Positions 1-64,000 are shown, counted from the stretch's first letter. The stretch: 64,000 nucleotides of DNA from an uncultured Haloferula sp. (GCA_965652295.1 CBFGTS010000001.1:448001-512000); one strand, 5' to 3'. Notes: generated from the sequence alone by a model not told the origin. Numbers and translations are program-made.

Positions 1-1
1 G

Positions 2-646
2 ATCAAGATGGCGGGCATCATGATGCGCGAGAGCGTGGGTGAGGATGCCTGCTTCGCCGCCCTGACCACAGGCGAATACGGCGGACGTCAGGCGCGTTTC
101 CGGACCCGCTCGGAGACGGATGGTCGCACGACCACCCACTACGGCTGCGACTACACCTGGCCGCCTGTTTGGTTCCGCATCCAGCGCAGCGGCGATGTTT
201 TCAGCGGTTTCCAATCCATCGATGGCATCGAGTGGTTCGAGATCGGCGAGAGTGAGATCGCGATGCCCTCGAAGATGCTCGTCGGTTTCCTGGTGGCGGG
301 CGAAGACGATGATCGCGAGGAATCGGTCGCCACGTTCTGTGAGGCCAGCGGTGAAGCAAGCCCTCCGTCACCACCCGCCGCACCGGAGGGACTTTCCGCG
401 GAAGCGGGTGACGGCCGCGTCGAGCTTGCCTGGCAGCATCCCGGTGAGGACGGGGTTGCCGGATTCAAGGTCGAAGCCTCCATCGACGGTGCTCCTTTCC
501 ACGAAATCTCCGACCTGCCTTCGGACTCGCGGGGTTTCATCAACACGGGGCGGAAAGAGCCGTCCACCATCCGCTACCGGGTCCGCGCCTACAATCGCGG
601 CGGCTACTCCGGGTATTCCAGTGTCGCTTCGCAAGAAGGACGATGA
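2..646 (+). CDS. 5'-partial secreted carbohydrate-active protein C-terminus: ConA/LamG-like domain plus fibronectin type III domain
   Basis: Frame is open from the window edge. KMAGIMMRES...PVWFRIQRSGDVFSGFQSIDG fits a beta-sandwich module; PAAPEGLSA...LAW...YRYRVRAYNRGGYSGYS fits FN3. Confidence 0.65.
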   Translation: MKMAGIMMRESVGEDACFAALTTGEYGGRQARFRTRSETDGRTTTHYGCDYTWPPVWFRIQRSGDVFSGFQSIDGIEWFEIGESEIAMPSKMLVGFLVAGEDDDREESVATFCEASGEASPPSPPAAPEGLSAEAGDGRVELAWQHPGEDGVAGFKVEASIDGAPFHEISDLPSDSRGFINTGRKEPSTIRYRVRAYNRGGYSGYSSVASQEGR

Positions 647-880
647 AGATCCCAAGGGCATGGCACCGCCAAACCGACGGAGCGTTTTCACGTCCGCGGT
701 GGTCGTCGCCGGCGCTGTGACCCCCTGATCGCCGTTTGTCAGGGCGACGGAGGGGGTGGGATTTCGATATGGAGTGGTGCATCCCCTGACGGTGGGGAAC
801 CTTGCTCGTAGGGGGGAGCGGGTTTCTGATGGGAGGCGCGGACGGGCTCGAAAGCTCCGGCCGCCACCCATCCACGTTCC

Positions 881-3472
881 ATGAAGATCCTGATCACTTC
901 CGCCGCCGCGCTGACTCTTGCGGCCGGTTCTGCCTCCGGACGCGAGGCCCCGGCGGATCCCAATGCTCTCATTCCGCCCGCAACGCCACTCATCGCCTGC
1001 GACCCGTATTTCAGCATCTGGTCGCCGGCCGACCATTTGTCCGACGTCGAGACGTCCCACTGGACCGGCCGCCGCCATCAGCTCAGCAGCCTCGTCAAGA
1101 TCGATGGCGAGACCTTCCGGCTGATGGGTTCCTCTCCCGCGTCCGTCCCCGCTCTGGAGCAGACGGCGCTGACGGTCATGCCCACGCGCACCCTGTATTC
1201 CTTCGAGGGCGGCGGGGTGAAGATCGACCTGACCTTCACCACTCCCGCGTTGCCCGACGACATGGCGCTGCTTTCCCGCCCGGTCACCTACCTTACCTAC
1301 GAAGCGCGGGCGACGGATGGCAAGGAGCACACCGTTTCGATCTTCTTCGGTGCTTCGGGAGAACTCACCGTCAATGACGTCGGTCAGGCCGTGCAGTGGC
1401 AGGGTGGGGTGAAGGATGGCCTCTCGATCCTGAAAATGGGCTCGAAGGAGCAGCGCATTCTCGGGAAAAAGGGCGACGATCTGCGGATCGACTGGGGCTA
1501 CCTCTACGTCGCCGCGCCACAGTCGTCCACGGAGTCGACCACCTTCGGCCGGGTGACCGATCTCGCTTTCTCGTTCGCCGCGTCGGATCTCGAAAAATCC
1601 GCTGACTCGGGCGAGGCGGACAAGGCCGATCAGACCGGCGCGGGCCTCGTGCTCAAGCCTCTGAAAGTCGGTTCCGAGCCGGTTTCGAGCTGGCTGATGG
1701 TCGCCTATGACGACCTGTTTTCGATCCAATACAACCACGCCAACCTCCGCCCCTACTGGCGCAAGGACGGGTGGGAAGCGCAGGACCTGCTCAAGGCATC
1801 GGCGGAGGAATACGACGCGCTCATGAAGCGCTGCGAAGACTTCGACAACGAACTCTTCGCCGACCTCGAGAAAATGGGCGGCGTCCAATATGCGAAAATC
1901 TGCGCGCTGGCCTACCGTCAGTGCTTCGCCGCGGGCAAGTTCGTGGCGGACAAGAACGGCCAGCCGCTCCAGTTCTCGAAGGAGAACCATTCGAACGGCT
2001 GCATTGCCACCTCGGATGTCTTCTACCCGATGGCACCGCAGTTTCTGTTGATGGGCCCGACGGTGGCGAAGTCGTTCATCGTGCCCTTCATGGAATATGC
2101 CATGAGCGAGCGCTGGAAGTTCCCCTTCGCTCCCCACGATCTCGGTACCTACCCGCTCGCCAACGGGCAGGTCTATGGCGGAGGCGAGACCAGTGAGGAG
2201 AACCAGATGCCTGTCGAGGAGTGCGGAAACCTCCTCATCCTCATGGCTGCGGTCGCGGAAATGGAGGGTAATGCCAAGTTCTCCGAACCCTACTGGAGCC
2301 GCCTTGAGGAATGGGCGAACTACCTGAAGAAGGAAGGCTTCGACCCGCCGAACCAGCTCTGCACCGACGATTTCGCCGGTCACCTCGCCCACAACGTGAA
2401 CCTCAGCGCCAAGGCGATCTGTGGACTGGCATCCTTCGCCAAACTCTGCGAGCTGCGCGGAGATGAGGCCAAGGCCGCGGATTTCCGCGCCACCGCCAAG
2501 CGCTTCGCCGAGCGCTGGATCGAGGAAGCCGACGATGGTGATCACTACCGCCTCGCCTTTGACCGGGAAAACACCTGGAGCCAGAAATACAACCTCGTCT
2601 GGGACCGCATCTTCAACTTCGGGCTTTTCCCCGAAAAGGTTTTCGAAACCGAGATGACCTATTACCGCAAGGTGCAGAACAAGTATGGCCTGCCTCTCGA
2701 CAACCGCTCGGACTACACCAAGCTCGACTGGATCCTGTGGACCGCCACGCTGACCGAAAAGCCCGAGGACTTCGACGCTCTCGTCTCGCCGGTGTTCCTT
2801 TTCCTCAACGAAACGCCGGACCGGTCGCCGATGACCGACTGGTATTTCACCTCCACCGCCGAGAAGCGCGGATTCACCGCCCGCCCGGTGGTGGGAGGCG
2901 TGTTCCTCCGCGCGCTTTACGACAAGGACGTGTGGAAAAAGTACGCCTCCCGCGACAAGACGAAGGCGGCGAACTGGGCACCGATGCCCGACTACGTCCC
3001 GCCGGTGGTGACGCCGGTGGTCGAGGCCGGCGACAAGAAGTCGAACATCCAGTGGGCTTACACGTTCGAGCGCCCTGCGGATGGCTGGATGAAGCCAGGT
3101 TTCGATGACAGCGACTGGAAGACCGGAACTGCCGGCTTCGGCAGCGACGGCACACCCAACGCCAAGAACCGCACCCAGTGGACCGGCAGCGATATCTGGA
3201 TCCGCCGCGAATTCGACCTGAAAACCGGTGCCTCCGACGACCTCAAGCTGTGGGTTTTCCACGACGAGGATGCGGACATCTACCTCAACGGCGTTCCGGC
3301 AGCGACCCTCGGTGGTTTCACCACCGGCTACGAGATTTTCGAGATTTCCTCCGAAGCGAAAGCCGCCCTCAAGCGAGGGAAGAACGTCATCGCCGTCCAC
3401 TGCCATCAGGAGCAGGGCGGGCAGTACATCGACGTCGGCCTCGTGGAGGTGAAGCCCGGCAAGAAGAAGTGA
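881..3472 (+). CDS. Glutaminase A (GtaA)-like DUF4965/DUF5127/DUF1793 family protein with C-terminal sugar-binding-like domain
   Basis: Signal peptide; PATPLIACDPYFSIWS, FSKENHSNGCIATSDVFYP, APHDLGTYPLANGQVYG, MPVEECGN, QLCTDDFAG, WSQKYNLVWD; C-terminal W..P.FDDSDW...WIRREF...HDEDADIYLNG. Confidence 0.8.
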   Translation: MKILITSAAALTLAAGSASGREAPADPNALIPPATPLIACDPYFSIWSPADHLSDVETSHWTGRRHQLSSLVKIDGETFRLMGSSPASVPALEQTALTVMPTRTLYSFEGGGVKIDLTFTTPALPDDMALLSRPVTYLTYEARATDGKEHTVSIFFGASGELTVNDVGQAVQWQGGVKDGLSILKMGSKEQRILGKKGDDLRIDWGYLYVAAPQSSTESTTFGRVTDLAFSFAASDLEKSADSGEADKADQTGAGLVLKPLKVGSEPVSSWLMVAYDDLFSIQYNHANLRPYWRKDGWEAQDLLKASAEEYDALMKRCEDFDNELFADLEKMGGVQYAKICALAYRQCFAAGKFVADKNGQPLQFSKENHSNGCIATSDVFYPMAPQFLLMGPTVAKSFIVPFMEYAMSERWKFPFAPHDLGTYPLANGQVYGGGETSEENQMPVEECGNLLILMAAVAEMEGNAKFSEPYWSRLEEWANYLKKEGFDPPNQLCTDDFAGHLAHNVNLSAKAICGLASFAKLCELRGDEAKAADFRATAKRFAERWIEEADDGDHYRLAFDRENTWSQKYNLVWDRIFNFGLFPEKVFETEMTYYRKVQNKYGLPLDNRSDYTKLDWILWTATLTEKPEDFDALVSPVFLFLNETPDRSPMTDWYFTSTAEKRGFTARPVVGGVFLRALYDKDVWKKYASRDKTKAANWAPMPDYVPPVVTPVVEAGDKKSNIQWAYTFERPADGWMKPGFDDSDWKTGTAGFGSDGTPNAKNRTQWTGSDIWIRREFDLKTGASDDLKLWVFHDEDADIYLNGVPAATLGGFTTGYEIFEISSEAKAALKRGKNVIAVHCHQEQGGQYIDVGLVEVKPGKKK

Positions 3473-3666
3473 TGCCCGGCTGAGAAGCCATTTTGTCATC
3501 AACCCAAGACGCAGCTGCGGGTCATGGACATCGTCCATGGCCCGCACGTTGTTTGCGGCGTCTCATGCGCCCGCAGCCCCGGTAGAACAAGGGATGGCGA
3601 GGTTCGCGCGGTTTCTTCAGGGACCTTTCCATTGTCGGCTGCCTGATCGCTGCTAGGTTGAAGGCG

Positions 3667-4437
3667 ATGGAGGAAAGCAAAGCCGTCAGGCTGATTTGTT
3701 CGGATATCGATGGCACCCTGCTGGGTGACGCCGGTGCCACCCGCGATCTTCGTTCCACTTGGGATGCGTTGCCTGAAACCAGGCCGGTGTTGGTGTTCAG
3801 CACCGGCCGTTTGCTGGGAGACGCGATTGAGACGGCGGAGGTCAATGGCCTGCCGCGGCCCGATTTCGTGATCGGCGGAGTGGGCACGATGGTTTTCAAC
3901 GGCCGCTCCGGCTCGCGGCTCGATGAGTTTTCAAAGGTCCTCGACGAGAACTGGGACCGGGCCGCGGTGGACCGGATCGTCCGGGATTTCGCCGGCATCA
4001 CGCCGCAGCCGCCGGAGCAGCAGCACGAGTGGAAGAGCAGTTGGTTCTGGCACGAGGCGGCCCCTGATCGGATCCGGGAACTGGAGGAGGCGCTGCGCTC
4101 GGCCGGAGTCGGTGCGCAGGTGATCTATTCCTCGGCGCGGGATCTCGATGTGCTGCCGTTGGCCGCCAACAAGGGCAATGCGTTGCGGTGGCTGTGCGGA
4201 CATCTGGGCATCGGCCTCGATGAGGCGGTCACGGCGGGCGACACCGGCAACGATGTTTCCATGCTGCTCGCGCCCGGCGTGAGAGGCATCGCCGTCGGAA
4301 ATTCCGAGCCGGAGCTGCTGGATGCCATCCGGGGCAGCTCCGTTTACTTTGCTCGCGCCCGCTGTGCGGCGGGCGTCCTCGAGGGTCTTGTTCACTACGG
4401 CGTCATCCGGGAGACCGTCCCGGCCACCAAGGCATGA
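3667..4437 (+). CDS. HAD-IIB hydrolase, sucrose-phosphate phosphatase-like
   Basis: SDIDGTL, STGR, LDVLP..ANKGNAL and GDTGND motifs. Overlaps the SPS start (ATGA). Start chosen at the ATG 7 nt after TAGGTT. Confidence 0.85.
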   Translation: MEESKAVRLICSDIDGTLLGDAGATRDLRSTWDALPETRPVLVFSTGRLLGDAIETAEVNGLPRPDFVIGGVGTMVFNGRSGSRLDEFSKVLDENWDRAAVDRIVRDFAGITPQPPEQQHEWKSSWFWHEAAPDRIRELEEALRSAGVGAQVIYSSARDLDVLPLAANKGNALRWLCGHLGIGLDEAVTAGDTGNDVSMLLAPGVRGIAVGNSEPELLDAIRGSSVYFARARCAAGVLEGLVHYGVIRETVPATKA

Positions 4438-6632
4438 AGAGCAAACTCGACATTCTCCATTTTTCGATCCACGGGCTGATCCGCGGAGCCAAGCTGGAAC
4501 TCGGCCGCGATCCCGACACGGGAGGCCAGTGCCTCTACGTGCTGGAGCTGGTGAAGGCGCTCGCCCGCCGCGAGGAGGTCGGCCGCGTCTCGCTGGTCAC
4601 GCGCAAGGTGTTCGATCGTCATGTCTCCGCCGACTACGCGCAGGAGCGAGAGCTGCTCGGTGGTGCGGGCGATATCTGCCGCATCGAGGCCGGCCCGCGG
4701 AGGTATCTGCGGAAGGAAGTGCTGTGGAGGCATCTCGACAGTTTCATCGATGGCACGCTGGCCTGGCTGCGGCGCGAGAAGCGGGTGCCCGATCTCGTCC
4801 ACGCGCACTACGCGGATGCCGGTTACGTCGGGCGTCAGGTCGCGGCGGTGCTCGGTTGCCCCTTCGTTTTCACCGGCCACTCGCTGGGCCGGGTGAAACG
4901 CGAGCGACTCATTGAGGGCGGGGCTTCCGCGGAGGAAATCGAAAAGCGCTACAATCTCGCTGCGAGGATCGAGGCCGAGGAGCTGAGCCTCGACGCCGCC
5001 TCGATGGTCTGCACCAGCACCCGGCAGGAGGTCGAGGAGCAGTATGCGATGTACGACCAGTATGCGGCCAGCCGGATGAAGGTGATCCCGCCGGGGGTGG
5101 ACCTGACCCGCTTCGATGGCGAAGGCGATCCGGAGGTGATGGCCTCGGTCGACGCGAAGATCAGCCGCTTTCTCGCCGATCCGTCGAAGCCCGCGGTGTT
5201 GGCGATCGCCCGGGCCGATGAACGGAAGAATCTCACCGGTCTGGTTCGCGCCTTCGCCGGCAACCCTTGGCTGCGGGACAACGCCAATCTCATCGTGATC
5301 GGCGGCAACCGCAGCACTCTGGGCGAGCTGCCTCCGGGCGGCCGGAAGGTGTGGATCTCGCTGTTGAGGCTGATTGACGATTTTGACCTCTACGGCGTCT
5401 GTGCGATTCCCAAAAAGCATGAGTCCAATGAGGTGGCGGGCTTTTACCGCTGGGCGGCGGACCGCGGCGGCGTGTTCGTCAATCCTGCTTTCACCGAGCC
5501 TTTCGGGTTAACCCTGCTGGAGGCCTCCGCGGCCGGCATGCCGCTGGTGGCGACGCATGACGGCGGGCCGCGCGACATCCTGGCGAATTGCGAGAATGGC
5601 GAATTGGTGGATCCTCTGAAGCCGGATGAGATCGGCAATGCCATCGAGAGCATCCTTTCCGATCCCGCACGCCACCGTGAGCTGGCCAGCCGCGGACATG
5701 CGCGGGTGCGTGAGCACTACTCGTGGGACGCGCATGTGGACCACTACCTGCGCGAGCTGGAAACGGTGCTGCCCTCCAACCCGCGCGAATGGCACCAGGG
5801 AACCCGCCAGGTACTGGCCAAGGCCGACCACTGGGTGGTGATGGACCTGCCACCGCAGCTGGAGGACGAGTCGCGTGATCATCTCGAACGCTGGCGCCAG
5901 TTGTTCGAACCGAAAGGGGCCTCGGTGAGGCTCGGTTTCGGCATCGCCACCGGCCTTTCCTACGAGGATGCCTGGGCGGCGATCGAGCGGCTCGACATGC
6001 CGAAACCTTCCTTCGTGATCGCCGGTCTCGGGGCCACGATCCATTACGGCAAGGCCCGGGTGCGCGACGAAGTCTGGGAAAAGCAGGTCAGGCACCGCTG
6101 GAGCCGCGCCGGGGTGCTGGAGGCGCTGGAAGGATTCGAAGGCCTCGAACTCCAGCCGGAGTCGTGCCAGCACGAGCTGAAGGTGTCGTTTTTCCGGGAT
6201 ATCAAGTCCGGCCCGACCACCGCCGAGGTGGTCTCGCACCTGCGGGAAAAGGGTGTTTCCGGCAAGGTGATGATGACGGCGAACAGCTATCTCGATGTGG
6301 TGCCGGTCCGCTCCGGCAAGGATGTCGCCCTGCGTTACCTCGAATACAAGTGGGGCATCGATCCGGCGCGGATCTACTGCTACGGGATGTATGGTAATGA
6401 CGTCTCGGTCGTCCGCGGGCGGAACCTTTCGGCGATCGCCGCCGATGCCGACGAAGTTCTGCGGCGGCTGAGATCCCGACCACGCCTTTTCAAATGCAAG
6501 CAGCCGGGACTGGCGGGGCTGTTCGAGGGGCTCGATCACTACGGGGTGCTCGAGGGCGAGCCGCCGCCGCTCCCCGGCCAGGGGGCGACGAGCGATGACG
6601 AGGCGGTGTCCGATATCGAGCTGCTGACCTGA
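4434..6632 (+). CDS. Sucrose-phosphate synthase (GT4 domain plus degenerate SPP-like domain)
   Basis: SIHGLIRG..LELGRDPDTGGQ..YV.EL, YLRKEVLW, HAHYADAG, FTGHSLGR, RI.AEE, FVNPAFTEPFGLTLLEA. Confidence 0.9.
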   Translation: MKSKLDILHFSIHGLIRGAKLELGRDPDTGGQCLYVLELVKALARREEVGRVSLVTRKVFDRHVSADYAQERELLGGAGDICRIEAGPRRYLRKEVLWRHLDSFIDGTLAWLRREKRVPDLVHAHYADAGYVGRQVAAVLGCPFVFTGHSLGRVKRERLIEGGASAEEIEKRYNLAARIEAEELSLDAASMVCTSTRQEVEEQYAMYDQYAASRMKVIPPGVDLTRFDGEGDPEVMASVDAKISRFLADPSKPAVLAIARADERKNLTGLVRAFAGNPWLRDNANLIVIGGNRSTLGELPPGGRKVWISLLRLIDDFDLYGVCAIPKKHESNEVAGFYRWAADRGGVFVNPAFTEPFGLTLLEASAAGMPLVATHDGGPRDILANCENGELVDPLKPDEIGNAIESILSDPARHRELASRGHARVREHYSWDAHVDHYLRELETVLPSNPREWHQGTRQVLAKADHWVVMDLPPQLEDESRDHLERWRQLFEPKGASVRLGFGIATGLSYEDAWAAIERLDMPKPSFVIAGLGATIHYGKARVRDEVWEKQVRHRWSRAGVLEALEGFEGLELQPESCQHELKVSFFRDIKSGPTTAEVVSHLREKGVSGKVMMTANSYLDVVPVRSGKDVALRYLEYKWGIDPARIYCYGMYGNDVSVVRGRNLSAIAADADEVLRRLRSRPRLFKCKQPGLAGLFEGLDHYGVLEGEPPPLPGQGATSDDEAVSDIELLT

Positions 6633-6686
6633 TCCGTCGTCATTCGTCGCTTGAGCGGAAATGCGCGGGCTGCCTAGCCTCCGCGC

Positions 6687-7250
6687 ATGGCAAAGGGCTT
6701 CAAGGAATGGCAGGTGGTGTGCGACGCGTTGGCGTCCGGCCGCCAGGCCATCATTCTGCGCAAGGGCGGCATCCACGAAGGGCGCCAGGGATTCAGTTTC
6801 GGCGAGGAGTCGTTCTTCCTTTTTTCCACGCGTTTCCACAATCAGGCGCAGTTCGTCCGCGAGGGCGAGGTGAGCGTGGCTCCGGAGTGGGAGGTGGGCG
6901 ACACCGTAAGGATCGAGCACTTTTGTGAAGTGCCGTGGGCCCGAACCCTGACCTCGTGGGACGAAGTGGCGGCCCTGGCCGGCGAGCACATCTGGACGGA
7001 GGAGACGGTGCGCCAGCGTTTCGACTGGGAAGGCAAGGGCATGAGTGCTGGCAGCATCCATGTGGCGCTGGTCCGCGCCTTCCGCCTGGCCCGTCCATGG
7101 GAGTTCGCCTACGAAAAGAAATACGGTGGATGTCGTAGCTGGGTTGATCTGCCGGAGCCGCCGGAGGGTTGGCGCGAGGGCATGACGCCGGTGCTGGATG
7201 ACGCGGCCTTCGAGCGGCTTGCGGAGAAGCTCGAAAATTCCGCCGCGTGA
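6687..7250 (+). CDS. DUF1802 family protein
   Basis: KEW.VVC.AL.SGRQ.IILRKGGIHEG and YGGCRSWV motifs. Confidence 0.85.
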   Translation: MAKGFKEWQVVCDALASGRQAIILRKGGIHEGRQGFSFGEESFFLFSTRFHNQAQFVREGEVSVAPEWEVGDTVRIEHFCEVPWARTLTSWDEVAALAGEHIWTEETVRQRFDWEGKGMSAGSIHVALVRAFRLARPWEFAYEKKYGGCRSWVDLPEPPEGWREGMTPVLDDAAFERLAEKLENSAA

Positions 7251-8173
7251 GCGGGGATGGGCGGTCGCGGTGGAGGCGTGCGGGGGTCTTCGGGGACCTG
7301 CCGACGCGGCTTCTGATGCGAGCCCTGCGTTCGGTTCCGTGGTTCTGCGAACCGGTCTTGCTCTGGGGGTGGACGGCCTTGTTTTTCGGCGTAGCCGGGG
7401 TCCAGCGCCGGGCGGTGATGACGAACCTCGGCGCGATGTTCCCCTGTTGGAATTGGGTCCGGAGGTTCGCCGGAGCCTATCGGGTCTTCTGGAACTTCGC
7501 TGCGACCTACGTCGACGCCCTGCGGGTGGAAACGGGGACCGGCGAGGTCGATTGGGCGATCGATGGGATCGCGGATTTCGAGGAAATGGCGGCCTCGCCC
7601 GCGGGCTGCATCCTGCTCACCGCCCACATGGGCAACTACGACATGGCGGCCTCGCTTTTTTCCGAGCAGTTCGGTCGGACGGTGTGGGCGGTGCGGGCAC
7701 CGGAGCGGGAGCCGGAAATGCAGGCGATCAAGGAGGCGGAGCTGCGTCGCAAGGAGGAGCGGCACCCGCATTTCCGCACGCTCTACAATCAGGGAGGCGA
7801 GATGCTCGGCGTGGAGCTGGCGCGCATCCTCCGCCAGGGCGAGGTGGTGGCGATCCAGGGGGATCGGGTGGTGTTCGAGGTTTCCGGGATGGAGGTGGAG
7901 GTGGAGCCGGGTTTGCGGATGAAGCTGCCGCGCGGACCGCTGATGCTGGCACGGATCACGGGCGCGCCGGTGTATCCGCTCTTCATCGTGCGCGATGGCT
8001 GGCGGCGCTACCGGGTGAAGGTTTTTCCGCGGCTGGACCTGCCGCCGCGGCAACGGGGCAGTGAGCCTGCCGCCGAGCCGTGGGCGCGGGCGCTCTATGG
8101 TGTGGGAAAGGAGCACTGGCCGCAGTGGTCGGTGTTCGAGGGCGTTTTTCAGCGCAAGGGAGGTGGCGCGTGA
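7247..8173 (+). CDS. Lysophospholipid / lipid A (LpxL-like) acyltransferase
   Basis: LLTAHMGNYD (Hx4D), VVAIQGDR, LPRGP..LA..TGAPV, HWPQW. Confidence 0.8.
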   Translation: MSGDGRSRWRRAGVFGDLPTRLLMRALRSVPWFCEPVLLWGWTALFFGVAGVQRRAVMTNLGAMFPCWNWVRRFAGAYRVFWNFAATYVDALRVETGTGEVDWAIDGIADFEEMAASPAGCILLTAHMGNYDMAASLFSEQFGRTVWAVRAPEREPEMQAIKEAELRRKEERHPHFRTLYNQGGEMLGVELARILRQGEVVAIQGDRVVFEVSGMEVEVEPGLRMKLPRGPLMLARITGAPVYPLFIVRDGWRRYRVKVFPRLDLPPRQRGSEPAAEPWARALYGVGKEHWPQWSVFEGVFQRKGGGA

Positions 8174-8277
8174 GATCGACCGTGCCGGAAACGACGCGTG
8201 CCGCGACGCCGCTTTTCCGCCGGATCGGCGATGCTCGGCAGCCCGGCGACCGCACCCGTCCGGCTGCGGCGGCGGGG

Positions 8278-9339
8278 ATGAACCGGGTGGAGTTCGCCGT
8301 GATTTCGGTGCTGGTGCCGGCGGCGATCGCGGTGGCGGTGTTCGACGGGCTGTGGCGGTTTGGTGGCACCTGGCTGGCGTGGGCCGCGGTGCTTCCGGTC
8401 TTCTGGTTGATCATTCACGGTCTGGCATTTGCGCTTGGTGTCTCGAAACCCAAACCCGCCTTCTGGCTCTGGGCCGTGGTGCTTTCGGCCTGGGCTGCTT
8501 GGCGGGTCGGCGGGGGTGGTTGGGCCGCGGCGGTGGCCGGGGCTTGGCTTGGCTTTATCGCCTTGCAGGTGGTCGCGGGCGGTCTCGCGTTCCTGTGGCG
8601 GCGGGCGATGGCGGTGCGCGGCTGGCCGGGTATCGGAGTGCGTGCTCTGGCCTGCGTGCTGCTGCACGTGCCGGCGCTCGTCCTTTGCTGGAAGTATGGC
8701 TGCGGCTGGGAACTTCTGGCGATCTTCGCCACCGGCTTGCTCTGGGTCTGGGGAACCTTCGTTCCCGGCTCCCAGCTTTTCGGGCCCGTAGCCCGCCGGG
8801 TCGAGGGCGAGGGGGTGCTGATCACCATCGACGACGGACCGGATCCGCACGACACGCCCCGGCTTCTCGACCTGCTCGACCAGCATGGCCGCAAGGCGGT
8901 GTTCTTTGTGATCGGGGAGAAAGTACGACGTTACCCGGAGTTGGCCCGCGAGATCGTCGCGCGCGGTCACGAGCTGGGGAACCACACGATGACGCATCCG
9001 CAGGCCACGATGTGGTGTCTCGGCCCGTGGCGGACCCGGCGGGAGATCCGCGGATGCCAGCAGGTGATCGTGGAGGTGACCGGCTTCAAACCCCGCTGGT
9101 ATCGGGCTCCGGTCGGTCACCGCAACTACTTCACCCATCCTTTCGCCGCCGAGCTGGGTCTTGAAGTCGTGGCCTGGACCCGACGCGGTTTCGACGCGGT
9201 CGAGCGGGATGTGGAGAAAATCCTGTCGGCTCTTTGTGACCGGGCGGGCGAGGGCGACATCCTCCTGCTTCACGAAAGTACACCTGTGGCGGAAGAGGTG
9301 CTGCGCGGCGTGCTGGAGCGGACGGACGGGCGCGGGTGA
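8278..9339 (+). CDS. Membrane-anchored polysaccharide deacetylase (NodB/CE4)
   Basis: Several N-terminal TM segments, then ITIDDGPDP, GHELGNHTMTH, YRAPVG, ILLLHE. Confidence 0.85.
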   Translation: MNRVEFAVISVLVPAAIAVAVFDGLWRFGGTWLAWAAVLPVFWLIIHGLAFALGVSKPKPAFWLWAVVLSAWAAWRVGGGGWAAAVAGAWLGFIALQVVAGGLAFLWRRAMAVRGWPGIGVRALACVLLHVPALVLCWKYGCGWELLAIFATGLLWVWGTFVPGSQLFGPVARRVEGEGVLITIDDGPDPHDTPRLLDLLDQHGRKAVFFVIGEKVRRYPELAREIVARGHELGNHTMTHPQATMWCLGPWRTRREIRGCQQVIVEVTGFKPRWYRAPVGHRNYFTHPFAAELGLEVVAWTRRGFDAVERDVEKILSALCDRAGEGDILLLHESTPVAEEVLRGVLERTDGRG

Positions 9340-9425
9340 AAGACAGGATTTTGCGGATTTTCCCGCGGCTTGCCATTTGACCGCCGCGGATCGCGGAGGC
9401 TTGGTGCACGATCCTGTCTACTGCC

Positions 9426-10727
9426 ATGATTCCGCTCCGTTCCCAGCCCATCTCCGCCTCGTCGTTGTCTTTCCTCCTTGTCTGCTGCGTCCACGGCGAG
9501 CAGGCGAGGGACAATGGGGAAGAGGTCATGGAAAAGCTCTCGAAGTCGGACCCGGTGACGGTGGAGACCGCGGTCGGCCCGTTGACGCTGCCGCCGCCTT
9601 ATCATTCCGAATCCGCGCGCAACGCGACCCGTCAGGTCGATTGGCCGGAAGAAGAGACGCCGAAGGCACCGCCCGGCTTCCAGGTCAGCCGCTATGCCGA
9701 TGGGTTGCAGCATCCGCGCCGCGCTTATGTGGCACCGAACAAGGACGTCTTCGTGGTCGAGTCCGACACCCGTGACAGCGCGAACCGGATCACACTGCTG
9801 CGCGATGCCGACCAGGATGGTACACCGGACGAGCGCACCGTGTTTCTGAAGGACCTCAAGCAACCTTACGGGATGCTGATCCTCGACGGGTTCTTCTACG
9901 TGGCGAACACCGGCGGACTATTGCGGTATCCGTATGAAGAGGGCGCGACGAAGATCGAGGCCGAGGGCGAAAAGATCCTCGGGCTACCGGCCGGCGGCTA
10001 CAACCACCACTGGACCCGCAATCTGATTGCCGGGCAGGACGGAGAAAAGATCTACGTTTCGGTCGGCTCGGCGAGCAACGTGGGGGAGTACGGGATGGAG
10101 CACGAGGAACGGCGGGCCGCGATTCTGGAAATCAATCCGGATGGCACGGGCGAGCGGATCTATGCCTCGGGACTGCGCAACCCGGTCGGCATGGACTTCA
10201 ATCCGGTGACCGGCGAGCTGTGGACGGCGGTGAACGAACGGGACAAGCTGGGGGATCGCCTCGTCCCCGACTACCTGACGAGCGTGAAGGAGGGGGGCTG
10301 GTATGGGTGGCCGTATTCCTACTTCGGCCAGATCCGGGACCCGCGGTGGCGCCACGATCCTCATGAGGAGATGGTCGAGAAGGCGATCGTGCCGGATGTC
10401 CCGCTTGGAAACCACACCGCGAGCCTCGGGCTGGTTTTTTACACCGGTGAGGCCTTTCCGGAGAAATACCGGAACGGTGCTTTCGTCGGTCAGCATGGAT
10501 CGTGGAACCGGACGACGCTGGCGGGCTACAAGGTGGTGTTCGTGCCTTTTGATGAGGAGGGGCGTCCGGAACCGGCGGAGGATTTCCTGACCGACTTCAT
10601 CGCGGACGAGGAGGAAAGCAAGGTTTACGGCCGCCCGGTGGGCGTGGCGATGCTGCCGGACGGGTCGCTGCTCGTGTGCGACGATGCGGCCGGTATCGTG
10701 TGGCGGGTGACGGCGGAAGGCGCGTGA
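9426..10727 (+). CDS. Sorbosone dehydrogenase / PQQ-dependent sugar dehydrogenase family
   Basis: HHWTRN, YVSVGSASN, ASGLRNPVG, VNERD.LGD.LVPDY, YGWPYSY, HGSWNR, GRPVGV. Confidence 0.88.
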   Translation: MIPLRSQPISASSLSFLLVCCVHGEQARDNGEEVMEKLSKSDPVTVETAVGPLTLPPPYHSESARNATRQVDWPEEETPKAPPGFQVSRYADGLQHPRRAYVAPNKDVFVVESDTRDSANRITLLRDADQDGTPDERTVFLKDLKQPYGMLILDGFFYVANTGGLLRYPYEEGATKIEAEGEKILGLPAGGYNHHWTRNLIAGQDGEKIYVSVGSASNVGEYGMEHEERRAAILEINPDGTGERIYASGLRNPVGMDFNPVTGELWTAVNERDKLGDRLVPDYLTSVKEGGWYGWPYSYFGQIRDPRWRHDPHEEMVEKAIVPDVPLGNHTASLGLVFYTGEAFPEKYRNGAFVGQHGSWNRTTLAGYKVVFVPFDEEGRPEPAEDFLTDFIADEEESKVYGRPVGVAMLPDGSLLVCDDAAGIVWRVTAEGA

Positions 10728-10795
10728 CGAGCGGTCGGTCTGCGGGCTCGGGAAACCGATTGCATGGGAGCGCTTCGCGGGCACCTTGATTGATC

Positions 10796-11113
10796 ATGAA
10801 AGCCCTTCTTTTACCTTCTCTGATCGTCGCGATGCTGGCCGGGTCCCTGAGTGCGCAGGAACCCGTGACGGCGGATCTGGAGGAGCGCGCCGCAGTGCTG
10901 GTGCGGCTCGTTTCCTCGCTGGAAAGCGCCGCGACCCGCATCGATGTGGTGCTGGTGCGGGGCGAGGTCCGGATGGACATCACGAACGTCACAGGCGTCC
11001 GGTCGGACGGGCGGATGCTGATCTTCGACTACGAAAAGGAGGGTGCCGCCACGCCTCTCCGCGCGGTCTGCGATGCGTCCGACGTGCTGGCCATTTTGGA
11101 AAACCCGCGCTGA
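10796..11113 (+). CDS. Small secreted hypothetical protein
   Basis: Signal peptide MKALLLPSLIVAMLAGSLSAQ; coding-like codon usage. Confidence 0.6.
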   Translation: MKALLLPSLIVAMLAGSLSAQEPVTADLEERAAVLVRLVSSLESAATRIDVVLVRGEVRMDITNVTGVRSDGRMLIFDYEKEGAATPLRAVCDASDVLAILENPR

Positions 11114-11121
11114 TTCGGTGC

Positions 11122-12519
11122 TTAGGCTGAGGCGACCGAGAGGGCCTTGAGCAGGAGCGGATGGGCATCGATGTTCCGCATGAAGGCCGGGAACAGGTGG
11201 CTGCCGGGGCCGTAGGCGCAGAATTCCACCAGATCGGCGGTGTGGTTGGCGCTGGTCCAGCGGATGCCGTGGTGGTCGCCGAAGAGGTGGCCGAGGTCGA
11301 TGCTCTTGAGACCCTGCGCCCGCTTCAGCTCGTCCTTGCCGAGCTTCAGGCCGGTGTGTTGTTCGATGAACTCGCTGAGCGGGGGACCGCTGAGGCCGCC
11401 GCCCTGGTTGCGCAGCCATTCGAGCGATTGTTTGAACGGACGGACGTGGTCGAAGCAGAGCGTCGTTCCGTTGTAGATGCCGGGAGCCATCTTCTGGTCC
11501 GGACGCGCGTTCATGCCATTGAGCTGGATGCCGCCGCAGCCGTGATCGGTGGTCACGACCAGCAGCGTGTCGTCGCGCTTCGAGACATATTCGAGCATTG
11601 CGGCGATGGTTTCGTCGAAATCGAGCTGCTCGTGGATGCTCGCCACGGCGTCGTTGGCGTGGCCGCAGTGGTCGATGCGCGCGCCTTCGACCATGAGGAA
11701 CCAGCGGTCGCTCGCCAGCGAATCGAGCCGCGTCACGGCGAGGTCCGCCATTTCCTTCAGTGAAGGGCGCTTGCGGGTCTCCTCCTTGCTGGCGCGGCGG
11801 TCGATGGCATAAGGCATGTAGCCGGAGGCGAAGATGCCGAGCAGCGGGCGGTCATCGGTTGCGCGAGTGCCGAGCAGATCGTCGCGGTATTCGAGGATCT
11901 CATAGCCCGCCTCGGTGTATTTCTCCTTCAGGTCCTTCGAGAAAAACCTCCGTCCGCCGCCGAGGGCGACCTGCACGCCGCGGGCGAGGTACTGGCGTGC
12001 GATCTCTTCCTCGTTTCCACGGTCCTGGACATTGGCGGCGAAGCCCGCCGGGGTGGCGTGGGTAATCGATGCGGTGGAGACGAGCCCAGTCGGGATGCCA
12101 TGCTCGCGGAGCTGCGCTTGGAGGGGCTTGTGCATCCGCCCTTCCGGCGAAATGTTGATGGTGCCGTTGTTGACCCGCTGGCCGCCGCCCCAGGCGCTGG
12201 CCGCCGCGGCCGAATCGGTGACCAGGCTGTTGGCGGAGGAGGTTTCGACCAGGCTGCGGACGACCGGCAGCTCGCGGTACATGTTCATCCACGCCGTGGA
12301 TTTACCGTCGAAATGGCTGAGGTAGTGCTGCGCCAGCGAGAGCGCGCCGTGGTTCATGCCATCGCTGACCATGAAGATGATCTTCTTCGGCAGCCCGGAG
12401 TTTTCCTTGGAGCGACGGGTTTCCTGGGCGTGTAGCGAGGCTTCCGCCCCGAAGGCGGCGGTGGCGGCGGATGCGGCTTTGAGGAAATGGCGGCGCGATG
12501 TGGCGGACGGATGACTCAT
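11122..12519 (-). CDS. Alkaline phosphatase (PhoA family) with Tat signal
   Basis: SRRHFLK twin-arginine leader; IFMVSDGM, VTDSAAAAS, THATPAGF, EGARIDHCGH, TTDH, HT metal and catalytic motifs. Confidence 0.9.
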   Translation of the reverse strand: MSHPSATSRRHFLKAASAATAAFGAEASLHAQETRRSKENSGLPKKIIFMVSDGMNHGALSLAQHYLSHFDGKSTAWMNMYRELPVVRSLVETSSANSLVTDSAAAASAWGGGQRVNNGTINISPEGRMHKPLQAQLREHGIPTGLVSTASITHATPAGFAANVQDRGNEEEIARQYLARGVQVALGGGRRFFSKDLKEKYTEAGYEILEYRDDLLGTRATDDRPLLGIFASGYMPYAIDRRASKEETRKRPSLKEMADLAVTRLDSLASDRWFLMVEGARIDHCGHANDAVASIHEQLDFDETIAAMLEYVSKRDDTLLVVTTDHGCGGIQLNGMNARPDQKMAPGIYNGTTLCFDHVRPFKQSLEWLRNQGGGLSGPPLSEFIEQHTGLKLGKDELKRAQGLKSIDLGHLFGDHHGIRWTSANHTADLVEFCAYGPGSHLFPAFMRNIDAHPLLLKALSVASA

Positions 12520-12678
12520 GGCGGGACGGAAGGAAACGGGCGGAGGAAGCCGGGGCTTTCATGACCGGCGCTGACCTTTGCCCTTACCATGGCCGAAGCG
12601 GCCGCCGGATGCCGAGCGGGAATTTTGCCGGTTGTTCCTCGTTGGCGATCTCGGGCGGTACTGGCGACGGGCAGCCCA

Positions 12679-12726
12679 TTCATGATCGGGATGCGCCGCG
12701 CCGACCAGCACGTGGCCAACTTCATG
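12679..12726 (-). pseudogene. Orphan remnant copy of the HEXXH motif region of 13677..16580
   Basis: HEVGHVLVGAAHPDHE versus HEIGHVLVGPGHPDHE (13821..13868): 13/16 aa and 39/48 nt identical. Confidence 0.7.
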
Positions 12727-12766
12727 CGGAATGATATTCAAGGCTCCGGATGATGAAGCCGGACCC

Positions 12767-13684
12767 TCATCGCTTCGCATTGGTTCTGCGGAGCTTTCGC
12801 CAGACCAAGAGAATGACTGCCACCAGTCCGAGCCCTCCGCCAACCATCCACCAATGATTCGCCCCTTGCGCCGGATCATCTGCGGAGTCCTCGCTTCCCG
12901 CAGCTTCGCGGTTCTGCGTCGTTCGCCTCCGATGGTTCTCTGGATCTGCGTTGTCAGCACCCGGTCTCAGCTCTCGTTCCGCCGGGCCTTCCAGCGTGTA
13001 GGGTTGCGGATCGCCTTTGAAGCGGAAGGTCCGGGTGCCGGCTTTCACTTGCTCAAACCAGAGCTGCCACGTCTTGAGATCGTCCTCGCGAATATGAAGA
13101 GGAACTGATTGTCTTCCATCAGCCGGGGGATCATCCAGAAGAACCGTCAAGGCCTCTTGCGCGTATATCGGGTTTTCTGGCGGTGACGAAGTTCCTGGAT
13201 CCTCGCCGTGGGGATAAGGCACGCCGGAGTCGTCGCTCAATAGCTCTCCCAGAACCCGGACTGATTCCAGCGAGGGAATCACTTCGAATGTGTGGATAAT
13301 GCGAAGCCTCACATCATCATATCGATGAGCTTTCCCGCTTTGCCAAGCCTCTCGCTCTTTATCAATTATTGCCTGCAAATAATCCCCGTGGCGAGGGATC
13401 GAAATAATGGAATTCACAACCTCTTGCCGGACATCAAATCGCTCCTCAAGTGGATAAATGCTTTTCTGTCCAAGTTTCCAAACTCCCAGAGCCAAACGCT
13501 CGATTTTTTCCGCGCTGGGATCTGTTTCGGCCTCCTTGGCAAGTGCCCTCCAGGATTCGAAGGCTCGATGGACTCTTTCCAATTTTTGGTGGTCTATGTC
13601 GAACTTGCTTGTGTCTCCATAGGTAGAGATAATTGCAAACAAAATCCACACCCACGCCCACGCTCCAATTCTTTTATTACTCAT
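12767..13684 (-). CDS. Hypothetical exported protein with C-terminal TM anchor
   Basis: N-terminal hydrophobic leader; C-terminal WWMVGGGLGLVAVILLVWRKLRR. Start overlaps the upstream stop (alternative start 13696). Confidence 0.7.
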   Translation of the reverse strand: MSNKRIGAWAWVWILFAIISTYGDTSKFDIDHQKLERVHRAFESWRALAKEAETDPSAEKIERLALGVWKLGQKSIYPLEERFDVRQEVVNSIISIPRHGDYLQAIIDKEREAWQSGKAHRYDDVRLRIIHTFEVIPSLESVRVLGELLSDDSGVPYPHGEDPGTSSPPENPIYAQEALTVLLDDPPADGRQSVPLHIREDDLKTWQLWFEQVKAGTRTFRFKGDPQPYTLEGPAERELRPGADNADPENHRRRTTQNREAAGSEDSADDPAQGANHWWMVGGGLGLVAVILLVWRKLRRTNAKR

Positions 13685-16580
13685 CAATAATTTCACTTAG
13701 TTTCTCCTCGCACGCATCCCACTCGCCCTTCACCAAGAGGATTCCGTCAGACTGGCTGATTAAACCCGAGCACATCAAACGACGGGTCCGATCCGTTCCA
13801 GGCAAGGGGCATGGGCCCGATTCATGATCAGGATGGCCTGGGCCAACCAGCACGTGCCCAATCTCATGCGCCATCGTACTGAGCACGGCGGTCGTTGCGC
13901 CAGAGCCCGCGACTAGCCAACAATGTCGTCTGTCAATGTCGGTCTTTCCAGAGAAGCCACTGGACCCAGCCGCCGGGTGGGTCACGCCGTCCACAACACC
14001 TCCGAGAAGAAATATCTCAATAGCCGCCGTCGATCCCTGGAGATTCGCACTGAGCGCATCTCTGACCGATGTCGCTTCGATCCCGAACTGATTGGTCGTG
14101 TCAAACGCGCCTTCGCCACCGACATTGGGAGGATTTTCCTCATAGCCCTGGTCCTCCGGAGTGGAGGAATCGAATTCGACCGTTACGGGAATCACAGTGG
14201 CATCAAAATCAGCATTGATCTGATTGAGATAAACATCATTGAGATAATCGTCGATCTGTTGTTTGGTAAGCGCTATGGGAGGCGCGGAGACGCCGGATGT
14301 TCCCATATTTGGATAGAATGAAGAGACGCGCCACACGTTCACCTTCACCGTCCTCCTCTTCATCACCTTAACCCCCAGCGGCTTGGAGAGTGCGGTGGCG
14401 TCACCACTCTTGATGGTGACGGCGTGGTCAGCCGAAATGGCGGTGGCTGGCGCGGAGATCGTCACGGTGTTGTCGAAGGAGTCCAACGGATGCTCGGCAC
14501 TACCCCCGAACACAAAGCCGCCCGGCGACTCCAAGGTCAGCTCGGAGCCGGGGCCCGCGGTTGTCTGGAGGTGGAACGTATTGCTGCCGCCGGCCGGTGC
14601 CATCACCCACAGGCGGTCCTCGCAGGCATCTCCGGGTTCGCTGCTCGTTACCGAGACGGCATCGACTCCGGTGGCGAACTCGTCGTCGCTTATAACGAGC
14701 GGGATCCCCAATGCGTAATCGAATCCACCCTGGGATCTGGGTTTCTGCATGACGAGGGCTCCCGAGTTACTCAAGTTGGTGAGTTTCACATCGGCGCCCG
14801 CCCAATTTCCGGAGATCTCGGGCGCAGCGTCCTTCAACGAAGAAGACAGTCCGTTGAACCACAGCGGCTCGGATGTCGATGGCACAATCGCCCAACCGAG
14901 AGCGCAAATGTCCCGACATTTCGGCAAACTTCCAGCTGCCATCCAATCCACACCGGGGCCACTGATCTGAATCGCTTCTTCCGATGTAGGAACCGCCGCC
15001 AAACCACCTTCAGGAAGGGGAACGAACTCACGAATTCTCGTATCAAACTCTTTCAAGCCGGAGTCCGCAGTCTGCAGCGTGGTCTTGTCAATGCCTTCAT
15101 GCCACCAATATCGGGAGATATCGAGCAGCCCATCTGCTCTGACAGATGACGAGTCGTAGGTGGCATTTCCTGCCATTGCAGGCAGTGACCAGATCCGCTC
15201 TCCTTTGCTGGTGATGGTGTCTTCTCCGTTTTCACCGGTCGAGGCTTCGAACAATTCGGCTATGAACTTCCGGTCATTCGTGAGCGCCTGTCGATAATTG
15301 CCTGGGGTTTGAAGCATCTGAGGAGAAACGCCCGCCCACTCCGAGTCGTTGTCCAGCAATCGTTGCGGAGCGGCGTCGGGAGAGACCCACCAGCACATCT
15401 CGGCTCTGGATTTTTCATAGGGGGTGACCTGGCTGATATGGTTTCCCCAGCCAAGAATCTGTCCGTATGCGTTCATGGAAAGTGGCACACAGTATTTCAT
15501 ACCCACGCCGAACGAACGGGCGAGATTCAATCCGTGATAGGCCCCTTCCTTCCAAACTCCGGAGCTATAAAGAACCGCCCCACCATCCGTGGCCACGATA
15601 GGGCTTTCCTCTTGTCCGTAGGGGTCGATTGCTCCATTCAGGGGGAAAACGGCGTATTTCGGAGCCGAGGAGCGTGCCCAGTAAATCGCTCTGTCGCTAT
15701 GGACGGCATCCTCGATATCCGGAGTTCCATCGCCGTCGAAATCGAGATCCAGCCCGTCGGGCAGGCCGTCGTCGTCCGTGTCGGGATTGAAAGGATTGCC
15801 GACCGGACCGTCCGGGGCGTTGGGATCGGGCTCGTAGGCGAATTCCATCCAGTCCGGCGTGCCGTCGTGGTCGGAGTCCACGTCTCCATCGGCCCGCACC
15901 CGGAGGAACCGCAATGCCCCGGGGTCGGGCGGGGCGGCCGGAGGCGCGGCGAGAGCCAGCTGGTAGTTCGCCGCCACTTCCTGATTCATCTCCGGCAGGG
16001 CATCGACCAAGGCCGCCCACATGAGCGCATCGGCTCCCACAAGCTCGGACTCATCCTCGGGCACGGGAGCGTCGGCCATCTGATGCATGATGAAGAACGT
16101 GTGATTGCCGAATTTCTGAAAATACAGCGGCACCATCGTCCAGGCTGGGTCGAGAGAGATCTCCGCGTGGCGGGACAGGAGCGATTGGTTTTCGAGCGAG
16201 CGCCACGTGGCGACGACCCCGCCTCCCGCGGCGGGGCTCACGACCAGGGTGGCATGCACGGGTTCCGGCTCCGGGTCCGGTGGATCGCCTCCCGGGGGTT
16301 CGGGCGGCGGCGGTGCCACGGCGGTTTCCAACAAGGCGCAAGCATGCTCGTGACCCAGCGCGTAGAACGGATCCCCCACCGGCGACCAGTTCAGCAAATC
16401 ATCCGAAGCCTCGAATTGGTAGAGGACTCCGGGCAGGGACTTGAACACCAGCGAGGTCTGGGTGGAGCCATCCGTCGCAGTCAGGGATTGGAGGGAGAAC
16501 GGAGGCACCAGCAGATCCTGGCCGAAAGCCAGGGAAGCGGATGCCAAGGCACAACAAAGCAGGGGGAACGGACGTTGCAT
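13677..16580 (-). CDS. Large secreted protein with Asp-rich Ca-binding-type repeats and C-terminal zincin-like HEXXH domain
   Basis: Signal peptide MQRPFPLLCCALASASLAFG; DSDHDG/DTDDDG/DFDGDG repeats; MAHEIGHVLVGPGHPD...RLM (HExxH, third His, Met-turn-like). Confidence 0.7.
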   Translation of the reverse strand: MQRPFPLLCCALASASLAFGQDLLVPPFSLQSLTATDGSTQTSLVFKSLPGVLYQFEASDDLLNWSPVGDPFYALGHEHACALLETAVAPPPPEPPGGDPPDPEPEPVHATLVVSPAAGGGVVATWRSLENQSLLSRHAEISLDPAWTMVPLYFQKFGNHTFFIMHQMADAPVPEDESELVGADALMWAALVDALPEMNQEVAANYQLALAAPPAAPPDPGALRFLRVRADGDVDSDHDGTPDWMEFAYEPDPNAPDGPVGNPFNPDTDDDGLPDGLDLDFDGDGTPDIEDAVHSDRAIYWARSSAPKYAVFPLNGAIDPYGQEESPIVATDGGAVLYSSGVWKEGAYHGLNLARSFGVGMKYCVPLSMNAYGQILGWGNHISQVTPYEKSRAEMCWWVSPDAAPQRLLDNDSEWAGVSPQMLQTPGNYRQALTNDRKFIAELFEASTGENGEDTITSKGERIWSLPAMAGNATYDSSSVRADGLLDISRYWWHEGIDKTTLQTADSGLKEFDTRIREFVPLPEGGLAAVPTSEEAIQISGPGVDWMAAGSLPKCRDICALGWAIVPSTSEPLWFNGLSSSLKDAAPEISGNWAGADVKLTNLSNSGALVMQKPRSQGGFDYALGIPLVISDDEFATGVDAVSVTSSEPGDACEDRLWVMAPAGGSNTFHLQTTAGPGSELTLESPGGFVFGGSAEHPLDSFDNTVTISAPATAISADHAVTIKSGDATALSKPLGVKVMKRRTVKVNVWRVSSFYPNMGTSGVSAPPIALTKQQIDDYLNDVYLNQINADFDATVIPVTVEFDSSTPEDQGYEENPPNVGGEGAFDTTNQFGIEATSVRDALSANLQGSTAAIEIFLLGGVVDGVTHPAAGSSGFSGKTDIDRRHCWLVAGSGATTAVLSTMAHEIGHVLVGPGHPDHESGPCPLPGTDRTRRLMCSGLISQSDGILLVKGEWDACEEKLSEIIDE

Positions 16581-16604
16581 GATAGGATCAGGTTCGAATC
16601 TGAC

Positions 16605-16801
16605 GTCCGTTCCGGTGGACGGGGAGTGAATAAGCCGCACACAGTCGGCCGCAACGGCCTTTAGCCGTTCTCCCCGAAGGAAGGCGGCCTGGACATGCGC
16701 CGCCGCCTCCCCGGCCATTTCGGTCGGTTTGGCGGCATCGTTCGCGGTCGATGCCGACCGCTGTGTGGGAGGTTATTCAGACCTCGTCCGCTGGAGCGGA
16801 C
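16605..16801 (+). ncRNA. Candidate structured RNA or structured element, family unassigned
   Basis: 20-bp closing stem 16605-24/16782-801 (16 WC + 4 G.U on the + strand), then TGAATAA/TTATTCA, CACACAG/CTGTGTG and internal hairpins. Confidence 0.45.
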
Positions 16802-16933
16802 ATGAGCACCCTGTGAAGCGGTTGTTATCATGACAAGCTCAAAGAGTCTCAAACGCCCGTACCACAGGGGTGGGCGAGGGCGGAAATGGGGCCGGGCATA
16901 GGGATGATGGTTTCGGAGGAGCGGATGCCCAAC

Positions 16934-16970
16934 GAAAAAGGCGCGGCGAACTGTTTCATTCACCGCGCCT
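16934..16970 (-). terminator. Rho-independent terminator
   Basis: Minus strand reads AGGCGCGGTGAA-loop-TTCGCCGCGCCT followed by TTTT. Confidence 0.7.
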
Positions 16971-17398
16971 CGCAACCATCACCATTCAAAAGGCTTCTGT
17001 GTTCCCCCAAACGATTTGTACCGAAGTCTTCTGACCGGTGATGCTGAAACGTCGGGAAGGGCTTTCCCGAGCCGTGACAAGGACACACGAAATGTTAGAG
17101 TACGTCACTGCCGCGATCGCGTAGCCCCGGCGGGCTGCCGGGCGGGTCGGATGTCTGTTAGGAACCGGCCGTGCCGGAGCAGGGTGGGAAGGGCCTCAAC
17201 GTCTGGACGCTGCCGCGGTCCTGGAGCAGCAGCAGCGCGGCGGGCGGCATGGCCTCCGCGCCGGGTGCATCGATCGCGCGGCGCGGGGCGAGGCGGGCGA
17301 CGAAGACATCGCTGCCCAAGCGCCCGAAGAGGTAGCCCTCGCGTAGCAGCGCCAGCGAGCTGTCGAACGCACCGTCGGAGGGGGGCGCTCATGCCGTG

Positions 17399-17947
17399 TC
17401 AGTTCCGTCCCGATGCGGAAATCGCATCCTGCACCGAATCCGGGCGCTTCGCATCGCCTGCGTCGTCAGGCAGAGGAAGGCGCTGGGAGAGTTCGACGAG
17501 TTCCTGGATCGCGGCCCGCTCCTCCTCGAGGGACTTGGTGAGGCGGGCGGCGTCGTCGTCCAAGCCGAGACGACGGGCGAGGCTGGCGACGAAACGATAG
17601 CCGGCGATTTCGTAATGTTTCACCCGCACGCAGTGGGCGACCACGAGGAGATCGCGGACGCGGGCATTGCCTGTGGCGGCGATGTGCTGGTTGCCGCCGT
17701 GGATGAGGCCGAGCATCGCCTGGCAGGTATCGCCGGTGGGTTCGCTGCCGTAGCGCTCGAAGATGTCACGGATGCGGTCCTTTTGCCGGCTGGTGAGATC
17801 CTCGGCCTGCCTCAGCAGTTTCCGCAGGGCGTCGGAACTCACCGCCTCGGCGAGGGAGCCGAGGGTGAGGGCGACCTGCGATTCGGCGCTGAAAAGATCG
17901 CGGAGCTGGTCGAGATAAAGATCGGTTCGGGTTTCAATGGTTTTCAT
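17399..17947 (-). CDS. DUF892 (YciE/YciF) ferritin-like protein
   Basis: LYLDQLRDLFSAESQ, CQAMLGLI, VKHYEIAGY, L..SLEEE; AGGAGAGG Shine-Dalgarno upstream. Confidence 0.85.
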   Translation of the reverse strand: MKTIETRTDLYLDQLRDLFSAESQVALTLGSLAEAVSSDALRKLLRQAEDLTSRQKDRIRDIFERYGSEPTGDTCQAMLGLIHGGNQHIAATGNARVRDLLVVAHCVRVKHYEIAGYRFVASLARRLGLDDDAARLTKSLEEERAAIQELVELSQRLPLPDDAGDAKRPDSVQDAISASGRN

Positions 17948-18104
17948 CAACCCTCTCCTTGGCAGGAAGCATGCCTGCCTTCCCCGGCTGCTTCGCGGGC
18001 TCGTCAGCGTCGGTTGGAAAGATTGTCCTCCGCGTTTTTGGCTTTGCCGTTTCCAGCGGAAAACCTTCTGCGTAGGCTCCGCCGCCATCGTCTCAACGAT
18101 CCGT

Positions 18105-19169
18105 ATGTCGATCCTCCATCCACCCAAGCAGCGCCTCTGGATCTGGTTTCTCTGGCTGGCGGCGTTCTACGGGACGTGGCTTTTTCTTGTCGCCGTCCAG
18201 GGCTGGTGGGGTGAGGCGAAGGCGCATTGGCCGATGGCGGTGGCGATGACGGCGGGGAGCTACGCGGCGGGCTCGACGCCCATGGGCGGAGGCACGGTGG
18301 GTTTTCCCATCCTGGTGCTGCTCTTCAATCAACCCGCCGAGTTGGGGCGCGACTTCAGTTTCGCGATCCAGTCGATCGGCATGACCAGTGCCTCGATTTT
18401 CATCTTCGCCCGTCGCCAGCCGGTGGCGGGGGCGATGCTCAAGGGCGCGGTGATTGGTGCGACCTTCGGCGTGCCGCTGGGGATTTTCCTGGTGGCTCCG
18501 TGGGTGCCCGCCTTGTGGATCAAGGTGATCTTCGCGGTCGTCTGGGGAAGCTTCGGCATTCTTCACCTGTGGCGGATCCGGGAGATCGCGGGCCACGAAG
18601 GGATGACTGACTTCGATGAGCGTTGGGATATCAAGGTGGGCTTGATCATCGGCCTGTTGTCCGGAGCGACGGTGGTTTCGGTCTCGGGCGTGGGCATCGA
18701 CATGGTGCTCTACACGGTGCTGGTGTTGGTTTGCCGGGCGGATCTGAAGATCTCCATTCCGACCTCGGTGGTGATCATGGCGTACTGCTCGGTGATCGGG
18801 ATCCTGACGAAGATTTTCTTCACCGGAGTCCAGCCGCAGGTCTTTGAAAACTGGCTGGCGGCGGCCCCTGTCGTGGCGCTGGGCGCGCCTCTCGGCGTGT
18901 TCATCGTGGGCCTGATCGGGCGCAAGCCAACGCTCTTGGTCGTCGCCGCGCTTTGCGTCGGGCAGTTGGTGTGGACGCTGGTCCGCGAGCGCACGGCCTT
19001 GGGTGGAGCCGGCATCGCTCTCTCGCTGCTGGCGGTGGGGCTCTGCTTGCTGGGCTTCGAGCGCCTGCGGAGATTCGGCGCGGTGCTGGTCGGGGAGATT
19101 CAGAAAAAGCGGCGGCTGGCCGAGGAACCGAACCGCTGCGAGACTCCGGCGCTGCCGGCGCAGGATTGA
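18105..19169 (+). CDS. Sulfite exporter TauE/SafE family permease
   Basis: AGSTPMGGGTVGFP, FSFAIQSIGMTSA, AAAPVVALGAPLG; multiple TM segments. Confidence 0.8.
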   Translation: MSILHPPKQRLWIWFLWLAAFYGTWLFLVAVQGWWGEAKAHWPMAVAMTAGSYAAGSTPMGGGTVGFPILVLLFNQPAELGRDFSFAIQSIGMTSASIFIFARRQPVAGAMLKGAVIGATFGVPLGIFLVAPWVPALWIKVIFAVVWGSFGILHLWRIREIAGHEGMTDFDERWDIKVGLIIGLLSGATVVSVSGVGIDMVLYTVLVLVCRADLKISIPTSVVIMAYCSVIGILTKIFFTGVQPQVFENWLAAAPVVALGAPLGVFIVGLIGRKPTLLVVAALCVGQLVWTLVRERTALGGAGIALSLLAVGLCLLGFERLRRFGAVLVGEIQKKRRLAEEPNRCETPALPAQD

Positions 19170-19241
19170 CGGGCGGAGGAGGGGATGAACGGAGAGCCGG
19201 GTTTGGATTGCCGGCGGCCGGACGCTGGCTAAGTTCCGCGC

Positions 19242-20363
19242 ATGCCCATCGCCGAATTCGCCAACGCCTTCGTGTGCGACCTGCACGCCTACGAGCCGGG
19301 CAAGCCGATCGATGAAACCGCGCGCGAGCTGGGGCTCGATCCGGCTTCGATCATCAAGCTCGCCTCGAACGAGAACCCGCTGGGGCCCTCGCCCAAGGCG
19401 AAGGAGGCGATGCGGGAGGCGATCGACGGCATCCACATCTATCCGGATGGGGGCGGCTACCGGCTGCGCGAGGCGATCGCCCGCCGGCAGGGGTTGGAAA
19501 TCGACAACATCGTACTGGGCAACGGCTCGAACGAGATCATCGAACTCCTATGTCATTCGTTCCTGAACCCACGGGCGGAGTTGATCGCTGCCGAGCACGC
19601 ATTCGTGGTTTACAAACTGATGGCGACGCTCTTCGGAGCGAGATATGTCGAAGTGCCGGACCCGGGATTCGTCCACGATCTGGATGCGATGGCGGAGGCG
19701 ATCACGCCGGACACGCGGCTGGTTTTCATCGCGAACCCGAACAATCCGACCGGGACGATGGTCGATGAGGCGGCGATCGACCGCTTCATGAGCCGCGTAC
19801 CGGAGCAGGTGGTGGTGTGCTTCGACGAGGCGTATTTTGAATTCGTCGAGGATCCGCCGGACACGGTGAAGTATGTGCGGGAGGGCCGGAATGTCTGCGT
19901 GCTGCGGACCTGCTCGAAGATCCACGGTCTGGCGGGTCTGCGGATCGGCTACGGTCTCGCCTCGAAGGAGGTGGCGACGATTTTGCAGAAGGCGCGGCAG
20001 CCGTTCAATGCGAACGCCATGGCCCAGGCCGCGGCGCTGGCCGCGCTGGAAGACGACGAGCACATGTTGAAGACGCGGCGGCTCAACGACGAGGGGCTCG
20101 CCTTCTGGCAGGGCGCGTTCGAGGAGCGCGGGCTGAAGTACGTGCCGAGCCTGGCGAACTTCGTGCTGGTGGAGGTGGGCGATGGCGATGCCTTGTTCCG
20201 CGAAATGCTGCACCGCGGGGTGATCGTGCGTGCCATGCGCAGCTACAAGCTGCCGGGCTGGGTGAGGATTTCCACGGGCACCGCGGAGCAGAACCTGCGG
20301 GCCTTGCAGGTCTTTGATGAAGCCCTGCAGGTCGTCCGCTTGGCCGCCGGGATGCCTGCTTGA
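19242..20363 (+). CDS. hisC: Histidinol-phosphate aminotransferase
   Basis: YEPGKP, KLASNENPLG, YPD, GNGSNE, NPNNPTG, DEAYFEF, RTCSKIHGLAGLRIGY. Confidence 0.95.
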   Translation: MPIAEFANAFVCDLHAYEPGKPIDETARELGLDPASIIKLASNENPLGPSPKAKEAMREAIDGIHIYPDGGGYRLREAIARRQGLEIDNIVLGNGSNEIIELLCHSFLNPRAELIAAEHAFVVYKLMATLFGARYVEVPDPGFVHDLDAMAEAITPDTRLVFIANPNNPTGTMVDEAAIDRFMSRVPEQVVVCFDEAYFEFVEDPPDTVKYVREGRNVCVLRTCSKIHGLAGLRIGYGLASKEVATILQKARQPFNANAMAQAAALAALEDDEHMLKTRRLNDEGLAFWQGAFEERGLKYVPSLANFVLVEVGDGDALFREMLHRGVIVRAMRSYKLPGWVRISTGTAEQNLRALQVFDEALQVVRLAAGMPA

Positions 20364-20395
20364 GGTCGGAGCGGGATTCAAACAAGGTAACCACG

Positions 20396-21751
20396 ATGTC
20401 GAACGACTCCATTCCGCCGGGCCAGCGCGAGTTCCGCTGCGAGCACTGCCACGGCAAGATCCTGATTCCGGTGGATTTCCCGCCGACCACGGGTCCGTGC
20501 CCGCATTGTGCGCAGGTGGTCACCTCGCCGCCACCGGAGTCGCCCCTGCCCGTGGCTCCCGCGCCGCCGGTGGAGCCGACTCCGGTTCCGGTCGAGCGAA
20601 CGCCCGCGCCGGTGGAGCCAACACCCGCGCCGGTGGAGCCAACACCCGCCCCGGTGGAACGCCGGATGCCGCCGGTGAATCCGGTCGAGCGGCCGGTGAA
20701 GCCCGAGTCGGTGGCGGGTCCGGAACCCAAAGCCGCGCCGGTCGCGGCACCGGTCGCGGAGCCGACGGCGGATGGGGGCAAACGCAGCATCAGGACTGCG
20801 GTGGTGATCGTGCTGACCTTGCTGCTGCTGGGCGGTTGGACGGCGTTTTTCCTGTTGAATCCGGGATCCATGGAGGCTCCGCCGGCGATGAAGGGAAGTC
20901 CGAGCCCCGAGATGCAGGAGGCCTATTATCTGGACAAGGGCTGGGAGGCCGATGCCCGCGAGGTGCTGGCGAATTTCCTGGCGGCGGATACGCCGATGGA
21001 GCGGGCGCGGTACTCGATCCGGGGCGATGAGCTTCTGCCCGAAATGGAGGAGTTTTACGCGGAGCGGTCGATGGACGATTCGGACACGCCAGCGGAGGCA
21101 TTCTCGGTCTACCAGTTGCCGATCGAGGACCGGAAGCGCGGGATTTTCATGCTGGTCTACGATCAGCCGCCGGCCTTCGAGATGAGTGAATTCTTCGTGC
21201 CGGTGGTGCCGCTGGCGGTGCAGTACAAGGTGGAGGAGCCGGATCTGCTGGCGGCGACGCTGGGGCGGGCGGGGAACTTCGCCTCGGAGCCGATCAAGGT
21301 GCAGGCCCTGTTCAAGCGGACGAGCGAGGGGCTGAAGGTGGATTGGGAGGCTTTCGTGCAGTCGAAACACCGGAAGTTCCGCGATTTTCTGGAGCTTCCG
21401 GAATCGGGAAAAACGGAGGTTTTCCGCGTGCTCGTGGTGGAAACGGTGCCGGAGAACCGCGAGGTGCCGGCGGGCCATCGGGTGTATCTGGTGATCGATC
21501 CGGCCTACCGGAACGAGGACATGGCGCGGACCGTGGTGCCGGTGGACTCGGAGATCGGCCGGGCGCTTTCGATCCTCAACTGGCGCGGCACCAATGGCGG
21601 TCGGGCGACCGTGCGGTCGGCGACTCTGGAGTTGGGGTGGTCGGACGAGGCGACTCCCCAGTTGGAAATCGAGCGGTTCATTTGCTGGGAATTCCTGGGC
21701 GTGGGCGGCGAAGCCCTGCCCGGAGGAGGGGCGCGGAATGGTGGAGAATGA
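20396..21751 (+). CDS. Hypothetical membrane protein: zinc ribbon, Pro-rich linker, TM, periplasmic domain
   Basis: CEHC...CPHC, PVEPTPA repeats, one TM segment, KVDWEAFVQ. Confidence 0.75.
   Translation: MSNDSIPPGQREFRCEHCHGKILIPVDFPPTTGPCPHCAQVVTSPPPESPLPVAPAPPVEPTPVPVERTPAPVEPTPAPVEPTPAPVERRMPPVNPVERPVKPESVAGPEPKAAPVAAPVAEPTADGGKRSIRTAVVIVLTLLLLGGWTAFFLLNPGSMEAPPAMKGSPSPEMQEAYYLDKGWEADAREVLANFLAADTPMERARYSIRGDELLPEMEEFYAERSMDDSDTPAEAFSVYQLPIEDRKRGIFMLVYDQPPAFEMSEFFVPVVPLAVQYKVEEPDLLAATLGRAGNFASEPIKVQALFKRTSEGLKVDWEAFVQSKHRKFRDFLELPESGKTEVFRVLVVETVPENREVPAGHRVYLVIDPAYRNEDMARTVVPVDSEIGRALSILNWRGTNGGRATVRSATLELGWSDEATPQLEIERFICWEFLGVGGEALPGGGARNGGE
20567..20659 (+). repeat. Coding 21-nt tandem repeat (about 4.4 copies, PVEPTPA)
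   Basis: Units resembling CCGGTGGAGCCAACACCCGCG at 20567, 20588, 20609, 20630 and a partial copy at 20651. Confidence 0.85.
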
Positions 21752-23075
21752 TACCATTGCCGCGCTGGCCACGCCGGGCGGCACGGGCGCGGTGGCGCTG
21801 ATCCGCGTGTCCGGCCCGCGGGCGTGGGAGCTGGTGGAAACGGCCTGCGGTCGGCCGCTTGACGCGCCCAGGACGGCGGCGTTGAGGTCGGTGCGGGACG
21901 CGGCCGGCCGGGTGCTCGACCAGGTGCTGGTGACTCCTTTCCGCGGACCGGCGAGCTACACCGGCGAGGACGTGGTGGAGGTGGCGACCCATGGCGGCCG
22001 GCTGATCACGCGGCGGGTGCTGGAGCGTCTGTTGGAATGCGGCGCCCGGCCAGCGGGACCGGGCGAATTCACCGAGCGGGCGTTTTTCCACGGCAAGCTG
22101 GATCTGACGCAGGCCGAGGCGGTGATGGATCTGATCTCGGCGCAGAGTGATCTGGCGATCCGGGCGGCGCACGAGCAGCTCGAAGGCCGGTTGGGCCGGC
22201 GGACCGAAGCGCTGCGGCACGAGGTGCTGGGCGTGGTGGCGCAAGTCGAGGCGTGGATCGATTTCCCGGAGGAGGACATCGATCCGGAAACCGGGGCGGC
22301 GCTGGACGCGCACATTGCCGTGGTGGCGGAGGGCATCCGCGGGCTGCTGGCCACGGCGGACCAGGGGCGGATCCTGCGCGAGGGTTTGCGGACGGTGATC
22401 TGCGGGCTGCCGAACGCGGGGAAATCGAGTTTGCTGAACCAATTGCTGGGCGAGGAACGGGCCATCGTCAGCCGGACTGCGGGCACCACCCGGGATACGA
22501 TCGAGGAAGCCTTGGTGGTCGATGGCGTCCCTCTGCGATTGGTGGACACGGCAGGGCTGCGGCAGTCGGGCGACGAGATCGAGGAGGAAGGCATCCGCCG
22601 GACGCGCCGCGAGGCGGGGCGGGCGGACCTTTTGATCGTGGTGGCGGATGCCTCGCTGCCGCCGGCCGAAGCGCTGCCGGACGAGCTGCCGTCGGTGTCG
22701 CGGGTGCTGCATGTTTTGAACAAAACGGACCTCGGCGAGCACGCGGGCTGGCGCGGCCGGGAGGCGGTGCGCGTGTCGTGCGCGGACGGCCGCGGGCTGG
22801 AAGCACTGCGCGGGCGGATCCGCGAGCTGGCGGAGCTGGGTGAGGCGGATTGGGGCGAGCATTCGGTGGCGATCAACGCGCGCCACCGTGGCTGTCTGCG
22901 CACCGCCGGCGACGCGCTGGAGCGGGGCCGGGCGGCACTTTCCGAAGGCATGGCGGCGGAAATGGCGGCGCTGGAGCTGCGGGAAGCGCTGGATGCGCTG
23001 GGCGAAATTGCAGGGCGGGTGGACACGGAAGAGATTCTGGGCGAGATCTTCAGCCGCTTTTGCATCGGGAAATGA
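21738..23075 (+). CDS. mnmE: tRNA modification GTPase MnmE
   Basis: DTIAALAT, SYTGEDVVE, PGEFTERAF..GKLDLTQAEA, GLPNAGKSS, GTTRD, DTAG, NKTD, FSRFCIGK. Confidence 0.97.
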   Translation: MVENDTIAALATPGGTGAVALIRVSGPRAWELVETACGRPLDAPRTAALRSVRDAAGRVLDQVLVTPFRGPASYTGEDVVEVATHGGRLITRRVLERLLECGARPAGPGEFTERAFFHGKLDLTQAEAVMDLISAQSDLAIRAAHEQLEGRLGRRTEALRHEVLGVVAQVEAWIDFPEEDIDPETGAALDAHIAVVAEGIRGLLATADQGRILREGLRTVICGLPNAGKSSLLNQLLGEERAIVSRTAGTTRDTIEEALVVDGVPLRLVDTAGLRQSGDEIEEEGIRRTRREAGRADLLIVVADASLPPAEALPDELPSVSRVLHVLNKTDLGEHAGWRGREAVRVSCADGRGLEALRGRIRELAELGEADWGEHSVAINARHRGCLRTAGDALERGRAALSEGMAAEMAALELREALDALGEIAGRVDTEEILGEIFSRFCIGK

Positions 23076-23794
23076 ACATTGTCGTGCTCACCGGTGCCGG
23101 GATTTCCGCGGAATCGGGCATCCCGGTTTTTCGCGGCACGGACGGGCTGTGGGAAGGACACCGGGTCGAGGACGTGGCCACGCCGGAGGGCTTCAAGCGC
23201 GACCCGCAGCAGGTTCACGAGTTCTACAACGGCCGCCGCGCGAAGCTGCTCGAATGCGCTCCGAACGACGCCCACCGCGCGCTGGCCCGGCTGGCGCAGG
23301 GCTGGCGGCAGGGCAGCTTCACGCTGGTCACCCAGAACATCGATGACCTCCACGAACGGGGCGGTGCGCCGGAGGCGATCCACATGCATGGCGAGCTGCT
23401 GAAGTCCCGTTGCACGTCCTGCGGCGTCGTCAGCGAGTGCCGCGAGGACCTTTCCCGCGCGTCGATCTGCCAGGTCTGCGGATGCATCGACTGCCTGCGG
23501 CCGCACGTGGTGTGGTTCGGTGAAATCCCATTCCACCTCGGACGGATCGAGCGCGAGCTGGACCGCGCGAACCTGTTCGTGGCGATCGGGACCTCGGGCC
23601 GCGTTTATCCCGCGGCGGGCTTCGTCCATGCCGCGCGAGCGGCGGGTGCGCGGACCTTGGAGATCAACCTGGAACCGGGAGGCACCTCGGCGGAATTCGA
23701 TGAACATCGGGCCGGTCCCGCCGGGCTGCTGGTGCCGGCGTGGGTGGACGAACTCCTCTCCAGCGACGCAGGTCCGGGCGGATTCCGCGTTTGA
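23072..23794 (+). CDS. cobB: NAD-dependent protein deacylase (sirtuin)
   Basis: GAGISAESGIP.FR, TQNIDDLHER.G, HMHGEL, two CxxC, LRPHVVWFGE, GTSG.VYPAAG. Confidence 0.93.
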   Translation: MNIVVLTGAGISAESGIPVFRGTDGLWEGHRVEDVATPEGFKRDPQQVHEFYNGRRAKLLECAPNDAHRALARLAQGWRQGSFTLVTQNIDDLHERGGAPEAIHMHGELLKSRCTSCGVVSECREDLSRASICQVCGCIDCLRPHVVWFGEIPFHLGRIERELDRANLFVAIGTSGRVYPAAGFVHAARAAGARTLEINLEPGGTSAEFDEHRAGPAGLLVPAWVDELLSSDAGPGGFRV

Positions 23795-23828
23795 TTTCCG
23801 CCGGATATCTCCAAAGCTTCCGCTACTG

Positions 23829-26507
23829 ATGAAACTCCGCTCCGTGCCGTTGCTGATCCTGGCCTGCGCGTCCGCCCACGCAGCGGACGAGAACCGCGCC
23901 GCGCCGGTGGATACGGCCACGCTGATGGCGGACCTCGACAACGAGTCCTACCCGGTGCGGGTGACCGCGACCCACGAGTTGTGGAGCCGGGGAAAGAAAG
24001 TCCTGCCGCTGCTCGAAAAGGCGGCGGTGGCGGACAGCCCGGAGAGCTCGGCACGGGCACGGGATCTGGTGCGCAAGATCCGGCTGGGCCTCACCCCCGA
24101 AAGCAAGCCGGAGTGGATCGGCTACATCGAGGCCTACGACGCGGCCAGCCCGCGCGAGCGGCGGGAAATCGTCTCCACCCTGAAGCGTGACGAGGCCTAC
24201 ATGCTGCTCCTGCGTCTCTACGAATTCGAGACGGATGAAGCGACCTTGGCGGTGCTGGCACCGGAGATGGAAGGCGTGGCGGTGGCGGCGGCGCGCGAGC
24301 TGCTTTTCAAAGGAGACGTCAAACCGGAGCGCATCCTGGAGGTGCTGGAACTCGGTCGCCCCGAGCCGGCGCAATGGATGGCGCTGGCCGATTTCCACCG
24401 GGTCCACGGGAGCTTGGAAAAGGAACTGAAAGAAGCCCGCGCGGACCGGACCCCGGATGGCTTCCTGTGGCGGGCGTGCCTGCACGCGGCGGCGGGTCGT
24501 CCGCTGGAAGCCGCGCGTGAGGCGGATGCCGGAGGGTTTCCCGATGCGGTGGCGCGCTGGCGGCTGCTCGGCGGCGACCCGGTGCCGTGGATCCTGCGGG
24601 CCGAGGCACCGCAGCACGAGATCGTTCCTGAATCTCTGGAGGCCTATCGCGACGCCGTCCGCGGCCTTTGGGAGGGCCGGCCGGTGCCGAATGCATTGGT
24701 CGATGAGCTGGCGGGCACCGTGTCCGGGGCCATGGATGACGAAAGCTGGCACTCGGTGGCGGTGCTCTACGCGCTGGGGGCGCGGGAGGAGGGAGACGAG
24801 GGTTTTCGGAAAATCTCGCCGACCGCCGCGTTCAACCACTTCGACAGCAGCGAGCGGATCGACGAGGCGCTGCAGCTGCTGGGACTCGATCCCGCCGAGC
24901 CTGACTTCGCCGCCTGGATCCGGCCGCGTTTCGACCGCATGCTGCGGGAGGCCGACGATGCCGAGGTGGCCCGCGAGGAGCTGAAAACCCTCGGTGGCTT
25001 CATGGAGCGGCGCGGTCTCGTCGAAGAAGCGGCGGCCTTGTTCGTTCCGCCACTGCTGGAGATTGCCGCGAAGGACCCCGAGTGGTTCTGCGATCTTTTG
25101 GCGGACTTTTTCCTTTCCGACTCGATCGATCATCAGGACCGACTGACGGAGGCGGTCCTGCAAGCCGGAGCGGCCTTCGCCGGTGGGGATCAGGGACGCC
25201 TCTCGATGGTGCGGGCCTCGCTGTTGGGTGAGGAACTGCTGAGCTCGGAACTCTGGAGCCAACTGGAGCGGGAGCAGGGCGATCGGCCGGCGGTCGACCG
25301 TCTGCGATTGGCGGCGACGCTGCTCGGCAAGCTTTCGGATTCGTCCGGCGAAGCGGATCAATGGTGGGCCGCGCAGCTCGCCGATCAGCCGAAGAAGGGC
25401 GATCGCACCGACGAGCTGCGCTGGGCCCTCCTGCTGCGTCTTGCGGGAGGCGACTCCAATGCGGCGCGGTTTCTGGAAATCGAGGACATCCTCGAGAAGA
25501 CCGGCGTGAGCCTTGATCCCGTCGACGCCCTTCTCGAAGACATCCAGCTGGAGGCGGTCCGGTTGCAGAACCTCGAGCTGGCGGGCCGGTGGAGCGAGGT
25601 GCTGGCGGAATACCGGAAGCATTTCGAGAGCACCCCGCGCTCCGCCCCGCGCCTCGCCGCCATGGCCGCCGTTTCCCGCCTCGCGGGGGATCCGGACGAG
25701 GCCGCGCGGCTGGAGAAACGCATGGAGGCGATCATCCTCGGTGATACCTCACTCATGATCCAGGTATCCCGCGTCTATGCCGGCAAAGGCGACCATGCCC
25801 GCTCCAGGGAGTGGATCCGGAGGGCGGCGATGATGTCCACGAAAAGCGACGAAGTCTTTCTCCTGTGCTGCAACGACGTGGGCAACGAGGCGAAGTACAC
25901 GGAAGACTGGCCATTGGCCGCCTCCCTGGGCGAGGTCATCATGCTTTCGGCCGTGATGCGCGGGGACACCGCTTTTGACGATCCTTCCGTGCTGCTGCGC
26001 GGGCGGGCGTCGATCGAACTGTGCCGCGCGCTCGCGGACATCGAGGCGGGGCGGCGGGACGAAGGCATGGCCTACCTCGAACGCTGGCGCGATGCGGTGT
26101 ACGACGCTCCCGAGATGGCGGATCACTACTTCGCGGCCTTCCGCAAAGCGGGGCTGACCGCGATGCACGACGCGTGGTTCGAAGCGACCTGGAAGCGCCT
26201 CAGTGGAGTGCTGGCGGATTATCCTCGCAGCGCCAATACGCTCAACACCGCCGCCTGGGTGGCCGGCCGCGCGAGCCGGCGGCTGAAGGAAGCCCACGAC
26301 TGCGCCACGCGGGCGCTGGCGATCGAGCCGCACCAATGGAGCTATCTCGACACCATGGCCGAGGTCTGGTTCGCCCGTCGTGACCGCGCGCAGGCGATCG
26401 AGTGGGGGGACCGGGCGCGGAATCACTTCTTCGGCCAGACCGCAAGCCTGACTGAAATGCTGCGGCAGAACCGACGCTTTCACCGGGGTGGGTTTCCGCC
26501 TCCCTGA
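23829..26507 (+). CDS. Secreted helical-repeat (TPR/HEAT-like) hypothetical protein
   Basis: Signal peptide; C-terminal LNTAAWV...ALAIEP...YLDTMAEVWF TPR-like repeats. Confidence 0.7.
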   Translation: MKLRSVPLLILACASAHAADENRAAPVDTATLMADLDNESYPVRVTATHELWSRGKKVLPLLEKAAVADSPESSARARDLVRKIRLGLTPESKPEWIGYIEAYDAASPRERREIVSTLKRDEAYMLLLRLYEFETDEATLAVLAPEMEGVAVAAARELLFKGDVKPERILEVLELGRPEPAQWMALADFHRVHGSLEKELKEARADRTPDGFLWRACLHAAAGRPLEAAREADAGGFPDAVARWRLLGGDPVPWILRAEAPQHEIVPESLEAYRDAVRGLWEGRPVPNALVDELAGTVSGAMDDESWHSVAVLYALGAREEGDEGFRKISPTAAFNHFDSSERIDEALQLLGLDPAEPDFAAWIRPRFDRMLREADDAEVAREELKTLGGFMERRGLVEEAAALFVPPLLEIAAKDPEWFCDLLADFFLSDSIDHQDRLTEAVLQAGAAFAGGDQGRLSMVRASLLGEELLSSELWSQLEREQGDRPAVDRLRLAATLLGKLSDSSGEADQWWAAQLADQPKKGDRTDELRWALLLRLAGGDSNAARFLEIEDILEKTGVSLDPVDALLEDIQLEAVRLQNLELAGRWSEVLAEYRKHFESTPRSAPRLAAMAAVSRLAGDPDEAARLEKRMEAIILGDTSLMIQVSRVYAGKGDHARSREWIRRAAMMSTKSDEVFLLCCNDVGNEAKYTEDWPLAASLGEVIMLSAVMRGDTAFDDPSVLLRGRASIELCRALADIEAGRRDEGMAYLERWRDAVYDAPEMADHYFAAFRKAGLTAMHDAWFEATWKRLSGVLADYPRSANTLNTAAWVAGRASRRLKEAHDCATRALAIEPHQWSYLDTMAEVWFARRDRAQAIEWGDRARNHFFGQTASLTEMLRQNRRFHRGGFPPP

Positions 26508-26556
26508 TTCCGGGCTTGCCCGCCGGGGTCATGCGAGGGCATATCCCGGGCCGAAC

Positions 26557-26644
26557 GGAGGGGTGGCAGAGTGGTCGAATGCGCCGGTCTTGAAAACCGG
26601 AGACGGGAAACTGTCCGTGGGTTCGAATCCCACCCCCTCCGCCA
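26557..26644 (+). tRNA. tRNA-Ser (anticodon TGA)
   Basis: GGAGGGG/CCCCTCC acceptor stem, D-loop GAGTGGTCGAA, anticodon arm CCGGT-CTTGAAA-ACCGG, long variable arm, GTTCGAATC, encoded GCCA end. Confidence 0.97.
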
Positions 26645-26681
26645 CGACCCGACTCCAGCTTGCTGGAGTCGGGTCGTGGCG
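26640..26681. repeat. Perfect 20-bp inverted repeat overlapping the tRNA 3' end
   Basis: CGCCACGACCCGACTCCAGC-TT-GCTGGAGTCGGGTCGTGGCG. Confidence 0.9.
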
Positions 26682-27160
26682 TATGCGGAGGGAGGCAATC
26701 CCTCCCGGAGCGGAGCGCAGGAGGGTTTGAAAACAGGAAGCTGATGTTATCGGCGGCATTCCTCGGCGAGCATAGCGAGCGAAACCGGTTTGGTGTGAGG
26801 AGCGGCTTGTCCGCCGTAGCTCTAAGAGCGAAGGAGGAAGCGTCGCCCTGATTTCTCCCGCTCCGCCGACGACCAGTGAAGCAGAAAGATAGGCCGACAA
26901 AACGCTGGCTTGTCCTGGCATGGCCGAAATCCCTAAGTTGCGACGGCTAACAGCCGCCGCCTTTTTCTTTCCCATGCACTGGACCGAACCCGCCTCCGCC
27001 GAAGACTCGCATTCCGAACTCGAGAAACAGCTCTGGGGCGCGGCGAACCAAATGTGGGCGAATGCCGACCTCAAGCCGTCCGAGTTCTCGCCCGTCGTCC
27101 TCGGCCTAATCTTTCTGCGCTATGCCGATGTCCGCTTCGCTGCCGTGGAGGCGGATATGG

Positions 27161-27185
27161 GTAGGGACGATCGGCCCGATCGTCC
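27161..27185 (+). repeat. GTAG-type REP-like palindrome inside hsdM
   Basis: GTAG + GGACGATCG-GCC-CGATCGTCC (9-bp stem). Confidence 0.65.
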
Positions 27186-27524
27186 GACTTCCCGCCGCAG
27201 ACGCACCATCGGCCCCGCGGACTACCACGCCGCGGGGGTGATCTATTTGCCGAAGAAAGCGCGGTTCGCCTACCTGCTGTCCCTGCCCGAGGGGCTGAAT
27301 GTGGGTCATGAGATCAACGAGGCCATGCGCGCCGTCGAGAAGGAGAACCCGGACCTCGCCGACGTCCTGCCGAAGACCTACCAGATCCTCGAGAACCGCA
27401 CGCTCGCCGAGCTGCTCAAGGTCATGGCCTCCATCCCCATGGACAAGGGCGGCGACACCTTCGGCCTCATCTACGAATACTTCCTCGGCAAGTTCGCCAT
27501 GTCCGAAGGGCAGAAGGGCGGCGA

Positions 27525-27587
27525 ATGGAGCGGAGCGACATGGACGACCATAGGGAGCCCGGAGGGTTGGCGCGGGGGCGCCAATCA
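27525..27587 (+). mobile_element. 63-nt in-frame palindromic insertion 1 in hsdM
   Basis: Removal restores GAA TTC TAC (GEFYTP). AAT lies on both sides; contains GCCCGGAGGGT and a TTGGCGC/GCGCCAA hairpin, ending AATCA. Confidence 0.8.
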
Positions 27588-27686
27588 ATTCTACACGCCC
27601 ACCTCCATCGTCCGCCTCATCGTCGAGATCCTCGAGCCCTACCACGGGCGCATCTACGATCCCGCCTGCGGTTCCGGCGGCATGTT

Positions 27687-27752
27687 TGCCTCCTACCGTC
27701 GGCCATGCGGGATCCGCTTCGCGGGCAGGAGACGCGCAAGCGCGAGGGGCAT
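27687..27752 (-). mobile_element. 66-nt in-frame palindromic insertion 2 in hsdM
   Basis: Removal restores ATG TTT GTC (GGMFVQS). TTG lies on both sides; contains mini-hairpins CCGCTTCGCGG and CGCGCAAGCGCG. Confidence 0.8.
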
Positions 27753-27824
27753 TGTCCAGTCCGCCCGCTTCGTGGAGAACCACCACAAGAACCCGATCTC
27801 GGAAATCTCCTGCCACGGCCAGGA

Positions 27825-27902
27825 CAAATGGGCGTGGGGTGCCCATTTGAGACGTGCGCAGCGCGCCCGCAGGGTGAGGCAGCGGCGGAAGCTGCCGAAT
27901 CA
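27825..27902 (+). mobile_element. 78-nt in-frame palindromic insertion 3 in hsdM
   Basis: Removal restores CAG GAA CGG (GQERV). Contains a CAAATGGGC/GCCCATTTG hairpin, GCCCGCAGGGT and a GGCAGC/GCTGCC hairpin, ending AATCA. Confidence 0.8.
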
Positions 27903-28346
27903 ACGGGTCACCGAGACCAGCCGCCTCGCCCGGCTCAACCTCGCCGTCCACGGCCTCAGCGGCGACATCCGCCAGGGAAACACCTATTACGAGGACCTCC
28001 ACGACTCCGTCGGCCGCTTCGACTTCGTCCTCGCCAATCCGCCCTTCAACGTCAGCAAGATCGACAAGGAGCGCCTCGCCGACGACCCGCGCTACGCCTT
28101 CGGCCTGCCGCGCACCGACAATGGCAACTACCTCTGGATCCAGCACTTCCACGCCGCGCTGAATGCCACCGGCCGGGCCGGCTTCGTGATGGCGAACTCC
28201 GCCGCCGACGCCCGCGCCTCCGAGCAGGAGATCCGGGAAAAGCTGATCAAGAGCGGCCACGTCGACGTGATGATCTCCATCGGGCCAAAGGGAGATTCAA
28301 CTTGTCGTGTTCTCGCCGGTGCTATCCACATCGAAACCCTTAAATC

Positions 28347-31300
28347 ATGAAGATCAAAGTTCTTAATCCGGACGGAGTGCATGCCCGGGAGATTAAAGGC
28401 CTCGCAGCCCTCAAGGAAGCACTCCCCAACGAATGGTACGGGTATGCCTCTCTTGAGTTGGTCGGCGAGAACGGAGGGGAAATTGACCTCGTGATCTGCG
28501 CTGAGGATCGCCTGATTGCGGTCGAAATCAAAGATTGGAACGGAAAGATTGAAGACCTCGGTCCGTATTGGCGAACGAGCGGGCGAGAACAGAAGTCACC
28601 CGTAGTCACGATTGCGGAAAAGTCGAAGAAGCTGGCAAGTAAGCTTAAGACCTTCCTTGCGCCAGAGCATCAAGCTCCATGGGTGGACCACTGCGTGCTG
28701 CTCACCGGTAAATCGCGAAGAAATGACCTGAGCGAAGACAGCAAAGACAAGACATTTGAGCTCGAGTTTTTCAAACGGATAGGCAATAAGGAGGTCTTCC
28801 GGGAGTGCTTTACTCACGAAGCCTGGTGTCGCACGCCGATTCACGACCTTAAGCCGAAACTCGACGTGTTTTTCGCTGGACCTCGTGTTCGCCCGTTAAG
28901 TTGTTCATACAACGGGTATAAGGCAAATGATGATCCGTGCTACACTCACCCGAAGCGGATCTACTCGGAGTATTTCGCAGAAAAGGAAGGAGCCAAAGGT
29001 TTCAAAGCGCTCTTGCGCCGCTGGGACTTCCATGAGCTAGGCAACGTCGATGCAACCTACCTGAACAAAGAGAATCGGACGACTCTCGCCCTAAGGGAAG
29101 AGAATGCAATCGGCTATCTTAGAGACGCAAAGCCTGAACTCGTAGGCCGAAACGTGTTCCTTGCGCCAATCTCGAATGAAGGGCGAGAGTCGGTCACCGA
29201 AAATTTTTTCGAACTTTACGACCTGCCCCGGGACTTGAGCCGTCTGAAAGAATCTTTGCGCCGCTATGGAGACTCGCTCAAGGACGATAATCGCATTTCA
29301 ATCGCACGTCTTCTTCTCCATCACCTCTCTGAACTTCACGAGCTTGAGGTCGCCCACAGGGATATTGGCGAGCATTGCATCTGGATCAGCGTTCCCGACA
29401 AAGTTTCGCTTTCAGGCTTTGCGACCAGTTCGTTCCCCGAACAGAAAACAGTGGCTCAGATCCGAGAAACAATCCGTGGCGGAGGGGAGCGGATCCCCGA
29501 AGAGTTACTGGACCTGAAGTCCAACAATTTTCGGAAGGATGTCTTTCTCCTAGGCTCGGTCGTCCACCAAATCTTGTTCGGAACCAAGCCGAGACTTGTC
29601 GATGGGGTTCCGACGTGGCACCCGCCAACGAATGGCAAGTTCGATCAATTCTGGGGATGGTTTGATCGGGCCTTAGAGCTCGATCCTGCGAAGCGTTTCT
29701 CGAACGCAACCTCGGCATTCGACGAGTTCCAGCGGTGCAGCAAGACATCCGAGTGCTTGGAATTCGATGAGAAGGATTTCCGTGAATTTGAGAAGTCGAT
29801 TCCGCCAATGCCAAGACTACCAGGTGACACAGTCCTCAGGCAGGATTCGGGTGGCTTGGTCTTTCATTCCGAATGCGGAGGAGGAGATGCTTGTCTTAAC
29901 AAGGTTTGGCCAGATGCCAAGTTCAAGCCCGGCGCTGTGGCCGAGAACTTCCATTTGCTAAGTTTTCTGGAGCGGATCCAACGTCTACAGATGGCCGACC
30001 TAGAATGCCAACAGCGGGTCCTTGATTTCGGGATAACAAGCTTCGGTTCCTACGTCGTCCTGAAGTGGGAAGGCGGGCAATGTCTTGAGGAGTTTGAAGG
30101 GGAGAGTTTCGACGACGAGGCCGGGCTGGCTTTCGTCCGAGCTCTTGTGCAGGCGGTGGCGGATCTCCACCGATGCCAAATCTTCCATGGGGATCTCAAA
30201 CCCGGGAACATTCTCTATGCACTAGGCGAGGAAGGTGAGACGACGATCCGCCTCATCGATCTCGTGGATTTCGCACCGGCAGGAACGGAACGGCGGTCAT
30301 CCGCTTACCTTCCCCCGGAAGGTGAGGAGGCTACCACGCCTGGGTGCGACGGCTATGCGTTGAAAAAGATCGTCACCGATTTCGTCCTACCTCGCATGCC
30401 CGGAATGTCCAAAGCACTTGCGGAGCGGATCACCGCAATCTTGGGCGATATGGTGGACCCCGATGGGGGTATTCCGGATGTGAAAGGTGCTTTGGATGAG
30501 CTGGCAAACCCTTTTGATGCCGATGATGAATCCTCATCGGGATCCCGAGAAGAGCTTGTTATTTCTATGGGGGGGATTGAGAGAGAGATCCTCATGATGC
30601 CGGATGACCGGGGGCTTCCGGTTACGATTTCACGCGACCGAGACGATCCTGAAAGCTTCGTCGTCCGAGTCACTGATTCCGCTCATTGTCTGGGGCTGCT
30701 AGTCAACGCTCCGCGGAAGGCGATAACTAAGATATGGCAGCAGCCGGCGACGATCATGGATCTGGCCCAGAACCTCCGATGGAAGGCCTCCCTGCTTGAA
30801 AGGCCGCTACGTATTCTGCGGAGTCAGGCAGACGACCTCACGGCCTTAAATGAGCTTCTGGATGAGCTGGCCATCTTTTCCGAGCTGGATAAACTATATC
30901 GCAAGGAAGTACAGGCCACGCGGGAGGAAGAGACGCTAGCAAGTCAAGTCGGCCACGATTTCAATGAAGCCGGTTCAGATGAATCCGATCAGGCACCCAG
31001 CCAAACGCCTGAAACTCCGCTCGTCGATGTTCCCCTCGATCTCTTCTGGGAAGCTCTGCTTGATGCCGAGGCCAGGATCGTCCCAGTTATGGCTGTCACT
31101 GACGAACCTGTGGAAATCCGATCTTCAGGGATACTTGTTCTTCCGGTCGGAGAGCCATCAGCGCCATTCGACCCCCAAGATGATGAGCCAGTAGAAGTCC
31201 AGACACAGGATCCTGCAGGGGAGTGGCGCTACTTTGGTAATCTCGACAACCGGAGGAGCCAAAATGGGCGGCTTGCTGTGGTTCCCAAGGCCAGGGGCAC

Positions 31301-33200
31301 CTTCCGACCGCGAACGGGCACGGCACTCCGACTGGAGAACAAAGCATCACGTGCCTCGTATTTGAAGCGGCTTGCCGCAGTTCAGCGGATCGTAGGCCGG
31401 GATTCCGTGTGCCCCGAGCTTTTCGATTACTTCGGCGGGGACGGCTGCCTTGACTCTCTGCCCGGTCGCTTTGCAGGCAAGTTGGACGGGCTCGACGCAT
31501 ACGGCCTCAATCCGGTGCAAAGAGATGCGCTGGAGACAGCATTGAAATGTTCTCCCCTTGCTATGATCCAAGGCCCACCGGGTACTGGAAAGACCGGGGT
31601 TATTTCGGCTGCGGCGCACTACATCGCGACGAACTTCCCCACCGCCAAGATTCTCGTGGTCAGTCAGTCTCACGAAGCAATCGACCACGCTACTGAACAG
31701 ATCGTGAAGCGTTTTCGCAAGCAAGGCGATGAGCCTTCTCTGGTTCGTGTGGGACGGCGGGCTGCGATCAGTGACAATCTGATTTCGTTCCACTCAGAGT
31801 CCCTGCAGGGGGAGTATCGCGAACGGTTCCGGCTATCCCTTACCCAACGAATTCTACCGCTGGGCAGTCGGCTGGGATTGAGCGAGGCGTTCGCGGAAAG
31901 CCTCGCAGTGATAAGAGCGCGGTTGGTTCCGCTTCTACAGCAGCTTGGTCCAGAGCCGTCCGGAGAGGAGGCGGAAATTGATCCGGCCCTGCGACGGCAC
32001 CTTGAGAACGCATGCCGCCAACTTGACCCTGGGTTCGATTTCCCTGACGCGGCAATCGCCTCGGTTTGCGGCTTGATGGAACAACGGTTGATTGATCGCC
32101 ACGGGGAAACTGATCAACAGTCAGTCAATGCCTTGAGGAAGATCATTGATTTAGCGCTTGAGTGGGTGCAGATCCTTGAGACCCCGGGAAAGCTCGATCG
32201 ATTCTACGTAGGGTCCAGTCAGATTGTGACTGGGACCTGCGTTGGAGTGGGGCGCTGGCAGCTTGGCCTTGAAAGCGAAGCCTTCGACTGCGTGATCATC
32301 GACGAAGCGGCTAGATGCGGCCCGGGCGACCTGGCGGTTGCGAGCCAAGTGGCCCATCAGGTGATTCTCGTGGGAGACCACAAGCAACTGCCTCCGTTCC
32401 TTGAGAAGGACGTCGTGAATCGCGTTGCGAGGGACTTGCCGTGCCCTCCCTGTCAGGTCGAGCGCAGCGACTTCCAAAGGCTGTTCGAGTCGCCTTACGC
32501 TGAGTTGGCCGGTCGTACGCTGAAAACCCAGTATCGGATGAGGCAGCCCATCGGGCGGCTTGTGTCCGAGTGCTTCTATCCGGAGACAGGTGGCATTGAG
32601 GCGGGACGCAAGACGAGCTCCGAGTGCTACGACAGTCTACCGGAAAGGATTTCGCGGCACGTGACATGGATCGATTCAGAGGATGGCGGAGAGGAACGAG
32701 TTCGGACGAGCTTTGTGAATCGTTCTGAGATCGACCGGATCATGCAGGTTCTGGAGGAGATCGACCGCGATGAGGCTTTGATTGACGGCCTGATCAATGA
32801 TGCAGCTGCGGAAGGACTTCCTGCTGCGATTGGTATTATCGCCGCCTACAAGGCTCAGGCCGACGCGATCGAGGAGAGGGTCTGGCAGTCATCGCTAACT
32901 GGCAAGCTACGCCAGACCTGCAAGGTTGGCACTGTCGATAGCTATCAGGGGAAGGAGAATCCCGTGGTGATCTTCTCAGCCGTTCGATGCAATCCGCATG
33001 ATGAGATTGGATTCACGCGGAGTTGGGAGCGGGTAAATGTGTCCCTCTCAAGGGCAAGGGAGCGCTTGGTGATTGTTGGAAGCTGGAACTTTTGGGAGAG
33101 CGCCGGTGTGAAAGCCCCACTCGGCAAAGTCGTGAACTTTCTCACCGTTAGGCTCGCCGAGTCCGACGAAGGATACGCCCGCATCGCTGAACCCCTTTAA
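28347..33200 (+). CDS. NERD nuclease + two Ser/Thr kinase-like domains + SF1 (UPF1/DNA2-like) helicase; putative antiphage protein (Mokosh MkoA-like)
   Basis: EIDLV...VEIKDW (NERD); [62 protein letters not shown]; lower GC than flanks. Confidence 0.85.
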
Positions 33201-34675
33201 TGAAAATGAGTGCTTTGGAGAATTACGCGGAAGAGGAAGCGGAGTTCGTCTTCGGTTCCCGGACGATATTCATTCCCGGACGGAGTGTTGAGATCGGCTA
33301 TTCGGTAAGGAAGAAGTCAGCGTTTCCTTTGGTGGAGGAGTTGGTGCTCAAGCTCCTCAATATCGTCGGTAGCGCATCGCTGTCCGACATCGCCAAGTTT
33401 GTGGATCTGCCCGCCAAAGATCTCAGGACCGCGTTTCAGCCCCTTCTAGTCAAGGGGTTGATGATCCAGCGTGGTGATGATTTCGAACTCTCGGAGGTCG
33501 GGCGGATGCTCTTTTCGCGTTCAGATGACGACACTCCAGCCTTGACGGAATCGGAGTCGAGGGTCCACCCATTTACGATTGATGACGAGTGCGCCCTTCC
33601 CATCGTCGCACCGGATTTTAGTGAGCACCGGGCGACGGCGAAAGGGGCCTTGAAATGGCTGATCGATGACCTTAGGAAAGCCCCCAATGCTGGTGATGAC
33701 TTGCTGAGCCGCGTGCGCCGGAACTTCGGTGAGTATTTTGCGTATTTCATGCGGAATGAGGGGGACTTGGAGAAGATCAAGGAAGAGCAACTCGAGCTAC
33801 ATAAGACGGAGTATGCGAAGACTAGAAGCAGTTTTGCTGTTCCGGTGAATGTCGAAGGCGTGATCCGTAAGAACGGGCTGGTTACGAATCGAGTGCTGCC
33901 CTTAGACGAGTTCACGGCGAGACCCGAGAGCCGGATGGGGATGAGGTCCGCATTGATCGAATCCGCGAGAGTGCCCTTGGAAGATGGAGAAGCGGGTGAA
34001 ATTGAGTTCCTTCGGAGTTGCTTCGGAGAGGACTTCCTTGGTGGGATCGCGGCGAATGGCGCACTCCCGTGGTTCAAAGTGATGCCGACATTCTCCAAGG
34101 GAGATCGCACCACACTTCAGTCCGGAGGGAAAATTGCGATTGGAGAATTGAGCGTCCCAAGAAACCTGTTGCGGATCGAAGCACTTTTTCATGCGGTGAC
34201 TGAAGGAAAAGAGTTTTCTCAAGAAGCACCTCTACGAATTTCATGGTTGCGACCGCCAGTGACCTCGTGGGGAAGAAGCATTGCGTTCCTCGATGGGGTC
34301 AAGGCGCTCCGGGAGATTGGAGCGCGATTGCGAAAAGGAGCGGTTGTATTGGAGCTTTGGGAGAATCGATTTGGTTCGGAAGTCGACCTTGAACCGGAGC
34401 TCCGTTCCTATTGGCCCTGGTTTGACGATGTCCGATACTTCCGCGATTCGGAAGTCCCCAAGAGGATGGAGATGATCTTGATTGGAGAGGGAGCAGGGAT
34501 CGCCGTCACACACGCGTTCACTCCACTCCAGGCCTGCTTTCCCTGCCCAGTTGGCGTCTCCTTCTCTGAAAATGAGACGATACGAAAGCTGGTTTCGGAA
34601 AGGATCGTGCCCAATCTGCGTTCACTGCCCAAGACAGAAAAGAAGGCGAAAAAGGCTGCGAAGAAGGTCAAATAG
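33200..34675 (+). CDS. Partner of the kinase-helicase; N-terminal wHTH-like region, possible degenerate PLD-like C-terminus
   Basis: TAATG coupling to the upstream gene; EELVLKLL...SLSDIAKFVDL...L.VKGL...LSEVG wHTH-like pattern; same low-GC codon style. Confidence 0.65.
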   Translation: MKMSALENYAEEEAEFVFGSRTIFIPGRSVEIGYSVRKKSAFPLVEELVLKLLNIVGSASLSDIAKFVDLPAKDLRTAFQPLLVKGLMIQRGDDFELSEVGRMLFSRSDDDTPALTESESRVHPFTIDDECALPIVAPDFSEHRATAKGALKWLIDDLRKAPNAGDDLLSRVRRNFGEYFAYFMRNEGDLEKIKEEQLELHKTEYAKTRSSFAVPVNVEGVIRKNGLVTNRVLPLDEFTARPESRMGMRSALIESARVPLEDGEAGEIEFLRSCFGEDFLGGIAANGALPWFKVMPTFSKGDRTTLQSGGKIAIGELSVPRNLLRIEALFHAVTEGKEFSQEAPLRISWLRPPVTSWGRSIAFLDGVKALREIGARLRKGAVVLELWENRFGSEVDLEPELRSYWPWFDDVRYFRDSEVPKRMEMILIGEGAGIAVTHAFTPLQACFPCPVGVSFSENETIRKLVSERIVPNLRSLPKTEKKAKKAAKKVK

Positions 34676-34716
34676 GTGATGAGTTCACGCCTTAAAGGCC
34701 GTGCCCGCACGAAAAG

Positions 34717-34923
34717 TTCCGCCTCGTCTTCGTCTGCGCCATGTGGTTGACGGGCTTCGACGCGCCGAGCTGCTCGACGCTCTACCTCGACAAGCCGATG
34801 CGCGGCCACACGCTGATGCAGACCATCGCCCGCGCCAACCGGGTGTATGGCGAGAAGGTGAACGGCCTGATCGTGGATTATGCGAACGTGTTCCAGGAGC
34901 TGGAGAAGGCCTGGCGATCTACC
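34717..34923 (+). pseudogene. hsdR: Type I R-M restriction subunit R internal fragment
   Basis: [41 protein letters not shown]...GLIVDY. A 1-nt frameshift splits EKA/LAIY near 34911. Confidence 0.88.
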
Positions 34924-34997
34924 CATGCACATGGTTGGTCTCGACTGTGGGGGATCGGCGGAGGGGGGCGCTTCCGGCGGAGAGCAGGGCAAGCTCG

Positions 34998-35062
34998 GGT
35001 AGGGCGGGCCGGCCCGGTCCGCCGAAGAGTGAAGTCGGCGCGGCGGGCCGCCACGCCCTACC
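34998..35062. repeat. Inverted GTAG-type REP doublet
   Basis: GGTAGGGCG ... CGCCCTACC termini with internal CGCCGA/TCGGCG pairing. Confidence 0.7.
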
Positions 35063-35151
35063 GGTTTGAAGCGCTGCGACGAATTTCGCCTTCATTGCTT
35101 TGGGATTGAGTATTTCTGCTTCGTCCCCTTGATCTCTGGTTCTCCCAGCCC

Positions 35152-36450
35152 ATGAGCCCTCCATCCTTTCCCTCCTTTGGCGAAGCCGTCCGGTTCTGGA
35201 GCAAGCTCGGCTGGATCAGTTTCGGCGGGCCTGCCGGACAGATCGCGATCATGCACAAGGAGCTGGTGGAAAAGCGCCGCTGGCTCAGTGAGGACCACTT
35301 CCTCCACGCCTTGAACTTCTGCATGCTCCTACCCGGGCCCGAGGCGCAGCAACTGGCCACGTATCTCGGTTGGCGCTTGCACGGCGTGCGCGGCGGAATC
35401 GCGGCGGGGGCGCTGTTCGTGATTCCGTCGGTGTTCATCCTGTTCGGCCTGAGCTGGCTCTACATGGCGGGCGGAGACGTGGCGTGGGTCCGCGGAATCT
35501 TCTACGGCCTGATCCCGGCGGTCATCGCCATCGTCGTCTCGGCGGTGAAGAGGATCGGTTCGAAAGCGTTGAAGACGCCGGCTCTCTGGGCGCTGGCACT
35601 GACCTCCTTCGTGGCGATCTTCGTTTTCAAGATATCGTTCGTGCTGATCATCGGTGCCGCGGCGCTGGCGGGATTCCTCGGGAGGAAGAGCTTTCCGAAG
35701 CAGTTCCCGGCAGGCGACAGCCATGCGGCGGCGGGCGGCGGCGGTCCTTGTCTCGCGCTGCCTCCCGTTCCAAAGGGTGGGTGGAGGCGTGCCTTGAAGG
35801 TTTCGTTTCTCTGCCTGCTCCTGTGGTGGGTTCCGGTGTTCGTCCTGGGCTGGCTTCGTGGCTGGCACAGCGTTCATTTTCAGGAGGGGTTGTTTTTCAG
35901 CAAGGCGGCGTTGGTCACCTTCGGCGGGGCCTATGCCGTGCTGCCTTATGTCGCCCAGATGGCGGTCGAGCATCACGGATGGCTGAGCCAACGGCAGATG
36001 ATGGCGGGGCTCGGGCTTGCCGAGACCACCCCGGGCCCGCTGATCATGGTGCTGCAGTTCGTGGGCTTTGTCGGTGCGTGGCAGAACCCCGGCGGCCTGG
36101 AGCCCTTGGCGGCGGCCGCGTTGGGATCGATGATCACGACCTGGGTGACCTTCCTGCCCTGTTTCCTCTTCGTCTTTCTGGGAGCACCTCATGTCGAGTC
36201 CCTGCGGGAACGACCGGCTCTCGCCTCCACCATGACGGCCATCACGGCGGCAGTCGTCGGGGTGATTCTCAACCTCGCCATCTGGTTCGCGTGGCACGCA
36301 TTGAAACCGGAGGGCAGGGACTTTGACTGGTTCGTCGCCGCCCTGGCGGTCGCATCATGGATCGCGATGGAGCGATTCAAGCTCGGAGTCATCCCGATTT
36401 TATCCGCATGTGCCGCGCTGGGACTGGTTTGGACGATCTGGATCGGCTAA
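35152..36450 (+). CDS. chrA: Chromate efflux transporter (long-chain CHR)
   Basis: LGWISFGGPAGQIA, LLPGPEAQQLA, TFGGAYAVL, GLAETTPGPLI. Confidence 0.92.
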   Translation: MSPPSFPSFGEAVRFWSKLGWISFGGPAGQIAIMHKELVEKRRWLSEDHFLHALNFCMLLPGPEAQQLATYLGWRLHGVRGGIAAGALFVIPSVFILFGLSWLYMAGGDVAWVRGIFYGLIPAVIAIVVSAVKRIGSKALKTPALWALALTSFVAIFVFKISFVLIIGAAALAGFLGRKSFPKQFPAGDSHAAAGGGGPCLALPPVPKGGWRRALKVSFLCLLLWWVPVFVLGWLRGWHSVHFQEGLFFSKAALVTFGGAYAVLPYVAQMAVEHHGWLSQRQMMAGLGLAETTPGPLIMVLQFVGFVGAWQNPGGLEPLAAAALGSMITTWVTFLPCFLFVFLGAPHVESLRERPALASTMTAITAAVVGVILNLAIWFAWHALKPEGRDFDWFVAALAVASWIAMERFKLGVIPILSACAALGLVWTIWIG

Positions 36451-36462
36451 TCGGCCCCGGCA

Positions 36463-37377
36463 TTACTTGACGGGCTCGATTTTCTTCAGCGTGGAAAAGC
36501 TGATCCGGCGCATGGTGTCGAGAAACTCGGTCATGTAGGCAGCGGAGGATTGGTCGGTGGTCGTGGCCGCATAGAGGTTGGCGAATAGTCCGGACTTCCG
36601 GATGGGACGCGAGACGACGTAGCTTTTATCGAGATAGGGTTGCACCGCCCAGCCGGGCATCGCGGCGATTGCGCGGTGACTCGCCACCAGCTGGAGAATG
36701 GCGACGGTGAGTTCCGTTTTGCGCCGCGGCGGCTCGACCTTCGCCGGCATCAGGACTTCGCGGATCACGTCGATCCGGTCGTCCGGGATGGGATAGGTCA
36801 CCAGCGTCTCCCGGGCAAAGTCCCTGGCGGTCAGATGGCTTTTTCTCGTGTAGGGATGGTTCCTCGCCATCAAAGCGAGCACCTCGTAGCGGAAGAGCGG
36901 GTGAAAGATCACGCCGGGGCGGGGCTTGGCCTGGGACACGATCACGAGATCGGCCGCATCGTCGGCCAGGAGTCCCACAGGATCGGGCTGGAAACCGGAA
37001 ACCAGATCCATTTCCACCTCCGGCCAGCCTTCGCGGAAGGCGTCCATGCTTGGCATCAACCAATCGAAGCAGGAGTGGCATTCCACCGCGATGCGGAGCT
37101 GACCGGCCTTGCCATCGGAGATGCGGGCGACATCGCGCTCACACTGCATGACGAGCTTCTCGACATCGTAGGCGGTGGTCAGAACCCGCTCGCCTGCGGG
37201 GCTGAGCCGCAGGGGATTGCTCTTCCGCTGGAACAGCTCGACGCCGAGGTGATCCTCAAGCGCCTTCATCTGATGGGAAAGGGCGGGCTGGGAGAGGTTC
37301 AGACGCTTTCCTGCTCTGGAGATGCTGCCCGCTTCGGCAATGGCGACCACGGACCGGAGGTGTCGGAGCTCAAGCAT
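36463..37377 (-). CDS. metR: LysR-family regulator MetR
   Basis: MLELRHLR HTH, LSHQ, LRIAVECHSCFDWLMP, TELTVAILQLVAS; divergent from metE. Confidence 0.9.
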   Translation of the reverse strand: MLELRHLRSVVAIAEAGSISRAGKRLNLSQPALSHQMKALEDHLGVELFQRKSNPLRLSPAGERVLTTAYDVEKLVMQCERDVARISDGKAGQLRIAVECHSCFDWLMPSMDAFREGWPEVEMDLVSGFQPDPVGLLADDAADLVIVSQAKPRPGVIFHPLFRYEVLALMARNHPYTRKSHLTARDFARETLVTYPIPDDRIDVIREVLMPAKVEPPRRKTELTVAILQLVASHRAIAAMPGWAVQPYLDKSYVVSRPIRKSGLFANLYAATTTDQSSAAYMTEFLDTMRRISFSTLKKIEPVK

Positions 37378-37392
37378 GAGCGCAGGCTGATT

Positions 37393-37407
37393 ATTCGCAA
37401 AACGAAT
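37393..37407. promoter_or_regulatory. Putative LysR (MetR) operator
   Basis: ATTCG-CAAAA-CGAAT palindrome containing T-N11-A in the AT-rich metR/metE divergent gap. Confidence 0.5.
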
Positions 37408-37467
37408 GACCAACATAAAAACAATGAGCTACCTCGATGAGCGCGCCATCCTTTACGGTGCGGATTC

Positions 37468-39807
37468 ATGTCCAACATCCGCACTCACATTCTCGGCTAC
37501 CCCCGCATCGGGGAGCAGCGCGAACTCAAGAAGGCCATTGAACTCTACTGGAAGGGGGAAATCCCCAAGGCAGCGCTTGAGTCGGTGGGCAGGGAGCTGC
37601 GCCGGCACCACTGGAAGAAGCAGGCCGCCGCGGGCATCGACCTCGTTCCCTGCAACGATTTCTCGTTCTACGATCAGGTGCTCGATGCGAGCTGTCTCGT
37701 CGGCAACGTTCCTTCCCGTTTCGGCTGGGAGGGTGAAGGCGTCGCTCTGGAGACGCGCTTTGCGATCGCCCGCGGAGCGCAAAACGGCAGGGCGGAGTCC
37801 GGCTGCGGCGGTGCCTGCGGTCATGCCGGCTTTGCCAGCGAGATGACCAAGTGGTTCGACACCAACTACCACTACATCGTCCCCGAGTTCGAACGCGACA
37901 CGCGGTTCAAGCTCTCGGACACCAAGGTGTTCGATGAATTCAAGGAAGCGAAGGCACTGGGGCTGAATGCCAAGCCGGTGTTGATCGGCCCTGTCACCTA
38001 TCTCACCCTCGGAAAAGTTCAGGAGGCCTCCGATTCTGGGTTTGACCGCTTCGATCTGCTGGACCGCCTGCTTCCGGTGTATGAGGAAATCATCGCCCGT
38101 CTGGCAGCCGAAGGAGCGGAATGGATCCAGCTCGACGAGCCGGTGTTGGCGCTCGATCTCGACGAGCGCCAGAAAGAGAGCTTTGCCGTCAGCTACGGAC
38201 GCCTTGCCCGGGCCGCGGGTTCCGCGAAGCTGCTGGTGGCGACCTACTTCGGTGAGTTGCGCGACAACCTTCCGCTCTTCCTCGGTTTGCCGGTCGCGGC
38301 CTTGCACTATGATGCCGTCCGCGGAGCAGCGGAGGTGGACGTCCTTCTGGAAGCGTTCCCCGCCGACAAGATCCTTTCGCTGGGCGTGGTCGATGGTCGC
38401 AACATCTGGAAGAACGATTTCGACGCCTCGCTCGCCGTGCTGAAGAAAGCAAAAGCGAAGCTCGGTCCGGATCGACTATGGGTTTCCGCGTCGAGTTCGC
38501 TGCTCCACTCGCCGGTCACGCTCGCGAGCGAGAAGGGGCTGGATGGCGAACTGGCGGACTGGCTCGCCTTCGCCGATGAGAAGCTCGTGGAGATCGTCAC
38601 CCTCGCGGGACTGCTTGCCGGGGGAGGGGATCCCGCTGCTCTCGCCGCAAATCGGGAGAGTCACCAGCGCCGCCGCGAAAGCGCCCGCACCCACGATCCG
38701 GCGGTGAAGGCCCGGCTGGCTGCCATCACGCCTGCGGACAGCCGGCGGGGCTCGCCGTTTCCTCAGCGTCAGGTCCTCCAACGCGAGAAGCTGGACCTCC
38801 CTCTTTACCCGACCACCACGATCGGTTCCTTTCCCCAGACCCGCGAGGTCCGTGCCGCGCGGGCGAAGTGGAAAAAGGGGGTGCTCAACGACGCCGAATA
38901 CGAGGTTTTTCTCAAGGAGGAAACCCGCAAATGCGTCGCGTGGCAGAATGAGATCGGCATCGACATGCCCGTCCACGGTGAATTCGAGCGCAACGACATG
39001 GTGGAGTACTTCGGCGAGCAGCTCCACGGCATCGCCTTCACCGCCCATGGATGGGTCCAGAGTTATGGCAGCCGCTGCGTGAAGCCTCCGATTATTTTCG
39101 GGGATGTGAGCCGCCCGCGGCCGATGACCACCTACTGGGCCGGGTTCGCCCAATCGCTGACCGAGCGCCCGATGAAGGGCATGGTCACCGGTCCGATCAC
39201 CATCCTCCAGTGGTCCTTCGTGCGCAACGACCAGCCGCGTGAAACCACGGCGCGCCAGATCGCGTTGGCGATCCGTGACGAGGTGGTCGACCTCGAGAAG
39301 TCAGGCATCGCCGCCATTCAGATCGACGAGCCGGCTCTTCGCGAAGGGTTGCCCCTGCGCAGCGGCGATTGGGGCACTTATCTCGCTTGGGCTGTGGAAT
39401 CCTTCCGTCTCAGTGCCAGTGGCGTGAAAGATGATACACAAATCCACACCCATATGTGCTATTCGGAGTTCAATGACATCATTGGAGCGATCGCCGACAT
39501 GGATGCCGATGTGATCACCATCGAAACCTCGCGTTCGAACATGGAGCTGCTCGATGCTTTTGTGGAGTTCGAGTATCCCAACGAGATCGGACCCGGAGTC
39601 TATGACATCCACTCACCGCGGATTCCGACCGTCGGGCAGATGGAGCGTCTGCTGCAGAAAGCCCGCGAGGTGATTCCCGAGGGCAGCTTGTGGGTGAACC
39701 CCGATTGCGGTTTGAAGACCCGAGGTTGGGAGGAGGTGAAGCCCGCCCTCCTCAACATGGTGGAGGCCGCCCGCAGGCTCCGCGCCGCCGCGGTGACCAC
39801 CGTCTGA
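37468..39807 (+). CDS. metE: Cobalamin-independent methionine synthase
   Basis: [67 protein letters not shown]. Confidence 0.98.
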
Positions 39808-39819
39808 CCCCACCAAGGC

Positions 39820-40716
39820 ATGCATATCCGTGAGATTCTTTCAGGCGGGGGGGCGAAGTTCTCTTTCGAATATTTTCCTCCGAAATCCGAGGAAGCGGCG
39901 GACGAGCTGCTGGAGACGATGGCGGAACTGCAACGGTGGTCTCCCGCCTTTGTCAGCGTCACCTATGGAGCGGGCGGGACCACCCGTAAGGCGACCCAGG
40001 GATGGGTCCTGCGTTTGTTGCGGGAGACGCGGCCCGATCCGGTACCGCACCTGACCTGCGTCGGCCACACGGAGAGGGAAATCAGCGGACTTTTGGAAAG
40101 CTATGCCGAGGCCGGAGTCTCGAACATTCTCGCGCTGCGGGGAGACCCGCCGAAGAACAGGGCCGATCTTGCGGCGGGTGATTTTTCCCATGCCTCGGAC
40201 CTGGTAGCCTTCATCCGGCGGTTCTCCGAACGCCATGGCCACGACTTCGGGATTGGTGTTGCCGGCTTTCCGGAAGGCCATCCGGCCACGCCGAACCGGA
40301 TGCGGGAAATGGATTTTTTGAAGGCTAAGGTCGATGCCGGAGCCGACTACGTCTGCACGCAGCTGTTTTTCGACAACGCCGACTTTTTCGATTTCCGCGA
40401 CCGTTGCGAGTTGGCCGGCGTCCGTGTGCCGATCCTGGCGGGCATCATGCCGGTGACCAGCCAGGGAGGTCTGGGCCGCATCTCCGAGTTGGCGGCGGGC
40501 GCGCGTATTCCGGCCAAGTTGCTCCGGGCCCTGGCCCGGGCCAACGGCGATGACAGCGCCGTCCGGCGCATAGGCGTTCATTATGCGGCGACGCAATGCG
40601 CCGACCTGCTGGATCATGAGGTGAGGGGCATCCACTTCTATACCCTCAACCGCTCCGCGCCTACGGTGGAGATTCTCCAGCACCTCGGTCTGCGGAGTTC
40701 ATCGGTAGCCGTCTGA
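39820..40716 (+). CDS. metF: 5,10-methylenetetrahydrofolate reductase
   Basis: SFEYFPPK, SVTYGAGG, HLTC, LALRGDPP, FPEGHP, KVDAGA, TQLFFD, HFYTLN. Confidence 0.95.
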   Translation: MHIREILSGGGAKFSFEYFPPKSEEAADELLETMAELQRWSPAFVSVTYGAGGTTRKATQGWVLRLLRETRPDPVPHLTCVGHTEREISGLLESYAEAGVSNILALRGDPPKNRADLAAGDFSHASDLVAFIRRFSERHGHDFGIGVAGFPEGHPATPNRMREMDFLKAKVDAGADYVCTQLFFDNADFFDFRDRCELAGVRVPILAGIMPVTSQGGLGRISELAAGARIPAKLLRALARANGDDSAVRRIGVHYAATQCADLLDHEVRGIHFYTLNRSAPTVEILQHLGLRSSSVAV

Positions 40717-41102
40717 GCGGTAGGAGCTTTTTCATCGCTGCCGGAATTCTGGCGGTTCCTCCATCTGCTTTGCCCCCGTGGGGGCTGCTGGGGAATTCCG
40801 ACGGGGCTCGCAACGTTGGTCCATTGAGGAAGGGCGGATCTTCGAGCTGGCTCGGGTGACGGGTCGGCCGGTCGGACTGGCGGTCGGTCCGTGGGGAGAA
40901 ACCAGGTCGTTCTGACATCGTCGTTAAGATCGGACGCCCGGCGGCTATCCTAAGAACCAGTGCCAAATCCGTGAAACCGGAGAGAGCCGCGGCGGTCCCT
41001 CTGAGGCCGCGGTGTCTTGCGCCACGACCACGCCGTCTCAACGGCTCCGGCCAACGGAAGAAGGAACCATCCCCCAGACCTGAAAATAAAAAAACAGCTA
41101 AT

Positions 41103-41912
41103 ATGAAACCAAGGAAAGATCGTTCATCATCCCTCAAGCCCATCGTGGCCTCAGCTGCCGTTTTGGCCGGCCTCGCGCTGCCTGCCCAGGCGGTCGTGGT
41201 CTCGGTTTCGGGCACGAATGCGACCAACGACGCGGCGATCACCGCCTTCATCAACGCCAATTTCACGAATGTCACTTCGGTCACCTACGGCGATTACTCG
41301 AATCCCGCGAACATCCCCGTCGGCACCGAGGTTCTGATCATCGGGCGCTCGTTGAGTAGCACCTCATATGCGAATGCCACCAATTCCGCGACCTTCAATG
41401 CGCTGACCATTCCGATCGTATCCTTTACCAGCTACGTGACCCGCCCGGATGGTGGTCGCTGGGGTTGGGAAAGTGGAGGCGTCGTGGGTGAGTTCAACGA
41501 AGTGGGCAGCGAGACGACCGTCACGGCATCGGGTGCCTCCATTTTGGGCATCAATGCAGGCGCACAGGACCTCTGGACGGCCTCTGGTAGTGAGTTCGCC
41601 TTGGGTGGTGGTACGGTCGGCACCGGCACCATCCTGGCCTCGATCGCAACCAACAGTAGTGGAACCGGTATTCTCGCCGCAGGCTGGACGGCAGGCCAGA
41701 CGACCGCGGGCGGTGCCACTCTCGGTGGCAATCGACTGCTGTTCAATGCGTTCCAATCGGGCTCGGCCACGATCCTGCCCGACACTGCGGACGGCCAGAC
41801 GGCATTGGCGAACGCCATCGCGCATTATACTCCGCTGAATGTTCCAGAGCCTTCCGTGGCTCTTCTCGGCGGGCTGGGCCTGCTCGGTGTGTTGCGTCGC
41901 CAGCGCGCCTGA
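41103..41912 (+). CDS. PEP-CTERM sorting domain protein
   Basis: Signal peptide; C-terminal VPEPSVALLGGLGLLGVLRRQRA. Confidence 0.92.
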   Translation: MKPRKDRSSSLKPIVASAAVLAGLALPAQAVVVSVSGTNATNDAAITAFINANFTNVTSVTYGDYSNPANIPVGTEVLIIGRSLSSTSYANATNSATFNALTIPIVSFTSYVTRPDGGRWGWESGGVVGEFNEVGSETTVTASGASILGINAGAQDLWTASGSEFALGGGTVGTGTILASIATNSSGTGILAAGWTAGQTTAGGATLGGNRLLFNAFQSGSATILPDTADGQTALANAIAHYTPLNVPEPSVALLGGLGLLGVLRRQRA

Positions 41913-42050
41913 TTCCCGCAAAACAAGTGCCTGTAAGGCTCGTCCATGGCCGCCGCGGAGTTGGGAACACCCGCGGCGGCATCTGATGGTCGATGAGCCT
42001 CCCCGGTCACAGCCTTACCAATTTCCGATTCTTCCAACCCAAAGCTCATC

Positions 42051-44564
42051 ATGAAAAAGCCCACCTTGTTTTCTTCCTGGGTCCGCCTCGGAGGAGCCGC
42101 CCTTTCCTTTGCCGGGCTGGCCCTTCCTGCGCAAGCGCTGGACATTCTGGTTTCCGGAACCAACCAGGCCAATGATCAACCGATCATCGATTTTTTCCTC
42201 AATAATTTCGAGGACGTCACGGTCACCTACGCGAACTATAGTGACTATCCGGCCAACGCCGCGGTGATTGAAGCGGCGGATATCTTCGTCGTGGGTCGGA
42301 GCTTGAACAGCACCCACTACTCCAATGCCGCGAACTCCGCGTCGTTCAACGCTCTCACCATTCCGGTGGTGTGCTTCACCAGCTATGTGGCGCGTCCTGA
42401 CGTCAACCGCTGGGGGTGGCACAGCGGGGCGATTTCGACAACTGGGGCCTCGGTGGCGGGAAGTGAGACGACGGTGACCGCGGAGGGTGCTGCCGCCTTC
42501 GGTGTTGCCGCCGGCGCCGTCGATTGGTTTTCAATGCCCGCAGGCGATAATTTCTATGCGCTCGGCACCGGTTCGGTGGGGGAGGGGGTGATCCTTGCGA
42601 CGATGGCGGGTAACATTCTTGCCGCTCACTGGGATGCAGGCGAGCAGTCGGGAACCGGAACCGTTTTCGGCGGCACGCGCCTGCTGTTCAATCTGCCGCA
42701 AAACGGAGCAGCCACGGTCATGCCCGATGTGACTGGTTTGCAGGCGCTCGCCGAGGCTCTGACCACTTTTACGGACCTCGTGGCGCTTCCGGATGACAGT
42801 GACAACGACGGGCTGCCGGACATCTTCGAAAATCAAATCATCAATTTCTCCGAGTTCGATGATGTGACCGATCTCTCTCTCGTCGCCGGGCCCAACGATG
42901 CTCCGACGACCACCGATTTTGACTTCGATGGTCTGAGTGACGCCGACGAATATGCTCATGGCACGGATCCCACCAATCCCGACAGCGACGCGGATGGCCT
43001 GTGGGACGGTCCGGAAGTGGCGGGAACCGATAACTCCGATAATTCTCACGGCTTTGGTGCCACCGATCCGAACGATCCCGACAGCGACGACGATGGTTTG
43101 GATGACTTTCCTGAAATCGATGGCTCGGACAATGATTTCGTGCTGCACGGCTTCGGTGCAACCAATCCCAACTCGCCGTTCAGCGATGGCGACAGCTTGC
43201 CCGACGGCTGGGAGGTGCAGTATGGCTTCAACCCGAACAGCGACGCAGGCGGGGACGGGGATTCGGCCGATCCGGACAGCGATGGTCTGGACAATGCCGG
43301 GGAGTACGCCAACGGCACCGATCCCACCAATCCGGACAGCGATGGCGACGCCGTGAGAGATGGTCCGGAGGTGGCGGGAACCGACAACAACGGCACCGAC
43401 TTTGGTTTCGGTCCGACCAATCCCACTGCGGCCGATAGCGACGGTGACGGCTTCAGCGATTGGTTCGAGCTGCGTGCTGGAAGCAATCCCAACGACGTTT
43501 CCGCGCTGCCAGCTGGAACCGCCGTGCCGTTCGTGAACGGAAGCTTTGAAGCGCCATCGGTGGCGGTCTCATCGGTGGGAATTCCGGTTTCGGGTGGCAA
43601 CGTTCCGGGGTGGAGCACCGCCGTGAACGATTTTTACGTGATCGATACGGACCCGGCGCAGACGGCCGCCAGCGCGAGCGAGGGTCTGCAATTTGCCAGT
43701 GCCAGTCGACTGGCACCTGATCCGGACGTCGATCCAGCCACCTTCGATGGCGGGGAGGGTGCGACGATGAGCATGCGCCAGGATATCGACGTTTCCTCCC
43801 TATCGACGGACATCGACGCAGGTGATCGCAGCCTGTTGATGATGTTCGAGTGGAACGACAATGATGCAGGTGACGAGGGGGTGGTGACGCTGAACTTCCT
43901 GGATGGCTCCAATGCCGACCTTGGAAAGCAGACGGCGTTCCGGACCGGCGGCGTGGGAGGCCAACACACGTGGCACACCGCCACCTTGGCCGGCTATCCG
44001 CCGGTCGGCACGCGGACGGTCCGGGTGACTGTTGACGCCGTGCGGCTCGCTGCGGGGACCGTTCGCAACATCGCGTTCGATAATTTCCGGGCGCAGATGT
44101 TCCACTTGGACGCCGACTCCGACGACATGGCGGACGACTGGGAACTGGCCCACGGCCTGAATCCGGATGACCCCTCTGACGCGGGAACGAGCGCGGACGG
44201 CGATACGCTGACGAATCTTCAGGAGTTCCAGTACGGGACGGATCCGAACGTGGAGGATACCGATGGCGACGGGATCAACGATGACGAGGAGGTGACGAAT
44301 GGAACCGATCCGCTCGATCCGGCAGACCCTGCGACCGAAGCCCCGAGGGTGGTCTCGGCAGTGTTCGTCGATGGCGAATTTCAGGTCACCTTCGAGGGAC
44401 TGAGTACTGCGACGACTTACACCCTTCAGCGAGGCACCGACCTTCAAACCTTCCCCGATGCAGTGGACACCCACACACCGGCTACCGAGACGGACACGTT
44501 CGTCGATCCGGCACCGCCCACTGGGCCGAATGCCCGGGCTTTCTACCTCCTGGACGAGCCGTAA
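42051..44564 (+). CDS. Secreted protein: paralog of the upstream PEP-CTERM domain + Asp-rich Ca-binding repeats + beta-sandwich domain
   Basis: Signal peptide; shared FNALTIP.V.FTSYV.RPD..RWGW; many TDP.NPDSD.DG.xD repeats; NGSFE...AFDN domain. Confidence 0.8.
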   Translation: MKKPTLFSSWVRLGGAALSFAGLALPAQALDILVSGTNQANDQPIIDFFLNNFEDVTVTYANYSDYPANAAVIEAADIFVVGRSLNSTHYSNAANSASFNALTIPVVCFTSYVARPDVNRWGWHSGAISTTGASVAGSETTVTAEGAAAFGVAAGAVDWFSMPAGDNFYALGTGSVGEGVILATMAGNILAAHWDAGEQSGTGTVFGGTRLLFNLPQNGAATVMPDVTGLQALAEALTTFTDLVALPDDSDNDGLPDIFENQIINFSEFDDVTDLSLVAGPNDAPTTTDFDFDGLSDADEYAHGTDPTNPDSDADGLWDGPEVAGTDNSDNSHGFGATDPNDPDSDDDGLDDFPEIDGSDNDFVLHGFGATNPNSPFSDGDSLPDGWEVQYGFNPNSDAGGDGDSADPDSDGLDNAGEYANGTDPTNPDSDGDAVRDGPEVAGTDNNGTDFGFGPTNPTAADSDGDGFSDWFELRAGSNPNDVSALPAGTAVPFVNGSFEAPSVAVSSVGIPVSGGNVPGWSTAVNDFYVIDTDPAQTAASASEGLQFASASRLAPDPDVDPATFDGGEGATMSMRQDIDVSSLSTDIDAGDRSLLMMFEWNDNDAGDEGVVTLNFLDGSNADLGKQTAFRTGGVGGQHTWHTATLAGYPPVGTRTVRVTVDAVRLAAGTVRNIAFDNFRAQMFHLDADSDDMADDWELAHGLNPDDPSDAGTSADGDTLTNLQEFQYGTDPNVEDTDGDGINDDEEVTNGTDPLDPADPATEAPRVVSAVFVDGEFQVTFEGLSTATTYTLQRGTDLQTFPDAVDTHTPATETDTFVDPAPPTGPNARAFYLLDEP

Positions 44565-44613
44565 GCCCGCGTGATGATTCCGGGCGGGGAGAGGGGTCTC
44601 TTCGCCCGTTGCT

Positions 44614-44656
44614 GGCCGCGTTCCGTGGTTAATGGGTTTTTCCACGGAACGCGGCC
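44614..44656. terminator. 15-bp perfect stem between convergent genes (possible bidirectional terminator)
   Basis: GGCCGCGTTCCGTGG / CCACGGAACGCGGCC with a 13-nt loop; no long U tract. Confidence 0.5.
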
Positions 44657-44679
44657 TTATCTCTCTCGGGGAGTGGTCT

Positions 44680-45858
44680 TCAGGGGTTGGCGCGCAGCCC
44701 AAGAAGCAGGCCCCGCAGCTCGGCGAGGCCTTTCATGCGGCCAATGCACGGATAGCCGGGAGTGATGCCTTCGGGCTTCCCGAGATCATCCATGATGACC
44801 AGCCCATGGTCGGGGCGGAAGGGCACCGGCTCGTCGGACGAACGCGCCGAAATGAAGGCACGCAAGACGGCGACCATGTCGCTCGATCCCGCGAGGTGGC
44901 TCGCCTCGTGAAAGGAACCGTCCGCTTCGAGCCGGGTGTTGCGGAGGTGCATGGCATGGATGCGGTCGGCGAAACGGCCGGCCATGGCGGGAAGGTCGTT
45001 GTCGGCGCGGGCACCGAAGGAACCCGTGCAGAAGCAGAGCCCGTTGGCGGGGCTGTCGGCCATCGCAAGGATGGCGGCGGCATCGTCTCCGGTGGAAACG
45101 ATCCGGGGCAGGCCGAGAATGGAAAAGGGGGGATCGTCCGGGTGGATCGCCAACTTCATCCCAAGGCGCTCGGCGGTGGGAATGATCGCCTCAAGGAAAC
45201 GAGCGAGGTTTCCGCGGAGTTCGGGTGCTCCGATCCCGTGGTAGCGGGCCAGCATGGCGCGGATGTCATTGAGCGAGAGGTTCCACTTCACACCGGGGAA
45301 GACATCGATGATCGAGCGGATGAAACGCGCGCGTGCGTCATCGTCGAGACCGCCCCACCACGCCGCGGCTTTTTCGCGGACCTCGGATGGATGATCCTGT
45401 TCCGCCCCGTTGCGCTGGAGGGCGTGGAGGTCGAAGGCGGCAAAATGGACGGGGTCGTAGCGCATCGATCGCGAGCCGTCGGGGAGTTCCCAGCTCATGT
45501 CGGTGCGGACCCAGTCGAGGACCGGCATGAAGTTGTAGACGACGGTGCGGATTCCCTCGGCGGCGAGGTTTTCGAGACTGACGAGGTAGTGGTCGAAGAG
45601 TTGCTTGAGGTCGCCGCGCCCGGTCTTGATGTCCTCGTGGACCGGGACGGACTCGACGACCTTCCAACTCAGGCCCGCCTGCTCCAGGATTTCGCGGCGT
45701 TCGCGGATCGCTTCGCGGGGCCATGCTTCGCCGTAGGGGATGTCATGGAGGGAGGTGAAGATCGCACTGGCTCCGGCCTGGCGGATGAATGCGAGCGGCA
45801 CGGAATCATCCGGCCCGAACCAGCGGAAACCTTCGTCGAATGAGGGAGGCGGTGACAT
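44680..45858 (-). CDS. uxuA: Mannonate dehydratase
   Basis: RWFGPDD, VVESVPVHEDIK, YNFMPVLDWVRT, AIHPDDPP, GLPRIVS, CTGS, HLRN, RPDHG, PGY..IGR.KGLAELRG. Confidence 0.95.
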   Translation of the reverse strand: MSPPPSFDEGFRWFGPDDSVPLAFIRQAGASAIFTSLHDIPYGEAWPREAIRERREILEQAGLSWKVVESVPVHEDIKTGRGDLKQLFDHYLVSLENLAAEGIRTVVYNFMPVLDWVRTDMSWELPDGSRSMRYDPVHFAAFDLHALQRNGAEQDHPSEVREKAAAWWGGLDDDARARFIRSIIDVFPGVKWNLSLNDIRAMLARYHGIGAPELRGNLARFLEAIIPTAERLGMKLAIHPDDPPFSILGLPRIVSTGDDAAAILAMADSPANGLCFCTGSFGARADNDLPAMAGRFADRIHAMHLRNTRLEADGSFHEASHLAGSSDMVAVLRAFISARSSDEPVPFRPDHGLVIMDDLGKPEGITPGYPCIGRMKGLAELRGLLLGLRANP

Positions 45859-45870
45859 GGCAGGAAGGGG

Positions 45871-46695
45871 TCAGACGCCGGAGAAGGCGACGAATCCGCC
45901 GTCCACGGTGAGGACGGTGCCGGTGACGAAGGAGGCGGCGTCGGACAGCAGGTAATGAACCGCGCCGTGGAGTTCCCCGGCTTCGCCGAAACGACCGAAG
46001 GGGGTGCGGTCGATGATGGTGGCGCCACGCTCGGTGAGAGAACCATCGTCATTGAGCAGCAACTTCCGGTTTTGTTCGGCGAGAAAGAAGCCCGGCATGA
46101 GGGCGTTCACCCTGACCTTGTGGCCGTTCTTTCCCGCCATGTGGACGGCCAGCCAGCGGGTGAAATTCTCGACCCCGGCCTTGGCGGCGGAGTAGCCGAC
46201 CACGCGGGTGACGGCCAGCGGCGCGGAGACGGACGAGTAGTTGATGATCGAGCCCGCGCCGCCCTCGCCCATCGCTGAGCTGAACACAAGGGAGGGGAGG
46301 ACCGTGCCATGGAGGTTGAGATCCACCACCTGCCGGTAGCTGTCGAAGTCGAGTTCATCGAAGGCCTTGTCCGGCATCACGTTGGCGCCGGGCATGTTGC
46401 CGCCCGCGCCGTTGAGCAAGCCATCGATCCGGCCCCATTTCGCGATCACCTGATCGCGCGCCGCCTCCAGCGAACCGCGGTCGAGGACGTCCGCCACCAC
46501 ACCGAGACACTCGGCGGAGGGATGAAGCGACCGACACTGCTGGCAAGCCTCATCCACTTTCCCGCGGCTACGCCCGACGAAGGCGATTCGGGCACCTTGG
46601 CTGGCGAGATAGCGCGCGGCCGAGCCGGCCAGCACGCCTGTGGCACCGGTCACGATGATGACCCGGTCTTGGAGATCGAAGAGATGAGTGGGCAT
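45871..46695 (-). CDS. SDR oxidoreductase, probable D-mannonate (fructuronate) oxidoreductase
   Basis: TGATGVL, NGAGGN.PGA, YSAAKA, NFTRWLA, PGFF...QNR, TP.GRFG, VDGGF.AFSGV; adjacent to uxuA. Confidence 0.88.
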   Translation of the reverse strand: MPTHLFDLQDRVIIVTGATGVLAGSAARYLASQGARIAFVGRSRGKVDEACQQCRSLHPSAECLGVVADVLDRGSLEAARDQVIAKWGRIDGLLNGAGGNMPGANVMPDKAFDELDFDSYRQVVDLNLHGTVLPSLVFSSAMGEGGAGSIINYSSVSAPLAVTRVVGYSAAKAGVENFTRWLAVHMAGKNGHKVRVNALMPGFFLAEQNRKLLLNDDGSLTERGATIIDRTPFGRFGEAGELHGAVHYLLSDAASFVTGTVLTVDGGFVAFSGV

Positions 46696-46836
46696 GGTGA
46701 TGAGGAAAGGCGGACATCGGGATGAGGTGTCCCGCCCCAAAACCTAACGATCCGGATGGTGGAGACAATCCATGGAGTGCGCAGCCATCGTTCGTTTTTG
46801 CGAAGCGCCTCCGCGACCTCGGGAGGGCGGGGCTCG

Positions 46837-48027
46837 TCATGCTTTCGGTGCGAGGGGGGCGTCGGCGACGCGGTAGTGGCTCGGCGGCTGTCCCACCCGG
46901 GCTTGGAATGCTGCCACAAACGAAGGATAGCTGCTGAATCCGCATTCGGTGGCAATCTGGCGGAGGTTCTGTTTGATGGGACGGCGGAGGATCTTCTTGG
47001 CCTGATCGATCCGTGCCTCCGTGAGGTACTGATGGGGCGATTTTCCCATGCATGCCTTGAAGCGTACTTCGAGGGTCCGTTTGGAGACGCCCGTGTGCCG
47101 CGCGACGGCTTCGATCTTGGGGCTGTCTTTGAGGTTGCGGAGCATGAAGGCGACCGCCAGCTGGATGAGTTCATCCGGATGGTGGAAAAGGTCGGTGCTC
47201 TGGCGCTCGGTGATCCCTTCGGGGGGCACGAGAATCTCGGACGTGCTGACATCCTCGCCATGCACCATCCGATCGATCAGCGCCGCGGCCTCCCAGCCGA
47301 TGCCGCCGGAGTCCCGGCATACGCTGGTGAGGGTGGGATTGCTGTGTTCGCAGACGAGGGCGTCGTCATCCATGCCGATGACCGCGATGTCTTTCGGCAC
47401 GCGCAGGCTCAGGTGGGCGCAGGCTTCCATGACGAGTTCGGCGCGGTAGTCGTGGACGGCGAAAATGGCACAGGGCGTGGGGAGGGATTTCAGCCAATCT
47501 CCGAGTCCCTTCAGGTCATCCACCAATCGCGGGTGGCGTTTGCCCTCCGGATCGTCGAGTCGGACGTGGACCTTGAAGCCTTCCTCACGGATTCTCGAAG
47601 AGAAGCCGGCCTGCCGCTCCTTCGAGTAGTGGACCGTTTCCCAACCCACGTAGCCGAAATGCCGGAATCCACGCTCAAGCAGGTATTCGGCGGCGAGCCG
47701 GCCGGAAAGCCGGTTGTCGACTCCGACGCGGGGGATGCCATGAAGCCGGGCCTCCCAGGTCGAAAGGTTGACCACGGGAAAACCGAGTTGATGGGCCATT
47801 TCCCGATCGGCTTTGCTCCGGATCGCGGCGATCGCTCCGTCGCCCGTCCAGCCGATGAGGGAGCTCAGTGTCCGTGGTCGCTCACCGGAGGTCGCCAGAG
47901 AAGGCGGGCAGGTCAGGAGTTGCCAACCGCCGAATTGCAGGCCGTAGCGCCGCACCCCATCCACCACCTGCGCCATCCATGGCAAGGAGGTGGGAGAGAC
48001 GAAGGCGATCTTGAGAGGCCGGTGCAT
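46837..48027 (-). CDS. XylR-type regulator (LacI-like sensor + AraC HTH)
   Basis: VDN...G..AAEYL..RGFRHF, VP.DIAVIG.D, ERQSTD, SKRTLE.RF, IATECGF. Confidence 0.88.
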   Translation of the reverse strand: MHRPLKIAFVSPTSLPWMAQVVDGVRRYGLQFGGWQLLTCPPSLATSGERPRTLSSLIGWTGDGAIAAIRSKADREMAHQLGFPVVNLSTWEARLHGIPRVGVDNRLSGRLAAEYLLERGFRHFGYVGWETVHYSKERQAGFSSRIREEGFKVHVRLDDPEGKRHPRLVDDLKGLGDWLKSLPTPCAIFAVHDYRAELVMEACAHLSLRVPKDIAVIGMDDDALVCEHSNPTLTSVCRDSGGIGWEAAALIDRMVHGEDVSTSEILVPPEGITERQSTDLFHHPDELIQLAVAFMLRNLKDSPKIEAVARHTGVSKRTLEVRFKACMGKSPHQYLTEARIDQAKKILRRPIKQNLRQIATECGFSSYPSFVAAFQARVGQPPSHYRVADAPLAPKA

Positions 48028-48115
48028 GAAGGACACGTTGGCTCATCCTGCCCGACCTGGCCATCTTGGAACGTGAATCCCCGGCGCGGCGAGCCTCTCC
48101 CGGGCGTCCATCGGT

Positions 48116-48841
48116 TCAGGGCGTGCGGATGGGTTGCACGGTTTCGGCGGTGAAACGAACGGCGGTCTGGTAGCCGGAGCCTTGCCGTGCGGTGCCGAGG
48201 AGGGCACTGCCGCCGTGTTTGAGGTGCCAGAGGTGGGTTCCGAGGAATCCTCCATCCGGGAGATCGGACAGGCGGGGATACGGCGTGTTCTGGACCGGCT
48301 TGCCGTGAAGCTGGCTGAGGAGGGTGATGAGTTCCTGCCAGGTGCTTTTCAGCTTCACGGGATAGGCGTCGTCGCCGCAGGCCTCGGTTTGCAGGATCAC
48401 CTCGCTGAGCTTGTCAGCTGGTCCCCAGGTGAAAAACAGGAGGCAGTGCAGATCGCCGATCTTCTGGCGGGTGCGGAAGCTGCCATTGAGGCCGAGGCGA
48501 CCGAGAAAGGTGGGATCGACCACCGGCTCCACCACGCTGCTTTCCAGAAGCTTGGCCTCGACCTGCTTGCGATCTTCCCCGAAGCGCAGGGTGTCGAACA
48601 CGGCATCGTCCGGTGGTGGTGGCGGAGCGTCCTTCTCCGTCAGCCAAGCGATGTCGTCTTCGTGAAGTTTGGCGCGGGAGAGGGTGAATTCCTTTCCGTC
48701 GGCGCGGCGGATCGTGACGTCCTGAGGCGTATGGGAAAGGTACTCGCCCTCGAAGGAGGCGCTGGCGTCGGCGTTCTTCCACGTCCGGGCTTGGGCGGAA
48801 GAACACAGGGTGGCAAGGAACAAGATCAGGGCGGGTCTCAT
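48116..48841 (-). CDS. Secreted hypothetical protein with SHD1-like N-terminal domain
   Basis: Signal peptide, then ARTW...FEGE....VTIRR.DGK.FTL...KL.EDD..W. Confidence 0.7.
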   Translation of the reverse strand: MRPALILFLATLCSSAQARTWKNADASASFEGEYLSHTPQDVTIRRADGKEFTLSRAKLHEDDIAWLTEKDAPPPPPDDAVFDTLRFGEDRKQVEAKLLESSVVEPVVDPTFLGRLGLNGSFRTRQKIGDLHCLLFFTWGPADKLSEVILQTEACGDDAYPVKLKSTWQELITLLSQLHGKPVQNTPYPRLSDLPDGGFLGTHLWHLKHGGSALLGTARQGSGYQTAVRFTAETVQPIRTP

Positions 48842-48935
48842 CGTGGGATCCGTCGGTTAGGCACAAGAGGGAAACGGCGCGGTCGAAGGGGATTGTCTGT
48901 CCGGAAGTGTGAAACCGCAACTTGCTGCGGGACGC

Positions 48936-48969
48936 AAAAAACCCGGCAGTGGGAGCACTGCCGGGTTTT
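48936..48969 (-). terminator. Rho-independent terminator
   Basis: AAAACCCGGCAGTG-GGAG-CACTGCCGGGTTTT with a T6 tail on the minus strand, downstream of 48993..49424. Confidence 0.85.
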
Positions 48970-48992
48970 GGAAAGAGTGGCTGGACGCCGCT

Positions 48993-49424
48993 TCAGAACT
49001 TCTGGGTGCGGCTGTGGCGGTAGTAGACCTCGAAGCCAAGATCCGGCGGGAATTCGGAGAGGCCGTCGTGGACGTTCATCTCCATCCGGTTGTCGGTGCC
49101 GCAGCGCTCGTAAGGAGGCTTGAAGGTGCCGCGGTAGGTCGGGCAGGTGAAGGTGAAGAGTTCGTAGAAGCCGTAGCCAAGGCGGCGGAGGGCACGATGG
49201 CCACCATCAACCGCGCCGTAGGACCAGCCGGCCTTGCGACCGTAGTTGTCGGTCTTGCGGACGATCTGCTCGGGGATCTCCATGAAGCCGTAGAGGATGT
49301 TGCCCAGAGCACGGCCAAGCTTGCGGGTCGAGGTGTAGGTCGAGCCGGGAGGAGCCTGGATATCGGCGGACGCCATGCCGGTCAGGGCAAGCGCGACGGA
49401 TGCAAGTACAAGGAGTTTTTTCAT
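48993..49424 (-). CDS. Exosortase system-associated protein (TIGR04073-like)
   Basis: Signal peptide; RKLGRALGNILYGF.EIP...G...G...R...G.YELFTF pattern. Confidence 0.7.
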   Translation of the reverse strand: MKKLLVLASVALALTGMASADIQAPPGSTYTSTRKLGRALGNILYGFMEIPEQIVRKTDNYGRKAGWSYGAVDGGHRALRRLGYGFYELFTFTCPTYRGTFKPPYERCGTDNRMEMNVHDGLSEFPPDLGFEVYYRHSRTQKF

Positions 49425-49477
49425 CTGCTGGAGAAAGTTTTGGACGGCACGCGGGGGGTTGGCAACGGGAAAGTTCG

Positions 49478-55276
<5,799 letters not shown>

Positions 55277-55463
55277 GGGAGGCCGGGCGACATCCGTTTG
55301 GCGACGCGCGGCGATCCTGCCCGACGCCCCCACCGACTGGCAATCCCGCAGAATCGGGTTGCGCAGGAACCTCCGGCCGATGTCATGCGAAGGATCGATT
55401 CTGGACGCGGCGTGGTTCGTATGAATGTTCGGAAGGTCCCCGTATCCTCCTTTTCCATCGCTC

Positions 55464-58400
55464 ATGACACGTCTGCTTGTATCGATTTTCGCTGTGACCA
55501 TCTCCGCCTCAGCCCAGCTGGGGGTGACGGAGATCAATTCCGATGGCACTCCGACGGACTTCTGGGAACTCACCAACTTCGGAGGCACGACGGTGGACCT
55601 GTCGGGCTACAAATGGGATGACGAATCGGCCAACCCCAACGATGCCGCCGCGGTGACGATCCCGAGCGGCACGCTCATCGAGGCCGGCGAATCGATCCTC
55701 TTCTCCGTTTCCTCCTCACCCGCCGTGTTCCGGGCGGCATGGAATCTTCCCGAGACGGTGCAGGTCATCAGTGGTGGTCCGGGCCTGGGGCAGGGCGACC
55801 GGGTTTACTTGTTCAATGCCTCGAACGTCCAGGTCACGAATCTCAACTATGCCGCCGGTGGATTCACCCGGAACACGGGCGCGACTTCCCTTGGCGGGCA
55901 TGCCGGCCTTTCCGCTGGCGGCAGCTCCGGCGCGCAGTCGCTGATCATCGATCCCAACTTCAGCGCGTCCTCCCCGCGTTATACTTTTGCCACGGGCGGA
56001 AACTTCGATAGCTATGCTGCCAACTCCCCCAATACGAGCATCGGCTCCCCGGGTGCGATCGGCGAGGCAGGCACCAATTCCGCTCCCGCCTTCGCCCTGC
56101 CCACCAGCACCTATTGGACCGCCGGCACCGCGCTCACGAACTCCGCCTTCCGTGTCAGCGCGACCGATACCGATGCCGGGCAATCGGTCACCCTCTCCGT
56201 CCTCGACAAGCCCGCATGGCTCACGCTCACCGCCGATGGCACCGCGCGCTACCGCCTGACGGGCACACCCCCGTCCGCAGAGGATTACACCTTCACGGTC
56301 CGCGCGACCGATGACTTCGCGACACCGGCGACCACCGACCAGGTCTTCACCCTCGTCGCCCTGCCTGCCACCTCGCCCATCATCCTCAACGAATACAACA
56401 GCGTTTCTTCCACCGACTATCTCCGCGGAGGCACGGCCAGCGCCGACGCCGATGGCGTTTCCCCCGGACCCACTGATGCCACCTTCGGTCGCGTTCTCGG
56501 AAACGGCGGCCAGTGGGTCGAGTTCGTCGTTGTTGGAAACGGCAGCGCCAACAGCACCACCGACATGCGGGGCTGGACGATCCGGATCCAATCGACCTCC
56601 GGCTCCGCCACCCTCGTGCTCAGCCAGAACCCGTATTGGTCGAACGTCCGTGCCGGAACCATCCTCACCTTCATTCAAAACGACAGCGCCAACGGCGGGC
56701 TCGATACCTCCATCCACCGCACCAGCGCGCTGCACACCGCGGGCGGCGGCTACCTCTGGTCGAATATCTTCGTGGGCGATCCTGTTTACATCTCGCAGAC
56801 CTCGTCCGACCTCGGCGGTGACCTTGGCATCGGCTCCGATGACACCACCTTCACGGTTTTCGATGCCGGGAACACCCGCATCTACGGCCCCGCCGGTGAA
56901 TCGATCGCCGCCTACGACAGCGACTCGAACGGCTCGCTCGATGCTACCTACGGCGTCAGTAGTACGGAAATCCTCCGCGTGGAGGAAAACCCCGCGCCCT
57001 CGGTCAATCCGATCTCCGGTGCCCACAACGACGCCTCCACCTTCTCCACCTTCGGTGCCCGCAACCGATGGGGCGCGGGCGGCGTGAACAGCCAGTCGTT
57101 CGCCGCCTTCGCCACCAGCAACTCGCCGCCGCGCTTCACCTCCACACCGGAGAACACCCAGGTGACGGATTCTTTCAGCTACCCGATCACCACGGCCGAT
57201 CCGAACGGCCACTCGGTCACGGTGGGTGCCGCCGCGCTGCCGTCGTTCCTGACCCTCACGCCGGGCGCTTCCGGCACGGCCACGCTTGCGACCCACCGTG
57301 ACCTGACGCTGGCCGACGCGGGACAGTATCTCATCGAGCTCACCGCCGACGATGGCCAGCCGGTCGCCAACACCACACCGCAGGCGTTCTATCTGAACGT
57401 TTTCCACACCGCGCCTTCGCTCATCCTGAATGAATACAACGCCGTCGGTGCCAGTGAATTCCTGAATGGAGGCGACGCGATCACCGATGACGACGGAGTT
57501 CCTCTTTCGGAGGATGGCTGGTTCGGTCGCGTGATCGGAAACGGCGGCCCGTGGTTCGAACTCGTCGTCACCGGCGACGGCGGTGCCGGGACGGTGGACC
57601 TGCGGGGATGGACGATCGAGATCGGAACCTCCTGGAGCGGCGAGTTCGTCGCTTCCAATACCCTGGTTCTTTCCGCGGACGACGCTTGGTCGGCGGTGCC
57701 AACCGGCACCCTGCTGACCTTCAGCGGATGGAACAGCGCGAATGGCGGCCTCGACACCGGTCTCTCGCTTCGCGACCGGAGCGCCACGCTCGGGGACCGC
57801 TGGACGAACGTCTGGATCGGTGATGCCGCGTTGCTCGTGCAGACCAGCCCGGAAGTGAACGGCTACACCATCAACGGCGGCGTGGTGGAGAATCTCGGCA
57901 TCAACCAGGACAACACCCAGTTCGTCCTGAAGAATCCGCTCGGCCAGCGGGTCTTTGGTCCGGCGGGCGAGGGAATCGCGCCGCTCTCCGGTGTTTCCTC
58001 GACGGAGATCCTCCAGCTGGACGCGAATCCGACCGCCGGGCTTCTTCCTCTTCTCGTGGATGAGAATTCCCCCTACACTGCGACCGCTGCCGCCTCGACC
58101 TTTGGACTGCCGAATGGTGCGCAGGATTTCTCTCCCTATGTCGTGGAACCCACACCGTACGAACTCTGGGCGGAGTCCTTCGAGCTTGAAGGCGACAGTG
58201 CTCTTGCCTCAGCCGATCCTGATGGCGATGACCGCGACAACTTCACGGAGTATGCCTTTGGCGGCGATCCGTCGCAAGCTGATGCCGGTCCCGCCCCGAC
58301 GATGGTTGTGGGAGATGGCACTGCGGAGTGGAAATTCGTTCTGCGCGATGACGATTCGATCCAGCTCGCCCTCCAGCGCTCCACAACCTTGGAGAGCTGG

Positions 58401-58535
58401 TCTCCCCTCGAAGCCGCAACCACCGTCGAGGCCCATCCGAGTCTGGCGGGCTATCAGTGGATGACCGTGACGATCACACCCGCACCGGAAAATGGTCGCG
58501 AGTTCTTCCGCGCGGTGGCGACACCGGGAGGGTGA
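55464..58535 (+). CDS. Secreted lamin-tail-domain / Ig-like repeat protein
   Basis: Signal peptide; VTEIN...DFWELTN.G..TVDLSGY (LTD), two further ILNEYN...E...DLRGW repeats, cadherin/Ig-like NS.P.F units, C-terminal DPDGD...EYAFG. Confidence 0.8.
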   Translation: MTRLLVSIFAVTISASAQLGVTEINSDGTPTDFWELTNFGGTTVDLSGYKWDDESANPNDAAAVTIPSGTLIEAGESILFSVSSSPAVFRAAWNLPETVQVISGGPGLGQGDRVYLFNASNVQVTNLNYAAGGFTRNTGATSLGGHAGLSAGGSSGAQSLIIDPNFSASSPRYTFATGGNFDSYAANSPNTSIGSPGAIGEAGTNSAPAFALPTSTYWTAGTALTNSAFRVSATDTDAGQSVTLSVLDKPAWLTLTADGTARYRLTGTPPSAEDYTFTVRATDDFATPATTDQVFTLVALPATSPIILNEYNSVSSTDYLRGGTASADADGVSPGPTDATFGRVLGNGGQWVEFVVVGNGSANSTTDMRGWTIRIQSTSGSATLVLSQNPYWSNVRAGTILTFIQNDSANGGLDTSIHRTSALHTAGGGYLWSNIFVGDPVYISQTSSDLGGDLGIGSDDTTFTVFDAGNTRIYGPAGESIAAYDSDSNGSLDATYGVSSTEILRVEENPAPSVNPISGAHNDASTFSTFGARNRWGAGGVNSQSFAAFATSNSPPRFTSTPENTQVTDSFSYPITTADPNGHSVTVGAAALPSFLTLTPGASGTATLATHRDLTLADAGQYLIELTADDGQPVANTTPQAFYLNVFHTAPSLILNEYNAVGASEFLNGGDAITDDDGVPLSEDGWFGRVIGNGGPWFELVVTGDGGAGTVDLRGWTIEIGTSWSGEFVASNTLVLSADDAWSAVPTGTLLTFSGWNSANGGLDTGLSLRDRSATLGDRWTNVWIGDAALLVQTSPEVNGYTINGGVVENLGINQDNTQFVLKNPLGQRVFGPAGEGIAPLSGVSSTEILQLDANPTAGLLPLLVDENSPYTATAAASTFGLPNGAQDFSPYVVEPTPYELWAESFELEGDSALASADPDGDDRDNFTEYAFGGDPSQADAGPAPTMVVGDGTAEWKFVLRDDDSIQLALQRSTTLESWSPLEAATTVEAHPSLAGYQWMTVTITPAPENGREFFRAVATPGG

Positions 58536-58578
58536 GGGGAGCGTTGGGGATGAATTGATCCCTAGCTTTCGGGCTACA

Positions 58579-59058
58579 CTAGCCGAGGCCGTTGAGCACC
58601 AGAATGCCTCCGTTCAGATACGCGGCGTAGCCGACCCAGAAAAGGTAGGGCAGCATCAGGTAGGAGGCTCTCTTTTCCAGCGGGTGAAAGGCCAGCACGG
58701 TGATGAAGACAGCGATGAGGAGCGCGGCGACGATGGCCAGCCCGACGGCAATCTGCCTCTGACCGAAGAACACGGGCGTCCAGCAGAGGTTGATGAGAAG
58801 TTGAACGAAGAACATCGCAAGCGCCCGCCATTTCGCCCCGCTGCGCGGCGCATGATGCCAGATCAGGGCCAAGGCCGCGCCCATGCAGCCGTAGAGGATC
58901 GTCCAAACCACGCCGAACACCCAGCCCGGTGGCGTGCCGGGCGGATGCATCAGCCGGTCATACCATCCGTCCATGGAGGAAACGGTCGAGAATCCGCTCA
59001 GGATTCCCAATATCTCGCAAACCACCACACAGAGGATGACTTTCGCCTTCAGTCCCAT
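58579..59058 (-). CDS. tspO: Tryptophan-rich sensory protein TspO/MBR
   Basis: WY..L..P..TPPGWVFG.VWT.LY..MG, QL.IN..WTPVFFG, PYL.WV.YA.YLN. Confidence 0.9.
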   Translation of the reverse strand: MGLKAKVILCVVVCEILGILSGFSTVSSMDGWYDRLMHPPGTPPGWVFGVVWTILYGCMGAALALIWHHAPRSGAKWRALAMFFVQLLINLCWTPVFFGQRQIAVGLAIVAALLIAVFITVLAFHPLEKRASYLMLPYLFWVGYAAYLNGGILVLNGLG

Positions 59059-59112
59059 GGTGGAAACCATCGCCGCGATTGAGCCATCCGTCCAGCCAGC
59101 CTCTTTGGTCTT

Positions 59113-59283
59113 TTGACCAACGCCCGCATTATCCGCGGGCAGCCGTGGGTGCCGAACGTCCTCGACCCCGAGGCCGCCACTTTCCCTCCGATGGAGGAAA
59201 TTTCCATCGTCTATCAAGAGATCACCGTCACCGACGAGATCGCCAACACCACGGTGACGATCAGTGTCGGGCCCGAGTCCTGA
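59113..59283 (+). pseudogene. Fragment resembling the C-terminal third of an Hcp/TssD tube protein
   Basis: Not in the ORF track. Reads LTNARIIRGQPWVPNVLDPEAATFPPMEEISIVYQEITVTDEIANTT; in-frame stop at 59080 upstream. Confidence 0.5.
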
Positions 59284-60208
59284 GGCCGGGTAGGTCCTCG
59301 GGAGCGATCTCCGGTTCCGGCAGGCCGAGGCGACGGGCGAGGGCCATGGCGTCGAAGGGGGCGTGGACCTTGATGTCGTTGTCGAAGTAAACGAAGACAT
59401 CGCGTCCGGCCCGGCGCGGGGCAAGCCGACTGGCGATGGTCTTCGATTTCCGCGGGGTGGAGCCGCGGTTCCAGGTGCGGATCTTCGCCGCCCAGTCGTC
59501 GAGCGCGTCGGCGGTGTAGCCGCTGGTGTAAAGTTCCTCGTCGCCGTGCAGCCGGAGGTAGAGGAAATCCGCCGTGATGTCCTCGAGGAACGGCCACTTT
59601 CCTGCGGTGTCGGCGATCACCAGAGCGACCTTGTGGGAACGTAGTAGCTCGATGAAGTCCTCGTTCACAAAGGACTCGTGGCGGACTTCCAAGGCGTGGC
59701 GCAGCGGCCCGTCGGCTTCCGGAGTCAGCACGCTGCGGCCGGTGACGTGGTCATCATGCCGGTGGGCGAGCTTCGACGCGGCGGCGGTGTCGTGCGGCAG
59801 GAGGTCGAGGAAGTTTTCGAGGACCTCGGGCTCGTAACGCAGGGACGGCGGGAGCTGCCAGAGAATGGGGCCGAGCTTCGATCCCAGCGCCAGCACGCCT
59901 GAGGCGAAGAAGTTCGCCATGGGGGTGGCGACCTCCTTGAGGCGTCTGATGTGGGTGATGAAACGCGGGGCTTTGACGGCGAAGGTGAAATCCCCAGGGG
60001 TTTCCTCGCGCCACTTGCGGTAGCTCTCCGGTCGTTGGAGTGAGTAAAAGGTGCCGTTGATTTCGATCGAGTTGACCTGTCTTGAAGCGAACGCGAGTTC
60101 GTCCTTCTGCCGCAGGTCTTCGGGATAAAACACGCCGCGCCAGGGCGGGTAGGTCCAGCCGGAGATTCCGATCCGGCAACGACGGGCGGTGGAGGTCCGG
60201 CGGCTCAT
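59261..60208 (-). CDS. DUF72 domain protein
   Basis: IGISGW.Y..WRGVFYP, EINGTFY, KAPRFITH, LGPILWQLPP, EVRH.SF, YLRLHG, YFDND. Confidence 0.92.
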   Translation of the reverse strand: MSRRTSTARRCRIGISGWTYPPWRGVFYPEDLRQKDELAFASRQVNSIEINGTFYSLQRPESYRKWREETPGDFTFAVKAPRFITHIRRLKEVATPMANFFASGVLALGSKLGPILWQLPPSLRYEPEVLENFLDLLPHDTAAASKLAHRHDDHVTGRSVLTPEADGPLRHALEVRHESFVNEDFIELLRSHKVALVIADTAGKWPFLEDITADFLYLRLHGDEELYTSGYTADALDDWAAKIRTWNRGSTPRKSKTIASRLAPRRAGRDVFVYFDNDIKVHAPFDAMALARRLGLPEPEIAPEDLPGLRTRARH

Positions 60209-60209
60209 C

Positions 60210-60719
60210 TCATTCTTCCTGCCAGGATTCCGTGAGCGGGCCGTGGGTTCCGTGGATCGGATCCTTTTCCGGCAGCGGCACGCGGGCGATGCGTTCGCGT
60301 GCGGCCTCGATGTCGCCCTCGCCGGCGCGGATCAGATCGGGCGAACCACCCTGCGGGTAAGCGCCGACGACCCGGAAGTCCGGACTCGCCTCCAGACATT
60401 TGTGGCCGGTGCCGGCGGGCAGGACGATCACGTCGCCGCATGCGACATCGAAGCGTTCGCCCCTTTCCCCACCCAGCATCAGCGTGGCGGTGCCGGAGGA
60501 GACACCCAGAACCTCGTGGTCGGTGCTGTGATAGTGGTGGAAATCGTAAACGCCCCAGCGCCATGTTCCGGTCCAACCGTTGCCGGTGAAGCGCTCTTCC
60601 AACCAGTCCGCCGGATCGTCTCTCTCCGGGATTTCAGCGTGATAGATGACCAGCGGCAACCGCGGGTGGTTCGGCGTCCGGCCGTCGTCAGGAAAATGGC
60701 GCAGGATGGGCGGGTTCAT
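60210..60719 (-). CDS. Cupin domain protein
   Basis: PNHPRLP, YDFHHYHST.HEVLG, GDVIVLPAGTGH, VVGAYP, DP..G..GPL. Confidence 0.85.
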   Translation of the reverse strand: MNPPILRHFPDDGRTPNHPRLPLVIYHAEIPERDDPADWLEERFTGNGWTGTWRWGVYDFHHYHSTDHEVLGVSSGTATLMLGGERGERFDVACGDVIVLPAGTGHKCLEASPDFRVVGAYPQGGSPDLIRAGEGDIEAARERIARVPLPEKDPIHGTHGPLTESWQEE

Positions 60720-60770
60720 GCGCCTTCACCCTCGCACCAGGCGGCGTGCGACTCAAGGGGGCCCGATGGG

Positions 60771-61421
60771 CTACTTTTTCTCCGAGCCGTAGGGTTTGAT
60801 CTCGACCGGTTTGGCCTCTTTGGCCGGCGCGGGTTTGGTGGCGACCGGCTCGGGCTCATCGGTATCGCCGGCACCGCCCTCGAGCGCGGGCTTTTCCTCG
60901 CGGAGGCGGACGGCTTGGTAGAGCAGGTTGTAGTTGTGCTGGACGGCGGAGGGAAAGGCCACGCGGCCGGCCTCGACGATCTTCTCCCGCAGCAGCTTCG
61001 AGGAAAGGTCGGCCACCAGGTCGGTGCCGACCTTCACCGCGCCACCCACGCCGCTGACCTCCGCGCCGGCGCTGGCCGTGCTGCGGATCAGGTCACTGGA
61101 AATCGTGCGCCCCTGCACGGCGAGGGTCGAGCGGGCGTTGGCCACGGTGCCGTCCTGGTGGAAGGAGATTTCGAGCACCGCGTGATCGTCGCTGGCGAGC
61201 CAGCCGCGGCGGTGGTCGATGCGCACGGAGACGAAGATGCCGCCGTCGGGCGTGGGGGTGATCTCCGGCTTGTAGGTCCGGTAGTTCGCGCCGGAAAGAG
61301 AGTAGGAGGCGGTGTTTTCCTGCCAGCCGCCGAGGCTTTCGCCGAAGGCGCCGATGTCGATATCGACGTCCGCCCGCGCGAAGGCGGCGAGGGCAAGGAG
61401 GGAAAGAATGATGGCTTTCAT
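60771..61421 (-). CDS. Secreted hypothetical protein
   Basis: Signal peptide MKAIILSLLALAAFARA; strong GC3 bias. Confidence 0.7.
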   Translation of the reverse strand: MKAIILSLLALAAFARADVDIDIGAFGESLGGWQENTASYSLSGANYRTYKPEITPTPDGGIFVSVRIDHRRGWLASDDHAVLEISFHQDGTVANARSTLAVQGRTISSDLIRSTASAGAEVSGVGGAVKVGTDLVADLSSKLLREKIVEAGRVAFPSAVQHNYNLLYQAVRLREEKPALEGGAGDTDEPEPVATKPAPAKEAKPVEIKPYGSEKK

Positions 61422-61541
61422 GAGAGGAAGAGGAGCTGGATTGCCGCCGATGATACGGATTTTCGAGGAAATGTATTCAGCGGATTTCCCGGAACCGGGT
61501 GACGGGTTGCCACCGGGGTTTCGCCCCGTTAGCGTCGCCGG

Positions 61542-62402
61542 GTGACCCGTCCTGTGGATCTATTGATCGAGTTTCTCAAGTCCGAGGAAGCCCGCGGCGT
61601 GACCAGCGTCTATCTCGACGAACCGGCTCGTGAAGCGCTGCGGGACCTCCATCGCCAGAAAAAGCAGGGTGCCCGGGCCTCGGCAACGACTGCCGGACCG
61701 GGCGAGACAGCCGAGGAAACGCCTTCCGTGGAGGAAAAGCCCGCACTGGCGTCCGTGGTCGTGGCCCCCGCGTCGGGCACGGCGGCGGAGCGGATCGCGG
61801 CCCTCAAGGCGCAGGCCGCTGGCTGGCCCGCAGCCCGTGAACTCGGAACCTTGCGCGAGACGATGGTGTTTTCCGTCGGAAACCCCGAGGCCGATCTGAT
61901 GCTCGTCGGCGAGGCCCCCGGTTATCAGGAGGAGCGCGAGCAGGAGCCCTTCGTCGGCCCCGCCGGCCAGAAGCTCCACGACATCCTCAAGGCCATGGGG
62001 CTGTCCCGCGAGGCCGTTTACATCTCCAACATCGTCAAGTTCCGCCCCGCGATGGAGCGGCAGACGACCAACAACCGCAAGCCGACGCCCGAGGAAATGG
62101 CCGCCTGCCTGCCCTTCGTCCGTGAGGAGGTGCGGATCGTGCGGCCGAAATGCATCGTCGCTCTCGGTGCCTCCGCCGCCGAGGGGCTGCTCGGGCTCAC
62201 CGGTGCCGTTGCCAGGATGCGCGAGCAGTGGCACGGGTTCGACGGCATCCCGGTGCGGGTCACCTACCACCCCGCCTACCTCCTCCACGGCACTGCCGCC
62301 CTGCAGGACAAACGCAAGATCTGGGAGGACATGCTGGCCGTGATGGAGCAGCTCGCCCTCCCGATCAGCGACAAGCAGCGCGGGTTTTTCCTGGCGAAGT
62401 AG
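61542..62402 (+). CDS. Uracil-DNA glycosylase (family 4-like)
   Basis: VGEAPG..E....PFVGPAG, YISNIVKFRP, NRKP, ALGA.A, TYHPAYLL. Confidence 0.9.
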   Translation: MTRPVDLLIEFLKSEEARGVTSVYLDEPAREALRDLHRQKKQGARASATTAGPGETAEETPSVEEKPALASVVVAPASGTAAERIAALKAQAAGWPAARELGTLRETMVFSVGNPEADLMLVGEAPGYQEEREQEPFVGPAGQKLHDILKAMGLSREAVYISNIVKFRPAMERQTTNNRKPTPEEMAACLPFVREEVRIVRPKCIVALGASAAEGLLGLTGAVARMREQWHGFDGIPVRVTYHPAYLLHGTAALQDKRKIWEDMLAVMEQLALPISDKQRGFFLAK

Positions 62403-62414
62403 GGGACGCGGCGG

Positions 62415-63140
62415 TCAATCGCGGCTGGTGAAAGCCATCAGGATCCGCAGGATGTACCAGAAAAGCAGCGCGATGCTGGCAAAGAGCGACAGCGAAGCCG
62501 CCACGTGCTGGCCCGGTGCGTAGCGGTGGATGATGTTGCTGGTATCGTAGAGCACCGCGCCGCCCGCGAAGATCACCATCGCGGCCGAGAACCAGATGCC
62601 GAGCGAGATCTTCAGGAAAATCGACGCGACGATCAGGCCGAGGGCGATGAATCCGCCGATTTTCAGGATGCCGCCGAGGAAACTGAAATCCTTCTTGGTG
62701 GTGAAAGCGATGGTGGTCAGCCCCAGCACCAGCGCGCCGGTCAGCACCGCTGCTTGACCCAGGATCGCCGGGCTGCCCGTCATCAGGATCGCCATCGTCA
62801 TGATCGGCAGGAAAATGAGTGCCTCCGCCACCACGTAGAGAGCCAGGCCGAGGTACTGCATGGCCGGGCTGGCACCGCTGTAGGCCAGCCGGCTGGCAAG
62901 CCAGCCTACGATCATGAACCCGCCGAGCACCGCCAGCCATCCGAAGCGGCTGCCGCTCACGAGTTGCAGCGCCATCACGCCGAGACCGCTTTCCAGCATG
63001 AACGCCTCCAGCAGCGCAAAGCCCGCCAGCGCCATGGCCAGGTGCCAATAGGTCTTGCGGATGAATTCGGTGCGGGTTTCCACCGGTTGCTCGGCAACGG
63101 TGCCGACCTGATACGGGTTGAGGCTGTTCATCGCGTCCAT
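62415..63140 (-). CDS. Bax inhibitor-1 / YccA family membrane protein
   Basis: R.EFIRKTY.HL, TKKDFSFL, VLYDTSNI, ASLSLFASIALLFWYILRI. Confidence 0.88.
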   Translation of the reverse strand: MDAMNSLNPYQVGTVAEQPVETRTEFIRKTYWHLAMALAGFALLEAFMLESGLGVMALQLVSGSRFGWLAVLGGFMIVGWLASRLAYSGASPAMQYLGLALYVVAEALIFLPIMTMAILMTGSPAILGQAAVLTGALVLGLTTIAFTTKKDFSFLGGILKIGGFIALGLIVASIFLKISLGIWFSAAMVIFAGGAVLYDTSNIIHRYAPGQHVAASLSLFASIALLFWYILRILMAFTSRD

Positions 63141-63391
63141 CCATGCGCCGGTTTCGCCACGCTGGCAAGCCCACGGGGCAGGTGACCGCGAGCAACGTCC
63201 TCCGGTCCGCCGTCTGCTTTGCCGTTGCCGGAGCACCTCAATGGTGATCGTCCGGGTCTGTGGTGCCAAGATCATCAGCTGCGAGCCTCAAGTGCCGCGA
63301 GGCATATTGCTCCCCGCCACACCTAATTTTCCCTCGTCCGGAATGACCAGAACTGCGAGGCTCTCGTTGACCGATTAAGCCCGCGGATCCA

Positions 63392-63646
63392 ATGGACGAA
63401 ATTGAGAGAATCCTCGACGCCGCGAGTGGAAGCAGACTTCACGTTTCAGAAGAACTGGCCATGCGGTGAATTCTGGTCAAGCGCGCTCAGGCCAAAGTTC
63501 GCCTGAAGCGCACGATGAATGGCGACACTTTGGATATCTAATTGCTGGAAGTGGCGGACATGTCGCTCGATGAGCGGATCCTGGAGGTGGATGAAGCACT
63601 CTCGACTCTGGAAACTGAAAACCCTGACTGCGTGCGCACCGTGATC
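63392..63646 (+). pseudogene. Degraded ECF-type sigma factor (TIGR02999-like)
   Basis: MDEIERILDAASG...SEEL/AMR*ILVKRAQAK.RLKR...*...DERILEVDEALSTLE.E.P; stops at 63467 and 63539 and an apparent internal deletion. Confidence 0.7.
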
Positions 63647-63810
63647 GCCGCGGAGCGTGTAGGTGACGCTGTTGAGGTTTCCGGTGTGGGTGGCGGTGAC
63701 GATGCCGTCGATTTCCGAAAGCGGCTCCAGTCCGAGCGCGGTTTCGAGGCGCTTGGAATCGGCGGCGTTGCGACCGTGAAAGGTGAGCAGGAATCAGTCG
63801 AAGCGCTCGA

Positions 63811-64000
63811 TCACCAATTCGCCGAGCGAATCGGTGCGCCGGTGGCGACGGCTCCGGTTTCCTCCAACGCCCCGCCGATCACGAAGAGGGCCGCGATGGT
63901 CAGGGGTGCCTCGTTTTTGAACACCTCGGTCATCCGTTCGATCGGCACCAAGCCGGGCGCGACGACCAGGCACAGGGTGGAAAGGGCGAGCACATCCGGC
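63811..64000 (-). pseudogene. Truncated SLC13-family permease N-terminus (start outside window)
   Basis: PDVLAL..L.L...GLV......F.N.A.LTIAALFVIGGALE.TGA then an early stop; the family is normally several hundred aa. Confidence 0.55.

Follow-up and report, generated by a model that had tools for sequence, protein, structure and literature searches.

In-frame hairpin insertions in Type I methylase genes of Verrucomicrobiota: two candidate families of small non-autonomous mobile elements

Introduction

Rickettsia palindromic elements (RPEs) are dispersed palindromic repeats that occur in frame within genes and are read as peptide (Ogata et al. 2000, as presented in the MITE review PMC10969869). 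Intragenic REPs of the GTAG/CGTC kind are described as lying both between and inside genes, including those of the verrucomicrobium Opitutus terrae (Di Nocera et al. 2013, PMC3733652). According to the same account, intragenic REP dimers encode 20-30 residues and their stems include G-T pairs; the hosts that it lists are replication and repair genes, and no word beginning with 'methyl' occurs in its main text (PMC3733652). A further system that has to be considered is IS608, a hairpin-ended element reported to insert without duplication and in a strand-specific manner next to a short target (PMC3201880).

The locus described here lies in a stretch of 64,000 nt from an uncultured Haloferula sp. 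(GCA_965652295.1, CBFGTS010000001.1:448001-512000), called the window below, in which a gene for the M subunit of a Type I methylase (hsdM) carries three in-frame inserts. Defence genes turn over quickly, and we know of no small hairpin elements that colonise them from within. From sequence comparison we lean, if modestly, towards regarding inserts 1 and 3 as small mobile, non-autonomous elements that come from two related families and would be translated in frame in hsdM.

Results

A truncated hsdM gene with three in-frame inserts

The features of the locus are collected in Table 1. An open reading frame (ORF) at 26920..28350 on the plus strand matches the Pfam domains HsdM_N and N6_Mtase (64 and 162 bits, respectively), contains the AdoMet and NPPF motifs and, when translated, runs free of stop codons through all three inserted stretches. 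The initial annotation of the window had proposed three stop-free, frame-preserving insertions of 63, 66 and 78 nt at this place, and the open frame, the gaps in orthologs and the empty alleles described below all bear this out. In an alignment of 17 orthologous sequences (79-87% identical), most rows have a gap of 21 residues after GGE, of 22 residues after GSGGMF and of 26 residues after HGQ, so that most orthologs lack the inserted peptides. Relative to the PDB structure 3khk, insert 1 coincides exactly with a gap of 21 residues that separates GG from (Q/E)-YTP. Inserts 1 and 3 each split a glutamate codon, that of GGE^FYTP and that of HGQ-E^RV, respectively (the caret marks the point of insertion); the boundary of insert 1 is ambiguous by 3 nt (AAT).

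Table 1. Features at the hsdM locus, in positions counted from the first base of the window
Feature	Position	Strand	Basis
tRNA-Ser (anticodon TGA)	26557..26644	+	ARAGORN; Rfam tRNA 64.7 bits; hsdM remnant just downstream
hsdM remnant (Type I methylase M subunit)	26974..28284	+	tblastn of P0039; Pfam HsdM_N, N6_Mtase; PADLOC MTase_I
Insert 1, 63-nt family A element (subfamily A1)	27525..27587	+	alignment, empty allele, folding, covariance model
Insert 2, orphan composite, 66 nt, after GSGGMF	27687..27752	.	alignment, empty alleles, repeat searches
Insert 3, 78-nt family B element	27825..27902	+	alignment, empty alleles, family search, folding
Junction, end of hsdM homology	28285..28346	.	G+C drop from ~0.65 to 0.52
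Mokosh type I genes MkoA + MkoB	28347..34675	+	PADLOC; Pfam NERD, Pkinase, AAA_11/AAA_12

Insert 1 opens with a conserved head and hairpin 1, continues with the GCCCGGAGGG mini-hairpin and an 8-bp hairpin 2 (27566-27585), and closes with ATCA. Insert 3 begins with a 10-bp hairpin (27825-27849), which is followed by GCCCGCAGGG, a 6-bp hairpin (27878-27896) and an AATCA end. The motif GCCCGNAGGGT-hairpin-AATCA, pointed out initially as common to these two inserts, is indeed peculiar to them: a search of the 4.37-Mb genome for GCCCGNAGGGT-N10-30-AATCA found it nowhere else. All three inserts had been described as palindromic. DNA folding upholds this description for inserts 1 and 3, which fold better than their shuffled versions (z -2.2 and -2.4, respectively), and gives it no backing for insert 2, which does not (z 0.09 on the plus strand and -0.8 on the minus strand). 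Neither Pfam nor Rfam has a family matching the inserts, which encode 21-26 residues, and the inserts have no capacity for self-splicing or for coding a nuclease. Short-word BLAST detected no other copy of any of the three in the window's own genome. With a covariance model of family A, the family of insert 1, the hsdM copy was the sole hit in the genome (70 bits; 150 of the 6002 candidates were scored), and the match next in score, at 20.6 bits, was rejected as unlike a family A copy.

Insert 2 is an orphan composite that could not be placed in a family. No full copy of it was found in 400 related genomes. Its 24-nt core is 92-96% identical to a different dispersed repeat in a sister genus, and matches elsewhere were obtained for two more pieces, 16-19 nt long. 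On the minus strand, insert 2 starts with ATG and ends in GCA at a CA^A step. This confirms the minus-strand CA end at an A step noted in the initial annotation, and that end is the only link between insert 2 and inserts 1 and 3. The initial interpretation is supported for two of the three inserts, 1 and 3; for these two, each test that it had named turned out in its favour.

The initial annotation had also pointed to a sequence that insert 1 has in common with an element behind the tRNA gene. This did not hold up beyond chance: the 11-mer in question, GGAGCGGAGCG, occurs 18 times in the genome, and the stretch is the trailer of tRNA-Ser, conserved behind a second tRNA-Ser gene, and was rejected as an element copy. 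Positions 26615-26803, comprising the 3' part of tRNA-Ser(TGA) and its trailer, are 79% identical over ~190 nt to C2:136253-136442 of the same genome, at tRNA-Ser(GCT). The region contains a hairpin with compensatory changes and may represent a conserved trailer or a small RNA.

The window hsdM corresponds to residues 1-360 of a 525-aa insertion-free ortholog (tblastn of P0039), and the same search, extended from the window to the whole genome, found the C-terminal 165 residues nowhere. Among ORFs of at least 150 aa between 35 and 48 kb, Pfam searches detected neither hsdS nor hsdR. The gene is a dead, truncated remnant, and the 3' part of its R-M locus has been replaced by Mokosh, namely by MkoA (1617 aa, 28347-33200, PADLOC 1301 bits) and MkoB (491 aa, 33200-34675, PADLOC 110 bits). 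The Mokosh type I system has a lower G+C content (0.51-0.59) and starts where hsdM homology stops; here, beside a tRNA-Ser gene, the 3' part of one defence system has given way to another. The window copies are fossils in a truncated gene. On the simplest reading, hsdM brought its inserts along and died later, so that they cannot serve as a switch in this window.

Filled and empty alleles

The window originates from a rhizosphere metagenome bin, and alleles were compared at the level of assembled contigs; in RNA runs, at most 0.10 of the sampled words were present. A contig of the probable source run (record 1, 2108 nt) has the filled form with 0 differences, and at contig level the source sample yielded no empty form. 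Close alleles were found in contigs of three other runs, from other metagenomes. The empty allele of insert 1 skips exactly 63 nt, with 3 mismatches in 224 nt and 0 in 70 nt of the flanks and with an ambiguity of 3 nt. For insert 3, two contigs from two runs and two studies skip 79 nt, replaced by one G, and the sequence of the empty site is CAG GAG CGG. The empty alleles of insert 2, which come from short contigs, skip 67 nt with C or 70 nt with CGTG in their place, and their sites read ATG TTC GTC/GTG CAG. One contig contains insert 2 and lacks insert 3; this pattern of alleles indicates that the three insertions were separate events and are polymorphic. Apart from the inserts, filled and empty alleles are 98-99% identical, and the frame is open in both. 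Insertion-less DNA, which the initial annotation proposed to look for, therefore exists, and both forms are supported by independent contigs: gain or loss of the inserts is precise, and natural populations contain filled as well as empty alleles.

The base next to the junction (27686/27753, 27903) differs between the two forms, TTT versus TTC at insert 2 and GAA versus GAG at insert 3. The difference fits the need for an A^A target, although with two cases it is not demonstrative. It also bears on the possibility that the inserts constitute a reversible switch, in which precise excision from DNA or removal from RNA would toggle R-M activity. Near-identical filled and empty alleles with clean, motif-restoring junctions are what such a switch would leave behind, and inserts at the AdoMet-binding motifs could eliminate modification as well as restriction and have no polar effects. 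However, differing junction bases at inserts 2 and 3 imply separate lineages and not one switching population, the contigs of the source sample include no empty form, and stretches of 63-78 nt carry no known splicing signals. We consider a switch quite improbable.

Distribution and structure of family A

A pattern made up of the head and the central motif of family A was searched in 401 genomes of the same bacterial family. It matched 61 places in 36 of the 401 genomes, and a reversed control pattern gave 1 match. The initial proposal of an element family presupposed further copies in related genomes; they are at hand both for insert 1 (the 61 places) and for insert 3 (6 genomes, see below). 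Neither a phylum-wide sample of 351 genomes from other families nor viral contigs contained a match, and among the metagenome contig matches listed there are more than 120 stretches. Per genome, the maximum is 8 matches of the pattern, or 10 matches of the 13-nt head.

Family A copies share a common architecture: after one variable base come the conserved head and a first variable hairpin, then the mini-hairpin GCCCGNAGGG, another variable hairpin and ATCA. In an alignment of 22 copies of 66 nt there is no conserved GTAG/CGTC tag, and the invariant head is a different 15-mer. The first 14 bases and the central motif were preset by the search pattern, so that their invariance is uninformative. 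In these 22 copies, the positions of the two hairpins and of the mini-hairpin are paired in 89% of alignment cells, versus 34-43% when the partners are slid. Of 16 pairs, 8 are altered on both sides, and the covariation score was reached by 0 of 500 shuffles. The consensus of the flanks is S-A^N...ATCA^A, the step that is split usually falls in a Glu codon, and the elements have neither terminal inverted repeats nor a target duplication.

Twenty of the 61 copies are located in Type I methylase genes, 16 of them according to Pfam matches of the flanking ORFs and 4 (L141 twice, L161, L163) assigned by flank identity only. All 19 measurable copies of this group are 63 or 66 nt long, and the twentieth is 66 nt long if its last base is taken as flank; all 20 are sense-oriented, and two reading frames are used. 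The 41 other copies, 64-78 nt in length, are intergenic or lie in IS66/IS4 transposase genes. Multiples of three make up 11 of 39 non-methylase copies, and one 71-nt copy divides an IS66 transposase gene into two frames, with the cut exactly at profile position 74/75. Outside methylase genes, just one of the 61 is genic and in frame, a 66-nt copy in a DUF6444 ORF. We give no test statistic for these counts, since relatedness makes the copies non-independent. Most copies of the metagenome sample represent further subtypes and lie outside genes; when 38 spanning ORFs were run against Pfam, 2 matched N6_Mtase, 4 matched IS66 and 1 matched IS4. Frame selection, put forward initially, is supported, copies in methylase genes all being multiples of three as opposed to 11 of 39 elsewhere. 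The companion claim, that the element repeatedly targets R-M genes, has to be narrowed: it holds for the 63/66-nt subfamily (20 of 61) and for family B (6 of 6) but not for the wider family A, which is mostly intergenic or associated with IS.

The surroundings of the remaining copies show some regularities of their own. IS66-family transposase genes are interrupted at profile position 73-75 at four loci (L114, L210, L216, L253), and some of the copies in IS66 genes are tandem doublets (L210, L253, L277). The family A element probably multiplies as a passenger of IS. Tandem family A copies occur at L127, L210 and L253. Intergenic copies are found within tandem repeats of 7-8 nt ending in GAA/CAA (L128, L142-L145, L148, L153-L155, in genomes G306, G102, G004 and G172), and the end of this repeat is the step into which the family A element inserts. 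A mutS gene (L173, G306:C108, minus strand, ~2276) has an in-frame stretch of ~62 nt with a family A head and a missing 3' half, flanked by a 10-nt direct repeat.

Family B and recurrent insertion sites

Near-full copies of insert 3, 87-100% identical, are present in 6 of the 401 genomes, the window's genome included. All 6 are situated in ORFs with HsdM_N and/or N6_Mtase, and in all 6 the length is a multiple of three. Five of them interrupt the Glu codon that follows GQ; they do so in three hsdM lineages with wholly different downstream sequences, and the sixth lies at the N-terminus of another hsdM lineage. The second hairpin occurs in three compensatory versions.

The hsdM lineages that host the elements are 26-46% identical to each other, except for lineages IV and VI, which are closer (67%). 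Nevertheless, the same codons are occupied repeatedly. DNA loci place elements at GE^FYT in four lineages, at GQ-E in three and at YE^Y in two; the Glu of an HsdM_N helix and the ENP site are occupied in two lineages each, the second lineage being represented by peptides of P0015. In this metagenomic ortholog (686 aa) the frame stays open across four family A peptides as well as other inserts. In one genome, two hsdM paralogs carry copies at the same two sites, and the first 44 nt of their GE^FYT copies are identical.

Such recurrence might be explained by homing on hsdM, whereby in-frame sublineages would be copied into empty hsdM genes at defined, conserved codons by a site-recognising nuclease acting in trans or by short-tract gene conversion between hsdM genes, instead of transposing with low specificity and then being selected. 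The occupation of one codon in diverged lineages (four for GE^FYT, three for GQ-E) agrees with homing, as do the two shared sites in paralogs of one genome that are 46% identical, the sense orientation of all hsdM copies (25/25), and the fact that the sole family A copy of the window's genome sits in hsdM. Insert 3 and its counterpart in G134 match at 76 of 78 positions (97%), in hosts whose surrounding hsdM DNA is 78-79% identical, which is again what homing would produce. On the other hand, no nuclease is tied to the elements, and flanks shared between lineages extend over only 8-11 nt, mostly on one side. DUF559 cassettes do occur in the same hsdM family, but at other sites and with other repeats, and relatives of the elements enter intergenic DNA and IS genes, with S-A^A as the only common target. 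Homing is the main rival of the explanation that we prefer, a filter for permissive sites acting on mobile R-M cassettes, and we take it to be unlikely, if far from negligible.

The in-frame inserts of this hsdM family also comprise hairpin units of 19-43 residues, rich in proline and glycine, and whole DUF559 (PF04480 + PF18741) nuclease cassettes that such units bracket (P0003, P0017; L038 4807-5255; L085; L013, L105).

Could the inserts instead have piled up in dead or dispensable hsdM genes, with frame and position being meaningless? The window hsdM is truncated and is followed by no hsdS or hsdR, many of the element-bearing hsdM loci are fragments or recombinants, several with recombinant junctions, and the other hosts of the elements are IS transposase genes and spacers, all of which would suit accumulation after gene death. 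Yet every measurable copy in hsdM is a multiple of three (19/19 in family A, 6/6 in family B) and every one is in sense orientation, whereas the frame is random elsewhere. Full-length element-bearing hsdM genes followed by an intact hsdS are found in G134 and G237, and the close similarity of empty and filled alleles, with the frame open in both, likewise points away from dead genes. Accumulation after death is, in our judgement, improbable.

Some junctions at these loci are chimeric, joining the left flank of one hsdM site, the element and the right flank of another site (L161 788-885; L112; L141; L124; L125). They suggest deletion or rearrangement by recombination between element copies.

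The encoded peptides might also be retained for their own sake, as a selected protein module whose loops bring a benefit such as an altered interaction with phage anti-restriction proteins. From copy to copy the peptide remains recognisable, and insertion recreates a motif-like end (GGA-N/H/Y-Q) before FYTP or YFLG. Against a benefit to the protein, the same DNA is read in a second frame in other hsdM copies (NGAERH... versus WSGAT...) and occurs in non-coding DNA as well, and the constraint that is visible is base pairing; the data show the opposite of a conserved peptide whose synonymous positions vary freely. A selected module is very improbable.

Search for a mobilising enzyme

The family A head motif alone, searched in 5 copy-rich genomes and 7 regions, led to no autonomous element; the matches obtained were rejected as mutated copies, chance hits or, in the case of mutS, a partial head. 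No tnpA/tnpB element with cognate ends was found with this motif in the 5 copy-rich genomes. Genome G000 has 12 matches to Y1_Tnp, and the flanks of these 12 places have only words of 9-12 nt in common with the inserts. Three intact Y1 genes are flanked by inverted hairpins that include the CCCCGNAGGGG mini-hairpin, of the GNA-loop kind. Around the Y1 genes of G000 and G172, the element ends are absent and the flanking hairpin repeats are different, and the only Y1 gene that adjoins a copy has other flanking repeats. The initial annotation had proposed looking for a co-occurring RAYT/HUH or other transposase, and none could be tied to the elements in these genomes. Y1 domain matches were also seen in open frames of 1514, 917 and 1198 aa (G000 C3:252502-252711, C17:82645-82812 and C17:91668-91922, respectively).

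Discussion

Family membership, polymorphism, the rule of frame and orientation, covariation in the hairpins and the repeated use of sites are established by the data. According to the explanation that we prefer, elements of 63-78 nt, with the architecture described above in both families, would insert at S-A^A steps, always in the same orientation and without duplication. The 63/66-nt sublineage of family A and the 78-nt family B, stop-free in the frames used, would reside almost only in hsdM, where they would split Glu codons beside conserved motifs and be read through as Gly/Arg/Pro-rich loops of 21-26 residues. They would have moved between hsdM lineages that are 26-46% identical, and their peptides may be tolerated by a working enzyme. 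Movement might proceed through single-stranded DNA mobilised in trans by a Y1/HUH transposase, as in IS200/IS605 or RAYT systems. Hairpin ends without inverted repeats, the fixed orientation and the short target, as in IS608, point in this direction, and so do the tandem copies, the abundance of Y1_Tnp genes and the GNA-loop mini-hairpins that flank Y1 genes. The restriction to hsdM could result from the horizontal mobility of R-M cassettes combined with a filter that leaves few permissive sites.

Several observations sit uneasily with this explanation. A target as short as S-A^A accounts neither for the concentration of nearly all in-frame copies in hsdM nor for the occupation of the same codon in four diverged lineages. 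Compensatory variation of the stems is unusual for a transposon burst, although template-switch correction of palindromes could explain it. Neither an autonomous copy nor a transposase with these ends was found in the genomes searched, and copy numbers are low. A second structure model places two of the sites, those of insert 2 and of YE^YF, in predicted helices. The structure models, however, have low confidence (mean pLDDT of 42 for the window protein and 62 for the insertion-free ortholog, whose catalytic domain is modelled with low confidence and with pLDDT <50 at the sites) and were not used as evidence. A selfish lineage specialised on Type I methyltransferase genes, which would seek out conserved Glu codons at the AdoMet-binding motifs, jump between hsdM lineages with a quarter to a half of their residues in common, persist through being translated and perhaps be precisely excisable, might act as a homing parasite or as an in-frame on/off device for R-M; we put this reading forward tentatively and regard it as doubtful.

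Should the enzymes with inserts retain their activity, these elements would supply a well-studied enzyme with new surface loops; should they be inactive, the elements would silence restriction without polar effects. Filled and empty alleles represent ready-made controls, and the elements themselves offer a compact substrate for finding the enzyme that moves hairpin repeats in this phylum.

The features of the two families recall several known systems, and none of these matches them in full. PATEs are gene-less derivatives of IS200/IS605-type elements. Elements of the IS200/IS605 type resemble families A and B in having subterminal hairpins at both ends, neither terminal inverted repeats nor duplication, and a fixed orientation. 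A short adjacent target and seamless empty sites may be further common traits: the empty allele of insert 1 is an exact skip of 63 nt with an ambiguity of 3 nt, and at inserts 2 and 3 one junction base differs. The hairpins without inverted repeats are evident from covariation and folding and from ends that are not complementary; the right end, moreover, resembles TCAA, and tandem copies are present. The differences are that no TnpA/TnpB with these ends was found, that no pairing between a guide and the cleavage site is evident, and that the target consists of S-A^A only. Strictly defined MITEs have terminal inverted repeats and a target-site duplication, and the elements have neither.

REPs are likewise short hairpin repeats that occur in intergenic regions and, in frame, within genes, with G-T pairs in the stems and dimer peptides of 20-30 residues. 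In contrast to REPs, the elements described here have no GTAG/CGTC tag, and each unit consists of two different hairpins and a 20-nt head instead of a single hairpin or an inverted dimer. Repeats flanking a RAYT gene in inverted orientation, which characterise REPs/REPINs, were not found with the element ends in G000 and G172, and the CCCCGNAGGGG mini-hairpin alone is shared in kind. Inteins and homing introns are similar with respect to location: they, too, sit in the most highly conserved motifs of a gene that moves horizontally, and at the same site across very diverged homologs. Unlike them, the elements are far too short for splicing or for coding a nuclease, and the insert stays in the ORF.

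With RPEs, the elements have in common a dispersed palindromic family, in-frame copies that are read through and the lack of a known linked transposase. RPEs, compared here by their description, are ~150 bp long and occupy many unrelated genes of Rickettsia, whereas the present elements measure 63-78 nt and belong to Verrucomicrobiota; their in-frame copies are not spread over many unrelated host genes but are confined to Type I methylase genes, at recurrent Glu codons. In open-access papers and preprints, we found no description of palindromic in-frame elements confined to hsdM. In-frame intragenic repeats themselves are known; what appears to be undescribed is that such repeats are restricted to hsdM and recur there at identical sites. 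Beyond the Rickettsia case, the present one features a single lineage confined to one gene family, the same conserved codons occupied in diverged versions of that gene, and natural filled and empty alleles.
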